A stretch of DNA of 47,468 nucleotides. Origin: Clostridiales bacterium UBA1248. GTDB taxonomy: Bacteria > Bacillota > Clostridia > Oscillospirales > CAG-272. The DNA is taken from positions 1 through 47,468 of the forward strand of contig DBWC01000047.1 of assembly GCA_002308615.1 (NCBI GenBank). Reading direction: 5' to 3'. The position numbers were made by a program, and so were the translations under genes. The notes beneath the pieces were generated by a model, which did no database searches, had not been told where the DNA came from, and worked only from the letters and a program-made list of their open reading frames with translations. Below, in pieces: positions 1-47,468 of this stretch; positions within the stretch are counted from its first letter, which is position 1; each line of letters starts with the position of its first letter.

Positions 1-1049
1 GGCTTTTTGCCGTAGTAATATACGAAAGTGTCGAGATAGCTTACGGTATAGAACGCCGGAAGCTCCTGCAGAAGATACGGATGCTCAAAACCCGAGAAAT
101 CCACGAATCTGTTGTCCACGCGGATGATGCTTCCGTCAAGCGTATACGTGTTCTCCATATACGACGGCGTAAGAGAGCCGTTCAGCGCCCAGTCCTTCGC
201 CTGAGTTTTTACACAGACCGAATCCGCGTCTATCTCAAGATCAATAAGACGCGACGGAGTCCCCGCGACGTCGCCGCCCTGTACCGGGTTGTAGTTCCAT
301 TTTGCGCCGTTGAACACGCCGGGATCGTATACGCCTTCGATTTCCGGCGTGCCGTAGTACGACTGCTGTACGAGTCTGCCGGTGTCGTGCTGGTTTATCA
401 GGTTCTCAAGCCCTTCGACCTTGCAGCGCTTGTCCGATATATACGATATTCCGCCGCCCCACGCAAGCCTGATGCCGAGGCGCAGATCGCCGTTTTCGAT
501 ATAGAAGTTGCCGTCCGCGTCGGTCGCGGGGAGCTGCACGCTTTCGGTCGTTATTTTTCCGAGCCCGAAACCGTACGTCCCGGGCAAAAGCGGAGAGACC
601 TCCGCGTAAGCTATCCCGTCAGCAGATCCGCCGGACAAAAAGCCGCTGATCAGACCGCGGAAATCCCCGTTTCCGGAAGCTTCGAGAAAGAACCGCTCGA
701 CTGACGTTTCATCGCCTTTTTTCAGCGCGACGTCTATCACGCACGGCGCAGTGCAGCTGTATCCGATCCGGATGCGGTTGAAAGGAGCGCCGGCTTTCAC
801 GTCTGTCAACGTGAACTTTACGGTTCCGTCCGAATAATACATACCGTCCCTTTCTTCATATTTACCCGATACCTCGTATATTTTCCCCTCCGCGGTCACG
901 GCGTCCGTATCCGTAACGGGCACGCTTTCCGTATCCGTAACGGGCGCGGTTTCGGTTCCGCCCCCGCATGACGGCAGTGTTATGAGCGCTGCCGCGGCGA
1001 GCGCCGGCGCGAGAAACTTTTTTATTGTTTTTGAAACGTTCGTTTTCAT
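1..1049 (-). CDS. Secreted lipoprotein of unknown function (3' end runs off the window start)
   Basis: Absent from the ORF track because it is cut by the window edge. Minus-strand ATG at 1047-1049 with GGAGG 6 nt upstream (1056-1060). N-terminus MKTNVSKTIKKFLAPALAAAALITLPSCGGG is a signal peptide plus lipobox Cys, followed by a Thr/Glu/Asp-rich linker. The frame stays open to nt 1 (~349 codons). Family not recognised. Confidence 0.8.
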   Translation of the reverse strand, partial: MKTNVSKTIKKFLAPALAAAALITLPSCGGGTETAPVTDTESVPVTDTDAVTAEGKIYEVSGKYEERDGMYYSDGTVKFTLTDVKAGAPFNRIRIGYSCTAPCVIDVALKKGDETSVERFFLEASGNGDFRGLISGFLSGGSADGIAYAEVSPLLPGTYGFGLGKITTESVQLPATDADGNFYIENGDLRLGIRLAWGGGISYISDKRCKVEGLENLINQHDTGRLVQQSYYGTPEIEGVYDPGVFNGAKWNYNPVQGGDVAGTPSRLIDLEIDADSVCVKTQAKDWALNGSLTPSYMENTYTLDGSIIRVDNRFVDFSGFEHPYLLQELPAFYTVSYLDTFVYYYGKK

Positions 1050-1084
1050 ACGTCGCCTCCCGGTCAACCTGTTCTCCATTATGT

Positions 1085-1113
1085 ATTCTACCATATATTT
1101 CCGGTATCGTCAA
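1085..1113 (-). promoter_or_regulatory. sigma70-type promoter of the lipoprotein gene
   Basis: Minus strand TTGACG (1108-1113), 17-nt spacer, TAGAAT (1085-1090) with TG just upstream of the -10. It lies ~35 nt upstream of the ATG. Confidence 0.5.
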
Positions 1114-1153
1114 GAGCGTATCCGTTACGAGCGGTTAATTTTATGATAACGAA

Positions 1154-1177
1154 AACGGCGCCGCGCGCGGTGCCGTT
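1154..1177 (-). terminator. Intrinsic terminator at the islet/core boundary
   Basis: Minus strand AACGGCACCGC..GCGGCGCCGTT hairpin (about 11 bp including one G.U) followed by TTTTCGTT. Confidence 0.55.
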
Positions 1178-1260
1178 GCATATCGCGTTTTATTCGGTCT
1201 TCATCGGGAAAAGCCTGCAATATAGCTTTTTTCGTAGTTTGCAAAAATAGCTTCTATTGT

Positions 1261-1440
1261 TCACTCTCTTTTATCCTGTTTCGATTCAAACATTTTTATC
1301 CTCCGGGGTCTCTCTATCGAGTTCTATTTCGACTCAAACCAGAGGCTTTTTTCTGATTCGATTCGGAATCAAATTAGAATCTTCCATCTTCTTCTGATTC
1401 AGAACTCTATCTCCTAATTCGGAGTTAAAACAGATAAATA
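1261..1440 (+). repeat. Diverged inverted copy (foldback arm) of the ~165-nt module
   Basis: The outer end ACTCTCTTTTATCCTGTTTCGATT (1263-1286) mirrors the outer end of the core copy (revcomp of 1604-1631). It shares ordered words with 11861-12050: GATTCAAAC, GACTCAAAC/GACTCGAAAC, TTAGAATCTTCC/TTAGAGTCTTCC. Confidence 0.45.
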
Positions 1441-1479
1441 CGGAATATCTTCGTCGTTTTCTCTTCAAATTCTGATTTT

Positions 1480-1636
1480 ATCGGATCTTTTTCGGATAAG
1501 AAAAAGACCCTGTTTTCACAAGGTCTTTATTGGATTTATTTGGATTTTTCTCTTTAATTCTTTCTCGATTCAGATTCGGAACAGGATAAAATGGAGTGAA
1601 CCAAATCGGGGGGAAAGAGGATAAAGAGAGTTGGAC
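1480..1636 (-). ncRNA. Candidate small RNA / conserved repeat module, copy 1 (family not recognised)
   Basis: Aligns by eye over ~155 nt with 11682-11850 and 12099-12260. It ends in the hairpin AAAGACCTTG-TGAAAA-CAGGGTCTTT (1503-1528) plus a T-run on the minus strand. Its 5' part is CU-rich (CTCTCTTTATCCTCTTTCCCCCC). A promoter lies upstream (next feature). The track ORF 1478..1678 is not conserved as an ORF in the other copies. Confidence 0.4.
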
Positions 1637-1666
1637 GGAGACATAGTATATAGACCTTGTACGGTC

Positions 1667-1695
1667 AGTATAACTCATTAAACCGGATTTTTCAA
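1667..1695 (-). promoter_or_regulatory. sigma70-type promoter upstream of module copy 1
   Basis: Minus strand TTGAAA (1690-1695), 17-nt spacer, TATACT (1667-1672). It lies ~30 nt upstream of the conserved core. Confidence 0.45.
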
Positions 1696-1833
1696 GCGGT
1701 TTTGACCGAAATATACGAATTGTTTACAAACAGATATATCGACCGGTAAAAGGGCATGGCAATTATCCACATCTTTAATAGGGCCGTTTCCTGATTCATT
1801 TATGCTATTATTCACTGTTCCTTATCATTTAAT

Positions 1834-2175
1834 TTAGCTTTCTTTATTCTTATTTTCATCGCTGTATTTATATATTCCCCGATGCACATAATAGTCTTTT
1901 AGCTCTTGGCACTGATCGTCCGACAGAATTCTCTCTCGTATACAGAATCTGATCTCACAATCGATCTCCGTACGGTAGCAGTCCTCACAATCGCCGTCTC
2001 TTTCGTTGATGCAGATCATGAAATCGTCGATCGCTTTTTCCAACTCTTCCGGAATCGGATAAGAAATATTCAGTTTTTTATACGGGACGTTATGCGGATT
2101 AAAATAGCCTTTTTTATTCGCTGTGTAAACCGTTGTTGTTTTTTCCTTGTTAATCTCCGGCAAATTGCTGTTCAT
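1834..2175 (-). CDS. Hypothetical small Cys-rich protein (113 aa)
   Basis: Complete ORF with GGAGAAAC RBS 8 nt upstream of the ATG. It has six Cys residues in a DGDCEDCYRTEIDCEIRFC...C region. It is AT-rich relative to the flanks. No family recognised. Confidence 0.65.
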   Translation of the reverse strand: MNSNLPEINKEKTTTVYTANKKGYFNPHNVPYKKLNISYPIPEELEKAIDDFMICINERDGDCEDCYRTEIDCEIRFCIRERILSDDQCQELKDYYVHRGIYKYSDENKNKES

Positions 2176-2258
2176 TTTTTTTGTTTCTCCTTCAATCTTC
2201 TACTTACAGAATTTTATATTGGCAAATACTGTTCCCGCTTACCTAAAATAGCATACTG

Positions 2259-3005
2259 TCATATCGTATTACCGCCTAAAACCCAGCCGTTGTCACCGTG
2301 ATATATCATCAGTTTCGTCATACCGCCGTCGATACAGAGATTTTCACCTGTTATAAATCCGGCTTTATCGGAGCAGAGGAAAAGCACGGCGGAAGCTATG
2401 TCAAGCGGATTTCCGACTCTGCCGACGGGTTGCTGATACGCGTCGGGACCTTCATATACGCGGTACGCGGTATCTATCCAACCCGGGGATATGGAATTTA
2501 CTCTGATCTTTCCGGCAAAGCTGACGGCGAGCGCGTGCGTCAGAGCCGAAATACCGCCCTTTGCCGCCGTGTAGCTTTCCGTCTGCGGCTGGCTCATTCT
2601 GTCGCGTGAAGATGATATATTGATTATCGAACCGCCGTCGGTAAAATACGGCGCAAACAGTTTTGACAGATAAAACGGAGCCGTAACCCCGACAGAGAGC
2701 GCATATGAAAATTCTTCGTAGGAACACGAATCTATACCTTTCATAAGCGGCGGCGCGTTGTTGATCAGATAATCTATTTGACCGAACTTTGCGATAACGC
2801 TTTCGGCAAAGGCTTCAATCACGGTTTTATCGCCTATATCGCCGATAAAGTGATCTCCGGGCATAGTGTCGATAACAGCAACGGAAGCTCCGTTTTTCTC
2901 AAACTCATCTGCGATACACTTCCCTATACCGCACGCGCCGCCCGTTATTACAGCGACTTTATTTTTAAATTCAATATTCATACGATTTTCCGCTTTCTGC
3001 ATCAC
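2259..3005 (-). CDS. SDR family oxidoreductase
   Basis: TGGACGIG dinucleotide-binding motif, NNA motif, catalytic S...YTAAK, and a PG-W-DT C-terminal pattern. The start may instead be the internal ATG at 2981 (MNIEFKNKVAVITGG). Confidence 0.9.
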   Translation of the reverse strand: MMQKAENRMNIEFKNKVAVITGGACGIGKCIADEFEKNGASVAVIDTMPGDHFIGDIGDKTVIEAFAESVIAKFGQIDYLINNAPPLMKGIDSCSYEEFSYALSVGVTAPFYLSKLFAPYFTDGGSIINISSSRDRMSQPQTESYTAAKGGISALTHALAVSFAGKIRVNSISPGWIDTAYRVYEGPDAYQQPVGRVGNPLDIASAVLFLCSDKAGFITGENLCIDGGMTKLMIYHGDNGWVLGGNTI

Positions 3006-3006
3006 T

Positions 3007-3612
3007 TTATTGTTCGTTTGCTATTCTTATGTATTTGTAAACCGTCCCGCGGGAGCATTCAAGGATCCTTGACATTTCGGTTACGGTCAGTTGATTGTTC
3101 TTATATCTGTTATATGCTTTCCAAAAGTTAGCAGGAATGTCGTCGGCGGTTGTTTGAGGTCTTCCGATCTTTTTTCCTTTAGCGACAGCATTCTTCATAC
3201 CGGATCGTACACGTTCGCTGATGATATCACGTTCCATTTCGGCAAAGACCGCCCACATCATAAGCATACCTTTAGTCATAGCGTCGATATCGTCGGCGCG
3301 GCAATCGACGCAAAAAGTTCCTATTATTAACCGGAGTTTTTTATTTTGGATCAAAGAAAGAATTTCGCAAAGATGCTGCGTTGAACGGGACAGTCGAGAC
3401 ACCTCGGTAGATATGATCGTATCACCCGGCTGAACAATATTAAGGAGCTTTGTAAGCTCAGGCCGATTCGTTTTTGCTCCGGACTCATACTCCCAATATA
3501 TATGAGCGTCATCTTCAACACCGAGTTTTAAAAGATCTCTTTTTTGTCTGTCTATATCCTGTCTCAATTCCGACGTGCTGCACCGTGCGTAACCGTAAAT
3601 AACTCCCACCAA
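3007..3612 (-). CDS. Small serine recombinase (resolvase/invertase family) with C-terminal HTH
   Basis: N-terminal YARCSTSELRQDIDRQ contains the catalytic-Ser motif, followed by STEVSRLSRS, E-helix region FAEMERDIISERVRSG and GRP. The C-terminal HTH is LTVTEMSRILECSRGTVYKYI. AAGGAGG lies upstream, and the GTG at 3607-3609 may be the true start. Confidence 0.9.
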   Translation of the reverse strand: MVGVIYGYARCSTSELRQDIDRQKRDLLKLGVEDDAHIYWEYESGAKTNRPELTKLLNIVQPGDTIISTEVSRLSRSTQHLCEILSLIQNKKLRLIIGTFCVDCRADDIDAMTKGMLMMWAVFAEMERDIISERVRSGMKNAVAKGKKIGRPQTTADDIPANFWKAYNRYKNNQLTVTEMSRILECSRGTVYKYIRIANEQ

Positions 3613-3623
3613 AGCCTCCTTGA

Positions 3624-3685
3624 TGTTTACAAAACGGTATATTTTGTTTTGTGAACATTATACCCCGCTTTTTCGGGTTTTTCAA
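3624..3685 (-). promoter_or_regulatory. Recombinase promoter overlapped by a 12-10-12 inverted repeat (candidate operator / res-like site)
   Basis: Minus strand TTGAAA (3680-3685), 17 nt, TATAAT (3657-3662). The inverted repeat is TGTTTACAAAAC (3624-3635), 10 nt, GTTTTGTGAACA (3646-3657), matching 11/12, and spans the -10 box and 5'UTR. Confidence 0.5.
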
Positions 3686-3984
3686 GGTGTGTATTGTAAA
3701 TAAAAAAGTGTCTTCAAAAAGATTTGTTTTTGTGACGCTTTATTGATTTGATAACATAATAGATAAAACAAGCCGGATTCACTATGACCCGGCTTTTTAT
3801 GTTCGTTTTTTTCTTTGAAATGTCATTAATCAGATTATCATAAGGAGAATTTTTCAAATTGTTTTGAGATATTATAGGATATATACTTGAAAAAAATATT
3901 ATTTGTGATATAATATTAAATGGGTTATAATATAGTTTTGTCTTCAAGCAAAGTGTAGGTATAAATGGTTGGTAGGTATATATT

Positions 3985-4158
3985 GTGGAGTTAATTGATA
4001 ACACTTCCAAAACGCTGAGGGATGATTTGGCAGATGAAATTAAAGAAGGCAGCAAGCTATCGGTTGCAGCTGCGTGCTTTTCTATTTACGCTTTTCAGGA
4101 ACTAAAAAGTGAGTTTATGATTATGATAGAAAATAAAAGTAGAGAAGGAGAACCATAA
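3985..4158 (+). pseudogene. 5' stub resembling the N-terminus of PLD-domain/SF2-helicase (restriction/defence type) proteins
   Basis: A GTG-initiated 57-codon ORF encodes VELIDNTSKTLRDDLADEIKEGSKLSVAAACFSIYAFQELKSE. From memory this matches the conserved N-terminal PLD-like segment of large helicase/nuclease proteins. It then diverges and stops at 4156-4158, overlapping the ATG of the next gene. TATAAT-like boxes lie upstream (3900-3945). Confidence 0.45.
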
Positions 4159-5201
4159 TGAATGTAAGTAAACCGACGCCCGGAAAAGACGGCAACAAGT
4201 ACGTACCTTTTGAAAAGCGTACGGGAGAAAGCTCAACAGTTTTCTTTACGCGCGATCTGTCCGAGAACGGGCTGAAAAAAGTATTTGACAAAGTAAGCTC
4301 GGTGCTGTGCGGAAAAATTGCGGTAAAACTGCATACAGGCGAAGCGCAGGGACCGAACATAATTCCGCGTCCATGGGTAAAGGAGTTGTTCGCCTCACGT
4401 CTGCAGAACGCGTCGATCATTGAGACAAACACGTATTACGAAGGCAGCCGCTACACTACCGAGGCTCATCGTAAGACGCTTGAGATCAACGGCTGGACTT
4501 TTTGCCCGGTAGATATAACCGACAGCGACGGCGTCGCCGTGCTTCCCGTCAAAGGCGGCAAATGGTTTTCCGAGATGCACGTCGGCAAAAGTATGCTTGA
4601 TTACGACTCTCTTCTTGTCCTGACGCATTTCAAGGGGCATATGATGGGCGGCTTCGGGGGAAGCAACAAAAACATCGGTATCGGATGCGCGGACGGACGG
4701 ATCGGCAAGGCGGAGATACATACCGCTGTCGGCTCGGATAATATGTGGAGCATTGCCGAAGAGGAGTTGATGGAGCGTATAAGCGAAAGCACAAAGGCGA
4801 CGATAGATTATTTTGCGCCGCACGTCTGCTATATAAACGTTATGCGCAATATGTCCGTTTCCTGTGACTGCGAAGGTCCGGAGGCGGAGCCTGTCGTCAC
4901 GCCGGACGTGGGAATCCTTGCGTCGCTTGATATTCTGTCCGTTGACAACGCGTGTATGGATCTGATATATAATCTTCCGGACGGCGGCGGAAAAGCTCTT
5001 GTCGAAAGGGTCGAATCCCGTCACGGACTGCGTCAGCTCAGCTATATGAAAGAGCTCGGCATGGGCAACGACCGTTATACGCTGATAGACGTTGACAACG
5101 GCGACGCAGTCGTCACAGCCGCCGAAGCGGTAAAAGACGTAAAACCGGGATGGAGACCGGATCGCTATAACACTTTCTTAGGACGCAACAGGCGCGGATA
5201 G
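4158..5201 (+). CDS. DUF362 domain-containing protein
   Basis: AAGGAG RBS. Motifs typical of DUF362: KIAVKLHTGE, ETNTYYEGSRYTTEAH, THFKGHMMGGFGGSNKNIGIGC. Confidence 0.85.
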   Translation: MNVSKPTPGKDGNKYVPFEKRTGESSTVFFTRDLSENGLKKVFDKVSSVLCGKIAVKLHTGEAQGPNIIPRPWVKELFASRLQNASIIETNTYYEGSRYTTEAHRKTLEINGWTFCPVDITDSDGVAVLPVKGGKWFSEMHVGKSMLDYDSLLVLTHFKGHMMGGFGGSNKNIGIGCADGRIGKAEIHTAVGSDNMWSIAEEELMERISESTKATIDYFAPHVCYINVMRNMSVSCDCEGPEAEPVVTPDVGILASLDILSVDNACMDLIYNLPDGGGKALVERVESRHGLRQLSYMKELGMGNDRYTLIDVDNGDAVVTAAEAVKDVKPGWRPDRYNTFLGRNRRG

Positions 5202-5221
5202 GAAACGGAAGGAAAAGTATA

Positions 5222-6103
5222 ATGAGCCGGTGCGAAATTGTGAAGAAGATTATAATTTTGCTGCTTTTGCTCCCTGCTGTAATAAGTATCAGCGCATGCG
5301 GCGGCGGAAACGGAGGCATAACCGAAATGAATACTGATACAACCGGCGACGTGCTTTTGCCAACGACCAGCCAACTTGACGATGAAACAACAGCAAAGCC
5401 GGGATCATATACTCAGATATCTCAGGAAGAAGCCAAAGAGATGATGAAAAAGAACAACGGGCACGTTATCGTTGACGTGCGCCGTCAGGACGAGTATGAT
5501 GAAGGACATATCCCCGGAGCGATACTCATACCAAACGAAAGCATCGGAACGGAAAAGCCGGAAGAACTGCCGGATCTTGATCAGATAATTCTCGTTTACT
5601 GCAGAAGCGGCAGAAGAAGCAAGGAGGCGGCGCAGAAGCTGTTCGATATGGGATATACGCATATTTATGAATTTGGCGGAATAATAGACTGGACGGGAGA
5701 CATTGTGAAAGACGAAATAACTGAACCTGTAGCGCCAACGTGCGTGCTTGTTATAAAAGTCGGAGAAAAGCTGTTTTACGCAAACCTTGAGGACAATTCG
5801 TCTGCAAAGGCGCTTGTTGAAAAACTGAATTCCGGACCGATCACCGTGGATATGCATGACTACGGTAGCTTTGAAAAGGTGGGCGAGCTCCCGTGGGAAC
5901 TGCCGCGAAACGATGAGAATATAACGACAGTGCCCGGAGATATTATCCTCTATCTCGGAAAGCGTATTGTCATTTACTACGACGAGAACACATGGGATTT
6001 CACGCGGATTGCAAAGATTGAAAACACAAGCAAGGATGAACTACTCGCCGCGCTCGGCGACGGAAACGTATCGGTATCGTTTTATCTGGAGTGGAGTGAA
6101 TGA
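5222..6103 (+). CDS. Lipoprotein with rhodanese domain fused to a cyclophilin-like domain
   Basis: Signal peptide plus lipobox (ISISACGGG). The rhodanese core is VIVDVRRQDEYDEGHIPGAILIP...VYCRSGRRS with an active-site Cys loop. The C-terminal half (KVGEKLFYANLEDNSSAKALVEKL...GDIILYLGKRIVIYY) resembles the cyclophilin-like fold family. Confidence 0.85.
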   Translation: MSRCEIVKKIIILLLLLPAVISISACGGGNGGITEMNTDTTGDVLLPTTSQLDDETTAKPGSYTQISQEEAKEMMKKNNGHVIVDVRRQDEYDEGHIPGAILIPNESIGTEKPEELPDLDQIILVYCRSGRRSKEAAQKLFDMGYTHIYEFGGIIDWTGDIVKDEITEPVAPTCVLVIKVGEKLFYANLEDNSSAKALVEKLNSGPITVDMHDYGSFEKVGELPWELPRNDENITTVPGDIILYLGKRIVIYYDENTWDFTRIAKIENTSKDELLAALGDGNVSVSFYLEWSE

Positions 6104-6136
6104 GCCGATGAAAAAACAGATCAAAACAACGATATT

Positions 6137-6760
6137 ATGAAACTATATGAATTCGGCGACGCAGGCGCCGATACCGTTCTTATTCAGCCGGTGGACGATC
6201 ACGACCTTTCGGGCATCGAAAACGAGGTCGCGCTCATCGCCGCGAACTGCGGTAAAAGCTTTCGCCTGATCGCGGTCAAAATCGACAACTGGAATACCGA
6301 TCTTTCGCCGTGGAAAGCGCCCGCCGTGTTTGGAAAAGATGATTTCGGCGGCGGCGCGGAAGAAACGCTCGCGGGAATACTGAAGCTCTGTTCGGACGTG
6401 AGCAAAACGTATTATATCGGCGGCTATTCGCTCGCGGGACTTTTCGCGCTTTGGGCGGCGTACCGGACGGACGTTTTCAAAGGCGTCGCGGCAGCGTCCC
6501 CGTCGATGTGGTTCCCGGGCTTTGCGGATTATATGAATGAGAATGAGATCAAAACCGGCGCTGTCTATCTCAGTCTCGGCGACAAGGAAGAAAAAGCGCG
6601 CAATCCCGTTATGGCGACGGTCGGCGACAGGATCCGCGAGGCGCACGCCATGCTCTCCGGACACGGCGTAAAATGTACGCTTGAATGGAACGAAGGCAAT
6701 CACTTCAAGGACACCGATATCCGCACGGCAAAGGCGTTTTCGTGGTTGATAAAGAATTGA
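6137..6760 (+). CDS. Alpha/beta hydrolase (putative esterase)
   Basis: Nucleophile elbow GYSLAG, with length and pattern typical of small esterases. Confidence 0.8.
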   Translation: MKLYEFGDAGADTVLIQPVDDHDLSGIENEVALIAANCGKSFRLIAVKIDNWNTDLSPWKAPAVFGKDDFGGGAEETLAGILKLCSDVSKTYYIGGYSLAGLFALWAAYRTDVFKGVAAASPSMWFPGFADYMNENEIKTGAVYLSLGDKEEKARNPVMATVGDRIREAHAMLSGHGVKCTLEWNEGNHFKDTDIRTAKAFSWLIKN

Positions 6761-6796
6761 GAGCTCCCGACAAATCGGGATTTGCGGAGGTAATAC

Positions 6797-7426
6797 ATGG
6801 AACTGTACGAAACAATCAATCAAAGAAGAACCGTTAGAGAGTTTCTCGATAAAGAAGTCGATTTTGAAGCAATCAAACGTATTTTAGAGGCGGGCAATAA
6901 AGCACCGACCTGGAACCATAACCGTAACTGGAGCTATATCGTTCTGCGAACCGATGAAGAAAAAGAATACGCTTTCGATTACGCGAAAAAGATGGCGGAG
7001 AAATTCGACGCGGACAGATACCTGAATATGCCGAGACCGTACCCGGTAACGCTCGCGCAGAAAATGTACGGATACGCTGTCCCGAGACAGTTTACGATGC
7101 TGAAAAACGCGCCGTATGTTATCATCCCCGTTTTCAAATGCAAGGAACTGAACGGCGAATACGTTTCCAAACTGAATCCGTTCTCGACGATCTGGTGCGT
7201 GATCGAAAACATATTTCTCGCGGCGACAGCCGAAGGGCTTGGATGCTCCATGAGGATACCGCTGAACGAGGAACACGACATCGTAAAAGCGAAACTGAAA
7301 GTCCCGCCGACGTATATGATCCCCGTTTTTATCGGGATCGGATATACTGACCCGAACGAAACGGTACTTGAACAGAGTTATCCCGATTTGGAGAAACAAC
7401 TGCATTTCGGTAAATGGAAAAAATGA
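6797..7426 (+). CDS. Nitroreductase family protein
   Basis: GGAGG RBS. N-terminal INQRRTVREF, then KAPTWNHNRNW and a C-terminal IGIGY pattern. Confidence 0.9.
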   Translation: MELYETINQRRTVREFLDKEVDFEAIKRILEAGNKAPTWNHNRNWSYIVLRTDEEKEYAFDYAKKMAEKFDADRYLNMPRPYPVTLAQKMYGYAVPRQFTMLKNAPYVIIPVFKCKELNGEYVSKLNPFSTIWCVIENIFLAATAEGLGCSMRIPLNEEHDIVKAKLKVPPTYMIPVFIGIGYTDPNETVLEQSYPDLEKQLHFGKWKK

Positions 7427-7747
7427 AGACTATTAGGCGATTTCGATATCCGATCGGAATTCTTTTTCATCGGAAAAACCGACGAAGAAATATCGCTGGT
7501 TTGCAGGACCGAAGATACTCCGTCAAAAACGGCAGAACGCGACGACGGATGGCGAGGATTTCGCATTCAGGGAACGCTCGATTTCTCACTGATCGGTATT
7601 CTTTCAAAAATATCCGGCATCCTCACGGAACATAAAATCGGGATCTTTGCGGTATCAACGTACAATACGGATTATATCCTTGTTAAAGAAAATAACTTTG
7701 AAAAGGCTTTAACGGTATTGGCTTCCGAAGGATATACAATAATATAG
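7423..7747 (+). pseudogene. ACT domain (ACT_7-like) gene with a frame break just after its ATGA-coupled start
   Basis: Frame 7427..7747 encodes ...LLGDFDIRSEFFFIGKTDEEISLVCRTEDTP...DDGWRGFRIQGTLDFSLIGILSKISGILTEHKIGIFAVSTYNTDYILVKE but contains no ATG/GTG/TTG. The only coupled ATG (7423-7425, overlapping the nitroreductase TGA) is in a different frame. Confidence 0.55.
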
Positions 7748-7772
7748 ATTAGGATTTGCAAAGGCAAACAGA

Positions 7773-8342
7773 ATGATAATTGAAACCGAAAGACTGATAC
7801 TCCGCCCGTTTCTTGAAACAGATGCGGCGGACGTTTTCGAATACTTACATAAACCGGCGGTCAACTGCTTTGCGTCGATGAAACTGGATACGCTTGAAGA
7901 CGCAAAAAAAAAAATGAAAAAACGCGTCAGCGAGACTGAATACTACTTTGCTATTACACTGAAAGACGGCGGCAAGGTGATCGGCGAGATCGACGCTTAT
8001 CCCGAAGCCGGAGAGCCGCACGAGGATGAAACCTCGCCGAAGGACACGTTCAGCCCGTGCTGGATGCTGAATCTGAATTATACCGGAAAAGGCTACGCCT
8101 ATGAAGCGGCGCACGCTTTCTTCGATTACCTGTTCAATGAAAAAGGCGCAAGGCGGATATACGCTTATACCGAGGATACTAACCTTCCGAGTCAGCACCT
8201 TTGTGAAAAACTCGGAATGCGCCGCGAAGGATTGTTCCTTGAGTTTATCTCGTTCGTAAACAACCCGGACGGCACGCCTCGTTATGAGAATACATATCAG
8301 TACGCGATTCTGAAAAAGGAGTGGGATAAAAGAAAAGCATGA
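7773..8342 (+). CDS. GNAT family N-acetyltransferase (RimJ/RimL-like)
   Basis: N-terminal IETERLILRPF, YTGKGYAYEA acetyl-CoA loop, and SQHLCEKLGMRREG. Confidence 0.9.
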   Translation: MIIETERLILRPFLETDAADVFEYLHKPAVNCFASMKLDTLEDAKKKMKKRVSETEYYFAITLKDGGKVIGEIDAYPEAGEPHEDETSPKDTFSPCWMLNLNYTGKGYAYEAAHAFFDYLFNEKGARRIYAYTEDTNLPSQHLCEKLGMRREGLFLEFISFVNNPDGTPRYENTYQYAILKKEWDKRKA

Positions 8343-8953
8343 CGCAATACGAAAGAATGGTAAAAGGTCTGATCTACGACCCCGCTGACCCGGAAATCAT
8401 GGCGGAGCAGGTCCCGTTTCAGGATAAACTGTGGGAATTCAATCAGTTGAAACCCTCTGACTATGAGAAAAAACAGCGATATATGAAAGAGGTCTTCGCC
8501 GAATGCGGCGAAAACTGCTATATCGAACTGCCGCTCCGAGCCAACTGGGGCGGTCATCACCTGCATTTCGGCTCAAATATCTACGCGAATTCCAACCTTA
8601 CGCTTGTGGACGACGGGCATATCTACGTCGGCGACAAGGTGATGTTCGGACCGAACGTGACGATCGCGACGGCGAATCATCCGATCGATCCCGAACTGCG
8701 CACCCGCGCTCTGCAGTATAACAAGGACGTGTATATCGGCGAGAACGTATGGATCGGCGCGGGAGTAATCATCGTGCCCGGAGTTCGTATAGGCAAGAAC
8801 AGCGTTATCGGCGCGGGGAGCGTCGTGACGAAGGACATCCCCGAAAACGTCGTTGCAGTCGGTAATCCCTGCCGCGTATTACGGGAAATATCCGAACGCG
8901 ATAAGGAATTCTTTTACAAAAACGAACGGATAGACTGGGAAGAGTTGGATTGA
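8339..8953 (+). CDS. maa: Sugar (maltose/galactoside) O-acetyltransferase, hexapeptide-repeat family
   Basis: Mac-type N-terminal region (GLIYDPADPEI...), then left-handed beta-helix hexapeptide repeats (IGENVWIGAGVIIVPGVRIGKNSVIGAGSVV). It overlaps the GNAT gene by ATGA. Confidence 0.9.
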   Translation: MTQYERMVKGLIYDPADPEIMAEQVPFQDKLWEFNQLKPSDYEKKQRYMKEVFAECGENCYIELPLRANWGGHHLHFGSNIYANSNLTLVDDGHIYVGDKVMFGPNVTIATANHPIDPELRTRALQYNKDVYIGENVWIGAGVIIVPGVRIGKNSVIGAGSVVTKDIPENVVAVGNPCRVLREISERDKEFFYKNERIDWEELD

Positions 8954-8955
8954 CC

Positions 8956-9354
8956 ATGAAGTTTAAACACACAAGCCGTCCGGGCTTCCTTCTCGGATTT
9001 ATAGATTTTTTCACAGCCGGATTATTCTTCCTGCTGTATATGCCTCTCGGCGGACTGCAGAAGGAACTGGAAGATATCCTCGGCCACAAGGTTCGGCCGT
9101 ACTGGCAGGCGTATCTGCTCGGTATTCCGACGCTGTTCATTTATACGCTTGTATGGATGGCGAACATATCTGAAGAACTAAAAGCGAAAGCGACCGAGCT
9201 GGGTATTGAAGGTCCGCATACGTCATGGAAGCACATGTTCTGGTGGAACATGCTCGGCTGTCTCTGCTTCGGACCGATGATCGCGACGCACAGATTCTTC
9301 AGAACGCTGAATAAGGTTGAATCAGAACTGAACAAATGTGGATCAAAAAACTGA
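8956..9354 (+). CDS. Small membrane protein (DUF4234-like)
   Basis: Hydrophobic helices are present. The ATG at 8956 is preferred over the track's TTG at 8950. The family assignment is from memory only. Confidence 0.7.
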   Translation: MKFKHTSRPGFLLGFIDFFTAGLFFLLYMPLGGLQKELEDILGHKVRPYWQAYLLGIPTLFIYTLVWMANISEELKAKATELGIEGPHTSWKHMFWWNMLGCLCFGPMIATHRFFRTLNKVESELNKCGSKN

Positions 9355-9414
9355 AAGGAACCAGGATAGATTTTTTATCCGGACTGATGAATCCGGTTTT
9401 TGAGGTATGATGAA

Positions 9415-10623
9415 ATGACGATAAGATCTGCAAAAACAAGCGCGATACTCATTATTTCGGCGGTATTTCTGTATATTTTGTGTTCATGCAAAGCGAACGC
9501 GCCGGACACGATGTCTGACGCAATTACAACAGAAACGTCAACGGAAACTGAAGCTTTCACAACGGAGAAAGAAACGGAAGAGGCAGAGATGAAGCTGAAA
9601 GACAATATTACGTTTGAACAAAGCGAAGAGATCATAATTCGTCCGTTTTCCTGGGCGCCGCGCGTTTATTATTCAAACGGCGGTGAGATTATCGCAGGTT
9701 ACGAGACACCGGAGGGGATAAAGACCGCTAAAAGCAAGGACGGCGGCAAAACGTGGTACGGCGAAGCGGATGCCTCGTTTTTTAAAGATCTCAACTGTGC
9801 AAACGTAAATTTCTTTTTTGATGGAGAACGTATTTATCTCGCGTACCGCGCCGTAGGGAATACCGATAAAGGACTTTACACCTCGCTTCAGGTAAGCGTA
9901 TCCGAAGACAACGGCAAAAGCTGGTCGTATCATTCGACCGTCGCCGAATACACGGACAACAAAGGCGGCTGCGGTGTATGGGAGCCTTATCTCGGACTGC
10001 TTAACGGCAGACTTATCTGTATGTATGCAAACGATCATCCGTCTGTGACGAAATATCAGAATATAGAATATCTTGTGTGGAACGGAACTGAATGGACGGA
10101 ACGCACCGTAATAAGCGACGGCAACGCTCATAAATCGCGTGACGGAATGCCCGTCTGGTGCGAGTCACCCGACGGCGGTTATCTATGCATTATCGAGAGC
10201 ACGACGGAGCGTAATAAAGGCTATCCTTTCGTGCTTAAGCTGTTTTATTCGGAGGACGGCGTGAACTGGTCCGAGCCGAAGATAATATATAAGCCGTCGT
10301 CAAAGAATTCAAAAACCGCCGCGCCGGGCGTTGCCGTTTTGCCTGACGGACGTCTGGCCGTCAGCTTTCAGACGGACGAGGACGCGACCGTAAAGGGCGA
10401 CTCTCAAAGTGTTATGAAGATAATGATCTCTGACGGCACGTCTGTAAAAGAGCTTGATAAAACACATTTCTCAACACCCGAAAACATTTTCGGCACGCCG
10501 GACGGAGAATCGTCTGTATGGAGCGGTATTTTTTACCGTGACGGTGTGATATATGCATCCGCAGGAACGAAAAACGGCTCGTCGCTCAAAACCGCCGTGG
10601 TGTATAATAAAACAAAATCGTAA
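9415..10623 (+). CDS. BNR/Asp-box repeat sialidase-like lipoprotein
   Basis: Signal peptide with a Cys (YILCSC) and a Thr/Glu linker. Three Asp-box motifs: SKDGGKTW, SEDNGKSW, SEDGVNWS. The ATG at 9415 with GAGG 9 nt upstream is preferred to the TTG at 9400. Confidence 0.85.
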   Translation: MTIRSAKTSAILIISAVFLYILCSCKANAPDTMSDAITTETSTETEAFTTEKETEEAEMKLKDNITFEQSEEIIIRPFSWAPRVYYSNGGEIIAGYETPEGIKTAKSKDGGKTWYGEADASFFKDLNCANVNFFFDGERIYLAYRAVGNTDKGLYTSLQVSVSEDNGKSWSYHSTVAEYTDNKGGCGVWEPYLGLLNGRLICMYANDHPSVTKYQNIEYLVWNGTEWTERTVISDGNAHKSRDGMPVWCESPDGGYLCIIESTTERNKGYPFVLKLFYSEDGVNWSEPKIIYKPSSKNSKTAAPGVAVLPDGRLAVSFQTDEDATVKGDSQSVMKIMISDGTSVKELDKTHFSTPENIFGTPDGESSVWSGIFYRDGVIYASAGTKNGSSLKTAVVYNKTKS

Positions 10624-10627
10624 AACA

Positions 10628-11464
10628 ATGAAAAAACTGAACAAAAAAAGGCTTTGTCTTTATACGCCGCCTTTACCTGACAACACGTCTATGCTTGATA
10701 CGATAGAACTTGCGGAAACGCTCGGACTCGGCGGCATCGAGCTTATGAATTTTTGCCGTGAGCTGAAAACTCCCGATATTGACGGTGCCGCGCGTTTATT
10801 CAACGCCGCAAAGGAAAAGGATCTGTACGTACCTTGCCTTACCGTCAACTCGGATATCCCGACTTCCCCCGATGAAGCCGTGGAGACGCTGAAAAAATAC
10901 GCCGATATATGCGCAGCGTTCGGCATAAAATATCTGCATCATACGATAGCTAAGGACTTTCATTGTTATGATATATCCGATATTGAGATAAACAGAAGAT
11001 TTGAGGTATGTATTCCCGCGGTAAAGCAGGTGTGCGAATACGCAAACTCGATAAATGTCAGTATCTTAACGGAAAATCAGGGTTTTGTCTTTAACGGCGT
11101 ATCGAATATGCGGCGGCTGTATGAAAGAACCGGAGGGAAAATCGGTTTTATCGCCGACACGGGAAATACGCTGTTTTTAGATGAAAAACCTGAGAAATTC
11201 ATAAAGGAATTTAAAGACAAAGTTTATCACGTACATATTAAAGATTATAAGATTGCAGACGGTGATGATCCGGATGAGCCTATATATATTTCACGCGGCG
11301 GGATGCGCTTTACAGACGCCGAAATAGGCACGGGGATCATCCCGCTTGACCGTGTGATAAATACGTTGAATGATATAAACTACCGCGGTATGTTCTCTCT
11401 TGAATTCAACGGCGTTAAGGACTGTGAAGAAATAAAACGAGTGCTGAAAAGAATTACCGAATGA
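10628..11464 (+). CDS. Sugar phosphate isomerase/epimerase (xylose isomerase-like TIM barrel)
   Basis: MKKLNKKRLCLYT start. The track start at 10553 overlaps the previous gene. Typical features are the ...GIELMNF..., ENQG, and HVHIKD patterns. Confidence 0.85.
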   Translation: MKKLNKKRLCLYTPPLPDNTSMLDTIELAETLGLGGIELMNFCRELKTPDIDGAARLFNAAKEKDLYVPCLTVNSDIPTSPDEAVETLKKYADICAAFGIKYLHHTIAKDFHCYDISDIEINRRFEVCIPAVKQVCEYANSINVSILTENQGFVFNGVSNMRRLYERTGGKIGFIADTGNTLFLDEKPEKFIKEFKDKVYHVHIKDYKIADGDDPDEPIYISRGGMRFTDAEIGTGIIPLDRVINTLNDINYRGMFSLEFNGVKDCEEIKRVLKRITE

Positions 11465-11536
11465 TGACCTGACCGATTATCTTGATATGCGGGCATAAAT
11501 CCGACGAATGATCCCGACAATAATACAACAAAAAAA

Positions 11537-11590
11537 AGCAACGAATTAAGTAACCGATTATGTTAATTGATTGTTCGCTGCTTTTTTATG
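11537..11590 (+). terminator. Possible intrinsic terminator
   Basis: AGCAACGAA...TTCGCTGCT stem (one mismatch, extended by AATTAA/TTAATT) followed by TTTTTT. The A-run upstream means it could work in both directions. Confidence 0.4.
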
Positions 11591-11681
11591 TTATTTTATT
11601 AAACACCCAAATATATAGCGCTCAATAATATATAGAAATCTTATTCCTCATCATCAAACGAATAATCATTCAACTCTTTGT

Positions 11682-11850
11682 ATCGGATCTTTTTCGGATA
11701 AGAAAAAGACCCTGTTTTCACAAGGTCTTTGATGGATTTTGATGGAGTTTTTCTCTTTAATTCTTTCTCGATTCAGATTCAAGAGAGGATAAAATGGAGT
11801 GAACCAAATCGGGGGGAAAGAGGATAAAGAGAGGTGGAAAGGATCAACGG
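11682..11850 (-). ncRNA. Candidate small RNA / conserved repeat module, copy 2
   Basis: Differs from copy 3 at only 3 positions over ~146 nt. It has the same terminator hairpin (11705-11730) plus a T-run on the minus strand. The conserved frame has no start codon. Confidence 0.4.
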
Positions 11851-11860
11851 CTGTCCATTT

Positions 11861-12050
11861 CCATTCTTCTTTTTTCTATTTTGATTCAAACAAGTTTTTT
11901 CTGTCATATTGAATCAATCGGACTCGAAACGGAGGCTCACTCCATCTCATTCCATCTCGAATTCCGACTCGAAACAGAGTCTTTTTAGAGTCTTCCGTCT
12001 TGCTCTAATTCTCCTCTAAATCTCTGAAAAGAGAGAGAAAAGATGGATTT
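11861..12050 (+). repeat. Diverged inverted copy (foldback arm) of the module
   Basis: The plus strand GGCTCACTCCATCTCATTCCATCTCGAATTCCGACTCGAAA parallels the minus-strand core GGTTCACTCCATTTTATCCTCTCTTGAATCTGAATCGAGAAA. Its word order is shared with 1261-1440. Confidence 0.4.
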
Positions 12051-12098
12051 TCTATAGAAATTCTGCATTTTTCTTTCGATTTTGGAGTTGGACAGAGT

Positions 12099-12260
12099 CT
12101 TTCGGAAATAGAAAAAAGACCCTGTTTTCACAAGGTCTTTGATGGATCTTGATGGAGTTTTTCTCTTTAATTCTTTCTCGATTCAGATTCAAGAGAGGAT
12201 AAAATGGAGTGAACCAAATCGGGGGGAAAGAGGATAAAGAGAGGTGGACAGGATCAATGG
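12099..12260 (-). ncRNA. Candidate small RNA / 3'UTR element, copy 3 (starts 3 nt after the guaA stop)
   Basis: Same module with a terminator hairpin at 12115-12140 followed by TTTTTTCTATTT on the minus strand. It serves as the guaA operon terminator. Confidence 0.45.
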
Positions 12261-12263
12261 CGA

Positions 12264-13790
12264 TCATTCCCACTCCACCGTGGCGGGGGGTTTGGAGGTT
12301 ATGTCGTATACCACGCGGTTGATGGTTTTAACTTCGTTCGTTATGCGGCGGGAGGTTTTATCGAGGACGTCGAACGGGACGCGCGTCCAGTCCGCCGTCA
12401 TAAAGTCGTCCGTCGTAACGGCGCGTAGCGCCACGGTGTAGCCGTACGTTCTCGCGTCGCCCATAACGCCGACGCTCTGCGTATCGGTAAGCACCGCGAA
12501 GTACTGATTCGATTTGACGTTTGCCGCTTCAAGTTCTTCTCTGAAAATGGCGTCCGCCTCACGCAGCGTGTCCGCTTTTTCCTTCGTTATATCGCCGATT
12601 ATACGCACTGCGAGACCCGGTCCGGGGAACGGCTGACGCATAACGAGCTTTTCCGGTATGCCGAGTTTAAGTCCGACGGCTCTTACCTCGTCCTTGAACA
12701 GCTCGCGCAGAGGCTCTACTATGCCTTTAAACTCCATTACGGACGGCAGGCCGCCGACGTTATGGTGGCTTTTTATCGTTGACGCGTCACCTTTGCCGCT
12801 TTCTATAACGTCCGGGTATATAGTTCCCTGCACCAGATAGTCCGCGTTTCCTATGACGTGGCTCTGATCCTCAAACACGCGTATGAATTCCTCGCCTATA
12901 ATACGGCGCTTTTTCTCCGGCTCTTTTACGCCGGCGAGCTTTATAAGAAATCTGTCTTCGGCATTTACGCGGATGAGATTCATATTGAACTGATGACGGA
13001 AAATGCGCTCAACGTCGTCGCCCTCGTTTTTGCGGAGCAGTCCGTGATCGACGAAAACGCAGGTCAGGTTATCGCCTACCGCTCTGTGTATCAAAACCGC
13101 CGCGACGGACGAGTCGACGCCGCCGGACAGGGCGCACAAAACGCGTCTGCCTTTAAGCTCTTTCTTATATTTTTCTATCGTTTTTTCTATGAAATCGTCC
13201 ATTTTCCAGTCGCCCTTGCAGCCGCAGACCGCGAAAATGAAGTTATATAGGATCTTCGTTCCGTATTCGGTATGCGTTACTTCCGGATGGAACTGCACGC
13301 CATATATGCGGCGGCAAAAGTCCGCCATAGCGGCGCACGGGCAGTTGTCCGTGTGAGCGATGATCTCAAAGCCGTCCGGTATCTGCTTTACGTAATCCGT
13401 ATGGCTCATCCAGCATACGCTTTTTTCGGGAACGTCATTAAAAAGATCGCATTTATTTACGTACACGTCCGTTTTTCCGTATTCGCTTATGCTTCCGGCG
13501 GAGCATATTTCACCGCCCGCCATATACGCCGTGAGCTGATGGCCGTAGCAGATGCCGAGCACGGGCACGCCGATATCAAGGATTTCCTTATCGTAATGCG
13601 GAGATCTTTCGTCGTAGACGCTGTTCGGTCCGCCCGTGAAGATTATGCCTTTATAACCCTCTTCTTTTATCTCGTCAAGCGTTATTTTGTTATACGGTTT
13701 TATCTCGGCGTAAACGCCCTGTTCGCGCACGCGGCGCGCTATCAGAAGATCGTACTGGCCGCCGAAATCAAGAACAAGAATCTTTTCCAT
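12264..13790 (-). CDS. guaA: GMP synthase (glutamine-hydrolysing)
   Basis: 508 aa with an N-terminal GATase ([11 protein letters not shown]) and an ATP-PPase SGGVDSS motif. The C-terminus ...KPPATVEWE is typical of GuaA. Confidence 0.97.
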
Positions 13791-13799
13791 AAAATACCC

Positions 13800-15218
13800 T
13801 TAAAGCGATATTTCACTTTCCATATCCGTCGCCTCTTTGAGCACCGGCGAAAGTTTTTCCACGTATCTTTGCACCTGCTCTCCGCATCTGCCCGTGTAAA
13901 GTGACGGGTCGAGCACGTTGTTTATCTCTTCCTCGGTCAGGCCGAATTCCGTATGCGCGGCGAGCGCCGGGATCAGATCGCAGTCAAGTCCCTCTTTCAT
14001 CCTTGCCGTCGCTTTCATCGACTCCTGCCTTATTATCTCGTGTAAGACCTGTCTGTCTTTTCCGCGTTTTACCGCTTCCATAAGCAGATTTTCGGTCGCT
14101 ATGAACGGCAGGTATTCGGATACTGTCTTTGCTATGACTTTTTCGTTTACAACGATACCTTTCGTTACGTTCAGCATAAGACGGAGCACCGCGTCCGCGC
14201 ATAAGAACGCTTCCGGTACGCTTATCCTTCTGTTTGCGGAGTCGTCGAGCGTGCGCTCGAGCCACTGCGTTGAAGCGGTCATATAAGCGTTTGACGCGTC
14301 CGCCATAAGATATCGGGAAAGCGAGCAGATGCGCTCGCATCTCATCGGGTTGCGCTTGTACGCCATGGCGGACGAACCGATCTGATTTTTTTCAAACGGC
14401 TCTTCAAGCTGTCTGTCGTGCTGAAGCAGTCTCATATCGTTTGCAAATTTATACGCGCTCTGCGCTATTGCCGAAAGCGCGTTTATGATCGCGGAATCCG
14501 TTTTTCTCGGATAAGTCTGTCCGCATACGTCAAAATACGAATCAAATCCGAATTCCGCGCAGATCATCCCGTTCATCTTATCGATCTTTTCGGTATCGCC
14601 GCCGAAAAGCTCCATAAAGCTCGCTTCCGTGCCCGTCGTGCCGCGGCAGCCGAGCATTTTTATACGGCTTACCGTAAAGTCAATTTCTTCAAGGTCGGAG
14701 GCGAGATCCTGCAGCCACAGCGACGCACGCTTGCCGACGGTGACGAGCTGAGCCGGCTGATAATGGGTATAACCGAGCGTGGGCAGGTCTTTGTACTGCA
14801 GCGAAAAATCCGCTAAGTTCCTCATTACCGCCAAAAGCATTTTTCTTACGTACAGCAGCGCGTCGCGGTAGATTATCATATCCGCGTTGTCGGTAACGTA
14901 ACAGCTCGTGGCGCCGGAATGTATTATTCCCGCCGCGGACGGAGCCGCCTTGCCGTAAGCGTAAACGTGCGCCATAACGTCGTGCCGCACTTCTTTTTCG
15001 CGCTGCGCGGCGACTTCGTAATCTATATCGGTTATATGGGCTTCAAGCTCTTTTACCTGTTCTTCCGTTATCGGCAAGCCAAGCTTATGCTCGGCGCGTG
15101 CCAGAGCGACCCAGAGCCGTCTCCACGTCTGGATCCGCGTATCAGCGGAAAACAGTTTTAACATATATTCCGATGCGTAACGCGACGATAACGGAGATTC
15201 GTATTTATCCCTGCTCAT
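13800..15218 (-). CDS. purB: Adenylosuccinate lyase
   Basis: 472 aa with N-terminal YESPLSSRYAS and the fumarate-lyase signature GSSAMAYKRNP. Confidence 0.97.
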   Translation of the reverse strand: MSRDKYESPLSSRYASEYMLKLFSADTRIQTWRRLWVALARAEHKLGLPITEEQVKELEAHITDIDYEVAAQREKEVRHDVMAHVYAYGKAAPSAAGIIHSGATSCYVTDNADMIIYRDALLYVRKMLLAVMRNLADFSLQYKDLPTLGYTHYQPAQLVTVGKRASLWLQDLASDLEEIDFTVSRIKMLGCRGTTGTEASFMELFGGDTEKIDKMNGMICAEFGFDSYFDVCGQTYPRKTDSAIINALSAIAQSAYKFANDMRLLQHDRQLEEPFEKNQIGSSAMAYKRNPMRCERICSLSRYLMADASNAYMTASTQWLERTLDDSANRRISVPEAFLCADAVLRLMLNVTKGIVVNEKVIAKTVSEYLPFIATENLLMEAVKRGKDRQVLHEIIRQESMKATARMKEGLDCDLIPALAAHTEFGLTEEEINNVLDPSLYTGRCGEQVQRYVEKLSPVLKEATDMESEISL

Positions 15219-15228
15219 GCGGTCCTCC

Positions 15229-16503
15229 TTATCTAATGATTATGCTGTCGCGTTCCGGTCCCACGGAAACGTAACCTATGCGGCAGCCGATCCGCTCTTC
15301 TATGTACGTTACGTAGTTTCTCGCCTGCTCGGGGAGGTCCTCCCAGCTTCTGCAAGCCGATATATCCGTTTTCCAGCCGGGCAGATATTCGATAACGGGC
15401 TTTGCATCGAAAAGCGCCGCGGGGAACGGGAATTCGTCGGTCTGTTTGCCGTCAAGCACGTAATGCGTGCAGACGGGAATCTTGTCCATATATGAAAGCA
15501 CGTCGAGCTTTGTCAGTGCTATGCACGTCGCCGCCTGCACCTGCACGCCGTAGCGCGTTGCGACTATGTCGACCGGTCCGACACGGCGCGGACGTCCCGT
15601 TTTTGCGCCGTATTCTCCTCCCGCCTCGCGCAGCTTTTCAGCCTCTTCGCCAAACCATTCACAGGTGAACGGGCCCTCTCCCACGCAGGTGGAATAAGCC
15701 TTGACGACGCCTATTATGTCGTCGATCTTAACGGACGGACAGCCGGAGCCGATAGGCGCGTACGACGCCGTAGTGTTTGACGAGGTCGTATACGGAACTA
15801 TACCGAAATCAAGGTCGCGCAGAGAGCCGAGCTGTGCTTCAAACATTATGCTCTTGCCGTTTGCCTGCGCTTGTCTGAGCAGTTTTCCGGTGTCGGCAAC
15901 GTACGGTTTTATCTTATACGCGTATTCTTCAAGCCACGCATCAAGCTTTTCCATGGTGTAAGGCTCGGCTCCGTATACGCGGGTAAGCGTGAGATTTTTC
16001 CATTCAAGCAGATCTGCAAGATGCTTTTTCAGCTCCTCCGGGTAGAAAAGCTCTCCCGCCAGAACCGTCTTTTTCTGGTACTTGTCCGAATAAAACGGCG
16101 CTATGCCCTGCTTTGTTGAGCCGTATTTTTTGTCCGCGAGGCGCGCTTCCTCAAGCGCGTCAAGGTCTCTGTGCCACGGGAGCAGAAGCGACGCGCGGTC
16201 GCTTATCTTAAGGTTTTCTTCGCTTACAATAACGCCTTTTTCGGTGACGGTCTTTATCTCGGATAACAGATTCTCCGGGTCGAGCGCAACGCCGTTGCCG
16301 AGAACGTTAACAACTCCCTTGTGGAAAATGCCGGACGGAAGAAGGTGAAGCGCGAACTTGCCGTATTCGTTTATAACGGTGTGTCCCGCGTTTCCGCCGC
16401 CCTGGAACCTGACGACAAAATCATATTTATCGGTTATGAGGTCGACCATACGGCCCTTTCCCTCGTCACCCCAGTTGATACCTACGACTGCACAGTTTGA
16501 CAT
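15229..16503 (-). CDS. purA: Adenylosuccinate synthase
   Basis: 424 aa with the GINWGDEGKGRMVD P-loop, GGNAGHT, and GTTKQGI-like STKQGIAP. Confidence 0.97.
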   Translation of the reverse strand: MSNCAVVGINWGDEGKGRMVDLITDKYDFVVRFQGGGNAGHTVINEYGKFALHLLPSGIFHKGVVNVLGNGVALDPENLLSEIKTVTEKGVIVSEENLKISDRASLLLPWHRDLDALEEARLADKKYGSTKQGIAPFYSDKYQKKTVLAGELFYPEELKKHLADLLEWKNLTLTRVYGAEPYTMEKLDAWLEEYAYKIKPYVADTGKLLRQAQANGKSIMFEAQLGSLRDLDFGIVPYTTSSNTTASYAPIGSGCPSVKIDDIIGVVKAYSTCVGEGPFTCEWFGEEAEKLREAGGEYGAKTGRPRRVGPVDIVATRYGVQVQAATCIALTKLDVLSYMDKIPVCTHYVLDGKQTDEFPFPAALFDAKPVIEYLPGWKTDISACRSWEDLPEQARNYVTYIEERIGCRIGYVSVGPERDSIIIR

Positions 16504-16545
16504 AACGTTTTATTCCTTTCAGCGATAATACGATACCAATATCGT

Positions 16546-16574
16546 ATAATACAATATCTTTTTTTCATTGTCAA
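16546..16574 (-). promoter_or_regulatory. sigma70-type promoter of purA-purB-guaA
   Basis: Minus strand TTGACA (16569-16574), 17 nt, TATTAT (16546-16551). The leader is short, ~35 nt. Confidence 0.55.
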
Positions 16575-16659
16575 GCACATATTGTTTTTTTCTTCGGAAA
16601 TTATAAAAAAGTAACGGTGAACAAACGCGGTTTTGTAGTATATTACATACGGCGGACGC

Positions 16660-16688
16660 TTGACAAAACCGTCAAACGGATGTATAAT
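16660..16688 (+). promoter_or_regulatory. sigma70-type promoter of glnN
   Basis: TTGACA (16660-16665), 17 nt, TATAAT (16683-16688). Confidence 0.6.
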
Positions 16689-16726
16689 AATAAAAATACC
16701 GAAAACTATGAAAGAGTGGTCTGTAT

Positions 16727-18814
16727 ATGGAACGCATAACCGATTATTTCGGAAGTCTCGTTTTTAACGATACGGTGATGAAAGCGAGACTGTCGCCGGA
16801 GGTCTACGGTTCTCTCAAAAAAACGATAGAGGAAGGCTCGGCGCTCGACAACAACGTCGCTTCCGCGGTCGCGGAGGCGATGAAGGACTGGGCGACGGAG
16901 CACGGCGCAACGCATTTTACCCACTGGTTCCAGCCGCTTACGGGCATCACGGCTGAAAAGCACGACAGCTTTATATCGAATACGGACGAAGGCGTGATAC
17001 TTGAATTCTCCGGCAAGGAGCTTATAAAAGGCGAGCCTGACGCTTCGTCTTTCCCTTCCGGCGGTCTCCGCGCGACTTTTGAGGCGAGGGGCTATACCGC
17101 GTGGGATCCGACGTCGTACGCTTTCATAAAAGGAAAAACGCTGTGCATCCCCACGGCTTTCTGCTCATACGGCGGAGAGGCGCTTGACAAAAAAACGCCG
17201 CTTCTGCGTTCCATGGAGGCGATAAGCAGACAGGCTCTCAGAATAGTTCGTCTTTTCGGCAACACGGATGCGAAGCACGTGGATACGTGCGTCGGCGCGG
17301 AGCAGGAATATTTTCTTATAGATAAAAAAATACACGGTCAGAGAAAAGACCTCGTTTTCACGGGCAGGACGCTTTTCGGCGCGAAGCCGCCGAAAGGCCA
17401 GGAGCTTGACGACCACTATTTCGGCTCTATCAAGCCGCGCGTCGCGGAATTCATGGAGGATCTTGACAAAGAGCTCTGGCGCGTCGGCATACTTGCGAAA
17501 ACAGAGCATAACGAGGCGGCTCCGGCTCAGCACGAGCTTGCGCCGATATATACGACGACCAATATAGCGACGGACCACAACCAGCTCACTATGGAGCTGA
17601 TGCAGAAGGTCGCGGCGCGCCACGGGCTCGTATGCCTTCTGCACGAAAAGCCGTTCGCCGGCGTCAACGGCTCCGGCAAGCACAACAACTGGTCGCTCAG
17701 GACGGACAACGGCGTCAATCTGCTCAAACCCGGCGACACGCCGTACGAGAACGCGCAGTTTTTGCTGTTCCTGTGCGCCGTGATAAAAGCCGTTGACGAA
17801 TACGCGGATCTGCTCCGCATCTCGTCAGCAACGGCGGGCAACGACCACCGTCTCGGCGCAAACGAGGCGCCGCCCGCCATCGTATCCATGTTTTTGGGAT
17901 CGGAGCTCACGAACGTGCTCTGCGCCATTGAAAACGACACGCCATACAGCAAGACGGAGCGTATGGAAATGCTCTTCGGCGTTGATTCTCTGCCGAAATT
18001 CTTACGCGATACGACGGACAGAAACAGAACGTCGCCTTTCGCTTTTACCGGAAACAAATTTGAATTCCGTATGCTCGGCGCTCCGAGCAGCATAGCGGAT
18101 ACTAACGTCATGCTGAACGCCGCGGTCGCGGACGTGCTTTGCGGTTTTGCCGACAGACTTGAAAACTGTTCTGACTTCGATACGGAGCTTCACGAGCTGC
18201 TGAAAGAAACGATAAAAGACCATAAGCGCATACTCTTTGACGGCAACGGCTACGGCGACGAATGGGTAAAGGAAGCGGAAAAACGCGGTCTGCCGAATTT
18301 TAAAACGACGCCCGACTGCATGATACATCTGCTTGACGAAAAGAACGCGGATATGTTCGCGCGCACGGGCGTTTTCTCCGCCGCGGAGCTTAAGTCAAGA
18401 TGCGACATAATGCTCGACAACTATATGAAAACCGTCGGTATAGAGGCGGCAACGATGGCGGATATGAGCAGAAGACAGATCATGCCCGCGGTATCGGCGT
18501 ATTCCGCGGAGCTTGTGTCAAGGCTTGACAAAAAAACGGCGTCTTACAGAATAACGGCGAAATACGAGTTAAAGACGGCAAAAAGGCTGTCCGAGCTTCT
18601 CGATATAATGGCTGAAAAGACGGACGAGCTTGAGCAGACCATTGACAAAATAAAGGATATAGAGGACGTTGCCGAACACAGTTACGCCATAAGAGACCGC
18701 CTGCTGCCCGTTATGGAGGCGCTGCGCGCCGCCGCGGACGAGGCGGAAACGCTCACCGCCGAGGAATACTGGCCGTTCCCGACGTACGAAAAGCTTCTTT
18801 TCAGCGTGAATTAA
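16727..18814 (+). CDS. glnN: Glutamine synthetase type III
   Basis: 695 aa. The N-terminus [24 protein letters not shown] and the overall length are characteristic of GS type III. The catalytic-domain motif is [11 protein letters not shown]. Confidence 0.95.
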
Positions 18815-18854
18815 AAAGAGGCTGCCGCCTCAATGAATTGCGCCGATATGCGAC

Positions 18855-18905
18855 AAAAACCGACTGAAATAAGGATAAACTTTCCTTATCTCAGCCGGTT
18901 TTTAT
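18855..18905. terminator. Bidirectional intrinsic terminator between convergent genes
   Basis: AAAAACCGACTGAAATAAGGA...TCCTTATCTCAGCCGGTTTTT: a long stem with two mismatches, with an A-run on one side and a T-run on the other. Confidence 0.6.
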
Positions 18906-18949
18906 TAACCGTCCTTTAGAGCGCCTCGCTTCCACGGAGCTTTTTTTGA

Positions 18950-19237
18950 TCATTCAACAGGTGTTTCGTCCGCCTCTTCGATCTTCTTTGCGACTTTCTT
19001 CGCGGTGCCGGTCACGGCTTTTCCGAACGAAATGCCGGTCTTGCCGAAGTCGTGTCCGACCTCGCTCCAGCTTTCCTTCAGGCTTTCTCTTTTTACGCTG
19101 CCGTCCTCGTCCTTCGGCTCCTCGTCAAATATCTTGTCAGCGCCGACCTTTACCGATTTTACTATAGACTTGCCGAGTCCGGAAAACGATTTTCCCAGGC
19201 CCTTGCCCGTATTTTTCCAGTTATCCTTTACGCTCAT
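18950..19237 (-). CDS. Small hydrophilic protein with an internal duplication (95 aa)
   Basis: AAAGGAG RBS. Two ~35-aa repeats: NWKNTGKGLGKSFSGLGKSIVKSVKVGADKIFDEE and SWSEVGHDFGKTGISFGKAVTGTAKKVAKKIEEAD. No family recognised. Confidence 0.7.
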   Translation of the reverse strand: MSVKDNWKNTGKGLGKSFSGLGKSIVKSVKVGADKIFDEEPKDEDGSVKRESLKESWSEVGHDFGKTGISFGKAVTGTAKKVAKKIEEADETPVE

Positions 19238-19345
19238 TTTCGCTGTCTCCTTTCGTTTCTTTTGTTCTTATCCGTCATTATTATACCCGGATAATGTTAA
19301 TAAATCAAGTACCCGAATATCTTTTAATAAATTTTAATATTTCTC

Positions 19346-19374
19346 TTGCATTTTTTCATTTTGTGTGATAAGAT
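19346..19374 (+). promoter_or_regulatory. sigma70-type promoter (extended -10) of the 872-aa gene
   Basis: TTGCAT (19346-19351), 17 nt, TGATAAGAT (TG at 19366-19367, -10 at 19369-19374). AAGGAG RBS before the ATG at 19426. Confidence 0.5.
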
Positions 19375-19425
19375 ATAAAATAAGATAGTATGCACAAGTG
19401 ATATTACCGAAAAGGAGAACATAAA

Positions 19426-22044
19426 ATGAGCCTTCATCAGATAATACATACCTACCGCAAAAGCGGTCTGTACGGAGGCGGAGCGGGTTTCGGCATCCTG
19501 AGCTCCGATCGTGATTACCCAAAGCAGGACGATTTCGGAGAATTACTGTATAACTACAAAGCGCCGACGCTCGATATGGTCAATCCGGAATACTCGGAGC
19601 GTATAGCCGCGCTCATGCCCGTGGCGTACACTTACAGATATAAAGGCGGCTCGTGCGCGATGACGCGCTCCGCGTGTCTCGGCCGCGGATCAGACGGCGC
19701 GATGAACCATATAAGCCATTCCATACTTTTTTCCGAAGACGAGCTCGGCGCGTATCCGTGCGATCTTATCGGTTCCCCGTCGTTTCTTCAGACGGCGTCA
19801 GCCGACGCCGTAAATTCTACAGCCGGCGTGGGATATATGGGGGCTCCCGTTTTACAGTCCGGCAGCGAGATAACCGTCAATAAAATAATGAAATTCCTTT
19901 CTCTGCCCGGTAACTTTGAGATATTCAAAAATATGTTCTGGGCGCTTATGCACAAGGACGAGACGAAGCGCAGGATAATAATCTGCGACGAGCAGGAGAA
20001 CACCGTTTTATGGATAGCGGCGCTGAACTACGCGCTTCCTTATACGTACGCTAAAAAAGTATCTTTCTCAACTTACGCCTACGATCCCCGCACCGCCGAC
20101 GTCGACGTCTGCGGCGTCGTCGCGCAGTGCACGGCGTATAACAGAGACCTTTTTGAAGACGACGGGTTCTTCGTATTCGACATCACCGGCGGCGAGTGCT
20201 TCGACCCCGGCGTATACCGTGAAGACGTTGATTTCTTCTCGTTTTTGGAAGAGACGATGCTCCACAATTACGCGCTCCTTAAAATATTCCACGCGTATAT
20301 AGAGCAGTTCTGCGATACGGACAAGGTCACGCCAGCGCTTTGCCCGGCGTATCTTATGAGCCGCGCCTCCAACTGCTATACGGACGCGGGCGACGCGTTC
20401 AAAGCCGTATCGGAAGACGAATTCGACCGCATAGCGGAATACTCCGGCAGACACGCGCGTTACGGCGGAAAACTGCTTTTGTTCGAGGCAATGCTGAACG
20501 TAAGCGAGGCGATCCTCGGCTTCGGAAACTCGTATATGACGAAGGTCATAGGCTATATGTCTGCCGTTTATAAAGACGCCTCCATGGTGCTTCAGAACGG
20601 ATTCAGATCTTTGGCGGTCGATTCCGTACCGATAGCGATGATATCGCGCGACATAACGTCCGGCGGCTTCAGCGCGTATTTTGAAAACGTACGCAAGATG
20701 ACGGCGTTCTGCGGCATAAACATAGTGGACGAGCTGATGAGCGAAAAGAGCCGCAAGGCGCTTTTGTGGGTAGCCGGCTATCAGCACGTAGAATGGAAAG
20801 CGGACTTCATAGTATCGCTCATATCCGAATATATACACAGCCACGCGTCAAGCTACGAGTGTCTTGTACCGGAGGAAAAGATCGGCGGCTTTTTGTCGAG
20901 CGTTATGCTTGAAAGATACGCCTGCGGTACGGACAAGGCGGCGTCCGATCACGCGCTTTCCTTATTCGTCGACGACGTGAAACGCTTCTGCACGGTTGAA
21001 GAAAATCTCGAAGCTACGACGGACAGGATGAAAGACGGGCTTGCCGTGCAGGTCAACCTGACGACCGCTTTTGCGGAGCAGGCGGCGGCTCACTTAAAGG
21101 AACGCCGCAAGGAGCTTTTCAACTTCCTTGCCGCCGCGGAAAAATACGATCTGATGTGGTCCGTTCTGCGCCAGATGATAACGACTTACGACATAAAAGA
21201 GACAAATCAGATCCTCTCCGAGCATCATACGGAATACTTTTCGGCGTCGCCGGACTACGCGCAGCGTTATCTGCCCGCGGCTCTTGAAGAATATCATGAA
21301 AACTACAAACGCAAAAAGCCCGACGGCATAAAAGAAGCGGACGAGCTTGTTTTCGGCATACTGCTTTCGGAAAAGCTCGTAATAAGCATATCGGACGAGG
21401 TCACGGAAGGGATCCTTTCAAGGATCAAATACGGCAAGCCGAATAAAGACGCGGAAAAAGAGATAAACGACCTTTACGAATACGAATGCGGCGTTCGCGG
21501 CAAGGAACTGAACGGCAAGCTGCTTTGCATCGTCTTCGGAGCCGCCGCGGCGGGCATAAACAACCGCAAGGACTACCACAGCGCGAAGCCGTACCTGTCC
21601 TCGCTCACGGAAAAAGAACAGATAGATCTTACGCGCCTTACCGAACGCGAGGCTGAAACGTATCAGTCATGGGTGCTTCCGATGTTTTCGGAAAACGCGG
21701 AGGCGGAGGAGATCCCGTATATCTACGGTCTTTTCAGAATGAACGTCGCCCAGTCAAAGGAATTTACGGATTGCTTCTGCGAGGAATGGCTGTCGCAGAG
21801 CAAACGGTCAAGCGAGTATTCCGATTTCTGCACGTTTTTGAGCTTCGTGTTCACGACGCTCGGCGAAGAGGAGCTCCAGGTCGTATCCGACAAAGTGCAT
21901 AAGCTGAATTCAAAGAAGCTGGAGCAGCTGAAGCTCGATGCGGAAACGGCGTTTTCCAAAGATTTTGCGCTGAAAGAGAAATTCAACAGGCTGCTTGAGA
22001 TGCAGCCTAAAAAGAAAGGCTTATTCGGACTGTTCAGAAAATGA
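19426..22044 (+). CDS. Large orphan protein (872 aa), function unknown
   Basis: Long clean ORF with an RBS, and its codon usage resembles the neighbouring genes. No P-loop or other catalytic motif was recognised. The C-terminal tail is KKKGLFGLFRK. Confidence 0.85.
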   Translation: MSLHQIIHTYRKSGLYGGGAGFGILSSDRDYPKQDDFGELLYNYKAPTLDMVNPEYSERIAALMPVAYTYRYKGGSCAMTRSACLGRGSDGAMNHISHSILFSEDELGAYPCDLIGSPSFLQTASADAVNSTAGVGYMGAPVLQSGSEITVNKIMKFLSLPGNFEIFKNMFWALMHKDETKRRIIICDEQENTVLWIAALNYALPYTYAKKVSFSTYAYDPRTADVDVCGVVAQCTAYNRDLFEDDGFFVFDITGGECFDPGVYREDVDFFSFLEETMLHNYALLKIFHAYIEQFCDTDKVTPALCPAYLMSRASNCYTDAGDAFKAVSEDEFDRIAEYSGRHARYGGKLLLFEAMLNVSEAILGFGNSYMTKVIGYMSAVYKDASMVLQNGFRSLAVDSVPIAMISRDITSGGFSAYFENVRKMTAFCGINIVDELMSEKSRKALLWVAGYQHVEWKADFIVSLISEYIHSHASSYECLVPEEKIGGFLSSVMLERYACGTDKAASDHALSLFVDDVKRFCTVEENLEATTDRMKDGLAVQVNLTTAFAEQAAAHLKERRKELFNFLAAAEKYDLMWSVLRQMITTYDIKETNQILSEHHTEYFSASPDYAQRYLPAALEEYHENYKRKKPDGIKEADELVFGILLSEKLVISISDEVTEGILSRIKYGKPNKDAEKEINDLYEYECGVRGKELNGKLLCIVFGAAAAGINNRKDYHSAKPYLSSLTEKEQIDLTRLTEREAETYQSWVLPMFSENAEAEEIPYIYGLFRMNVAQSKEFTDCFCEEWLSQSKRSSEYSDFCTFLSFVFTTLGEEELQVVSDKVHKLNSKKLEQLKLDAETAFSKDFALKEKFNRLLEMQPKKKGLFGLFRK

Positions 22045-22063
22045 TCTTCATAAAGAGAAAAAG

Positions 22064-22428
22064 GGCTGCCGCATTCGGCGCGGCGTGATAAGGAAGTTTT
22101 TTGAATGATTATTTCCGCGCCGAAAATGAAGTCGCCCATCGGGCTAATGAAGACGCTTCGCTAATGAAGGAATGAAGTCGCTCACTACGTTCGCTAATTA
22201 AGGAACGAGGGCGACTTCGCTTCATTAGTGAGCGCCGTGGTGCGAACGTCTTCATTAGGGCGTCAGCCCGTCTTCATTAGTGAGCGAAGCGATCGTCTTC
22301 ATTAAACCGACTGAATATGAAAAGCAGACTGATTTTAATTTCAGCCTGCTTTTTAAGTGCTCACTTACTCACCACACGGACTTGCGGTGAAATAACTGCC
22401 TTATGACGCCGCGCCGAATGCGGCAGCC
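22064..22428. repeat. 365-bp intergenic element bounded by a 30-bp inverted repeat (29/30)
   Basis: GGCTGCCGCATTCGGCGCGGCGTGATAAGG (22064-22093) versus the revcomp of 22399-22428, GGCTGCCGCATTCGGCGCGGCGTCATAAGG. It encloses a palindromic TAATGAAG box array and a terminator. Confidence 0.6.
22321..22355. terminator. Bidirectional intrinsic terminator inside the inverted-repeat element
   Basis: AAAGCAGACTGA-ttttaat-TTCAGCCTGCTTTTT. Confidence 0.55.
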
Positions 22429-22447
22429 GTTTTGCGTTATGCTTTTA

Positions 22448-22885
22448 TCAGTCCTCGTCCGTCGGACCCTCGTCCTCTTCTATGTAGGAAAACTCTTCGT
22501 TGCACGCCGGGCAGATGAGGTGCGCGTAGTCGACCGTCGGAGGAACGCATATGGTCTCTCCGCAGTTGGGACATTCGACTTCTATAACGTCGTCGTCATA
22601 GTCTTCGTCGTCAAAGTCGTCATAATCTTCATCTTCGTCGTCTTCTTCGTCATAGTCCTCTTCATCGTCAAAGAGATAATCCTCAACGTCGCCGAGGTCC
22701 TCGTCCAGCTCTTCAACGTATTCGTTCAAGCGGTCGCATTCATCCTCAAGAGCTCCGATACTGTCGGAAACGTCCTCAAGCACGTTTATTATCTCGTGCA
22801 AAAGCTTGCCTTCATCGCTTTCGGCGCTTATTTTCATTCCGTCGGCAAGTCCTTTAAGATACGCTGTTTTTTCGCTCAAAGTCAT
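22448..22885 (-). CDS. Acidic protein with C-terminal zinc ribbon (conserved efp-downstream gene of Clostridia)
   Basis: 145 aa with an N-terminal helical domain, a long D/E/Y-rich tract, then CPNCG...CPACN. Confidence 0.85.
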   Translation of the reverse strand: MTLSEKTAYLKGLADGMKISAESDEGKLLHEIINVLEDVSDSIGALEDECDRLNEYVEELDEDLGDVEDYLFDDEEDYDEEDDEDEDYDDFDDEDYDDDVIEVECPNCGETICVPPTVDYAHLICPACNEEFSYIEEDEGPTDED

Positions 22886-22914
22886 GGTGTTTTCCTCCGT
22901 TTCACTAAATCAGC

Positions 22915-23481
22915 TTACTGCTGTTTTGCTCTTTCAAGATATTCGCCGGTCCTCGTGTCTATTCTGACGACGTCGCCTTCGTTTATAAAGAGCGGTACCT
23001 TGATGACCGCGCCCGTTTCAAGCGTGGCGGGTTTGTTGGTATTGGTAGCCGTATCGCCCTTGAAGCCGGGGTCCGTCTCCGTTACGGCAAGCTCAACAAA
23101 CATAGGCGGTTCTACCGCGAATACGTTGCCCTTGTACGATACGATCCTGCATATCATCTCTTCTTTTACGAACTTGAAGTTGTCGGACAGCTTATCCGCG
23201 TCAAGCGGTACGAGCTCGTACGATTCAAGATCCATAAAATAATACAGACCGCCGTCGTTGTACGAATACTGCATGTCTTTTCTCTCGACAACAGCTTCTT
23301 CAAATTTATCTGTCGGTGAGAAGGAACGCTCTATCACGGCGCCCGTGATAACGTTTTTCATCTTTGTGCGGACGAACGCCGCGCCCTTGCCGGGTTTTAC
23401 GTGCTGGAATTCAACTATCTGCATGACCTGTCCGTCAAGCTCGAATGTTTTTCCGTTTCTGAAATCGCCTGCCATTAACAT
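22915..23481 (-). CDS. efp: Elongation factor P
   Basis: [13 protein letters not shown]...[21 protein letters not shown], 188 aa, GGAGG RBS. Confidence 0.97.
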
Positions 23482-23522
23482 AATGGTATCCTCCGTTATA
23501 ATTCTCTTTTTTGCCGATTAAT

Positions 23523-23552
23523 ATAATACACCCTAATATCAGTGCTTGTCAA
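23523..23552 (-). promoter_or_regulatory. Possible sigma70-type promoter of efp
   Basis: Minus strand TTGACA (23547-23552), 18 nt, TATTAT (23523-23528). Confidence 0.45.
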
Positions 23553-23572
23553 TACAAAATCTGTAATATTTT

Positions 23573-24622
23573 TTAAATTTCAATAAGATTTTTGGGCGAT
23601 GCGGATATATCGCGGCATCCGTCGCTGTAATGAAGCACCATGTCCTCTATCCTGCAGCCGTATTTTCCGGCTATATAAATACCGGGTTCTACCGTGATGA
23701 CGTGTCCCTGAGTCAGCTTAACGTCGGGTCTGTAGCCGCTTACGCTCGGCATCTCGTGGATATACAATCCCACGCCGTGACCTAAGCTGTGTCCGAACGT
23801 GCCGGGATAGTCCTTGTCTATAATATCGCGGGCGATCTTGTCAAGTCCGGCGAGATCCGCTCCGGGAACTGCAGCTTCAAGCGCGGCTTCCTGCGCGGCT
23901 TTTACCGTGTAATACAGTTTTTTCATGTCGTCGTCGGCTTTGCCTACGACGACCGTACGCGTCATATCGGAGCAGTAACCCAGATATTTTGCGCCGAAGT
24001 CCATTGTGAGAAAGCCCTTCTGCACCTTTACGTCGCGCGGCACGCCGTGCGGCATGGAAGAAGCCGTGCCGGATACGGCTATGGTCTCAAACGCCACGCA
24101 GTCCGCGCCGTGAGTTCTCATATAAACCTCAAGCTCGAGCGCTACTTCTTTTTCCGTTCTGTCGGTAGAGATGAAGCCCAGGATGTGATCGAACGCCGCG
24201 TCCGCTATGCTCTGCGCTTTTGCTATATAATCGAGTTCGTCGTCGTCCTTGAATTCACGCAGCTTGTCCACCGCGTTGCCTATCGGGATAAATTCTATAT
24301 CCGCAAACTGCTCTTTGAAGCGCTGAAGCTCCGCCACGGTAACGCAAAGATCCTCAAATCCGACCTTTTTCACGCCGAGATCGGAGAACAGCTCTTTAAG
24401 CGCGCCGCCCTTGAGCAGGACTTTTACGGTCCCCTCGGACGCTTCCGCCGCCTCTATGTAGCGCGAATCCGTTATAAGATACGTCTCTTTCGGCGTTACG
24501 AACGCGTAGCCGTCCGTATAAGCGAACGCCGTTGCGTAATACTGGTTTACCTCGCTTGTAAGCAGTATGCCGTCGCACCCTTCCGGGATGACGCCTTTGA
24601 TCTTTTCAAACTTGCCTTTCAT
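23573..24622 (-). CDS. Xaa-Pro aminopeptidase / M24 family metallopeptidase
   Basis: Creatinase-like N-domain plus the M24 pita-bread motifs DFGAKYLGYCSDMTRT, HSLGHGVGLYIHE, EPGIY and RIED. Confidence 0.9.
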   Translation of the reverse strand: MKGKFEKIKGVIPEGCDGILLTSEVNQYYATAFAYTDGYAFVTPKETYLITDSRYIEAAEASEGTVKVLLKGGALKELFSDLGVKKVGFEDLCVTVAELQRFKEQFADIEFIPIGNAVDKLREFKDDDELDYIAKAQSIADAAFDHILGFISTDRTEKEVALELEVYMRTHGADCVAFETIAVSGTASSMPHGVPRDVKVQKGFLTMDFGAKYLGYCSDMTRTVVVGKADDDMKKLYYTVKAAQEAALEAAVPGADLAGLDKIARDIIDKDYPGTFGHSLGHGVGLYIHEMPSVSGYRPDVKLTQGHVITVEPGIYIAGKYGCRIEDMVLHYSDGCRDISASPKNLIEI

Positions 24623-24648
24623 ATATATCGTCCTTTTCTTTTTTTCTT

Positions 24649-24677
24649 ATTTTATCATAAACGAAAGAATTTGTCAA
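24649..24677 (-). promoter_or_regulatory. sigma70-type promoter of the M24 peptidase gene
   Basis: Minus strand TTGACA (24672-24677), 17 nt, TAAAAT (24649-24654). Confidence 0.5.
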
Positions 24678-24782
24678 TGGGGAGGAGGCAAAGAAGAACT
24701 AATAAAGAATAAAAATCGGTGTCCCTGCGGGACGAACCGTGCGGCGCACAGTTTGTCGCGCGGCGACTCATCTTCAAAAAAG

Positions 24783-24810
24783 AAAACCGCACATGGGGGA
24801 GTGCGGTTTT
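24783..24810 (-). terminator. Intrinsic terminator after the polytopic membrane protein gene
   Basis: AAAACCGCAC-8 nt-GTGCGGTTTT, followed on the minus strand by CTTTTTT. Confidence 0.65.
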
Positions 24811-24831
24811 CCCGGGTATTCCGGTCCGCTT

Positions 24832-26361
24832 TTAAAACGGCTCGGATTCTTTTTCGGCGACGTATCGCGGGTAATTGAAATGGATGACGTTGTATGCGTC
24901 CTTTCTGTTCGCTTTTTTCTCCATGATTATTTCGTTCGCCTTTTTGATCGTCGCCTCGTTTTCCTCGTCGCTTCTGTCTTTTACCGGATGCGTCAGCCTG
25001 ATTATATAAGGCACGGCGGAATCGGACAGTCCTTTCAGCTGCAGCATATCGATCTTTTCGGTCTTGCCGCTTATATACGCGTTCACGTTGTATTCCGCGA
25101 TCCTTGCGTCCACGTTGCAGAAGCATAAAACGCCGAACATCACGGCGAACACGGCGACGAGCGTACCGAAATAGTTGAATTTTGAAAAGATCTGCTTGAC
25201 TATTATGAAGATGAACGCGAAGGCGAGCAGTATCATGAACCAGCTTGTGAACAGGCGCAGTCTGCTCAGACCGTAAGCGTCTATATACATTATCATTTTT
25301 GACATCGCCACGGCTATCAGAAGCAGCGTGAAGCAGCACAGTACGACGGAGAAAATTTTAAGCGGGACGGTGGCTTTTCCGTCTTCCTTTTTCTTGGTGA
25401 ACACGGAAAAGATTACTATGACCGCCATATTTATCACCGCCACGGCGCAAAGCTCGAAGAAGCCCTGGCGCGCGTATTCCGCGTACGTCATGCCGTCCGG
25501 CAGATTTGCGGCAAAGCCGCCGAAATAATATTTTGCCTGTACCGATAAAAAGGCGACGTAAAGCAAACAAAGCGGGGTGACCGCCGCGTACGCGATCAGC
25601 CGCGGAATGACGGACACCGCGTTTTTAAACCGCGTATGCTGTTCCGGTGTGAGGACGTTTTGATGCTTTTGTTCGGCGTTTGACAGAAGCGAGCCGAAGA
25701 TCAGCATTGAAAGCGGTATGCCGGCGAAGAACCACAGTATCTCGTCAAATATGCCGTGCGACAGAAAATCAACAGCCGACGCCATAACGTTGTTGAATCC
25801 GACGTCAGCCGAGCAAAGCAGCAGCGCCACTACGACCGTGGGGACGACGGCGACGGCGAGACCGACAGCTATATGCCAACCGCGGAAACCGCTTTTCTTT
25901 TCCCTTTTTCCGGAGAACGCCGCGGGAAAAATACTTGCGACCGACGAAAACGGCATTATAAGCACGGATTTTATCATATCGAAAACGAACGTGTCGTCTA
26001 TAAATCCGCCTCTGCCGGAGCCGTGCGTGAAATACGGATAAAACGAGAGAGCGCCGAAAACGAAAACGGCTGTAAGCGCCTTTATAAATCCGTCGTCCGA
26101 CAGTAAAAACACCGACGAGAACGCCGTTACCGCCGCAAGGTACAGATAATGCGGCAGACGCTGGCGCGCGCCCTTGCACCTCAGATAAACGACGGTGGCG
26201 GCGACCGTCAGTATCACCGTGACGAAAGCGCCGAGCCCCGCGTCATTGAAGCTCCTCAATAAAAAATATCCCAAAATGAAGCAGACGAACGCAAACACGC
26301 GCTCCGGTACGCCGTACCTGCCTGTTTTTATTTCCTGCTCCGGTATAAACCCGATATCCAT
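24832..26361 (-). CDS. Polytopic membrane protein (DUF4153/DUF4173-like)
   Basis: 509 aa with more than 10 hydrophobic helices plus a soluble C-terminal tail. AAGGAG RBS. The family name is from memory only. Confidence 0.8.
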   Translation of the reverse strand: MDIGFIPEQEIKTGRYGVPERVFAFVCFILGYFLLRSFNDAGLGAFVTVILTVAATVVYLRCKGARQRLPHYLYLAAVTAFSSVFLLSDDGFIKALTAVFVFGALSFYPYFTHGSGRGGFIDDTFVFDMIKSVLIMPFSSVASIFPAAFSGKREKKSGFRGWHIAVGLAVAVVPTVVVALLLCSADVGFNNVMASAVDFLSHGIFDEILWFFAGIPLSMLIFGSLLSNAEQKHQNVLTPEQHTRFKNAVSVIPRLIAYAAVTPLCLLYVAFLSVQAKYYFGGFAANLPDGMTYAEYARQGFFELCAVAVINMAVIVIFSVFTKKKEDGKATVPLKIFSVVLCCFTLLLIAVAMSKMIMYIDAYGLSRLRLFTSWFMILLAFAFIFIIVKQIFSKFNYFGTLVAVFAVMFGVLCFCNVDARIAEYNVNAYISGKTEKIDMLQLKGLSDSAVPYIIRLTHPVKDRSDEENEATIKKANEIIMEKKANRKDAYNVIHFNYPRYVAEKESEPF

Positions 26362-26387
26362 GATATCTCTCCTTGAAATTTTTTCTT

Positions 26388-26416
26388 ATTATAACACGCA
26401 ATTTGTGATTTGTCAA
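26388..26416 (-). promoter_or_regulatory. Consensus sigma70 promoter of the membrane protein gene
   Basis: Minus strand TTGACA (26411-26416), 17 nt, TATAAT (26388-26393). Confidence 0.55.
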
Positions 26417-26424
26417 TACTATTT

Positions 26425-26439
26425 TATCGAATTTCGATA
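26425..26439. promoter_or_regulatory. Perfect 15-bp palindrome (candidate operator)
   Basis: TATCGAA-T-TTCGATA lies 9 nt upstream of the -35 box. Confidence 0.35.
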
Positions 26440-26590
26440 ATTTTTATTTCTTTTTTGCTTTGTGCGTTTAAAAGCGCCGCCGCATTTTTCCCGGGTGCGG
26501 CAATAAATATTTACAAATCCTTATTCTGTAACAGTTTAAATATAGGAAAAAAAGGGATATTATTTATAAAAAAACGGAGATACCGATAAT

Positions 26591-27637
26591 ATGAAAAAAC
26601 TGAGTGCGCTTCTGCTCTGCGCAATATTTATATTTACTTTATTTCTGACGTCGTGTCAGACTCTGCCGGACGAGACCGCCGCTTTGTCTTCGCAAACGGA
26701 GACGGCGGCGGAGACGACGACGGAAGAAAGCACCGTGGCAAAGACCGAGACGGAAACGGAGGAGGAGACCGAGACGGACTCCGAGACGGAGGCGGAACAG
26801 TCCTCTCCGTACGGAATGTTTACTATGGCGGACAACCCTGTCAACGCCGCGGTATCCTCGCCTTACGCCGTTCTGATCGACGCAAAGACAAAAGAGATAC
26901 TCTACATAAACTGCGAACCCGACAGAAAGATATATCCCGCGAGCACGACGAAGGTGCTGACGGCGTTAGTCGCTTTGAAATACTGTGAGCCGGACGTCGT
27001 CTTCAAACCCGGGGACGAGCTTACGCTTATAGCGTCCGACGCCTCCACGGCGTATATAAAAACTCACCACGAGCTTTCGCTTGAAATGCTTATAGAGGGA
27101 ATGATGCTCCCGTCCGGAAGCGACGCGTCTTACACCATCGCCGCGGGCGTGGGCAGGATAATCGCCGGAAACGACGCGCTGTCCGGCATAGAGGCCTCCG
27201 CCGTGTTCGTTGAGGAGATGAACAGATACGGCAAAGAGGAGCTCGGCCTTACCAACTCTCATTTCACCTGTCCCGACGGTTATCACGACGACGATCATTA
27301 TACGACGCTTATCGACATAATGACGATAGCGTATGCGGCGCTGTCCGATCCGATAATAATGAAGTACGCGGGACTCGAGCACGACGACGTAAGATACGCG
27401 AGCGGACATAAAAACTCCTGGACAAACAGCAACAAGCTATTGGATCCGGACAGCCCGTATTTTTACGAGCACGCGATAGGGATCAAGACCGGAACGACGG
27501 AAGAAGCCGGCTGCTGTCTTGTCTCGTGCGCAGCGTTCGGCACGAAAAAAGTTATCGCCGGCGTTTTCGGCGCCAAAAACAATAACGAGCGCTTTAAGGA
27601 TTCAAGAAATCTGCTCGTGATAGGAATGAGCAGATAA
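26591..27637 (+). CDS. D-alanyl-D-alanine carboxypeptidase (S11 family) lipoprotein
   Basis: Lipobox LTSC, a Thr/Glu linker, the SxxK motif in YPASTTKVLTAL, SGS, and KTGTT. Confidence 0.9.
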   Translation: MKKLSALLLCAIFIFTLFLTSCQTLPDETAALSSQTETAAETTTEESTVAKTETETEEETETDSETEAEQSSPYGMFTMADNPVNAAVSSPYAVLIDAKTKEILYINCEPDRKIYPASTTKVLTALVALKYCEPDVVFKPGDELTLIASDASTAYIKTHHELSLEMLIEGMMLPSGSDASYTIAAGVGRIIAGNDALSGIEASAVFVEEMNRYGKEELGLTNSHFTCPDGYHDDDHYTTLIDIMTIAYAALSDPIIMKYAGLEHDDVRYASGHKNSWTNSNKLLDPDSPYFYEHAIGIKTGTTEEAGCCLVSCAAFGTKKVIAGVFGAKNNNERFKDSRNLLVIGMSR

Positions 27638-27722
27638 CGCGGCTTTTTTGGATCATCCGTATTGACAAATAATACGGTATGTTGTATAATGGACAAGAAG
27701 ACAAAGTAAGGGGGGGAGAAAT

Positions 27723-28193
27723 ATGCCTGTATGCCCCGTATGCAAAACGTTTTCCGAGGAAGGAAAAGCGTACTGTACGGAATGCGGTACCAGACTGACA
27801 GATCCTTTGCCGCAGACCGCGGACGATAAGGCCGACTGGCAGACGAGATATAAGCAGTACAGCGGCAAGACCGACCGGTACGAACACCGTCCGGAGGTAC
27901 GGCAGACCCCCGTGCAAGCGGCGCCGTCCGACGGCGGCGTCACCGCCGTAAGCATCGTAAGTCTCGTTTTCGGGATCCTCGGCTTTGTTTGTCTTTTCCT
28001 CCCGCTTTTTTCGATACCGGGGCTCGTGACCGGCATAATAGGCACGGTCAAGGGCAAAAAAGTCATGGCGAAGATCGGACTCATACTCTCCGTCATAAGC
28101 CTGGTGTTCTTTACGATAGCCTTTATCATATCTGCGATAAACGGCTTTGACTTCAGCGCGATCAGTATTAAAAACCTCGTAAATATACGATAA
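27723..28193 (+). CDS. Zinc-ribbon membrane protein (DUF4190-like C-terminus)
   Basis: CPVC...CTEC at the N-terminus and two or three TM helices at the C-terminus. GGGGGAG RBS. Confidence 0.8.
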   Translation: MPVCPVCKTFSEEGKAYCTECGTRLTDPLPQTADDKADWQTRYKQYSGKTDRYEHRPEVRQTPVQAAPSDGGVTAVSIVSLVFGILGFVCLFLPLFSIPGLVTGIIGTVKGKKVMAKIGLILSVISLVFFTIAFIISAINGFDFSAISIKNLVNIR

Positions 28194-28223
28194 TCCACTA
28201 TTCAGTAAGAAAGGAACGTTATC

Positions 28224-28769
28224 ATGCCATACTGTTCAAAATGCGGCGCGCCGAACGAAGACGGCGTATCCTTCTGCACAAACTGCGGCACTCCGATGAA
28301 TAGCCAAAGACCTCAACCCCAACCCCAACCTCAACCTCAGCCCCAACCTCAGCCTCAGCCTGTTTATTACGCGCAGCCTCAGCCTCAGCCTCAACCGCAG
28401 CCCGTTTACTACGCACAACCGACGGCTCCCGTCAAAAAGCCCGTCAGCAAAGGCAGAAGCATAGCAAGCCTGATACTTTCCATTTTCAGCTTCATTCTGG
28501 CTTTGACCGCGCTCGGCACGTCGTTCATACCGGCGTACGGTCTTGCGTCCGGTCTTTCGTGCGCGTTTACCGGCCTTATAATGGGCATCGTTGCCTGCGC
28601 TCTGCGCAAGAGAGGTCTTGCGATAGCCGGTATAGTTATCAGCGCCATCTCGATAGTGCTTGCGATCGCCATGTTTATTATCTACGCGATAATCGGCGCC
28701 GGCGCCGCGGCTTTGAGCAACGGCGATTTTTCGAATCTGTTCAACGATATTATCAACAGTATCAAATAA
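28224..28769 (+). CDS. Zinc-ribbon membrane protein with (PQ)n repeats, paralog of the preceding gene
   Basis: CSKC...CTNC, then (PQ)n-VYYAQ twice, then TM helices. Confidence 0.8.
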   Translation: MPYCSKCGAPNEDGVSFCTNCGTPMNSQRPQPQPQPQPQPQPQPQPVYYAQPQPQPQPQPVYYAQPTAPVKKPVSKGRSIASLILSIFSFILALTALGTSFIPAYGLASGLSCAFTGLIMGIVACALRKRGLAIAGIVISAISIVLAIAMFIIYAIIGAGAAALSNGDFSNLFNDIINSIK

Positions 28770-28784
28770 AGCAATATCATAAAG

Positions 28785-28806
28785 GGCTGCCGCAAATGCG
28801 GCAGCC
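28785..28806 (+). terminator. GC-rich hairpin after the zinc-ribbon gene
   Basis: GGCTGCCGCA-aa-TGCGGCAGCC (10 bp), followed by only TT and preceded by AAA. Confidence 0.5.
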
Positions 28807-28808
28807 TT

Positions 28809-28879
28809 AATGAATTGCGCCGCAAAGCGGCGCATGAATTGTGTCTATTGACACATGAATTGTCTGACGGCATGAATTG
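28809..28879. repeat. Array of four (C/A)ATGAATTG boxes
   Basis: ATGAATTG occurs at 28810, 28834, 28855 and 28872 (spacing 24, 21, 17), separated by mini-hairpins CGCCGCaaaGCGGCG and TGTCtattGACA. Confidence 0.5.
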
Positions 28880-28898
28880 TCTCTTACGGGACATTAAA

Positions 28899-28920
28899 GG
28901 AGCTGCTTTGCGGCAGCCCC
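28899..28920 (-). terminator. Hairpin 3 nt downstream of the spoIIE stop
   Basis: Minus strand GGGGCTGC-cgcaaa-GCAGCTCC followed by TTTAAT. Confidence 0.45.
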
Positions 28921-28922
28921 TT

Positions 28923-31250
28923 TTATTTTACTTCCGCAAATCTAACGGCAAGGACCGTCATATCGTCGCGGCTGCCGTATCTTTGTTCCGCCTCCTCGAG
29001 CAAGGCGTCGCATATTGCCGCGGGATCTCTTTGCGTTATACTGCAGATCAGATCGCAGATCCACGGCGCGTCGTCTGACGAACCGGTTATGCCGTCGCTC
29101 ACCATTATCACAACGTCGTCCGCAAGCAGCTTGAACTCGACCTTTTCCGCGCACAGCTCCTTCATTATGCCGACGGGCGGGGTGTGAGAGGCTATGCGGT
29201 AGACTTTTCCTTTACGCAAAACGAACGACGGAGACGCTCCGCATTTGTAAAACGCCGTCTCGCCCGTCATAAGATCCGCCTCAAGCAGATCGACCGTTGA
29301 AAAGCACTCCGCGCGCCTTTGCCTGATTATCTGATTGAGCGCTTCAAGCGTTACGGCTCTGTCGCATCCGGCGTAAAGCAGTCTGCCCAAAACTATGCCG
29401 GACAGCCTTGACGACGCGGCGGCGTCCCTGCCGCTGCCCATGCCGTCGCAGACGGTGCAGAAAAGCCTGTCTTCACATTCGGTATAAAACGCCGTGTCGC
29501 CGTTGACTATCTCCTTCTCCTTCGGCTTGTCCGCTATGCCGACGTCCGCGGAAAGCAGCGGCGCGCTTTGCATACGGAGCACGGCGAGACCGGACGAAAC
29601 GGACACCTCCGGGTCGGACAGCTTTATGCGAAGAGCTTTTTCCGCCGCCGCTTTAAGCTCTCCGGCGCTCTGTTTTATGCGGCGGATGTCCGCGCCGGTA
29701 GCCGTGACGTACTTTTTTCTTTTTCCGCATACGACTATGTCGCCCGAAAAAAGCTCTCTGAAATAAGGCAAAGACGACAGGGTTTTCGCGCACGCCTCGT
29801 CTTGCTCCATACCGTCCTTTTCAACGCGCCGCGCGTAAAGGATCTTTGAAATGACGGCGCAGTCCGAGGAGACCACGCCCGCCTTGTCGTGATCCGCCAG
29901 TTTTTTTATATATTCGGACACTTTTATATTCAGCTTTACCGGTATAACGTCGGCGTGCGCGCAGACGTTTTTTATTTTTTCCGGCAGATCCGCGCTCTGC
30001 AGATTTCTTTTTTCCTCTATAAGAGAAGACATACGCAGAAGCTCTTCCTTTTCTATCCTGCCGCGCAAAGGAAAGCACTCGTACCTTTTTCCGCAGCCGC
30101 GGCAGAATTCGTCAAAGACCTCGCCGGACGCGGCGCAAAGCCCGGCTTTGTCCGGTCTTCTTTCGCTTGCGGATATATCCGCCGTAAGCTCCGATATGCT
30201 CTTATAAGCGTCCGCCAGCCTTTTTATCTCCTCTTCTCTGCGTTCAAGCCCGTCCATATACGACACGGTTTCGGAATAAGACGATAAAAGCGCCTTTACC
30301 TTTTTATCCGTAACGCCGTTTATCCGCTTTACGACTCCGAAATATTCCGACGCTGCGGCGACGCACGAAGCGGCGGCGGCCTCCGGCAGATTTGAGGTCA
30401 GCGCCGTGATGCCGCCCGTCTGCAGTCCCACGAAAAGCCCCGCGACGACGGAAAACAAAACGCCGATATAAGCGGAAAACGCCGATAAAAGACCGCATAA
30501 AAAGCCGACGGTGCCGAACATCGGGCAAAGCGATATGTCAACTGCGGCGCCGCATAAAAATCCCGCCGCAACGCCGCGCAGAGCGCCTCCGCGCCTCGCC
30601 GCGAAAAGAGTCAGAGCAAACGCGGAAAGCGCGGACAACGATACGCCGAGCAGAGCTGCGCCTTTTAGAGAGAGCACGAACGAAAACATCATCGCGGCAA
30701 GTCCCGCCTCGTATTTTTCCGTGTTTTTGTTTTCTTTATCCGTGAAGCAGGCGTACGCGTATACGGCGCCGCACGCGCAGAGTATGAAAAAAGCCGCCGC
30801 GAGAAGATCGTAATAACGGAAACCGTTATATATTATCCTTATAAGGGACACGGTCACGGATCCCGCCGCGGCGGAGGATATCCTTGAAGCAAGGCCGTCG
30901 TTCAAAGCGTAAAACGCAGATTCTTTCCTGTGCAGAAAAAACGACAGCGCGTATCTGAAGCCGAGCGCGACGAGCGCCCCCGATAAGTATATGACCGTGT
31001 TGTCGCCGCCTGCGGCGACAGCGGATACGATCAGCCCCGCGGCGGCAAACGGGATCCCCTCTCTTGCCGCGCATACAAAAGCGAGCCCGAGCGGCGCCGT
31101 CTCGAATATAAGTTCCGCCCCGCCGAACATATATGCTATGACGCCGTATGCCAGACCGTATAAAACAGCTGTTCTTTTTTCTTTTAAAAACTCCGTTATT
31201 TTTGCCGCGGCCGTACTTTTAGCCGGAAGCGATTTTGTTTTTTCTTTCAT
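28923..31250 (-). CDS. spoIIE: Stage II sporulation protein E (membrane PP2C phosphatase)
   Basis: About 10 N-terminal TM helices, a central regulatory region, and a C-terminal PP2C domain (CDGMGSGRDAA...SDGI...DDMTVLAVR). The ATG at 31248-31250 (MKEKTKS) with a GAGGAAA RBS is preferred to the track start at 31298. Confidence 0.93.
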   Translation of the reverse strand: MKEKTKSLPAKSTAAAKITEFLKEKRTAVLYGLAYGVIAYMFGGAELIFETAPLGLAFVCAAREGIPFAAAGLIVSAVAAGGDNTVIYLSGALVALGFRYALSFFLHRKESAFYALNDGLASRISSAAAGSVTVSLIRIIYNGFRYYDLLAAAFFILCACGAVYAYACFTDKENKNTEKYEAGLAAMMFSFVLSLKGAALLGVSLSALSAFALTLFAARRGGALRGVAAGFLCGAAVDISLCPMFGTVGFLCGLLSAFSAYIGVLFSVVAGLFVGLQTGGITALTSNLPEAAAASCVAAASEYFGVVKRINGVTDKKVKALLSSYSETVSYMDGLERREEEIKRLADAYKSISELTADISASERRPDKAGLCAASGEVFDEFCRGCGKRYECFPLRGRIEKEELLRMSSLIEEKRNLQSADLPEKIKNVCAHADVIPVKLNIKVSEYIKKLADHDKAGVVSSDCAVISKILYARRVEKDGMEQDEACAKTLSSLPYFRELFSGDIVVCGKRKKYVTATGADIRRIKQSAGELKAAAEKALRIKLSDPEVSVSSGLAVLRMQSAPLLSADVGIADKPKEKEIVNGDTAFYTECEDRLFCTVCDGMGSGRDAAASSRLSGIVLGRLLYAGCDRAVTLEALNQIIRQRRAECFSTVDLLEADLMTGETAFYKCGASPSFVLRKGKVYRIASHTPPVGIMKELCAEKVEFKLLADDVVIMVSDGITGSSDDAPWICDLICSITQRDPAAICDALLEEAEQRYGSRDDMTVLAVRFAEVK

Positions 31251-31552
31251 TTTGACGTTTCCTCTTCCTTTTTCGGTATCACACATATAATACAGCAAGC
31301 AAAGCGATAAACGTGTCGCAGTCTCGTGTCGCAGAATACTTTTTTCTTGCGATAAAAAGAAAAGAAACGGCCGCTTTTTGTGTTAATATCCGTTTTAGTC
31401 GCCGTATGACGAGATTTAGCGCACGGTTTTTCAAAAGCGCGTACGGGCTGAAAAATAATTTGAAAAAATGTGCAAAACGGATTGAAAAGTTTAAAAAAAT
31501 ATGTTATTATATAGTAAATTAGCACAATATTATTTACAGAGAGGATATGACG

Positions 31553-33028
31553 ATGAAAAAGGTTTTATGTGTTATGTTCGCCGCTCTTATGTCCTTATCC
31601 GTATTCTTTGCGGCGGGATGCGCCGAGAAGCCGGATCAGCCCGTGACGGCCGACGTGACGACCGTTGAGGAGACGACGGAGCCTGAGGTGACGCAAGTTC
31701 CGGACGATCTGCCGACAGTCAACTACAATAAAAGAGTTTTCCGTGTGATCCTTCCCGACGGTATGCAGGCAAGCGACGTGTATACCGAGGATCACGAGAC
31801 CGCGGATCCTTTGCACGACGCCGTTTTTAAGAGAAACAACAACGTTATGGAGCGCTTCGGCATAGAGCTTGACGTTTCAACGGACGAATACTCCGCCGTC
31901 AACACAAAGATCAGAAACAGCGTAAAAGCCGGCTCTGACGATTACGATCTTTGCTTCGTACATATGGTGAGCGGCGCGGCGCTCACGCAGGACAATCTCG
32001 TTCTGCCGTTTGAAAAGCTGCCGTACGTGGATCTTTCAAAGCCCTGGTGGGACAAAGCCATAGGCAACGGCTTCTCCATAAGGAACAACCTTATGATGGT
32101 AAACGGAGATATAAGCCCGACGAGCTTCAGCACGACGTCCTGCCTGTACTTCAACAAAACGATGTTCGACCGTCTTGATATGGAATATCCGTATCAGCTC
32201 GTAAAAGACGGCGAATGGACGCTTGACAAGCTGTTTGAAATGACAAAAGACATAACCGAGGACAAAGACGGCGACAGCAAGGTAACGCCGGAAAGCACGG
32301 CTGACGTTTACGGTCTTGCCTCGTGGTATCTCGACGTGCCGTACAGCTTCTATTATGCGGCGGGCGGTATGCTCGTATCAAAGGACGAGGAAGACGTGCC
32401 GTTTTATGATCCGCAGCTTGAACGCGATACGATGATATACGATAAGATCTATAAAGTAATAATCACGAACAACGCGTATTACGAGACGAAGATCGACAAT
32501 TTCCCGAACGTGGCAAAGGTGTTTGCGGACGGCAGAGCGTTATTCTACGACGCAAAGCTGGCAAGCGCCGAGGAGCTGCGCGATATGGATAACGATTTCG
32601 GTATCCTTCCGGTCCCGAAGTTCGATTCCGCGCAGTCAGATTACAAATCCTTTGTCAACGGCGCGGCGAGCATGGTATGCGTGCCGGCGACGGTAAAAGA
32701 AGCCGACCGCGATTTCGTTTCGATAATCATCGAAGGTATGGCGTCCGAGGCTTACCGCGTGGTAACGCCGGTCCTTTACGAGACGTATCTTAAACGTAAG
32801 GTCACGCGTGACGCGGAATCCATGGATATGATAGACTACATAGTAAGGAACCGCGTGTTCGATATGGCGTACGTCAATATGCACGACGGCGTAGGCTCAT
32901 ACGTAAGGGATCTTTTGCAGAAGGGCTCCACGGATATTTCAAAAACGCTGCAGAGCTATAAAAAATCCGCAAAGAAGCGTATAGAAAACATAGTAAAAGC
33001 CTTTGACAAGACCATGGCAAACCAGTAA
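31553..33028 (+). CDS. ABC transporter extracellular solute-binding lipoprotein (sugar type)
   Basis: Lipobox FFAAGC, a Thr/Glu/Val linker, and ~490 aa of family-1-like SBP. No permease or ATPase genes are adjacent. Confidence 0.85.
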   Translation: MKKVLCVMFAALMSLSVFFAAGCAEKPDQPVTADVTTVEETTEPEVTQVPDDLPTVNYNKRVFRVILPDGMQASDVYTEDHETADPLHDAVFKRNNNVMERFGIELDVSTDEYSAVNTKIRNSVKAGSDDYDLCFVHMVSGAALTQDNLVLPFEKLPYVDLSKPWWDKAIGNGFSIRNNLMMVNGDISPTSFSTTSCLYFNKTMFDRLDMEYPYQLVKDGEWTLDKLFEMTKDITEDKDGDSKVTPESTADVYGLASWYLDVPYSFYYAAGGMLVSKDEEDVPFYDPQLERDTMIYDKIYKVIITNNAYYETKIDNFPNVAKVFADGRALFYDAKLASAEELRDMDNDFGILPVPKFDSAQSDYKSFVNGAASMVCVPATVKEADRDFVSIIIEGMASEAYRVVTPVLYETYLKRKVTRDAESMDMIDYIVRNRVFDMAYVNMHDGVGSYVRDLLQKGSTDISKTLQSYKKSAKKRIENIVKAFDKTMANQ

Positions 33029-33046
33029 AGCCGTATAAACAAGAGG

Positions 33047-33083
33047 GGGAAACGAAACGCATATAAAGACCGTTTCGTTTCCC
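33047..33083 (+). terminator. Strong 13-bp hairpin between the SBP and the mannosidase gene
   Basis: GGGAAACGAAACG-11 nt-CGTTTCGTTTCCC, then TTCTATAT (a poor T-run, so possibly a partial terminator or processing site). Confidence 0.5.
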
Positions 33084-33111
33084 TTCTATATAAATAAAGA
33101 AAGGATCTAAT

Positions 33112-35898
33112 ATGACTTATCTGCAGAAATTAAAAACGCTTGATAATTACAGAGCAAACGGAAAGCACGCGGAGCGCATCTGTTCCGAGCTGACGTACTT
33201 AGACGGCATATCAAAAACACAAAACGGCAAATTTGACAGCCTTATTGAGCAGGCGGCGGATCTTCTGCTCGCCGATATAAACGAAAACGGCGTTATGACG
33301 AAGGCCGCGGCAAACAAAGCGGAGCTGCTTCTTATGCCGCTTCAGCCGGAGGCGAAAAAATACACGGAGCTATTCATATCCCACGCGCATATAGACATGA
33401 ACTGGATGTGGGGATATAACGAGACGGCGTCTTTGACCGTGGACACGTTCCGCACCGTACTGCAGCTCATGAAGGAATTCCCGGATATGACGTTCGGTCA
33501 GTCGCAGGCGTCGACCTACGAGATAATAGAAAAATTCTGCCCGGAAATGCTTACCGAGATAAAGGAAAGGATAAAAGAGGGCAGATGGGAGGTCACCGCG
33601 GCGGAATGGGTGGAGCCGGACAAAAACATGCCGGACGGCGAATCGCTTACGCGCCAGATGCTCCAGTCGAGAAAATATCTGTCAAAGCTGCTTGACATAC
33701 CCGCGGGATCGCTTGACATAAACTTCGTTCCGGACACGTTCGGCCACAATATAAACGTGCCGGAGATACTTTCCGATATGGGCGTAAAATATATGTATCA
33801 CTGCAGAGGTCACGAGGGACCCTGCGTTTACCGCTACGCTTCCCCGTCCGGCAAGAGCGTGCTCGTTTACCGCGAATACGCGTGGTACAACGGCGATATA
33901 GCTCCGTTCAAATTCGAGATAGTGCCGCGCTTCTGCGAGAATGAAAAAGTAAACACGTATCTGTGCGTTTTCGGCATAGGCGACCACGGCGGCGGACCGT
34001 CGCGCCGCGATATAGAGCGCATAGAAGAATACAAGACCTGGCCGCTTACGCCGGTGATCCGCTTCGGCACGTTCAAGGAGTATTTTAAAATACTTGAGCA
34101 GAGCGGTCTTGATTTCCCGGTGTACGGCACGGAGCGCAACTTCTTATTCACCGGATGTTATACGACGCAGTCGAGGATAAAGATGGCTAACCGCATATCG
34201 GAAGCCCGCCTGAACGAGACGGAAGCGCTCTCCGCGGAGGCGTCGCTTCTTGCCGATGCTCAAAGAGAGCCGGACAGGCTCGACCGCGCGTGGAGAAACA
34301 CGCTTTTCAACCATTTCCACGACATACTTCCCGGCTCCGGAACGGTGGAAACGCGCGAGTTCGCGCTCGGCCGCTTCCAGGAGGCAATGGCCGATCTGAA
34401 CATATATTCAAATCTGTCCATGCGCCGTATTTCGGAGGCGACGGACACGTCCTCCATACCGTTTACCGAGGGCAGGGAGACGATAGCCGAGGGCGGCGGC
34501 GTCGGATATTTCCAGTCGCAGAACACACATTTCAAATTCACCGCCGCCGAGCGCGGAAACGGACCGGTGCGCGCGTTCCAGCTTTTCAACACGACCGGCT
34601 TTGACAGAAACGAATATACGGAGATAACCGTCTGGGACTATTGGAACGGCTTTGCGGAAGCCGTTATGACGGATGAGGACGGGGTCGAAATACCGTTCTG
34701 CGTGTTAAGCGAGGGGAACGGATACTGGGGACACCAGTTTGCCGTGCTTTTGGTAAAGGCGAGCGTACCCGCGTTCGGATATTCGACCGTGATACTGAAG
34801 CAGCGCGAGCCGGACGGTCACAAGACCGTTATCCCGCACGTATACGAATACGTCGACACGCATATAAACGACGAGCCGCTTTATATGGAAAACGAACTTG
34901 TAAAAGCCGTATTTGAAAAAAAGAGCTGCCGTCTTATAAGCCTCATAAACAAAAAGACGGGCCGGGAGATGATAAAGGAGCCGTCGTGCTATTTCAGATA
35001 CGCGGACGAAAACCCCGTGTACGGCATGACGAGCTGGCGCGTAGGTCCCTATATGACGACGCGCGATCTTAACGCCGAGTGCGGCGTAAGATTCACGGCG
35101 CTTGCAACGCATCCGCTTTACTGCCGCATTGTTTATGAAATGAGCTTCGGCGAATCGCGCCTGACCTGCACCGTGACCCTGAAAAAAGACAGCCCCGTGC
35201 TTGAATTCGATACGTGCGTCGACTGGAGCGAGGCGGCGGTACACGGACAAAAGATACCGCAGATAAGCTTTGCCGTACCCGTGGGCTACGACAACGGCGG
35301 AGAATTCTCTGCCGATATACCCTACGGCGTGATAAAGAGAAAACAGCTCGCCCACGATATCCCGGCGCTGTCATATATCTGCGCGGATAACGAAAACGGG
35401 TCGCTTGCGCTTATGACCGACACGAAATACGGCTGCAGATATTACGATAACGTAATGTCCGTAACGCTTATCAGATCGGCTTATAATCCCGATCCGTACC
35501 CGGAGCGCGGTATACACAATATCCGCATAGGCGTAGCGGTGTGCGAGCCGGAGCAGGCAAAGGATATTTCAAAGGCGTTCTGCAGCCCCATAGCGTTTTT
35601 ATCCGCCACAAAACACGGCGGCTCTCTGCCGCTCAAAGCATCGGCGCTGTCCGTCTCCGGCGACGCGGTCGTATCCTGCGTTAAAAACTCCGAGGACGGA
35701 GAAGGCGTCACGGTAAGACTTTATAATACGGACAAAGCTGAAATAAAAGAGCAGCTTTCGTTCTTCAAAGCTCCCGCAAAAGCTTATATCTGCCAAAGCG
35801 ACGAGAAAACCAGACTCGGCGAGGCGGAGATAAACGGAAAGTCGGTGCTCGTAAACGTACCGGCTTACGGCACGGTAACGGTCACGGTATATTTTTAA
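33112..35898 (+). CDS. Alpha-mannosidase, glycoside hydrolase family 38
   Basis: 928 aa with SHAHIDMNWMWG, FGQSQAS, WVEPD, FVPDTFGH and GDHGGGP. Confidence 0.93.
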   Translation: MTYLQKLKTLDNYRANGKHAERICSELTYLDGISKTQNGKFDSLIEQAADLLLADINENGVMTKAAANKAELLLMPLQPEAKKYTELFISHAHIDMNWMWGYNETASLTVDTFRTVLQLMKEFPDMTFGQSQASTYEIIEKFCPEMLTEIKERIKEGRWEVTAAEWVEPDKNMPDGESLTRQMLQSRKYLSKLLDIPAGSLDINFVPDTFGHNINVPEILSDMGVKYMYHCRGHEGPCVYRYASPSGKSVLVYREYAWYNGDIAPFKFEIVPRFCENEKVNTYLCVFGIGDHGGGPSRRDIERIEEYKTWPLTPVIRFGTFKEYFKILEQSGLDFPVYGTERNFLFTGCYTTQSRIKMANRISEARLNETEALSAEASLLADAQREPDRLDRAWRNTLFNHFHDILPGSGTVETREFALGRFQEAMADLNIYSNLSMRRISEATDTSSIPFTEGRETIAEGGGVGYFQSQNTHFKFTAAERGNGPVRAFQLFNTTGFDRNEYTEITVWDYWNGFAEAVMTDEDGVEIPFCVLSEGNGYWGHQFAVLLVKASVPAFGYSTVILKQREPDGHKTVIPHVYEYVDTHINDEPLYMENELVKAVFEKKSCRLISLINKKTGREMIKEPSCYFRYADENPVYGMTSWRVGPYMTTRDLNAECGVRFTALATHPLYCRIVYEMSFGESRLTCTVTLKKDSPVLEFDTCVDWSEAAVHGQKIPQISFAVPVGYDNGGEFSADIPYGVIKRKQLAHDIPALSYICADNENGSLALMTDTKYGCRYYDNVMSVTLIRSAYNPDPYPERGIHNIRIGVAVCEPEQAKDISKAFCSPIAFLSATKHGGSLPLKASALSVSGDAVVSCVKNSEDGEGVTVRLYNTDKAEIKEQLSFFKAPAKAYICQSDEKTRLGEAEINGKSVLVNVPAYGTVTVTVYF

Positions 35899-35910
35899 AG
35901 GAGTGTTATA

Positions 35911-37371
35911 ATGCAAAAGAAGCTTACTTTGCTGCACAGTAACGACATACACGGCGATTTTCTGCCGAAAAAGGACGAGGGCGGAAAAGAAACAGGGGGG
36001 CTTGCCCTGCTTTCCGGCTACGTCAAAAAGACGCGCGCGGAAGAGGAAAACGTGATCTTTGCAAACGCGGGAGATATGTTCCGCGGCTCCGTTATAGACT
36101 CCGAATTTATGGGGCTGTCTACGATAGAGCTAATGAACGCGTTAGCGCCCGACGTGACGACGGTCGGCAACCACGAGATAGACTACGGGCTTGCGCATCT
36201 TTTGTTCCTTGAAAAATGCGCCAAATTCCCCATTATAAACGCGGATCTTTATATAACGCTCAACAACGCCAGACTTTTCAAGCCTTATATGAACATAGAA
36301 GTCGGCGGTATGCGGATCATGTTCATAGGACTTCTGACGGAGGAGGTCATAAGCTCCGCGAAAAGCGAAAAGGTCATAGGAACGTATATAGACGTGGAAA
36401 ACGCGGCGAAGGAAGTGGGCATAATAGCCGACAACTACCGCACAAAAGACACGGATATGCTCGTGCTGTTGACGCACATAGGCATAGAAAAGGACCGCGA
36501 GCTCGCTTCCCTGCTCGATCCCGACTGGGGCGTCGATATCATAATCGGCGGTCATTCCCACACGTTTATGGATGAGCCGGAGATCATAAACGGCATACCG
36601 ATAGTCCAGGCGGGAACGGGCTCCGGTCAGATAGGACGCTTTGACATCGTCTACGATGACGAGGAAAAGCGCATAGTGAGCTGTGACTGGCACCTGCAGC
36701 CGATAAACGAGGACACGGCGGAGCCGGATCCGATATCGCAGGCTCTGCTTTCACGCTACAAATCGCAGACGGACGCAAAATATCACCGTCTCGTAACGTC
36801 GTTTGCGCGCGAGCTGACTCACCCGACGCGCATACAGGAAACGGAGATGGGAAACCTGTACTCGGATCTTTTACAGGAGGATTCGAGCTTCGATATAATG
36901 ATGATGGGCTCCGGCGCCATACGCAAAAAAGCCATGGGTCCGGTCGTCGAATATCAGGATATGGTGGAAAACACGCCGTTTGACGATCAGCTTTTCATGC
37001 TGAAGGTAACGGGAGACGAATTCAGACGGATGATACAATACGTTATGCGCGACGACGCGTGGGAAGGCCATACGGAGTTCTACCAGTATTCCAGAGGCGT
37101 CCGCATCGTCTACCGCAAAAGCACTCGCACGCTGCAGGAGCTGTCGTTTCGCGGCAAAGAGATACAGGACGGCGACGAGCTTCTTATCGCCATGCAGACG
37201 TACCACTATAACAACTTTGAGGAATTTTTCAACGTGCCTATAGAACCGATAAAGGAGCGTATGCGTCCGCGCGTCGTCGCGACGTCGGTCAACAACATAA
37301 TCGAAGAATATTTCTCCACGCACCAGGGTCTCGACGCGCACGTTGAGGGAAGGATAGTCATACTTGACTGA
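35911..37371 (+). CDS. Bifunctional metallophosphatase / 5'-nucleotidase
   Basis: LLHSNDIHGD, GDMFRGS, GNHEIDYG and GGHSH, plus a C-terminal nucleotidase domain. Confidence 0.9.
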   Translation: MQKKLTLLHSNDIHGDFLPKKDEGGKETGGLALLSGYVKKTRAEEENVIFANAGDMFRGSVIDSEFMGLSTIELMNALAPDVTTVGNHEIDYGLAHLLFLEKCAKFPIINADLYITLNNARLFKPYMNIEVGGMRIMFIGLLTEEVISSAKSEKVIGTYIDVENAAKEVGIIADNYRTKDTDMLVLLTHIGIEKDRELASLLDPDWGVDIIIGGHSHTFMDEPEIINGIPIVQAGTGSGQIGRFDIVYDDEEKRIVSCDWHLQPINEDTAEPDPISQALLSRYKSQTDAKYHRLVTSFARELTHPTRIQETEMGNLYSDLLQEDSSFDIMMMGSGAIRKKAMGPVVEYQDMVENTPFDDQLFMLKVTGDEFRRMIQYVMRDDAWEGHTEFYQYSRGVRIVYRKSTRTLQELSFRGKEIQDGDELLIAMQTYHYNNFEEFFNVPIEPIKERMRPRVVATSVNNIIEEYFSTHQGLDAHVEGRIVILD

Positions 37372-37391
37372 AGAAAAAATCCGGTAAAGCA

Positions 37392-37428
37392 GAAAATCGG
37401 CCCGGAATGATTCCGAGCCGGTTTTATT
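37392..37428. terminator. Bidirectional terminator between convergent genes
   Basis: AAAATCGGCCCGGAAT-ga-TTCCGAGCCGGTTTT. Confidence 0.55.
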
Positions 37429-37438
37429 ATTATTTTAC

Positions 37439-38005
37439 CTATTCCAAAACCACCGTTTTCGCCCATTCTCTGAGCTGCGGGAGATTATCTTCAAATCCTT
37501 CTTCAAGCGTTGTAAACCATACGACGTACACGAGATTTTTGTTCTCAAACAGAAACACCGCGCTTGAATATACGCAGTCGTCCGCGTCTTCCTTGCAGGT
37601 GAAATACGATAGACCTTCCGTATTATAGCTTTTGACGTCCCTCAGCTTGAAATGATCGCTGTAAAAATCCTTTGCCCCGTCCATCGTCACCGCGTCCTGC
37701 GGATCGGTTATAAAAAGCTCGCATGAGCAGAATTCGCCGCCCAGGAACACATAGTAATCCGTGTGCGTCTCATCCTCGATATCGAATTTATTCGTCAGCG
37801 TTATGCTCAAGCCCTCGATACCGTACGTTTTCGGACGCTCCATGTTCAGGATGCCCGCGGCTAAAGCGGCGACGATCAGAGAGGCGACGGCGACGATAAG
37901 GATAATGAACCGCGTCTCAATGTGTTTTTCCTTTTTCTCATTGAGCCTGCCGTCCATATCGACTTTTTCGTTGTAATCCATTTCCTTCCCGTCATTGTTG
38001 TTCAC
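37439..38005 (-). CDS. Membrane-anchored protein, paralog B (188 aa)
   Basis: GTG start with a GGAGG RBS, one TM helix, and an extracytoplasmic domain homologous to that of 38046..38933. Confidence 0.75.
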   Translation of the reverse strand: MNNNDGKEMDYNEKVDMDGRLNEKKEKHIETRFIILIVAVASLIVAALAAGILNMERPKTYGIEGLSITLTNKFDIEDETHTDYYVFLGGEFCSCELFITDPQDAVTMDGAKDFYSDHFKLRDVKSYNTEGLSYFTCKEDADDCVYSSAVFLFENKNLVYVVWFTTLEEGFEDNLPQLREWAKTVVLE

Positions 38006-38045
38006 TTCGTTTCCTCCGGATATAAGCCGCTGCCGGTTTTTTAAT

Positions 38046-38933
38046 TTAATCGAATTTTACCGATTTTATCCATTCAAGCCGGGTCTTTTCTCTTTTCGCC
38101 ATCGTATCGGGGTCGCCGACTATTTCAATAATATAAAAGCAGTCTTTGTTCTTTAAGATATAGAAATCGCTTTGCAGTACGATCTGTTCGCCTTTATACT
38201 CGGAAGTATACTTATGGCTGAAGCGGACGACGCCGTCCTCCGTAAAGCCGACCTCCGAATCGTCAAGCGAGTTTACGAGTATAAGAAGCTCCGCGTAACG
38301 CTGCGCCGTGGTATCAAGCGAAAGATATTCCTCGTTGATCTTTTCGTAAGACAATATAACCGCCTCCTGCGTTGAATATACGCGGCGGCGCCCGTCCGAC
38401 GTATCGTCGACTCTGAATTTATCCGTCAACGTTATGCTCATGTCGCCGTAGGTGTAGACCTTTGGCTGTTCGCGGTTCAAAAAGCCTCTTAACGCCGCGA
38501 ATCCGATTACTACTCCAAGCGTTACCATAACGGATACTATAGATATGATAACGGCGGATTTGGGACGGTTTGCCCGGCTTTTGCGGCGGAACTCCTCCGC
38601 TTCTTCACCGCCGTTGTCGTCGAATATAAACGGGTTGCCCTGAAACGGGCGGAGTACGTTATGCCCGGAGAGCGTTACCGGCGCGGCCGAAGCGGGAAGA
38701 CGGTATCTGTCAACGCAGAAGCTTTTGCTCAGCTCGTCTGCGATAACATATAAAGAGCACTCTTCCTCTGTTATCTCAAACGTTTTCTCCTCGCCGTTTT
38801 TCAGCGTTCCGAGCATACGGCAGTTTTCGCCGTTTATCACGCTGTCGCATACCTCGCCGTCGGTTACGTAAAGCCTTATGCTCATCGCGCAGGCGGTCAG
38901 TTTTTTCGTTCGCTTAAGCGTAAGCTGTCTCAT
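38046..38933 (-). CDS. Membrane-anchored protein, paralog A (295 aa)
   Basis: The ATG overlaps the ABC-F stop (ATGA). It has a cytoplasmic N-domain, one TM helix, and a C-terminal domain sharing PK-Y...SITLT(N/D)KF and a ...(R/L)EW(A/I)K(T/S)V C-terminus with the 188-aa protein. Confidence 0.75.
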   Translation of the reverse strand: MRQLTLKRTKKLTACAMSIRLYVTDGEVCDSVINGENCRMLGTLKNGEEKTFEITEEECSLYVIADELSKSFCVDRYRLPASAAPVTLSGHNVLRPFQGNPFIFDDNGGEEAEEFRRKSRANRPKSAVIISIVSVMVTLGVVIGFAALRGFLNREQPKVYTYGDMSITLTDKFRVDDTSDGRRRVYSTQEAVILSYEKINEEYLSLDTTAQRYAELLILVNSLDDSEVGFTEDGVVRFSHKYTSEYKGEQIVLQSDFYILKNKDCFYIIEIVGDPDTMAKREKTRLEWIKSVKFD

Positions 38934-40516
38934 TTCGTTTCCTCTAAATATTCGTCGTAGGTGGTCAGCTTGTCGTAGAAGCTGCCGGGCGTTACGTCGA
39001 TTATCCTGTTCGCGACGGTCTGGTTCAGCTGATGGTCGCGTGAGCAGAAAAGTATGGATTCCGGGAATTTGGTCATGCCGTTATTCAGTGCCGTTATGGA
39101 TTCAAGATCCAGGTGGTTCGTCGGCTCGTCCATTATGAGCACGTTGCCGCCCGAAAGCATCATACGGCAAAGCATACAGCGGACCTTTTCGCCGCCGGAG
39201 AGGACCTTTGCCTGTTTGAGCGCCTCGTCGCCGGAGAAAAGCAGCTTGCCGAGCCAGCCGCGCACGTCGGATTCGTAAGTCAGAGTCGAGCAGGCGCGTA
39301 TCCAGTCAACGAGGTTTTCCTCGTGACCGTCAAAATATTCGGAGTTGTCCTGCGGCATATACGCGACCTTCGTCGTGACGCCCCATTTATACGAGCCGGA
39401 ATCCGGCTCCATTTCGCCGGATAAGATCTTGAACAGCGTAGTTCTCGCTATCGGGTCTTCGCCCACGAACGCGACCTTGTCGCGCGGACGCAGTATAAAG
39501 CTGACGTGGTCGAGTACGACTCTGCCGCCTATGCTCTTGCAGAGGTCCTTTACTTCAAGCAGGTCGTTTCCTATGGAACGCGACGGCTCAAAGCTGATGA
39601 ACGGGAAGCGGCGCGACGATACGGGCATATCGAACAGGTTGATCGATTCAAGCAGTTTCTTTCTTGACGTTGCCTGTTTTGACTTCGACGCGTTTGCGGA
39701 GAAGCGCTGGATGAATTCCTGCAGTTCCTTCGCCTTCTGCTCGTTCTTCTTGTTCTGCTCTCTCATCTGGCGCTGACGTATCTGCGTGTATTCAAACCAG
39801 AAATCGTAGTTGCCTACGGTCATCGTTATCTTACCGAAATCAACGTCGACTATATGCGTGCAGACGTTGTTTAAAAAGTGTCTGTCGTGCGATACGACTA
39901 TGACCGTGCTGTCAAGCTCGGCTAAAAAATCCTCAAGCCAGTTGACCGTCACCAGATCAAGACCGTTCGTCGGCTCGTCCATCAGAAGTATATCGGGATT
40001 GCCGAAAAGCGCCTGCGCCAAAAGCACTTTCACTTTCTGCGAATCAGTAAGCTCAGACATGACAGTATAGTGATATTCGTCGGTTATACCGAGGTCGTTC
40101 AACAGTATTTCCGCGTCGGATTCGGAGGTATAACCGCCGAGCTCGGCGTATTTTTCCTCAAGCTCGCCGGCTCTTACGCCGTCCTCCTCCGTCATTTCCT
40201 CTTTTGAATAAAGCGCGTCGCGCTCGTCGGCTATTTTTACGAGCTCCGGATTGCCGAGCAGCACCGTGCGCAGAGCCGTGCAGTCGTTATAAGCGTAGTG
40301 GTCCTGTTTCAGCACCGACAGACGCTCGTTAGGCGTTTTATAAACCTCGCCTTTAGTCGGCTCAAGCTCGCCTGAAAGGATCCTTAAATACGTTGATTTT
40401 CCCGCGCCGTTCGCGCCTATTACGCCGTAGCAGTTGCCGCGCGTGAACTGCAGATCGGCTCCTGCGAAAAGCGTGCGCCCGCCGAACTGAAGCGATACGT
40501 TGTTTGTTCCTATCAT
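38930..40516 (-). CDS. ABC-F family ATPase (YbiT-like)
   Basis: Two NBDs with no TM domain. NBD1 has Walker A GANGAGKS and Walker B ILLMDEPTN; NBD2 has signature LSGGEK and Walker B VLIMDEPTNHLD. The inter-domain linker contains RFSANASKSKQATSR. Confidence 0.95.
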   Translation of the reverse strand: MIGTNNVSLQFGGRTLFAGADLQFTRGNCYGVIGANGAGKSTYLRILSGELEPTKGEVYKTPNERLSVLKQDHYAYNDCTALRTVLLGNPELVKIADERDALYSKEEMTEEDGVRAGELEEKYAELGGYTSESDAEILLNDLGITDEYHYTVMSELTDSQKVKVLLAQALFGNPDILLMDEPTNGLDLVTVNWLEDFLAELDSTVIVVSHDRHFLNNVCTHIVDVDFGKITMTVGNYDFWFEYTQIRQRQMREQNKKNEQKAKELQEFIQRFSANASKSKQATSRKKLLESINLFDMPVSSRRFPFISFEPSRSIGNDLLEVKDLCKSIGGRVVLDHVSFILRPRDKVAFVGEDPIARTTLFKILSGEMEPDSGSYKWGVTTKVAYMPQDNSEYFDGHEENLVDWIRACSTLTYESDVRGWLGKLLFSGDEALKQAKVLSGGEKVRCMLCRMMLSGGNVLIMDEPTNHLDLESITALNNGMTKFPESILFCSRDHQLNQTVANRIIDVTPGSFYDKLTTYDEYLEETK

Positions 40517-40548
40517 TTTCTTTTATCCTTTACGGTTTTATTAAGGTT

Positions 40549-40577
40549 ATAATATCACAATCTCGGTTATAAGTCAA
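40549..40577 (-). promoter_or_regulatory. sigma70-type promoter (extended -10) of the ABC-F operon
   Basis: Minus strand TTGACT (40572-40577), 17 nt ending in TGA, TATTAT (40549-40554). Confidence 0.5.
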
Positions 40578-40624
40578 TAGAATTAAAAAGAATATTGTCA
40601 AACGCCGAAGCGTCGGTCCTGCGC

Positions 40625-41503
40625 TCAGAATATCCCAGGCGTGATCTCAAATCCCGCCGTGTAAGTTTTGCCGGGCTCAAGGCTTATAAGATCCTTTTGC
40701 TTTTCTATGTCCGTTATCTCGTTTTCTTTTGCAGGAAGCGACGACCACGGCTCGATGCATAAAAACGGCGCCTCGCTTTTGGTCGTGTGCCATAAGCCGA
40801 GATACGGAAAATCGCCGAAAGACGCTTTAACGCCGTACCCGCCGGTTTTAGGGCGAAGCGTGACGTAGCCGCCGCAGTTCTTCAAAACGACAGCGTCCGA
40901 ATCGAACAGCGAATGCTTAAGGTCTATGCGTCCGTCTGTCAGTTCGAACGGTTCAAACGCGCCCTTGAAAAAGCAGTCGTCGCTGAAAAGCGCTCTTTGC
41001 GGCGTCACGCCTTTATCAAAGTAAACCGCGTAATCTTCAAACGACAACCCGTCTGTAAGCGGCACGTTGAAGCCCGGATGACCGCCTATGCCGAAATACA
41101 TCGCGCGGCCGTCGTTGTTTTTGACGGTGTATACGACCTTGACCGTATCGCCGCGTATCTCAAACTTTACCGCGTACGCAAATTCAAAAGGATACGAGCC
41201 GTCCTTCAGATCGGCTTTTTTAAACGAAAAAGTTAAGGACGAACCGGTCGGACCGTCAAGCGAAAGTTCGTTGTATTTTATGAATCCGTGTATGGGCAGG
41301 CTGTATTTTCTGCCGCCGTAATAATACGTTTTCTCCCACAGACGGGCAACGTACGGAAAGATATTCGGGGCGCGGTCGCGCCAGAACGGAGCGGTTCCCT
41401 GCCAGAGGAATTCCCTGCCTTTGTATTTAAGCGACTGCAGCTCCGCGCCGTATGAAGATACGGAAATTTCAATATCGCCGCTTTTTATGATATGGATACT
41501 CAT
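40625..41503 (-). CDS. Aldose 1-epimerase family protein
   Basis: 292 aa with YGAELQSLKY.GREFLW, PIHGF, GGHPGF and EPW. Confidence 0.9.
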   Translation of the reverse strand: MSIHIIKSGDIEISVSSYGAELQSLKYKGREFLWQGTAPFWRDRAPNIFPYVARLWEKTYYYGGRKYSLPIHGFIKYNELSLDGPTGSSLTFSFKKADLKDGSYPFEFAYAVKFEIRGDTVKVVYTVKNNDGRAMYFGIGGHPGFNVPLTDGLSFEDYAVYFDKGVTPQRALFSDDCFFKGAFEPFELTDGRIDLKHSLFDSDAVVLKNCGGYVTLRPKTGGYGVKASFGDFPYLGLWHTTKSEAPFLCIEPWSSLPAKENEITDIEKQKDLISLEPGKTYTAGFEITPGIF

Positions 41504-41647
41504 ATTTTTAAGCCTTTTCGGGTTTTTTCATTTCTTTTGTCCGCGACCCGCCTATGTCTCCGTCTGCTCATACAAGAACGCGGGCAGCGGGAAACGGGCG
41601 GGTCGTGTATTTATTATCGGGTCAAAACCGGTTATACGTATATTCTC

Positions 41648-42421
41648 TTATTTTGCCGGAGGGACTGCACCGCAAAGCGCTATCGCCGGAGCGGGAAGCG
41701 TTGTTTCGTTTACGTTGGCGTTTCCGGAAACGCTTACGATAGCGTCGCCTTCGTCGGCGGAGCCGAGTACGAAGTAAGATCCTTCAACAAAAATGAAGCT
41801 TATCGTGTAAGTACCCTTCTGATACGCTTTGCTGAAGTTTACCTGAACAAAGCCGTTGGCGTCGTTTTCATGGTCGCCTATAATCTCGATCTTTTGCGAT
41901 TCAAGCTCGTCGCCGTTGTCGTCAAGCAGGCTTACCGTAAGCGTTGCGGAAGGCTCGACACCGGCGTAGCAAGCCATTACGAAACCGTCAAACGCGTTGG
42001 GGGTGATGAAGTTTGCGTCTATGCTCCATTCGGGAACGTTGGGATTGATAACGGGACCCATCCACCAGCCCGTCGGGAACCAGTTGCCGGCTTCGCAAAG
42101 CCACGTGTCGGGATCTTTTTCGCCGGAAGGCGCCGCGGTCTCGGTCTCCGTCGCGGCTTCCGTCGCGGCCTCGGTCTCCGTCGCGGCTTCAGTTTCGGTT
42201 TCCGCTTCCGTCACAGCTTCCGTTTCGGTTTCTGTCACGGTTTCCTTTTCGGTCGCAGCTTCCGTTTCGGTTTCTGTCACGGTTTCCGTCTCAGAAACGG
42301 TATCTGATTCGGCAGCGGAAACGCTTTGAACTTCCGTTTCAGTCTCGGCGTTGTTTCCACCGCAGGAAACAAGTAATACGGACAGAGTGAAGATCAGTAT
42401 AAAGACTATTGCTTTTTTCAT
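41648..42421 (-). CDS. Lipoprotein with a long (T/E/A)n linker and an unknown C-terminal domain
   Basis: The ATG at 42419-42421 with a GGAGGAAAAC RBS (MKKAIVFILIFTLSVLLVSCGG) is preferred to the track start at 42517. An ~80-aa TETE-type low-complexity tract is present. Confidence 0.8.
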   Translation of the reverse strand: MKKAIVFILIFTLSVLLVSCGGNNAETETEVQSVSAAESDTVSETETVTETETEAATEKETVTETETEAVTEAETETEAATETEAATEAATETETAAPSGEKDPDTWLCEAGNWFPTGWWMGPVINPNVPEWSIDANFITPNAFDGFVMACYAGVEPSATLTVSLLDDNGDELESQKIEIIGDHENDANGFVQVNFSKAYQKGTYTISFIFVEGSYFVLGSADEGDAIVSVSGNANVNETTLPAPAIALCGAVPPAK

Positions 42422-42555
42422 TGTTTTCCTCCAAATAATAATTTTGTCCATTATATCATATACAGCGTTTTTTGTCAACTTGTCAGCCGAACATTTTGGT
42501 TTTGTATGTATAATCAAAGATCCGGGCTGGCTCTTGACAGCCGGAAAAGCCGTTT

Positions 42556-43755
42556 TTATTTCGTCAGCGCTTTTTTGCGCCGGCCTGCCGTTTCGGTGAT
42601 CTCACCCGCGCCTTTGAGAGTAAGCTTTGTTATTACCGGACCGACGAGCTCGTATATGAGCGTCGCGCAGAGTACGACCGCGCGTATCTGTTCGGCGTAC
42701 GCCGGCGCCGCGGTCTGCGCAACGAGCGTAAGACCGATAGCAACGCCCGCCTGCGGCACGAGCGCCGGACCTAAAAATCTGCGCACGGTCTTAGGCGCTC
42801 TCATTATCACCGCGCCGAGCCACGCGCCGCCTATCTTGCCGGCAACTCTTGCAAGCACGTAGATAACGCCTATAACTCCTATCTGCGGCAAGATCGTTAT
42901 ATTCAGCGCCGCGCCGCTCGTCGCAAAGAACAGAAGATACAAAGCTGGCGTTACGCCGTCAGCGACGGAGAGTATGCTGTCCGATTCGCTTGACACGTTG
43001 CAGAACACCGCGCCGCACGCCATACACGCCAAAAGCGACGACCAGCCGAGCAGATTTGCGATACCCGCGCACGCGAAAACTATGCCTACCGTGATTATCT
43101 GTCTGTTGCTCGCTTTTTTAAAGAATCTAAGCGGCAGCTTGAATATAACTCCGCAAGCCGCGCCTAAAATCAGCGCGCCGAAGATCTCTATAAGCGGCAT
43201 ATAGATCGTTTTTGCCTCGAATTTCCCGCCGCCGATGACGGAGGCTATCGCAACGCAGACGGAGAAAGCCGTGAGCGCCACCGCGTCGTCAAGCGCGACG
43301 ACGGAGACAAGCGTGTCCGTGACCGGGCCTTTCGCTCCGTACTGCTTTATGACCATGAGCGTCGCCGCCGGAGCCGTTGCCGCGGCTATCGCGCCTAAAA
43401 TAACCGCTAACTGCGGATCGGTACCGATCGCCAAAAGCACGCCCTGAACGGCAAAAACCGCGAAAAGCGACTCGAATATCGCGATAATGACCGGCGTCAT
43501 GCCTACTTTTTTCAAATACGAACGCTTGAAGCCGCAGCCGATAGTGAACGCTATGAAAGCGAGCGCCATATCCGATATGACGCTGAAATCGTTTATAACG
43601 TCAAGTGGGATTACTTTTGTAACGTACGGACCGAGCACGAGACCCGCTATCAGATACCCCGTGACGTTCGGAAGCTTTATCAGCTTTACGAGCCTGCCGC
43701 AGAGCAGACCCGCGATAAGTAAAATACCTAAATATAATAAAGAATTGAGCTGCAA
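42556..43755 (-). CDS. Cation:proton antiporter (CPA2 / Kef-type Na+/H+ exchanger family)
   Basis: 399 aa, polytopic, with N-terminal LPNVTGYLIAGLVLGP. TTG start with an AAGGAAG RBS. Confidence 0.9.
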   Translation of the reverse strand: MQLNSLLYLGILLIAGLLCGRLVKLIKLPNVTGYLIAGLVLGPYVTKVIPLDVINDFSVISDMALAFIAFTIGCGFKRSYLKKVGMTPVIIAIFESLFAVFAVQGVLLAIGTDPQLAVILGAIAAATAPAATLMVIKQYGAKGPVTDTLVSVVALDDAVALTAFSVCVAIASVIGGGKFEAKTIYMPLIEIFGALILGAACGVIFKLPLRFFKKASNRQIITVGIVFACAGIANLLGWSSLLACMACGAVFCNVSSESDSILSVADGVTPALYLLFFATSGAALNITILPQIGVIGVIYVLARVAGKIGGAWLGAVIMRAPKTVRRFLGPALVPQAGVAIGLTLVAQTAAPAYAEQIRAVVLCATLIYELVGPVITKLTLKGAGEITETAGRRKKALTK

Positions 43756-43770
43756 CGGTATCGCTTCCTT

Positions 43771-44118
43771 TCATTCGCCGTGAGAGATCCCCTCGATATA
43801 AAGCAGGGGAACGGAGAACATAATCGCGCTGTCAGGCTTGTCAAGATCGCCGACGATCTTACGCACCGCGTCTTTCGCTTTCTCCGCCATCTCGTCGGAG
43901 CAGACTATGAATATGGTTTTCGATTCTGAATGACTGACGTCAAAAAACGCGCGGAAGCTGCTTATGAAATGACTCTCCTCTTTTTCCGCCAGCGCGTGCG
44001 CCATACCGACGGAGCTTACGACCGTCGCGCCGCTTACGCCGACAGCTTCAAATTCGTCCAACAGCTTATCAAGAAGCTCTATTTTGTTCAAAACGGTGAC
44101 TAAAACCTGATTATACAT
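43771..44118 (-). CDS. P-II-like small regulatory protein
   Basis: ~115 aa with VLVTVLN...LDEFEAVGVSGATVV, a beta-alpha-beta pattern like the P-II/ferredoxin fold. It lies directly upstream of the antiporter. The ATG at 44118, 9 nt after AAGGAGG, is preferred. Confidence 0.6.
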   Translation of the reverse strand: MYNQVLVTVLNKIELLDKLLDEFEAVGVSGATVVSSVGMAHALAEKEESHFISSFRAFFDVSHSESKTIFIVCSDEMAEKAKDAVRKIVGDLDKPDSAIMFSVPLLYIEGISHGE

Positions 44119-44290
44119 ACGCAAGGTCCTCCTTTTTCTTATATTTTATCACTTATCAGACGTTATTTCAACAGTTATTTTAAACAAATATGGGTTAATA
44201 TTAAAAATAAAATCCGGTCAATCGCAGGGGCGATCATCTATCGCCCGCTTTTTTATCCGCACAAAAAAGCCATTATTTACTTTATTTTTA

Positions 44291-44319
44291 TTGACTTATA
44301 CTTTATATTCTGCTATACT
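44291..44319 (+). promoter_or_regulatory. sigma70-type promoter of the 44343 lipoprotein gene
   Basis: TTGACT (44291-44296), 17 nt, TATACT (44314-44319). Confidence 0.55.
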
Positions 44320-44342
44320 TATTCAAACGGAGGTAGTAAACC

Positions 44343-45431
44343 TTGAAAAAATATCTTTGCATAATACTCGCCTTGCTTGCTCTGACGCTTTGCGCATGCG
44401 GGCAGGCGGAAAATACCGTCCGCGTATACGATACGCAGGGACAGATACCGTCTCATATGAGCCGGCTTTATCCTGATTTGAAGGACGATACAAGATACGC
44501 CGTACTTCTGCGCCGGTACGACGAATCCGATACGGCAGTTGCCGTGGCGGACAAGCCGGACGGCGAGCTTACGACGGTTTATTCTTTACCGGACGGTGTT
44601 CTGACGTACGAGATCACGGCGGGCGACGGGCTTATAGCGTTTTACGAGCTTACGACGTACAGCGACGGCAGCGTCAGTTACGCTTTAAAGATAATAGACA
44701 CGAAAAACAACAATAAAGTCCATTCGCCTTACAAAAAGACCGTTTCCGAGGATACCGAGATACAGACGCGCTTTATCGTTATTTTCGATGACTGCGTTTA
44801 TTATCTTACAAAATCAAATCTTCTCGGCAGATGCCGCGTTATGAAATATTCCGTAAAGAACAAAGAGCTTACCGAATATCAAAGCTATGATTTTACGGAA
44901 AACGATATGACCGGCGGAAGCTCCTGCACGTTCATCTCGGAGCGCTCCGGTTATCTTACCTGCGGCGTGGTGGACGGCAACAGAACGACGCTTAAAACGT
45001 ACGACCTGACGACGAACGAGCTCGTCCGCGAAAAGCCGCTTCCGTACGGTGCGGCGCTCGTATATATGGCGGACCACGATTACGGCACAGGTCTTTACGC
45101 GATGTACTACATATCCGCGCAGGGCGACGAGCGCGTGGCGGTATTCGCATATTCCGACAGCGATGTGCGCGACGTTGTGACGCTCGACGAAGACTCGTAT
45201 ATAAGCCGCGAGGAGGTGCGCATCGCAAACGACACCGTATACTTCGGACTTCAGGATACGTCAAAGGAAACGCCATACGCTCAGTTTACCGGCGTGACGG
45301 TAAACGCCGTGACCGAGGAAACGAATAAATACGACGGCTGCCTTCTGCTTTTCATACAGGACGGCGGGATGTACGGACTTTGCTTTGATCAAAAACAGCC
45401 GTACGAAAAAATGATCTTAAAGAAATACTGA
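44343..45431 (+). CDS. Lipoprotein of unknown function (362 aa)
   Basis: TTG start after GGAGG. Signal peptide plus lipobox LTLCACG. The body looks beta-rich (possibly a propeller). Confidence 0.8.
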   Translation: MKKYLCIILALLALTLCACGQAENTVRVYDTQGQIPSHMSRLYPDLKDDTRYAVLLRRYDESDTAVAVADKPDGELTTVYSLPDGVLTYEITAGDGLIAFYELTTYSDGSVSYALKIIDTKNNNKVHSPYKKTVSEDTEIQTRFIVIFDDCVYYLTKSNLLGRCRVMKYSVKNKELTEYQSYDFTENDMTGGSSCTFISERSGYLTCGVVDGNRTTLKTYDLTTNELVREKPLPYGAALVYMADHDYGTGLYAMYYISAQGDERVAVFAYSDSDVRDVVTLDEDSYISREEVRIANDTVYFGLQDTSKETPYAQFTGVTVNAVTEETNKYDGCLLLFIQDGGMYGLCFDQKQPYEKMILKKY

Positions 45432-45445
45432 AAAGGAGCGAAAAA

Positions 45446-47468
45446 ATGACGAAATACGAGCTTCCGTTAAAAATTGTGCACGGTTTTGATTTTCCGGACG
45501 ATATGCCGGAGGACGAGATACGCGACAAAATAAAAAACCGCCTTTTGGCGCTTAAAGAAAAAGGCTTCGGCGGTATCGTGACGAACGTCGCTTTCCGCGA
45601 TTATCTTAAAAACGAGCATTTATGGCGCGTTTTTGATATAGTATTAGAGCAGGCGAAGGAAAACGATATGCGCGTGTGGCTGTACGACGAGGACGGATAT
45701 CCGAGCGGAGGCGCGGGCGGTCTTACGATAGAAGAAAATCCGGATTTCGAAGCGCGCGCCGTCGTAATGCTCCACGCTTTCATAAAACCGGGCGAAAGCT
45801 GTACTTTTGAATTTCCGCGCGGGCACGAGTTCGCGCTCGCCGCAGCGACTTACAAAGTCAAAAGCGAGGACATCTCGCAGCTTGACGCGGAAAGAGCGTA
45901 CAAACGCTATGACGTTTACGGAAAAAAGGATGATCTGACCGTAAAAAACGATACGAACGGTCTTTTGTTCGCCGCGTATTTTATCAAAAAGCACGTTTAC
46001 GAGGGCACGCACGCCGAGCATAACGTCTGCGAATGCCGCCGCTACATAGACATAACGAACCACGACGCGGTCAGAGCGTTTATAAAAAATACTTACGAAG
46101 AATATACGAAAAGATGTAAGAGCGAATACGCCGGCAACAAGCGAGAAAACGGGCTTATAGAGGCTATGTTCACGGACGAGCCGTCGCTTATGGGCGTATA
46201 TCTTAACGCCGGGCTTTATCCGCCGCGCGTTCACGACGAATACGACGACACGCTGCCGATGTACCCGATGACGACGTGGGGCAAAAACATAGACAACCGT
46301 CTTATGACGAAATACGGCATAAACATTTACGACTGCCTTATTTATCTTTTCGGCGTCGATACGGAACAGGCGCGCGAGGTGCGCTCCGCGTGGTATACGG
46401 AGATGAGCCGTCTTGTCGAGCAGGCGTACTTTGAACAGATCTCCGACTACTGTTATTCCGTCGGTCTGCCCTTCTCCGGTCACATCCTGCTTGAGGACGA
46501 TATAAGGCTTCACCCGATGTTTGAGGGCAATTTCTTTTCGCTTCTCCGTCATATGCATTATCCCGGCATAGATATGCTCCAGTCGATACCCGAAACGGTA
46601 TACGATATGGCGTTCACGCCGAAGCTCGTCTCGTCCGTCGCCGTGAACTACGGCAGAGAGCACGTTATGAGCGAGGTATCGGCGCACGCGCAGGGCGGAA
46701 ACGTTACTGACGATCAGATGCTCTGCTCACAGCTTTTGCAGTACGCTTTCGGCGTTGACACGTTCACGTCCTACTACGGCGAAAATATAATGGAGCCGGA
46801 GAAATACAACAAATACAACCGCTGTATCGGCGCAGTGGATGAGAATATGCGCGGCAAAGATTTTACGTCCATAGCTTTATATTATCCCTACAATACGATA
46901 GCCGAGAACACAACAACGAATATAGACGGTCTGAATAAGGACAAAGATATGGTAAAGATAAAGAACGCCTGCGCCGACGGACTTATGAGGACTGTAAAGG
47001 AGCTTAACGACAATCAGGCTGTTTATCATTTCGTCGATCTTGAATTGCTTGAACACTCCGACACGTCCGAGGGTTTTATAGATATGCCGCTTTATAACGG
47101 CGTGTTCTTTGAGTCGCTTCTGATACCGCCCTGCACGTTATCCGACCGCGAAAAAGAGATAATTTCGCGCATGAGACTTGACGGAGTACACGTATATTTC
47201 GCGGAGGACTGCGGTTTTACGGCGGAGGACACTGATGCGATAATCTGTTTAGGTATAGAGGACGCCGTTGCCGCCGCGCAGTCCGAGGGCAAGCCGTTCA
47301 AGGTCGGCGGAGATCACAAAGGCGTCGCCGCGCTTTACAGAAACGGCAATCTGCTCCTCGTCAACGCGGAAAACAGAGATAAAAAGATTTACGTTGATAT
47401 CGGCTCGGATACAGCCGACGTATACGATCCGCTGAACGACGACTACATATTTGCAGAAAGAACCGGCA
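45446..47468 (+). CDS. Large cytoplasmic protein, possibly glycoside-hydrolase-like (3' end runs off the window)
   Basis: Absent from the ORF track because of edge truncation. ATG at 45446 follows AAAGGAG. The frame is open for 674 codons to the window end. Motifs WLYDEDGYPSG, MFTDEPS and HYPGIDML suggest a TIM-barrel glycosidase-like fold (weak). The track ORF 45644..46687 (minus) is its antisense artefact. Confidence 0.8.
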   Translation, partial: MTKYELPLKIVHGFDFPDDMPEDEIRDKIKNRLLALKEKGFGGIVTNVAFRDYLKNEHLWRVFDIVLEQAKENDMRVWLYDEDGYPSGGAGGLTIEENPDFEARAVVMLHAFIKPGESCTFEFPRGHEFALAAATYKVKSEDISQLDAERAYKRYDVYGKKDDLTVKNDTNGLLFAAYFIKKHVYEGTHAEHNVCECRRYIDITNHDAVRAFIKNTYEEYTKRCKSEYAGNKRENGLIEAMFTDEPSLMGVYLNAGLYPPRVHDEYDDTLPMYPMTTWGKNIDNRLMTKYGINIYDCLIYLFGVDTEQAREVRSAWYTEMSRLVEQAYFEQISDYCYSVGLPFSGHILLEDDIRLHPMFEGNFFSLLRHMHYPGIDMLQSIPETVYDMAFTPKLVSSVAVNYGREHVMSEVSAHAQGGNVTDDQMLCSQLLQYAFGVDTFTSYYGENIMEPEKYNKYNRCIGAVDENMRGKDFTSIALYYPYNTIAENTTTNIDGLNKDKDMVKIKNACADGLMRTVKELNDNQAVYHFVDLELLEHSDTSEGFIDMPLYNGVFFESLLIPPCTLSDREKEIISRMRLDGVHVYFAEDCGFTAEDTDAIICLGIEDAVAAAQSEGKPFKVGGDHKGVAALYRNGNLLLVNAENRDKKIYVDIGSDTADVYDPLNDDYIFAERTG

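Follow-up and report, generated by a model that had tools for sequence, protein, structure and literature searches.

The DNA at positions 1259-1731 of the window appears to be one copy of a two-armed, genus-restricted, non-coding cassette. It would serve as a portable terminator within a hotspot of integration and accretion that lies behind guaA, at the gene's 3' end, and it would spread by recombination and not by transposition; we put the probability of this reading at about one half. The window is the whole stretch of DNA that was analysed, the 47,468-nt contig DBWC01000047.1, which belongs to an assembly of 142 contigs (2.19 Mb, 79% estimated completeness). The cassette is non-coding and restricted to one genus of uncultured rumen Clostridia, and the comparison of its homologs gave its anatomy, the island bracketed by its copies, the hotspot itself, the mosaicism of its arms and its narrow distribution.

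Layout and distribution of the cassette

The region 1255-1735 was read directly and then scanned for promoter and terminator signals. The unit at 1259-1645 (387 nt) consists of a B arm (1259-1475) and an A arm (1476-1645). BLAST of 1201-1760 against the window returned A copies at 1476-1636, 11678-11838 (92.5%) and 12100-12249 (90%), all in the same orientation and with identities of 90-93% within the window. The copies are arranged as B1-A1 at 1259-1645 and as A2-B2-A3 at 11678-12255, among these features:

1154-1177, minus strand: GC-rich terminator, located upstream of the promoter of the lipoprotein gene; the first one to follow guaA in G003
1259-1475, minus strand: copy 1 B arm, of type B1, which follows the terminator on this strand and has no conserved ORF
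1259-1287, no strand: left repeat arm, GTTCACTCTCTTTTATCCTGTTTCGATTC, the outer end of the unit
1476-1645, minus strand: copy 1 A arm, made up of structured, CU-rich sequence and, behind it, an intrinsic terminator
1503-1528, minus strand: Rho-independent terminator hairpin, followed by UUUUUCUU
1573-1601, no strand: right repeat arm, within the A arm and 44 nt from the unit end
1646-1731, minus strand: putative promoter module fused to the A arm, with hexamers at 1695-1667 and the palindrome TTGTTTACAAAC at 1720-1731
1646-11677, no strand: accessory DNA of ~10 kb, bracketed by cassette copies
11678-11849, minus strand: A arm of copy 2, truncated just past its own terminator, with no B arm after it
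11839-12099, minus strand: second-locus B arm, of type B2, which shares 59% identity with B1 and carries guaA-end look-alikes
11850-11867, minus strand: decayed guaA 3' end, GAATGGAAATGGACAGCC, directly upstream of A2
11932-11948, minus strand: second pseudo-guaA end, GAGATGGAGTGAGCCTC, inside B2, with 3 mismatches to the G008-type guaA end
12100-12255, minus strand: A arm of copy 3, beginning 9 nt past the guaA stop codon
12264-13790, minus strand: guaA (GMP synthase) with GATase and GMP_synt_C domains; its 3' end is the hotspot boundary

The accessory DNA encodes a resolvase (3007-3612), an SDR, a DUF362 protein, a rhodanese-cyclophilin protein, a nitroreductase, a GNAT, a GH32/BNR-like protein and a xylose-isomerase-like protein.

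The ~387-nt unit is kept in six other sequences of the same genus, among them G007, G002, G001, L018 and L022, and across the homologs the B-A unit (385-400 nt) is preserved as one block with sharp ends. The A arms are better conserved (74-96% identity) than the B arms (57-99%). The B arm measures ~220 nt. B1 is 96-99% identical in G007, G002 and L018; its identity to the remaining B types, those of G001, L022 and B2 of the window, amounts to 59-72%, and the arms of the four B types are 57-73% identical to each other. Across these very different B types the A arm holds its 74-96% identity and contains long invariant blocks.

A genome-wide census does not agree with the mobile, MITE-like element proposed in an earlier, sequence-only reading of this DNA. 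The 79%-complete assembly holds three A copies, all of them in the window and within one 11-kb interval, and no further copy of A, of B (1240-1480) or of the B-like segment 11839-12099 was found in the whole assembly. BLAST against 40 related genomes detected the module in 3 of 11 congeners, at one copy each, and in no other genus; the family is present in 4 of the 12 genomes of one genus. Using a pattern scan, we recovered from the GTDB species representatives only the same three rumen MAGs, which are labelled "uncultured Ruminococcus sp." or "Clostridiales bacterium". The corresponding scan of metagenomes gave five true hits and five chance hits, the latter in coding DNA, and added two distinct versions (L018 and L022) plus copies of the G007 locus. 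A covariance model of the A arm (R1) returned generic terminators only over 200 genomes of the family, and viral contigs (pattern scan), plasmids and phages contained no match to the unit. The resulting homolog set comprises ~8 sequences, all from metagenome assemblies.

No reading frame of the unit is conserved among the homologs. A protein-coding interpretation was rejected, as frames are not conserved, a common start codon or ribosome-binding site is missing and indels break every ORF between homologs; a 10-codon mini-ORF behind GGAGGAUAAAAAUG is missing in G001. Rfam gave no match in the window at the gathering threshold, and the segment 1100-1800 produced only sub-threshold, terminator-driven hits. 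DnaA boxes of a replication origin were also considered and dismissed: TTATCCTC shows two differences to TTATCCACA, and the presence of three copies speaks against an origin. As a separate observation, GANTC words are about 10-fold enriched at 1259-1645 and 11678-12255 (9 per 387 nt vs 2.0 per kb genome-wide), which makes the two loci the densest GANTC clusters in the assembly. The enrichment is retained in G001 and B2; L022 has only 3 such words.

Inverted similarity between the two arms

According to the sequence-only reading, the segment 1261-1440 is a diverged copy of the module in opposite orientation. Local alignment of B1 (plus) with A1 (minus) gave a score that 0/1000 dinucleotide shuffles reached, and the repeat search placed the best inverted register at 1259-1287 and 1573-1601 (25/29 matches, 86% complementary). 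Without the first 29 nt, however, 167/1000 shuffles scored as high as the alignment of B (plus) with A (minus). The remainder of B1 is at shuffle level, and hence the B arm is not a diverged inverted copy of the module but shares one terminal motif with it. Of the imperfect terminal inverted repeats described for the unit, a 29-nt repeat is present, with its right arm 44 nt inside the unit. The register given earlier, 1263-1286 against the reverse complement of 1604-1631, does align, but two gaps are needed, and it aligns because the A arm has two direct TTTATCCT motifs. The outer end of the B arm repeats, in inverted form, a 20-29-nt motif of the A arm. This inverted AGGATAAA/TTTATCCT motif is retained in all four B types, facing the A arm, and its retention hints at a constraint outside the best explanation, either RNA pairing or a protein-binding site.

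The 29-nt repeat at or near the ends, the inverted AGGATAAA in all B types and the presence of the unit in several contexts (guaA, the desulfoferrodoxin gene dfx, the promoter of a ROK gene) would fit a foldback or MITE-type non-autonomous transposon that has imperfect terminal inverted repeats and is moved in trans by a transposase. This interpretation has to account for a family with no copy outside the hotspot and 0-1 copies per congener. Moreover, a comparison of the junctions across 7 contexts revealed no consistent direct repeat of the flanks and thus no consistent target-site duplication. For any pair of loci the flank is common to one side only, and such one-sided sharing points to recombination joints and not to cut-and-paste insertion. 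Elsewhere in the genome the terminal motifs are absent, so that no autonomous parent element with matching ends is visible, and the plasmid, phage and viral collections contain nothing that matches the unit. Together with the internal position of the right arm, these findings make a mobile foldback element very improbable.

The two repeats, 285 nt apart, could also delimit an invertible switch, in which flipping of the 285-bp segment between them by the serine recombinase encoded at 3007-3612 would switch the site between termination and read-through towards the lipoprotein gene. This 201-aa, resolvase-type enzyme with a helix-turn-helix domain lies 1.4 kb away and is the only recombinase near the window copies; no integrase gene adjoins them. 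Against such a switch, 8/8 homologs show one orientation, the units of G007 and G001 have no recombinase of this type beside them and G002 has only a truncated resolvase fragment several kb off. By eye, the repeat arms also lack the internal dyad symmetry of hix-type sites. A switch of this kind is hardly to be expected.

Terminator, predicted RNA and promoter module

Each of the three window copies (3/3) carries a terminator on the minus strand, which bears out the statement that the module copies share the one at 1503-1528. In copy 1 it reads AAAGACCTTGTGAAAACAGGGTCTTT followed by TTCTTATCC (1528-1503, minus strand). The terminator stem contains a U.G pair on the minus strand in 7/8 copies, where the plus strand would have a C.A mismatch, and the minus strand is thus likely the RNA strand. 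We infer that the A arm ends whatever transcription enters it. This would be the transcription of guaA at copy 3 and in G002 and that of dfx in G007, and at copy 1 that of the resolvase-SDR operon or of the captured promoter described below. A3 provides the first terminator after guaA.

Predicted RNA folds differ between the strands. A1 folds with z = -5.0 on the minus strand vs -0.75 on the plus strand, and in three of four variants the minus-strand A arm reaches z-scores of -4.4 to -5.7, compared with about -0.8 to -1.5 for the plus strand. The exception is G001, whose minus-strand A arm folds no better than shuffles (z = -1.1). The whole unit can form a long foldback on either strand (z = -3.9 minus, -2.3 plus). 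In its consensus fold the covariation term is positive, i.e. penalising, with few compensatory pairs. The basal helices CUCUCUUU/AAAGAGA and UCUUUC/GAAAGA are invariant and therefore uninformative on covariation. The apical helix lacks conservation, and covariation as a whole does not exceed that of shuffles. A stem of GAUUUGG with CCGAAUC, preserved by C-to-U changes to G.U pairs, had been suggested from the window copies. These changes are indeed present in copies 2 and 3, but the stem is lost in 3/8 homologs (G007, G002 and G001), where a non-pairing GUCAA-AAAG replaces it; the helix pairs in 77% of cells, with covariation not above shuffles. The sequence of the right repeat arm, GUUCACUCCAUUUUAUCCUG on the minus strand, is located in the predicted apical loop and is nearly invariant in the 8 homologs.

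Upstream of the A arm of copy 1, the promoter TTGAAA-17 nt-TATACT named in the sequence-only reading is present at 1695-1667 on the minus strand and matches the consensus at 10/12 positions, with a predicted transcription start at ~1655-1660 (minus). These hexamers recur with the 17-nt spacing in G001, L018, L022 and at G007:C167, the last of these without an A arm. Two spacer variants exist outside the window, one common to G001, L018 and G007:C167 and the other found in L022; counted by eye, the spacers differ at 12/34 positions and the hexamers at 1/24. With nearly constant hexamers and 17-nt spacers that are about one third different, this looks like a working promoter that was captured by copy 1. 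The module is joined to A at the same junction in G001 and L018, both with a ROK kinase gene upstream, and in L022 in a different context, while at G007:C167 it stands behind a ROK kinase gene and ahead of two small protein genes. The segment 1646-1731 is a separate module, with a putative promoter of the sigma-70 type.

Among the window copies, copy 1 alone combines its own promoter with an intrinsic terminator. No such promoter accompanies copies 2 and 3 or those of G002 and G007; what precedes the A arm there is guaA, a B arm or dfx. On the plus strand, no -35/-10 pair for the B arm is conserved across the contexts. Copy 1 probably yields an RNA of ~165 nt from the captured promoter. As a prediction, the independent transcription unit claimed for it is reasonable, given a promoter conserved across four contexts and a good terminator. 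A type I toxin-antitoxin system of the par/Fst kind, with convergent RNAs over a bidirectional terminator, was rejected: there is no conserved small hydrophobic ORF, and since the repeats are inverted in the DNA, convergent transcripts would be identical and not complementary.

These properties raise the question of whether the A arm is itself a regulatory small RNA, or one derived from a 3'UTR, with sibling copies and with the genomic shuffling being incidental. Its invariant CU-rich motifs UUUAUCCUC and CACUCCAUUUUAUCCU would then pair with the Shine-Dalgarno regions of targets. The conserved promoter and the terminator of copy 1, the strand bias of the fold, an invariant 19-nt motif in the predicted apical loop and the conservation of A over B are all consistent with such an RNA. 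Set against them are a family confined to 4/12 genomes of one genus, the lack of covariation, the poor minus-strand fold of G001, the promoterless copies (2, 3, G002 and G007) and the missing Rfam match, and on balance we consider this possible but unlikely. A regulatory role of the copy 1 RNA would mean that hotspot DNA carries a small RNA.

The promoter module has a palindrome at its outer boundary, TGTTTACAAA(C) at 1720-1739. It recurs at 3624-3642, on the upstream side of the resolvase gene (3007-3612), and the two form a direct repeat of 19 nt (84%). In G001, L018 and L022 the homology to the promoter module stops inside this palindrome, and in G002 an inverted resolvase fragment adjoins the lipoprotein flank. 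The two palindromes are possible recombinase sites.

The guaA hotspot and related systems

Mobilizable elements with tyrosine integrases, among them ATE-1, GIsul2 and the Brucella IncP island, are documented to target the guaA 3' end, and decayed elements (CIMEs) accrete at such integrase target sites (PMC5704250). G003 lacks both the cassette and the island; there, 21 nt separate the guaA stop from the lipoprotein flank (94% identity to window 1-1218). Elsewhere the interval between guaA and the lipoprotein gene is filled with different DNA and spans ~11 kb (window), ~7 kb (G002) or ~15 kb (G007). The insert of G007 starts directly behind guaA with an integrative mobilizable element that has a tyrosine integrase with an arm-binding domain (L049:3171-4238), AAA_25 and Mob_Pre. 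Between species, guaA itself is 79-89% identical, and past its stop codon identity rises abruptly to 94-97.5%. For the island segment 9451-11651, which holds the GH32/BNR-like and xylose-isomerase-like pair, identity to G002 is 97.5% compared with 82% for guaA, which argues for a recent transfer of island DNA between species.

The islands of the congeners carry further genes. In G002 these include a gene for a ParE-type toxin (PF05016) with a small upstream gene (L047 3580-4162), followed by genes for a metallo-beta-lactamase-fold, a tocopherol-cyclase-like and a SIMPL protein. A protein of 407 aa that is encoded in the G007 island (L049 12797-14020) carries an LHH nuclease domain of the polymorphic-toxin type at its C-terminus; two large ORFs without a Pfam match precede its gene. 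A second repeat family, REP-like, consists of short GC hairpins in arrays, with AATTATGA/CATAATT words between them (downstream of guaA in L033, L036, L035, L032 and L030; also L004 1100-1270 and L002 960-1080). It fills the region downstream of guaA in at least five congeners and flanks the B arm in G001.

Copies of the guaA terminus recur within the hotspot. The A arm is preceded by the true terminus and TCGCCAT in copy 3 and G002 and by a decayed terminus at A2 (11850-11867) and in G007 (L049:15270). The sequence at 11850-11867 agrees with the real end, GAGTGGGAATGA-TCGCC, at 14/18 positions, and the linker and A start that come next are the same as behind the real guaA end (GTTGATCC vs ATTGATCC). 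For the second pseudo-end at 11932-11948, ~0.06 matches of this quality are expected in 14 kb. In G007 the pseudo-termini at L049:14759 and L049:15270 bracket the lone dfx gene, and in G006 303-nt tandem units with pseudo-termini lie behind guaA (L036 1783, 2086 and 2389). Other guaA-end copies of ~17 nt are located at 2026 and 2335 of L033 (G008), 1261 and 1496 of L035 (G009) and 970 of L049 (G007). The recurring ends look as if small cassettes had accreted one after another at a single target site of an integrase.

Direct repeats of the att-core type are clear for A3-B2 (guaA end; 11932; 11850-11867) and for G007 (L049:15270) and weak at B1. Here the reverse complement of the left arm ends in GAGAGTGAAC, which resembles the guaA terminus at 7-8/10 positions only and is missing in L022, so the copies are not all cleanly bounded by att-like repeats. 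Both this outer end of B1 and the inverted A motif ATGGAGTGAACC show a weak resemblance to the guaA terminus.

The pseudo-guaA ends in B2 and beside the A arms, the rapid divergence of the B arms and the narrow, patchy distribution could be taken as signs of neutral debris, i.e. att scars left by serial integrations behind guaA, with a terminator present by chance only. Such debris would not readily explain an A arm that keeps its identity and its long invariant blocks across four B types, its uniform orientation to upstream transcription in every context and the preservation of the inverted motif in all variants, and we regard this reading as quite unlikely.

The joints and the mosaic structure of the arms can be compared directly. 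In the window the order is guaA / A3-B2-A2 / 10 kb / P-A1-B1 / lipoprotein gene, P being the promoter module. The congeners show guaA / A-B / other DNA (G002) and dfx / A-B / lipoprotein gene (G007), while G001 and L018 have ROK gene-P / A-B / other DNA. The cassette copies that bracket the island are in direct orientation. Within the A arms, variable blocks are inherited independently of each other: for alignment columns 5-10 and 36-44, each of the four possible combinations is represented in the seven sequences. The B arm of copy 1 is 98% identical to that of G007, and its A arm is closer to L022 (95%) than to G007 (91%).

The portable terminator cassette would have two likely routes of movement: site-specific recombination that acts on the guaA-end core, and homologous exchange from one cassette copy to another. 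In the window, incoming P-A DNA may have recombined through the cassette with a resident guaA-A-B-lipoprotein arrangement, which would leave copy 1 and copies 2/3 as direct repeats around the ~10 kb inserted between guaA and the lipoprotein gene; this is the simplest account. A more specific version takes the unit as a gene-free, cis-mobilizable cassette of ~400 bp that guaA-specific integrases would capture and shuffle. It would be kept for restoring termination to the gene in front of it and for a CU-rich, anti-Shine-Dalgarno-like regulatory RNA, with the complement of the conserved loop motif at the far end of the B arm acting on read-through as a sponge or processing site; we hold this to be decidedly improbable.

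Read as a cassette, the unit locates an island hotspot at the guaA 3' end in an uncultured rumen genus and reveals a recent exchange of island DNA between species. It also calls for caution, since repeats that bear a terminator should not be annotated as a MITE or a small RNA from sequence alone.

Several known systems share features with the cassette. Correia/NEMIS elements of Neisseria and the RUP and BOX elements of Streptococcus pneumoniae are likewise short non-coding repeats with inverted terminal similarity. As with Correia, RUP and BOX elements, the cassette brings a terminator, has one copy behind a promoter and could form a long hairpin if read through. In contrast to those elements, which have tens to hundreds of dispersed copies, the cassette has three in one hotspot, and the TA target duplications of Correia elements have no counterpart in it.

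Firmicutes possess CU-rich small RNAs with sibling copies, namely LhrC1-5 in Listeria, the csRNAs in Streptococcus and RoxS/RsaE. The predicted RNA of the A arm resembles them in its length of ~160 nt, its pyrimidine-rich, anti-Shine-Dalgarno-like motifs, its intrinsic terminator and its multiple copies, two of them in tandem. It differs from them in that it matches no sequence or model and most copies lack a promoter of their own.

A further close system is provided by CIMEs and the tandem accretion at integrase targets, e.g. the ICESt1-related islands at fda in Streptococcus thermophilus. While described CIMEs are decayed islands that still carry genes, the unit analysed here is non-coding and measures ~400 bp, and its core repeats, clear for A3-B2 and G007, are weak or absent at the ends of B1 and L022. 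As in CIMEs and the guaA elements, the cassette lies directly behind the guaA 3' end and decayed gene termini separate the units. Also like CIMEs, it has no recombinase or transfer genes of its own, and in G007 an integrase-bearing element occupies the same site.

Follow-up and report, generated by a model that had tools for sequence, protein, structure and literature searches.

Several kinds of short repeat are known to accumulate behind bacterial genes. The MITE-like repeats include Correia/NEMIS in Neisseria, ERIC, RUP and BOX in Streptococcus pneumoniae, and bcr1 in the Bacillus cereus group. The REP/BIME elements and REPINs of Proteobacteria are palindromic units that lie behind genes or between convergent genes and affect termination and mRNA stability. 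CIMEs and MITE-bracketed mobilisation units are non-autonomous islands flanked by repeats or att sites. Small fold-back intergenic repeats that supply terminators are a well-known kind (PMC2229807), and among regulatory RNAs the multicopy LhrC binds a Shine-Dalgarno region through redundant CUCCC...UUUU motifs in its loops (PMC4132741). Here we describe a family of repeats found behind guaA in a window of 47,468 nucleotides, by which we mean the whole stretch of DNA that was analysed. On balance, and with some reserve, we favour the view that it is a non-coding repeat of mobile type, dispersed but confined to one lineage, whose front part, the head, consists of a hairpin and a terminator and supplies terminators and 3' ends.

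Three heads lie in the window, all on the minus strand: copy A at 12098-12256 (hairpin 12162-12242, a linker, and a terminator at 12115-12140 with its U-run), copy B, which is a head only, at 11679-11846 (hairpin 11752-11832, terminator 11705-11730), and copy C at 1486-1643 (hairpin 1549-1629, terminator 1503-1528). They are about 155 nt long and 90-98% identical in pairs. A covariance model made from these three heads, which we used to search both the window and its relatives, matches them at 193, 197 and 187 bits, respectively, in agreement for A with the fold and the terminator scan, and finds no additional full copies in the window. By blastn, A is 96% identical to B over 162 nt (E 2e-57) and 90% identical to C over 150 nt, and B is 93% identical to C over 154 nt; an ungapped alignment gives C only 73% because this copy carries a 1-nt deletion. 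A 26-mer of the 5' arm and the 26-nt terminator sequence each occur exactly three times in the window and not once in 100 shuffles. The repeat cannot be chance, and the blastn matches (90-96%), the covariance-model matches and the 26-mers all bear out what an earlier note on this DNA had seen by eye, namely two near-identical modules behind guaA and a third about 10 kb away.

The gene guaA itself (GMP synthase, 508 aa, with Pfam GATase and GMP_synt_C; 12264-13790, minus strand, stop codon at 12264-12266) closes a purA-purB-guaA block. The boundary common to the whole family, TGATCC, lies at 12256 in A, 7 nt past the stop. These 7 nt (TCGCCAT, 12257-12263, minus strand) are native guaA flank, identical to that of the element-free relative L085, where the empty site reads TGATCGCCAT followed by CGGC. 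The earlier placement of the module start at 3 nt past the stop is right in that A and B have five further bases in common 5' of this boundary, but it does not hold for the family. Copy B follows head to tail, parted from unit A by CCGT (11847-11850), and its homology to the other units stops about 20 nt past its terminator. The far limit of the guaA intergenic region is a hairpin with A and T runs (11519-11600, strand not assigned), recognised as inverted repeat I1 and from its sequence, at the 3' end of a convergent xylose-isomerase-like gene.

Each head is made of a 26-bp imperfect hairpin and, after a 21-nt A-rich linker, an 11-bp intrinsic terminator, with a minimum free energy of -37.3 kcal/mol in A (z -3.3) and -35.0 kcal/mol in C (z -4.1). 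In the predicted fold, the pyrimidine-rich tract is the 5' arm of the long hairpin and pairs with the purine-rich GAAUCGAGAAAGAAUUAAAGAGA (the 3' arm is also given as GAAUCUGAAUCGAGAAAGAAUUAAAGAGA), so that a CU-rich apical loop of 18 nt and an internal loop of CCCC stay unpaired. The apical loop, the CCCC bulge and the linker are all predicted to be highly accessible, the CU-rich segments being unpaired with a probability of 0.6-0.99; only four C of the C6 run are predicted to be unpaired, and the run is C4UC in one copy outside the window. The terminator scan found 11 pairs, a 4-nt loop and a U-run in three of the three copies (12140-12115, 11730-11705 and 1528-1503), in agreement with the strong intrinsic terminator reported before, and the 11-bp stem, 4-nt loop and run of five to six T expected of a Rho-independent terminator are present in all copies. 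Copy A begins 7 nt past the stop, the first terminator 3' of guaA is its own, and the tandem A-B arrangement amounts to two stacked terminators. The terminator alone is clearly directional (-14.8 kcal/mol in the sense orientation against -10.0 kcal/mol in antisense, the latter with only three U). The big hairpin folds equally well on both strands, and a strand asymmetry through its G-U pairs, which we also considered, gave no signal (-20.9 against -21.3 kcal/mol).

The length of about 165 nt that the earlier note had given to the element is that of a part only. Comparison of copies with differing flanks sets the limits of a longer unit of about 390-406 nt (A 11851-12256, C 1254-1643, both on the minus strand), of which the head is the front part. 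The tail of A (11851-12097, minus strand) is diverged and contains inverted partial copies, as judged from a three-way alignment with units C and D (the latter a full copy in a metagenome contig, see below); weak plus-strand matches to the covariance model fall in this region at 11994-12156 (20.7 bits) and 11856-11978 (18.4 bits). The tail of C (1254-1485) ends in the inverted repeat TTCACTCTCTTTTATCCTGTTTC (1260-1282, plus strand). According to such opposite-strand matches, the 230-nt tail holds a diverged inverted copy of the head, which makes the unit a foldback whose terminal inverted repeats are imperfect. These are about 23 nt long and agree at about 20 of 23 positions (TCCACCTCTCTTTATCCTCTTTC against inverted TTCACTCTCTTTTATCCTGTTTC); A and D have weaker versions, and B has none. 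A whole unit of the copy C type (copy E, positions 5390-5784 of metagenome contig L092) folds at -116 kcal/mol. Because the tail contains an inverted head, a complement of the apical loop is found on the same strand 250-315 nt downstream in A (27 of 30 paired, five G-U included, at 11934-11962), in C (25 of 30) and in D (23 of 30). The GC content of the unit is 0.36-0.39 (about 38%), against 0.50-0.56 in neighbouring genes. There is no target-site duplication at C or E, and unit A has only CCAT/CCGT, which match at three of four positions; the 5' flanks (CCAT, CCGT, CAAA, ACTA and ACTA) have no common target motif. Targeting of the IS200/IS605 type was considered and rejected, as the copies share no tetranucleotide or pentanucleotide on their 5' side. 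The 1.47 Mb of sequence searched yielded neither a parent transposase nor an autonomous element.

At least eight heads are known in total, from the window and from rumen metagenome contigs of several samples. Copy D lies in the JGI metagenome contig L082 (188 bits), which was reached with a 21-mer from the first 34 nt of the element and was its sole JGI match. Copy E (198 bits) lies behind guaA at exactly the same distance from the stop as copy A: L092 reads TAA, TTGCAAA and then TGATCC, where the window reads TGA, TCGCCAT and then TGATCC. Between the two guaA genes, identity is 87% at the protein level and 82.5% at the DNA level, and the profile along the L092 gene is flat at 79-87%, with no rise toward the 3' end; on this ground we rejected an import of the element together with the 3' end of guaA by recombination. 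Closer relatives (L083-L091 and L096, with guaA 84-87% identical in DNA and 91-94% in protein) have no copy behind guaA. The nearest GTDB genome is a rumen MAG whose guaA is 87% identical in protein, and a covariance-model search of 80 guaA loci from GTDB species found no copy. At the empty sites, 7-nt flanks identical to those of filled sites are followed by a plain native terminator. We had asked whether this is a conserved guaA 3'UTR element; it is not, since among the guaA loci of relatives a copy is present only in L092. By guaA distance, the window clusters with the genomes whose site is empty and L092 falls outside, a pattern that needs a double gain at one nucleotide, three or more precise losses, or an exchange of flank alleles. 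Insertion at the same nucleotide behind guaA calls for a site-specific process, several precise losses or recombination between alleles, each of which is a candidate.

Further near-identical heads with different flanks occur in L097, L104, L105 and L106, and at a contig end in L098. All of these adjoin a 100%-conserved XRE-type regulator gene, and their right-hand flanks vary. Copy C has its 5' flank (1644-1731, minus strand) in common with the copies of this XRE locus. It carries a sigma-70-like promoter, TTGAAA-17-TATACT (1695-1667, 10 of 12 matches in the promoter scan), about 24 nt upstream of the unit and with a predicted start near 1660. The counterpart in L082, L097, L104 and L106 is TTGCAA-17-TATACT, in a flank that is about 80-89% identical. 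The promoter-like site is thus kept at one locus in two species, the hexamers and the spacing being constant while the spacer varies. It is present at C and the XRE-locus copies only; A, B and E lack one. The possibility that this flank is itself a decayed head was discarded because its score lies inside the shuffle range. Whether measured against the guaA flank or the promoter flank, every copy points the same way. A Logan contig with an identical guaA stops 34 nt into the element, exactly 31 nt past the last base specific to A, as would be expected where a k-31 graph meets a repeat. Short-read metagenome contigs that span this 390-nt repeat, which is longer than the reads, may be chimeric, and only the 5' junctions of the copies are firm. 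Mosaics were seen (e.g., the head of L092 is like A/B and its tail like C); these may be chimeras and were not counted as evidence.

Variation among the copies is scarce and unevenly spread. Across the first five copies 36 of the 37 base pairs are invariant, and none of the 37 shows a compensatory change in eight copies that are very similar to one another. Three paired columns change in the eight copies, each on one side only. Two of these changes are in L097, which also has a diverged tail, as would be expected for a decaying copy. The earlier note had proposed that identical copies without covariation would point to a purely selfish repeat, and this is largely what the invariant pairs and the uncompensated changes of L097 amount to. 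At the same time, 13 of the 16 variable columns of the head are in unpaired positions (about 8 of 10 when clustered changes are taken as single events, p about 0.02). Between genomes, heads are 94-100% identical, against 62-69% for tails, about 80-89% for flanks and 82.5% for guaA; the tail of C matches that of copy E in L092 at 220 of 221 positions. Simple selfish decay does not predict a head conserved amid drifting tails and flanks, and the pattern suggests a constraint on the head.

Between the copies of the window lies an accessory segment of about 10 kb (1732-11678, recognised by Pfam and PHROG matches), with the direct repeats C and A/B at its ends and low-GC patches within. It encodes a DNA invertase of the Hin/Gin type (3007-3612, minus strand) at a distance of 1.4 kb from copy C. 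Its rhodanese and xylose-isomerase-like genes turn up again beside repeat copies in other contigs, and none of its genes is near guaA in relatives. The rhodanese-cyclophilin-like gene has 81% protein identity to one on the copy-bearing L097, and the 3' end of the xylose-isomerase-like gene has 97-100% DNA identity to L097, L099 and L092, where housekeeping genes have about 80%. The recurrence of accessory genes at high identity beside the copies suggests that the repeat family travels with horizontally shared DNA or marks its borders.

Taken together, the identical copies, the lack of covariation, the foldback unit, the varied contexts, the presence and absence among relatives and the breaks in assemblies argue for a dispersed mobile-type repeat. 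Its host range appears to be a narrow group of uncultured rumen Clostridia. The unit seems to behave in a MITE-like manner or as a passenger of mobile DNA: it is smaller than about 600 nt, non-coding, present in several dispersed copies and bounded by terminal inverted repeats, though lacking a target-site duplication. The want of a target motif and of a parent element in the sequence searched, the conservation of the head and the insertion at one nucleotide in two diverged genomes also count against this reading, as does the chance that contigs crossing the repeat are chimeric. Some copies are truncated or decaying, and some lie at the edges of horizontally shared accessory DNA. Under this reading, transcripts of purA-purB-guaA would run into the head and halt at its terminator, and the hairpin and terminator would form the 3' end of the guaA mRNA, where they would probably protect it from 3' exonucleases. 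The element at guaA would then be co-transcribed as a 3'UTR and substitute for the native terminator of the relatives. At the locus shared by C and the XRE-type gene, the head may in addition be transcribed by itself, as a free RNA about 165 nt long.

This last possibility leads to the alternative that gives the head a role of its own, which we regard as less likely but still live: a regulatory sRNA of about 165 nt, encoded in several copies and acting in trans. It would bind Shine-Dalgarno regions through its apical loop (CUCCAUUUUAUCCUCU), the CCCC of its internal loop and the CUCC/AUCC of its linker, much as LhrC, RoxS/RsaE and the csRNAs of streptococci do, and the guaA copies would be released as 3'UTR-derived sRNAs. 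LhrC provides a precedent, with CUCCC...UUUU loop motifs that bind a Shine-Dalgarno region (PMC4132741). A strong terminator in every copy, CU-rich segments predicted to be unpaired, and hexamers kept as TTGAAA or TTGCAA with TATACT at a spacing of 17 in two species whose flanks have diverged all speak for it, as do heads far better conserved than tails, flanks or guaA and variable positions that avoid the stems. Yet not one compensatory change was found in 37 pairs and eight copies, two stem disruptions of L097 are uncompensated, and the presence and absence among close relatives is unlike that of a housekeeping sRNA. The apical loop does have a complement in the downstream same-strand segment of A, C and D, but this is more simply the inverted copy within the tail. 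The pairing of the C-rich tract with Shine-Dalgarno sequences, on which the earlier note had built, survives in part: the CU of the loop and linker is predicted to be accessible, but the hairpin ties up most of the tract, and the C6 run varies. Much the same applies to the proposed family of sRNAs or 3'UTR elements, for which the terminator and the promoter-like site at one locus count in favour, whereas A, B and E have no promoter and the element is not conserved behind guaA. That the sequence belongs to no known RNA family was correctly anticipated; Rfam gave no match at the gathering score for the whole window, and a permissive search of 11400-12400 (E up to 10) returned only sub-threshold noise and no family of the LhrC/UCCC type. 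One could combine both views into a mobile, self-contained sRNA cassette with its own terminator, and at some loci a promoter, that spreads horizontally among rumen Clostridia and homes to the position 7 nt past the guaA stop, with selection on the RNA keeping the heads near-identical. We consider such a combination improbable.

Another alternative is that the units serve as the junctions, or as recombination sequences, of an integrative island targeting the 3' flank of guaA, so that A/B and C would be direct repeats at its ends, either att-like or derived from a circular element recombining with a resident unit. We judge this unlikely. In its favour, the synteny common to relatives comprises GS-III, purA, purB and guaA only, everything past guaA differs in each, and the guaA stop is the synteny break in every relative compared. 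Two of these, L085 and L086, have a tyrosine-integrase island at the 3' site of guaA. In addition, A/B and C stand in direct orientation around 1732-11678, together with a serine recombinase and genes shared with unit-bearing contigs, and the left junction is at the identical nucleotide in the window and in L092. However, the empty sites of relatives contain no part of the 160-nt head, which therefore is not a classical attB core. Neither the 3' end of the unit nor the flank after B shows significant similarity to the guaA 3' end, as an att-like duplication would (local alignment z <1.5 against shuffles; a striking MAFFT alignment was discarded on this ground). Moreover, copies also occur by the XRE-type gene with varying right-hand flanks, and the sole recombinase present is of the invertase/resolvase type and not an integrase. 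That same invertase, lying close to copy C, might flip the terminal inverted repeats of a phase-variable terminator switch, one orientation terminating and the other reading through, as in cwpV of C. difficile. The repeats do flank about 340 nt with a one-way terminator, but they are imperfect, have indels and are much weaker in A and D, all copies are in one orientation relative to the conserved 5' flanks, and A/B have no downstream gene to control; we hold such a switch to be very improbable.

Least credible is a small protein, be it from a frame of 22-24 codons with an ATG or TTG start at the junction in every copy, MI(L/R)STSLYPLSPRFGSLHFILS, or from a longer frame of 73-78 aa that starts inside the guaA stop region and is open in A and L092. 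The presence of the shorter frame in every copy is a trivial consequence of nucleotide identity, and its C-terminus is altered in C. The longer frame is broken by a 1-nt deletion in C and D and has no start codon in B, and no Shine-Dalgarno sequence lies at a usable distance. A six-frame pseudo-protein query found no similar protein among 5.8 billion sequences (E up to 10). The absence of a conserved start codon, as claimed in the earlier note, is thus true of the long frame and untrue of the short one, and with the broken frames and the lack of a protein match its conclusion that conservation is at the nucleotide level stands. A type I toxin-antitoxin was excluded separately, as neither strand of the unit holds a hydrophobic small ORF.

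If the dispersed repeat is the right reading, uncultured rumen Clostridia possess an uncatalogued repeat family that replaces native terminators, as behind purA-purB-guaA, and marks the borders of horizontally shared DNA. It would also break short-read assemblies, which makes it useful for annotation and for reading the fragmentation of MAGs. Such a kind of element is unsurprising. Two features are notable, namely an identical guaA junction at about 82% guaA identity and a conserved 160-nt head beside a decaying tail, and either of them could reveal site-specific mobilisation or a real regulatory RNA. The sequence family appears to be undescribed, with no Rfam or protein match, no blastn match of the 391-nt unit in phage and plasmid collections, no exact 26-mer in the genome and metagenome contigs scanned, and neither of two exact patterns in viral contigs.

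Compared with known systems, the family shares with LhrC1-5 of Listeria and with RsaE/RoxS several, partly tandem copies of 100-170 nt with an intrinsic terminator, and redundant motifs of the CUCC...UUUU type in a loop and a single-stranded linker that could pair with Shine-Dalgarno sequences. Here, however, the terminator loop has no CU motif, the tract is mostly paired, the promoter is present at some copies only and the distribution is patchy among close relatives; no homology was found, and the likeness would be functional only. With CIMEs it has in common direct repeats on both sides of a 10-kb accessory segment and a position by the 3' end of a conserved hotspot gene, but its repeats are 150-400 nt long, are missing from empty sites and come with no integrase. 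Like REP/BIME elements and REPINs, it forms tandem and inverted-pair clusters behind genes and between convergent ones, would influence termination and mRNA stability, and has a short conserved 5' motif, here TGATC, though its units are five to ten times longer and belong to another phylum; the sequence examined turned up no RAYT (Y1 transposase) gene. From the MITE-like repeats it differs in the lack of a target-site duplication, target motif, parent insertion sequence or sequence similarity, and in the conservation of one half, the head, and not of both ends. In the rest it is like them: 150-400 nt, non-coding, multicopy, AT-rich and fold-back with inverted ends, present or absent between close relatives, and intergenic just behind genes, with which it would be transcribed and to which it could lend terminators or stabilising hairpins.

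Synteny breaks at the 3' flank of guaA in every genome compared, and what occupies this flank differs among relatives. In two of those with a closer guaA, islands encoding a tyrosine integrase, an MCM-like helicase, and a UvrD/CoiA-like protein lie immediately downstream of the gene (L085 12243-21527; L086 9281-16051). In other relatives, the position directly 3' of guaA is taken by a second structured repeat of ~167 nt that is unrelated to the studied element and whose tandem copy number ranges from one to at least three. It occurs behind guaA at L087 6854-7020 and 7033-7191, in L088 with at least three copies, in L089, and at 7119-7279 of L004, a contig whose guaA has 76% protein identity to that of the window. 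The predicted fold of the repeat is multi-branched (-67 kcal/mol, z -4.3) and finishes with a U-run, and comparison of L087 with L004 reveals compensatory changes in several stems, e.g., GAAUGAUG/CAUCAUU to GAAUUAUG/CAUAAUU and CCGG/CCGG to UCGG/CCGA. An Rfam search with this repeat gave no match at E up to 0.1. The ~167-nt repeat may have a stronger claim to being a real structured RNA than the studied element does.

The two families have the same first bases, TGATC (window 12251-12266; L087 6854; L004 7119). The L087-type repeat opens with 8 bases (TGATCGCC) that are matched by the native guaA flank in the window, TGATCGCCAT, and GATCC bounds the studied head at both sides (TGATCC ... AAAGATCCGATA). 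This common boundary could be a cleavage or recombination motif, or else have arisen by chance.

Copy C of the studied element lies 1.4 kb from a gene for a Hin/Gin-type DNA invertase (window 3007-3612, minus strand; PHROG 125, E 3e-52; Pfam Resolvase and HTH), itself in a stretch of 37% GC; no invertible segment was identified. Downstream of the inserted unit C, a GC-rich hairpin followed by a T-run (1150-1177) looks like a terminator. It precedes a lipoprotein-like gene (3-1049, minus strand) that has a signal peptide with an LPSC lipobox, no Pfam match, and a promoter of its own, TTGACG-17-TAGAAT.

The Logan contig with an identical guaA (L001, 6627-6660) ends exactly 31 nt past the last base distinguishing copy A from copy B, a clear instance of how a repeat interrupts assembly at k-31. 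Interruptions of this kind are one reason for the absence of such repeats from MAG collections, and the negative exact-pattern scans therefore weigh little.

Contigs carrying the repeat unit also have other DNA in common with the window. The rhodanese-cyclophilin-like gene recurs in L097 with 81% protein identity; of the xylose-isomerase-like gene, the 3' end recurs in L097, L099, and L092 with 97-100% DNA identity. Identity between these genomes is ~80% for housekeeping genes. These pieces (window 5222-6103 and 11324-11487; L097 3556-4608; L099 3940-4048; L092 9310-9387) differ in order and orientation between the window and the other repeat-carrying contigs. The pattern suggests accessory DNA that was shared recently.

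In the region that comes after the repeat unit in two different contigs (L092 5790-6020; L104 100-380), the 9-mer TTTTCGGAA or its complement TTCCGAAAA occurs about eight times, upstream of a small ORF starting with MKP. These arrays look like iterons or operators.
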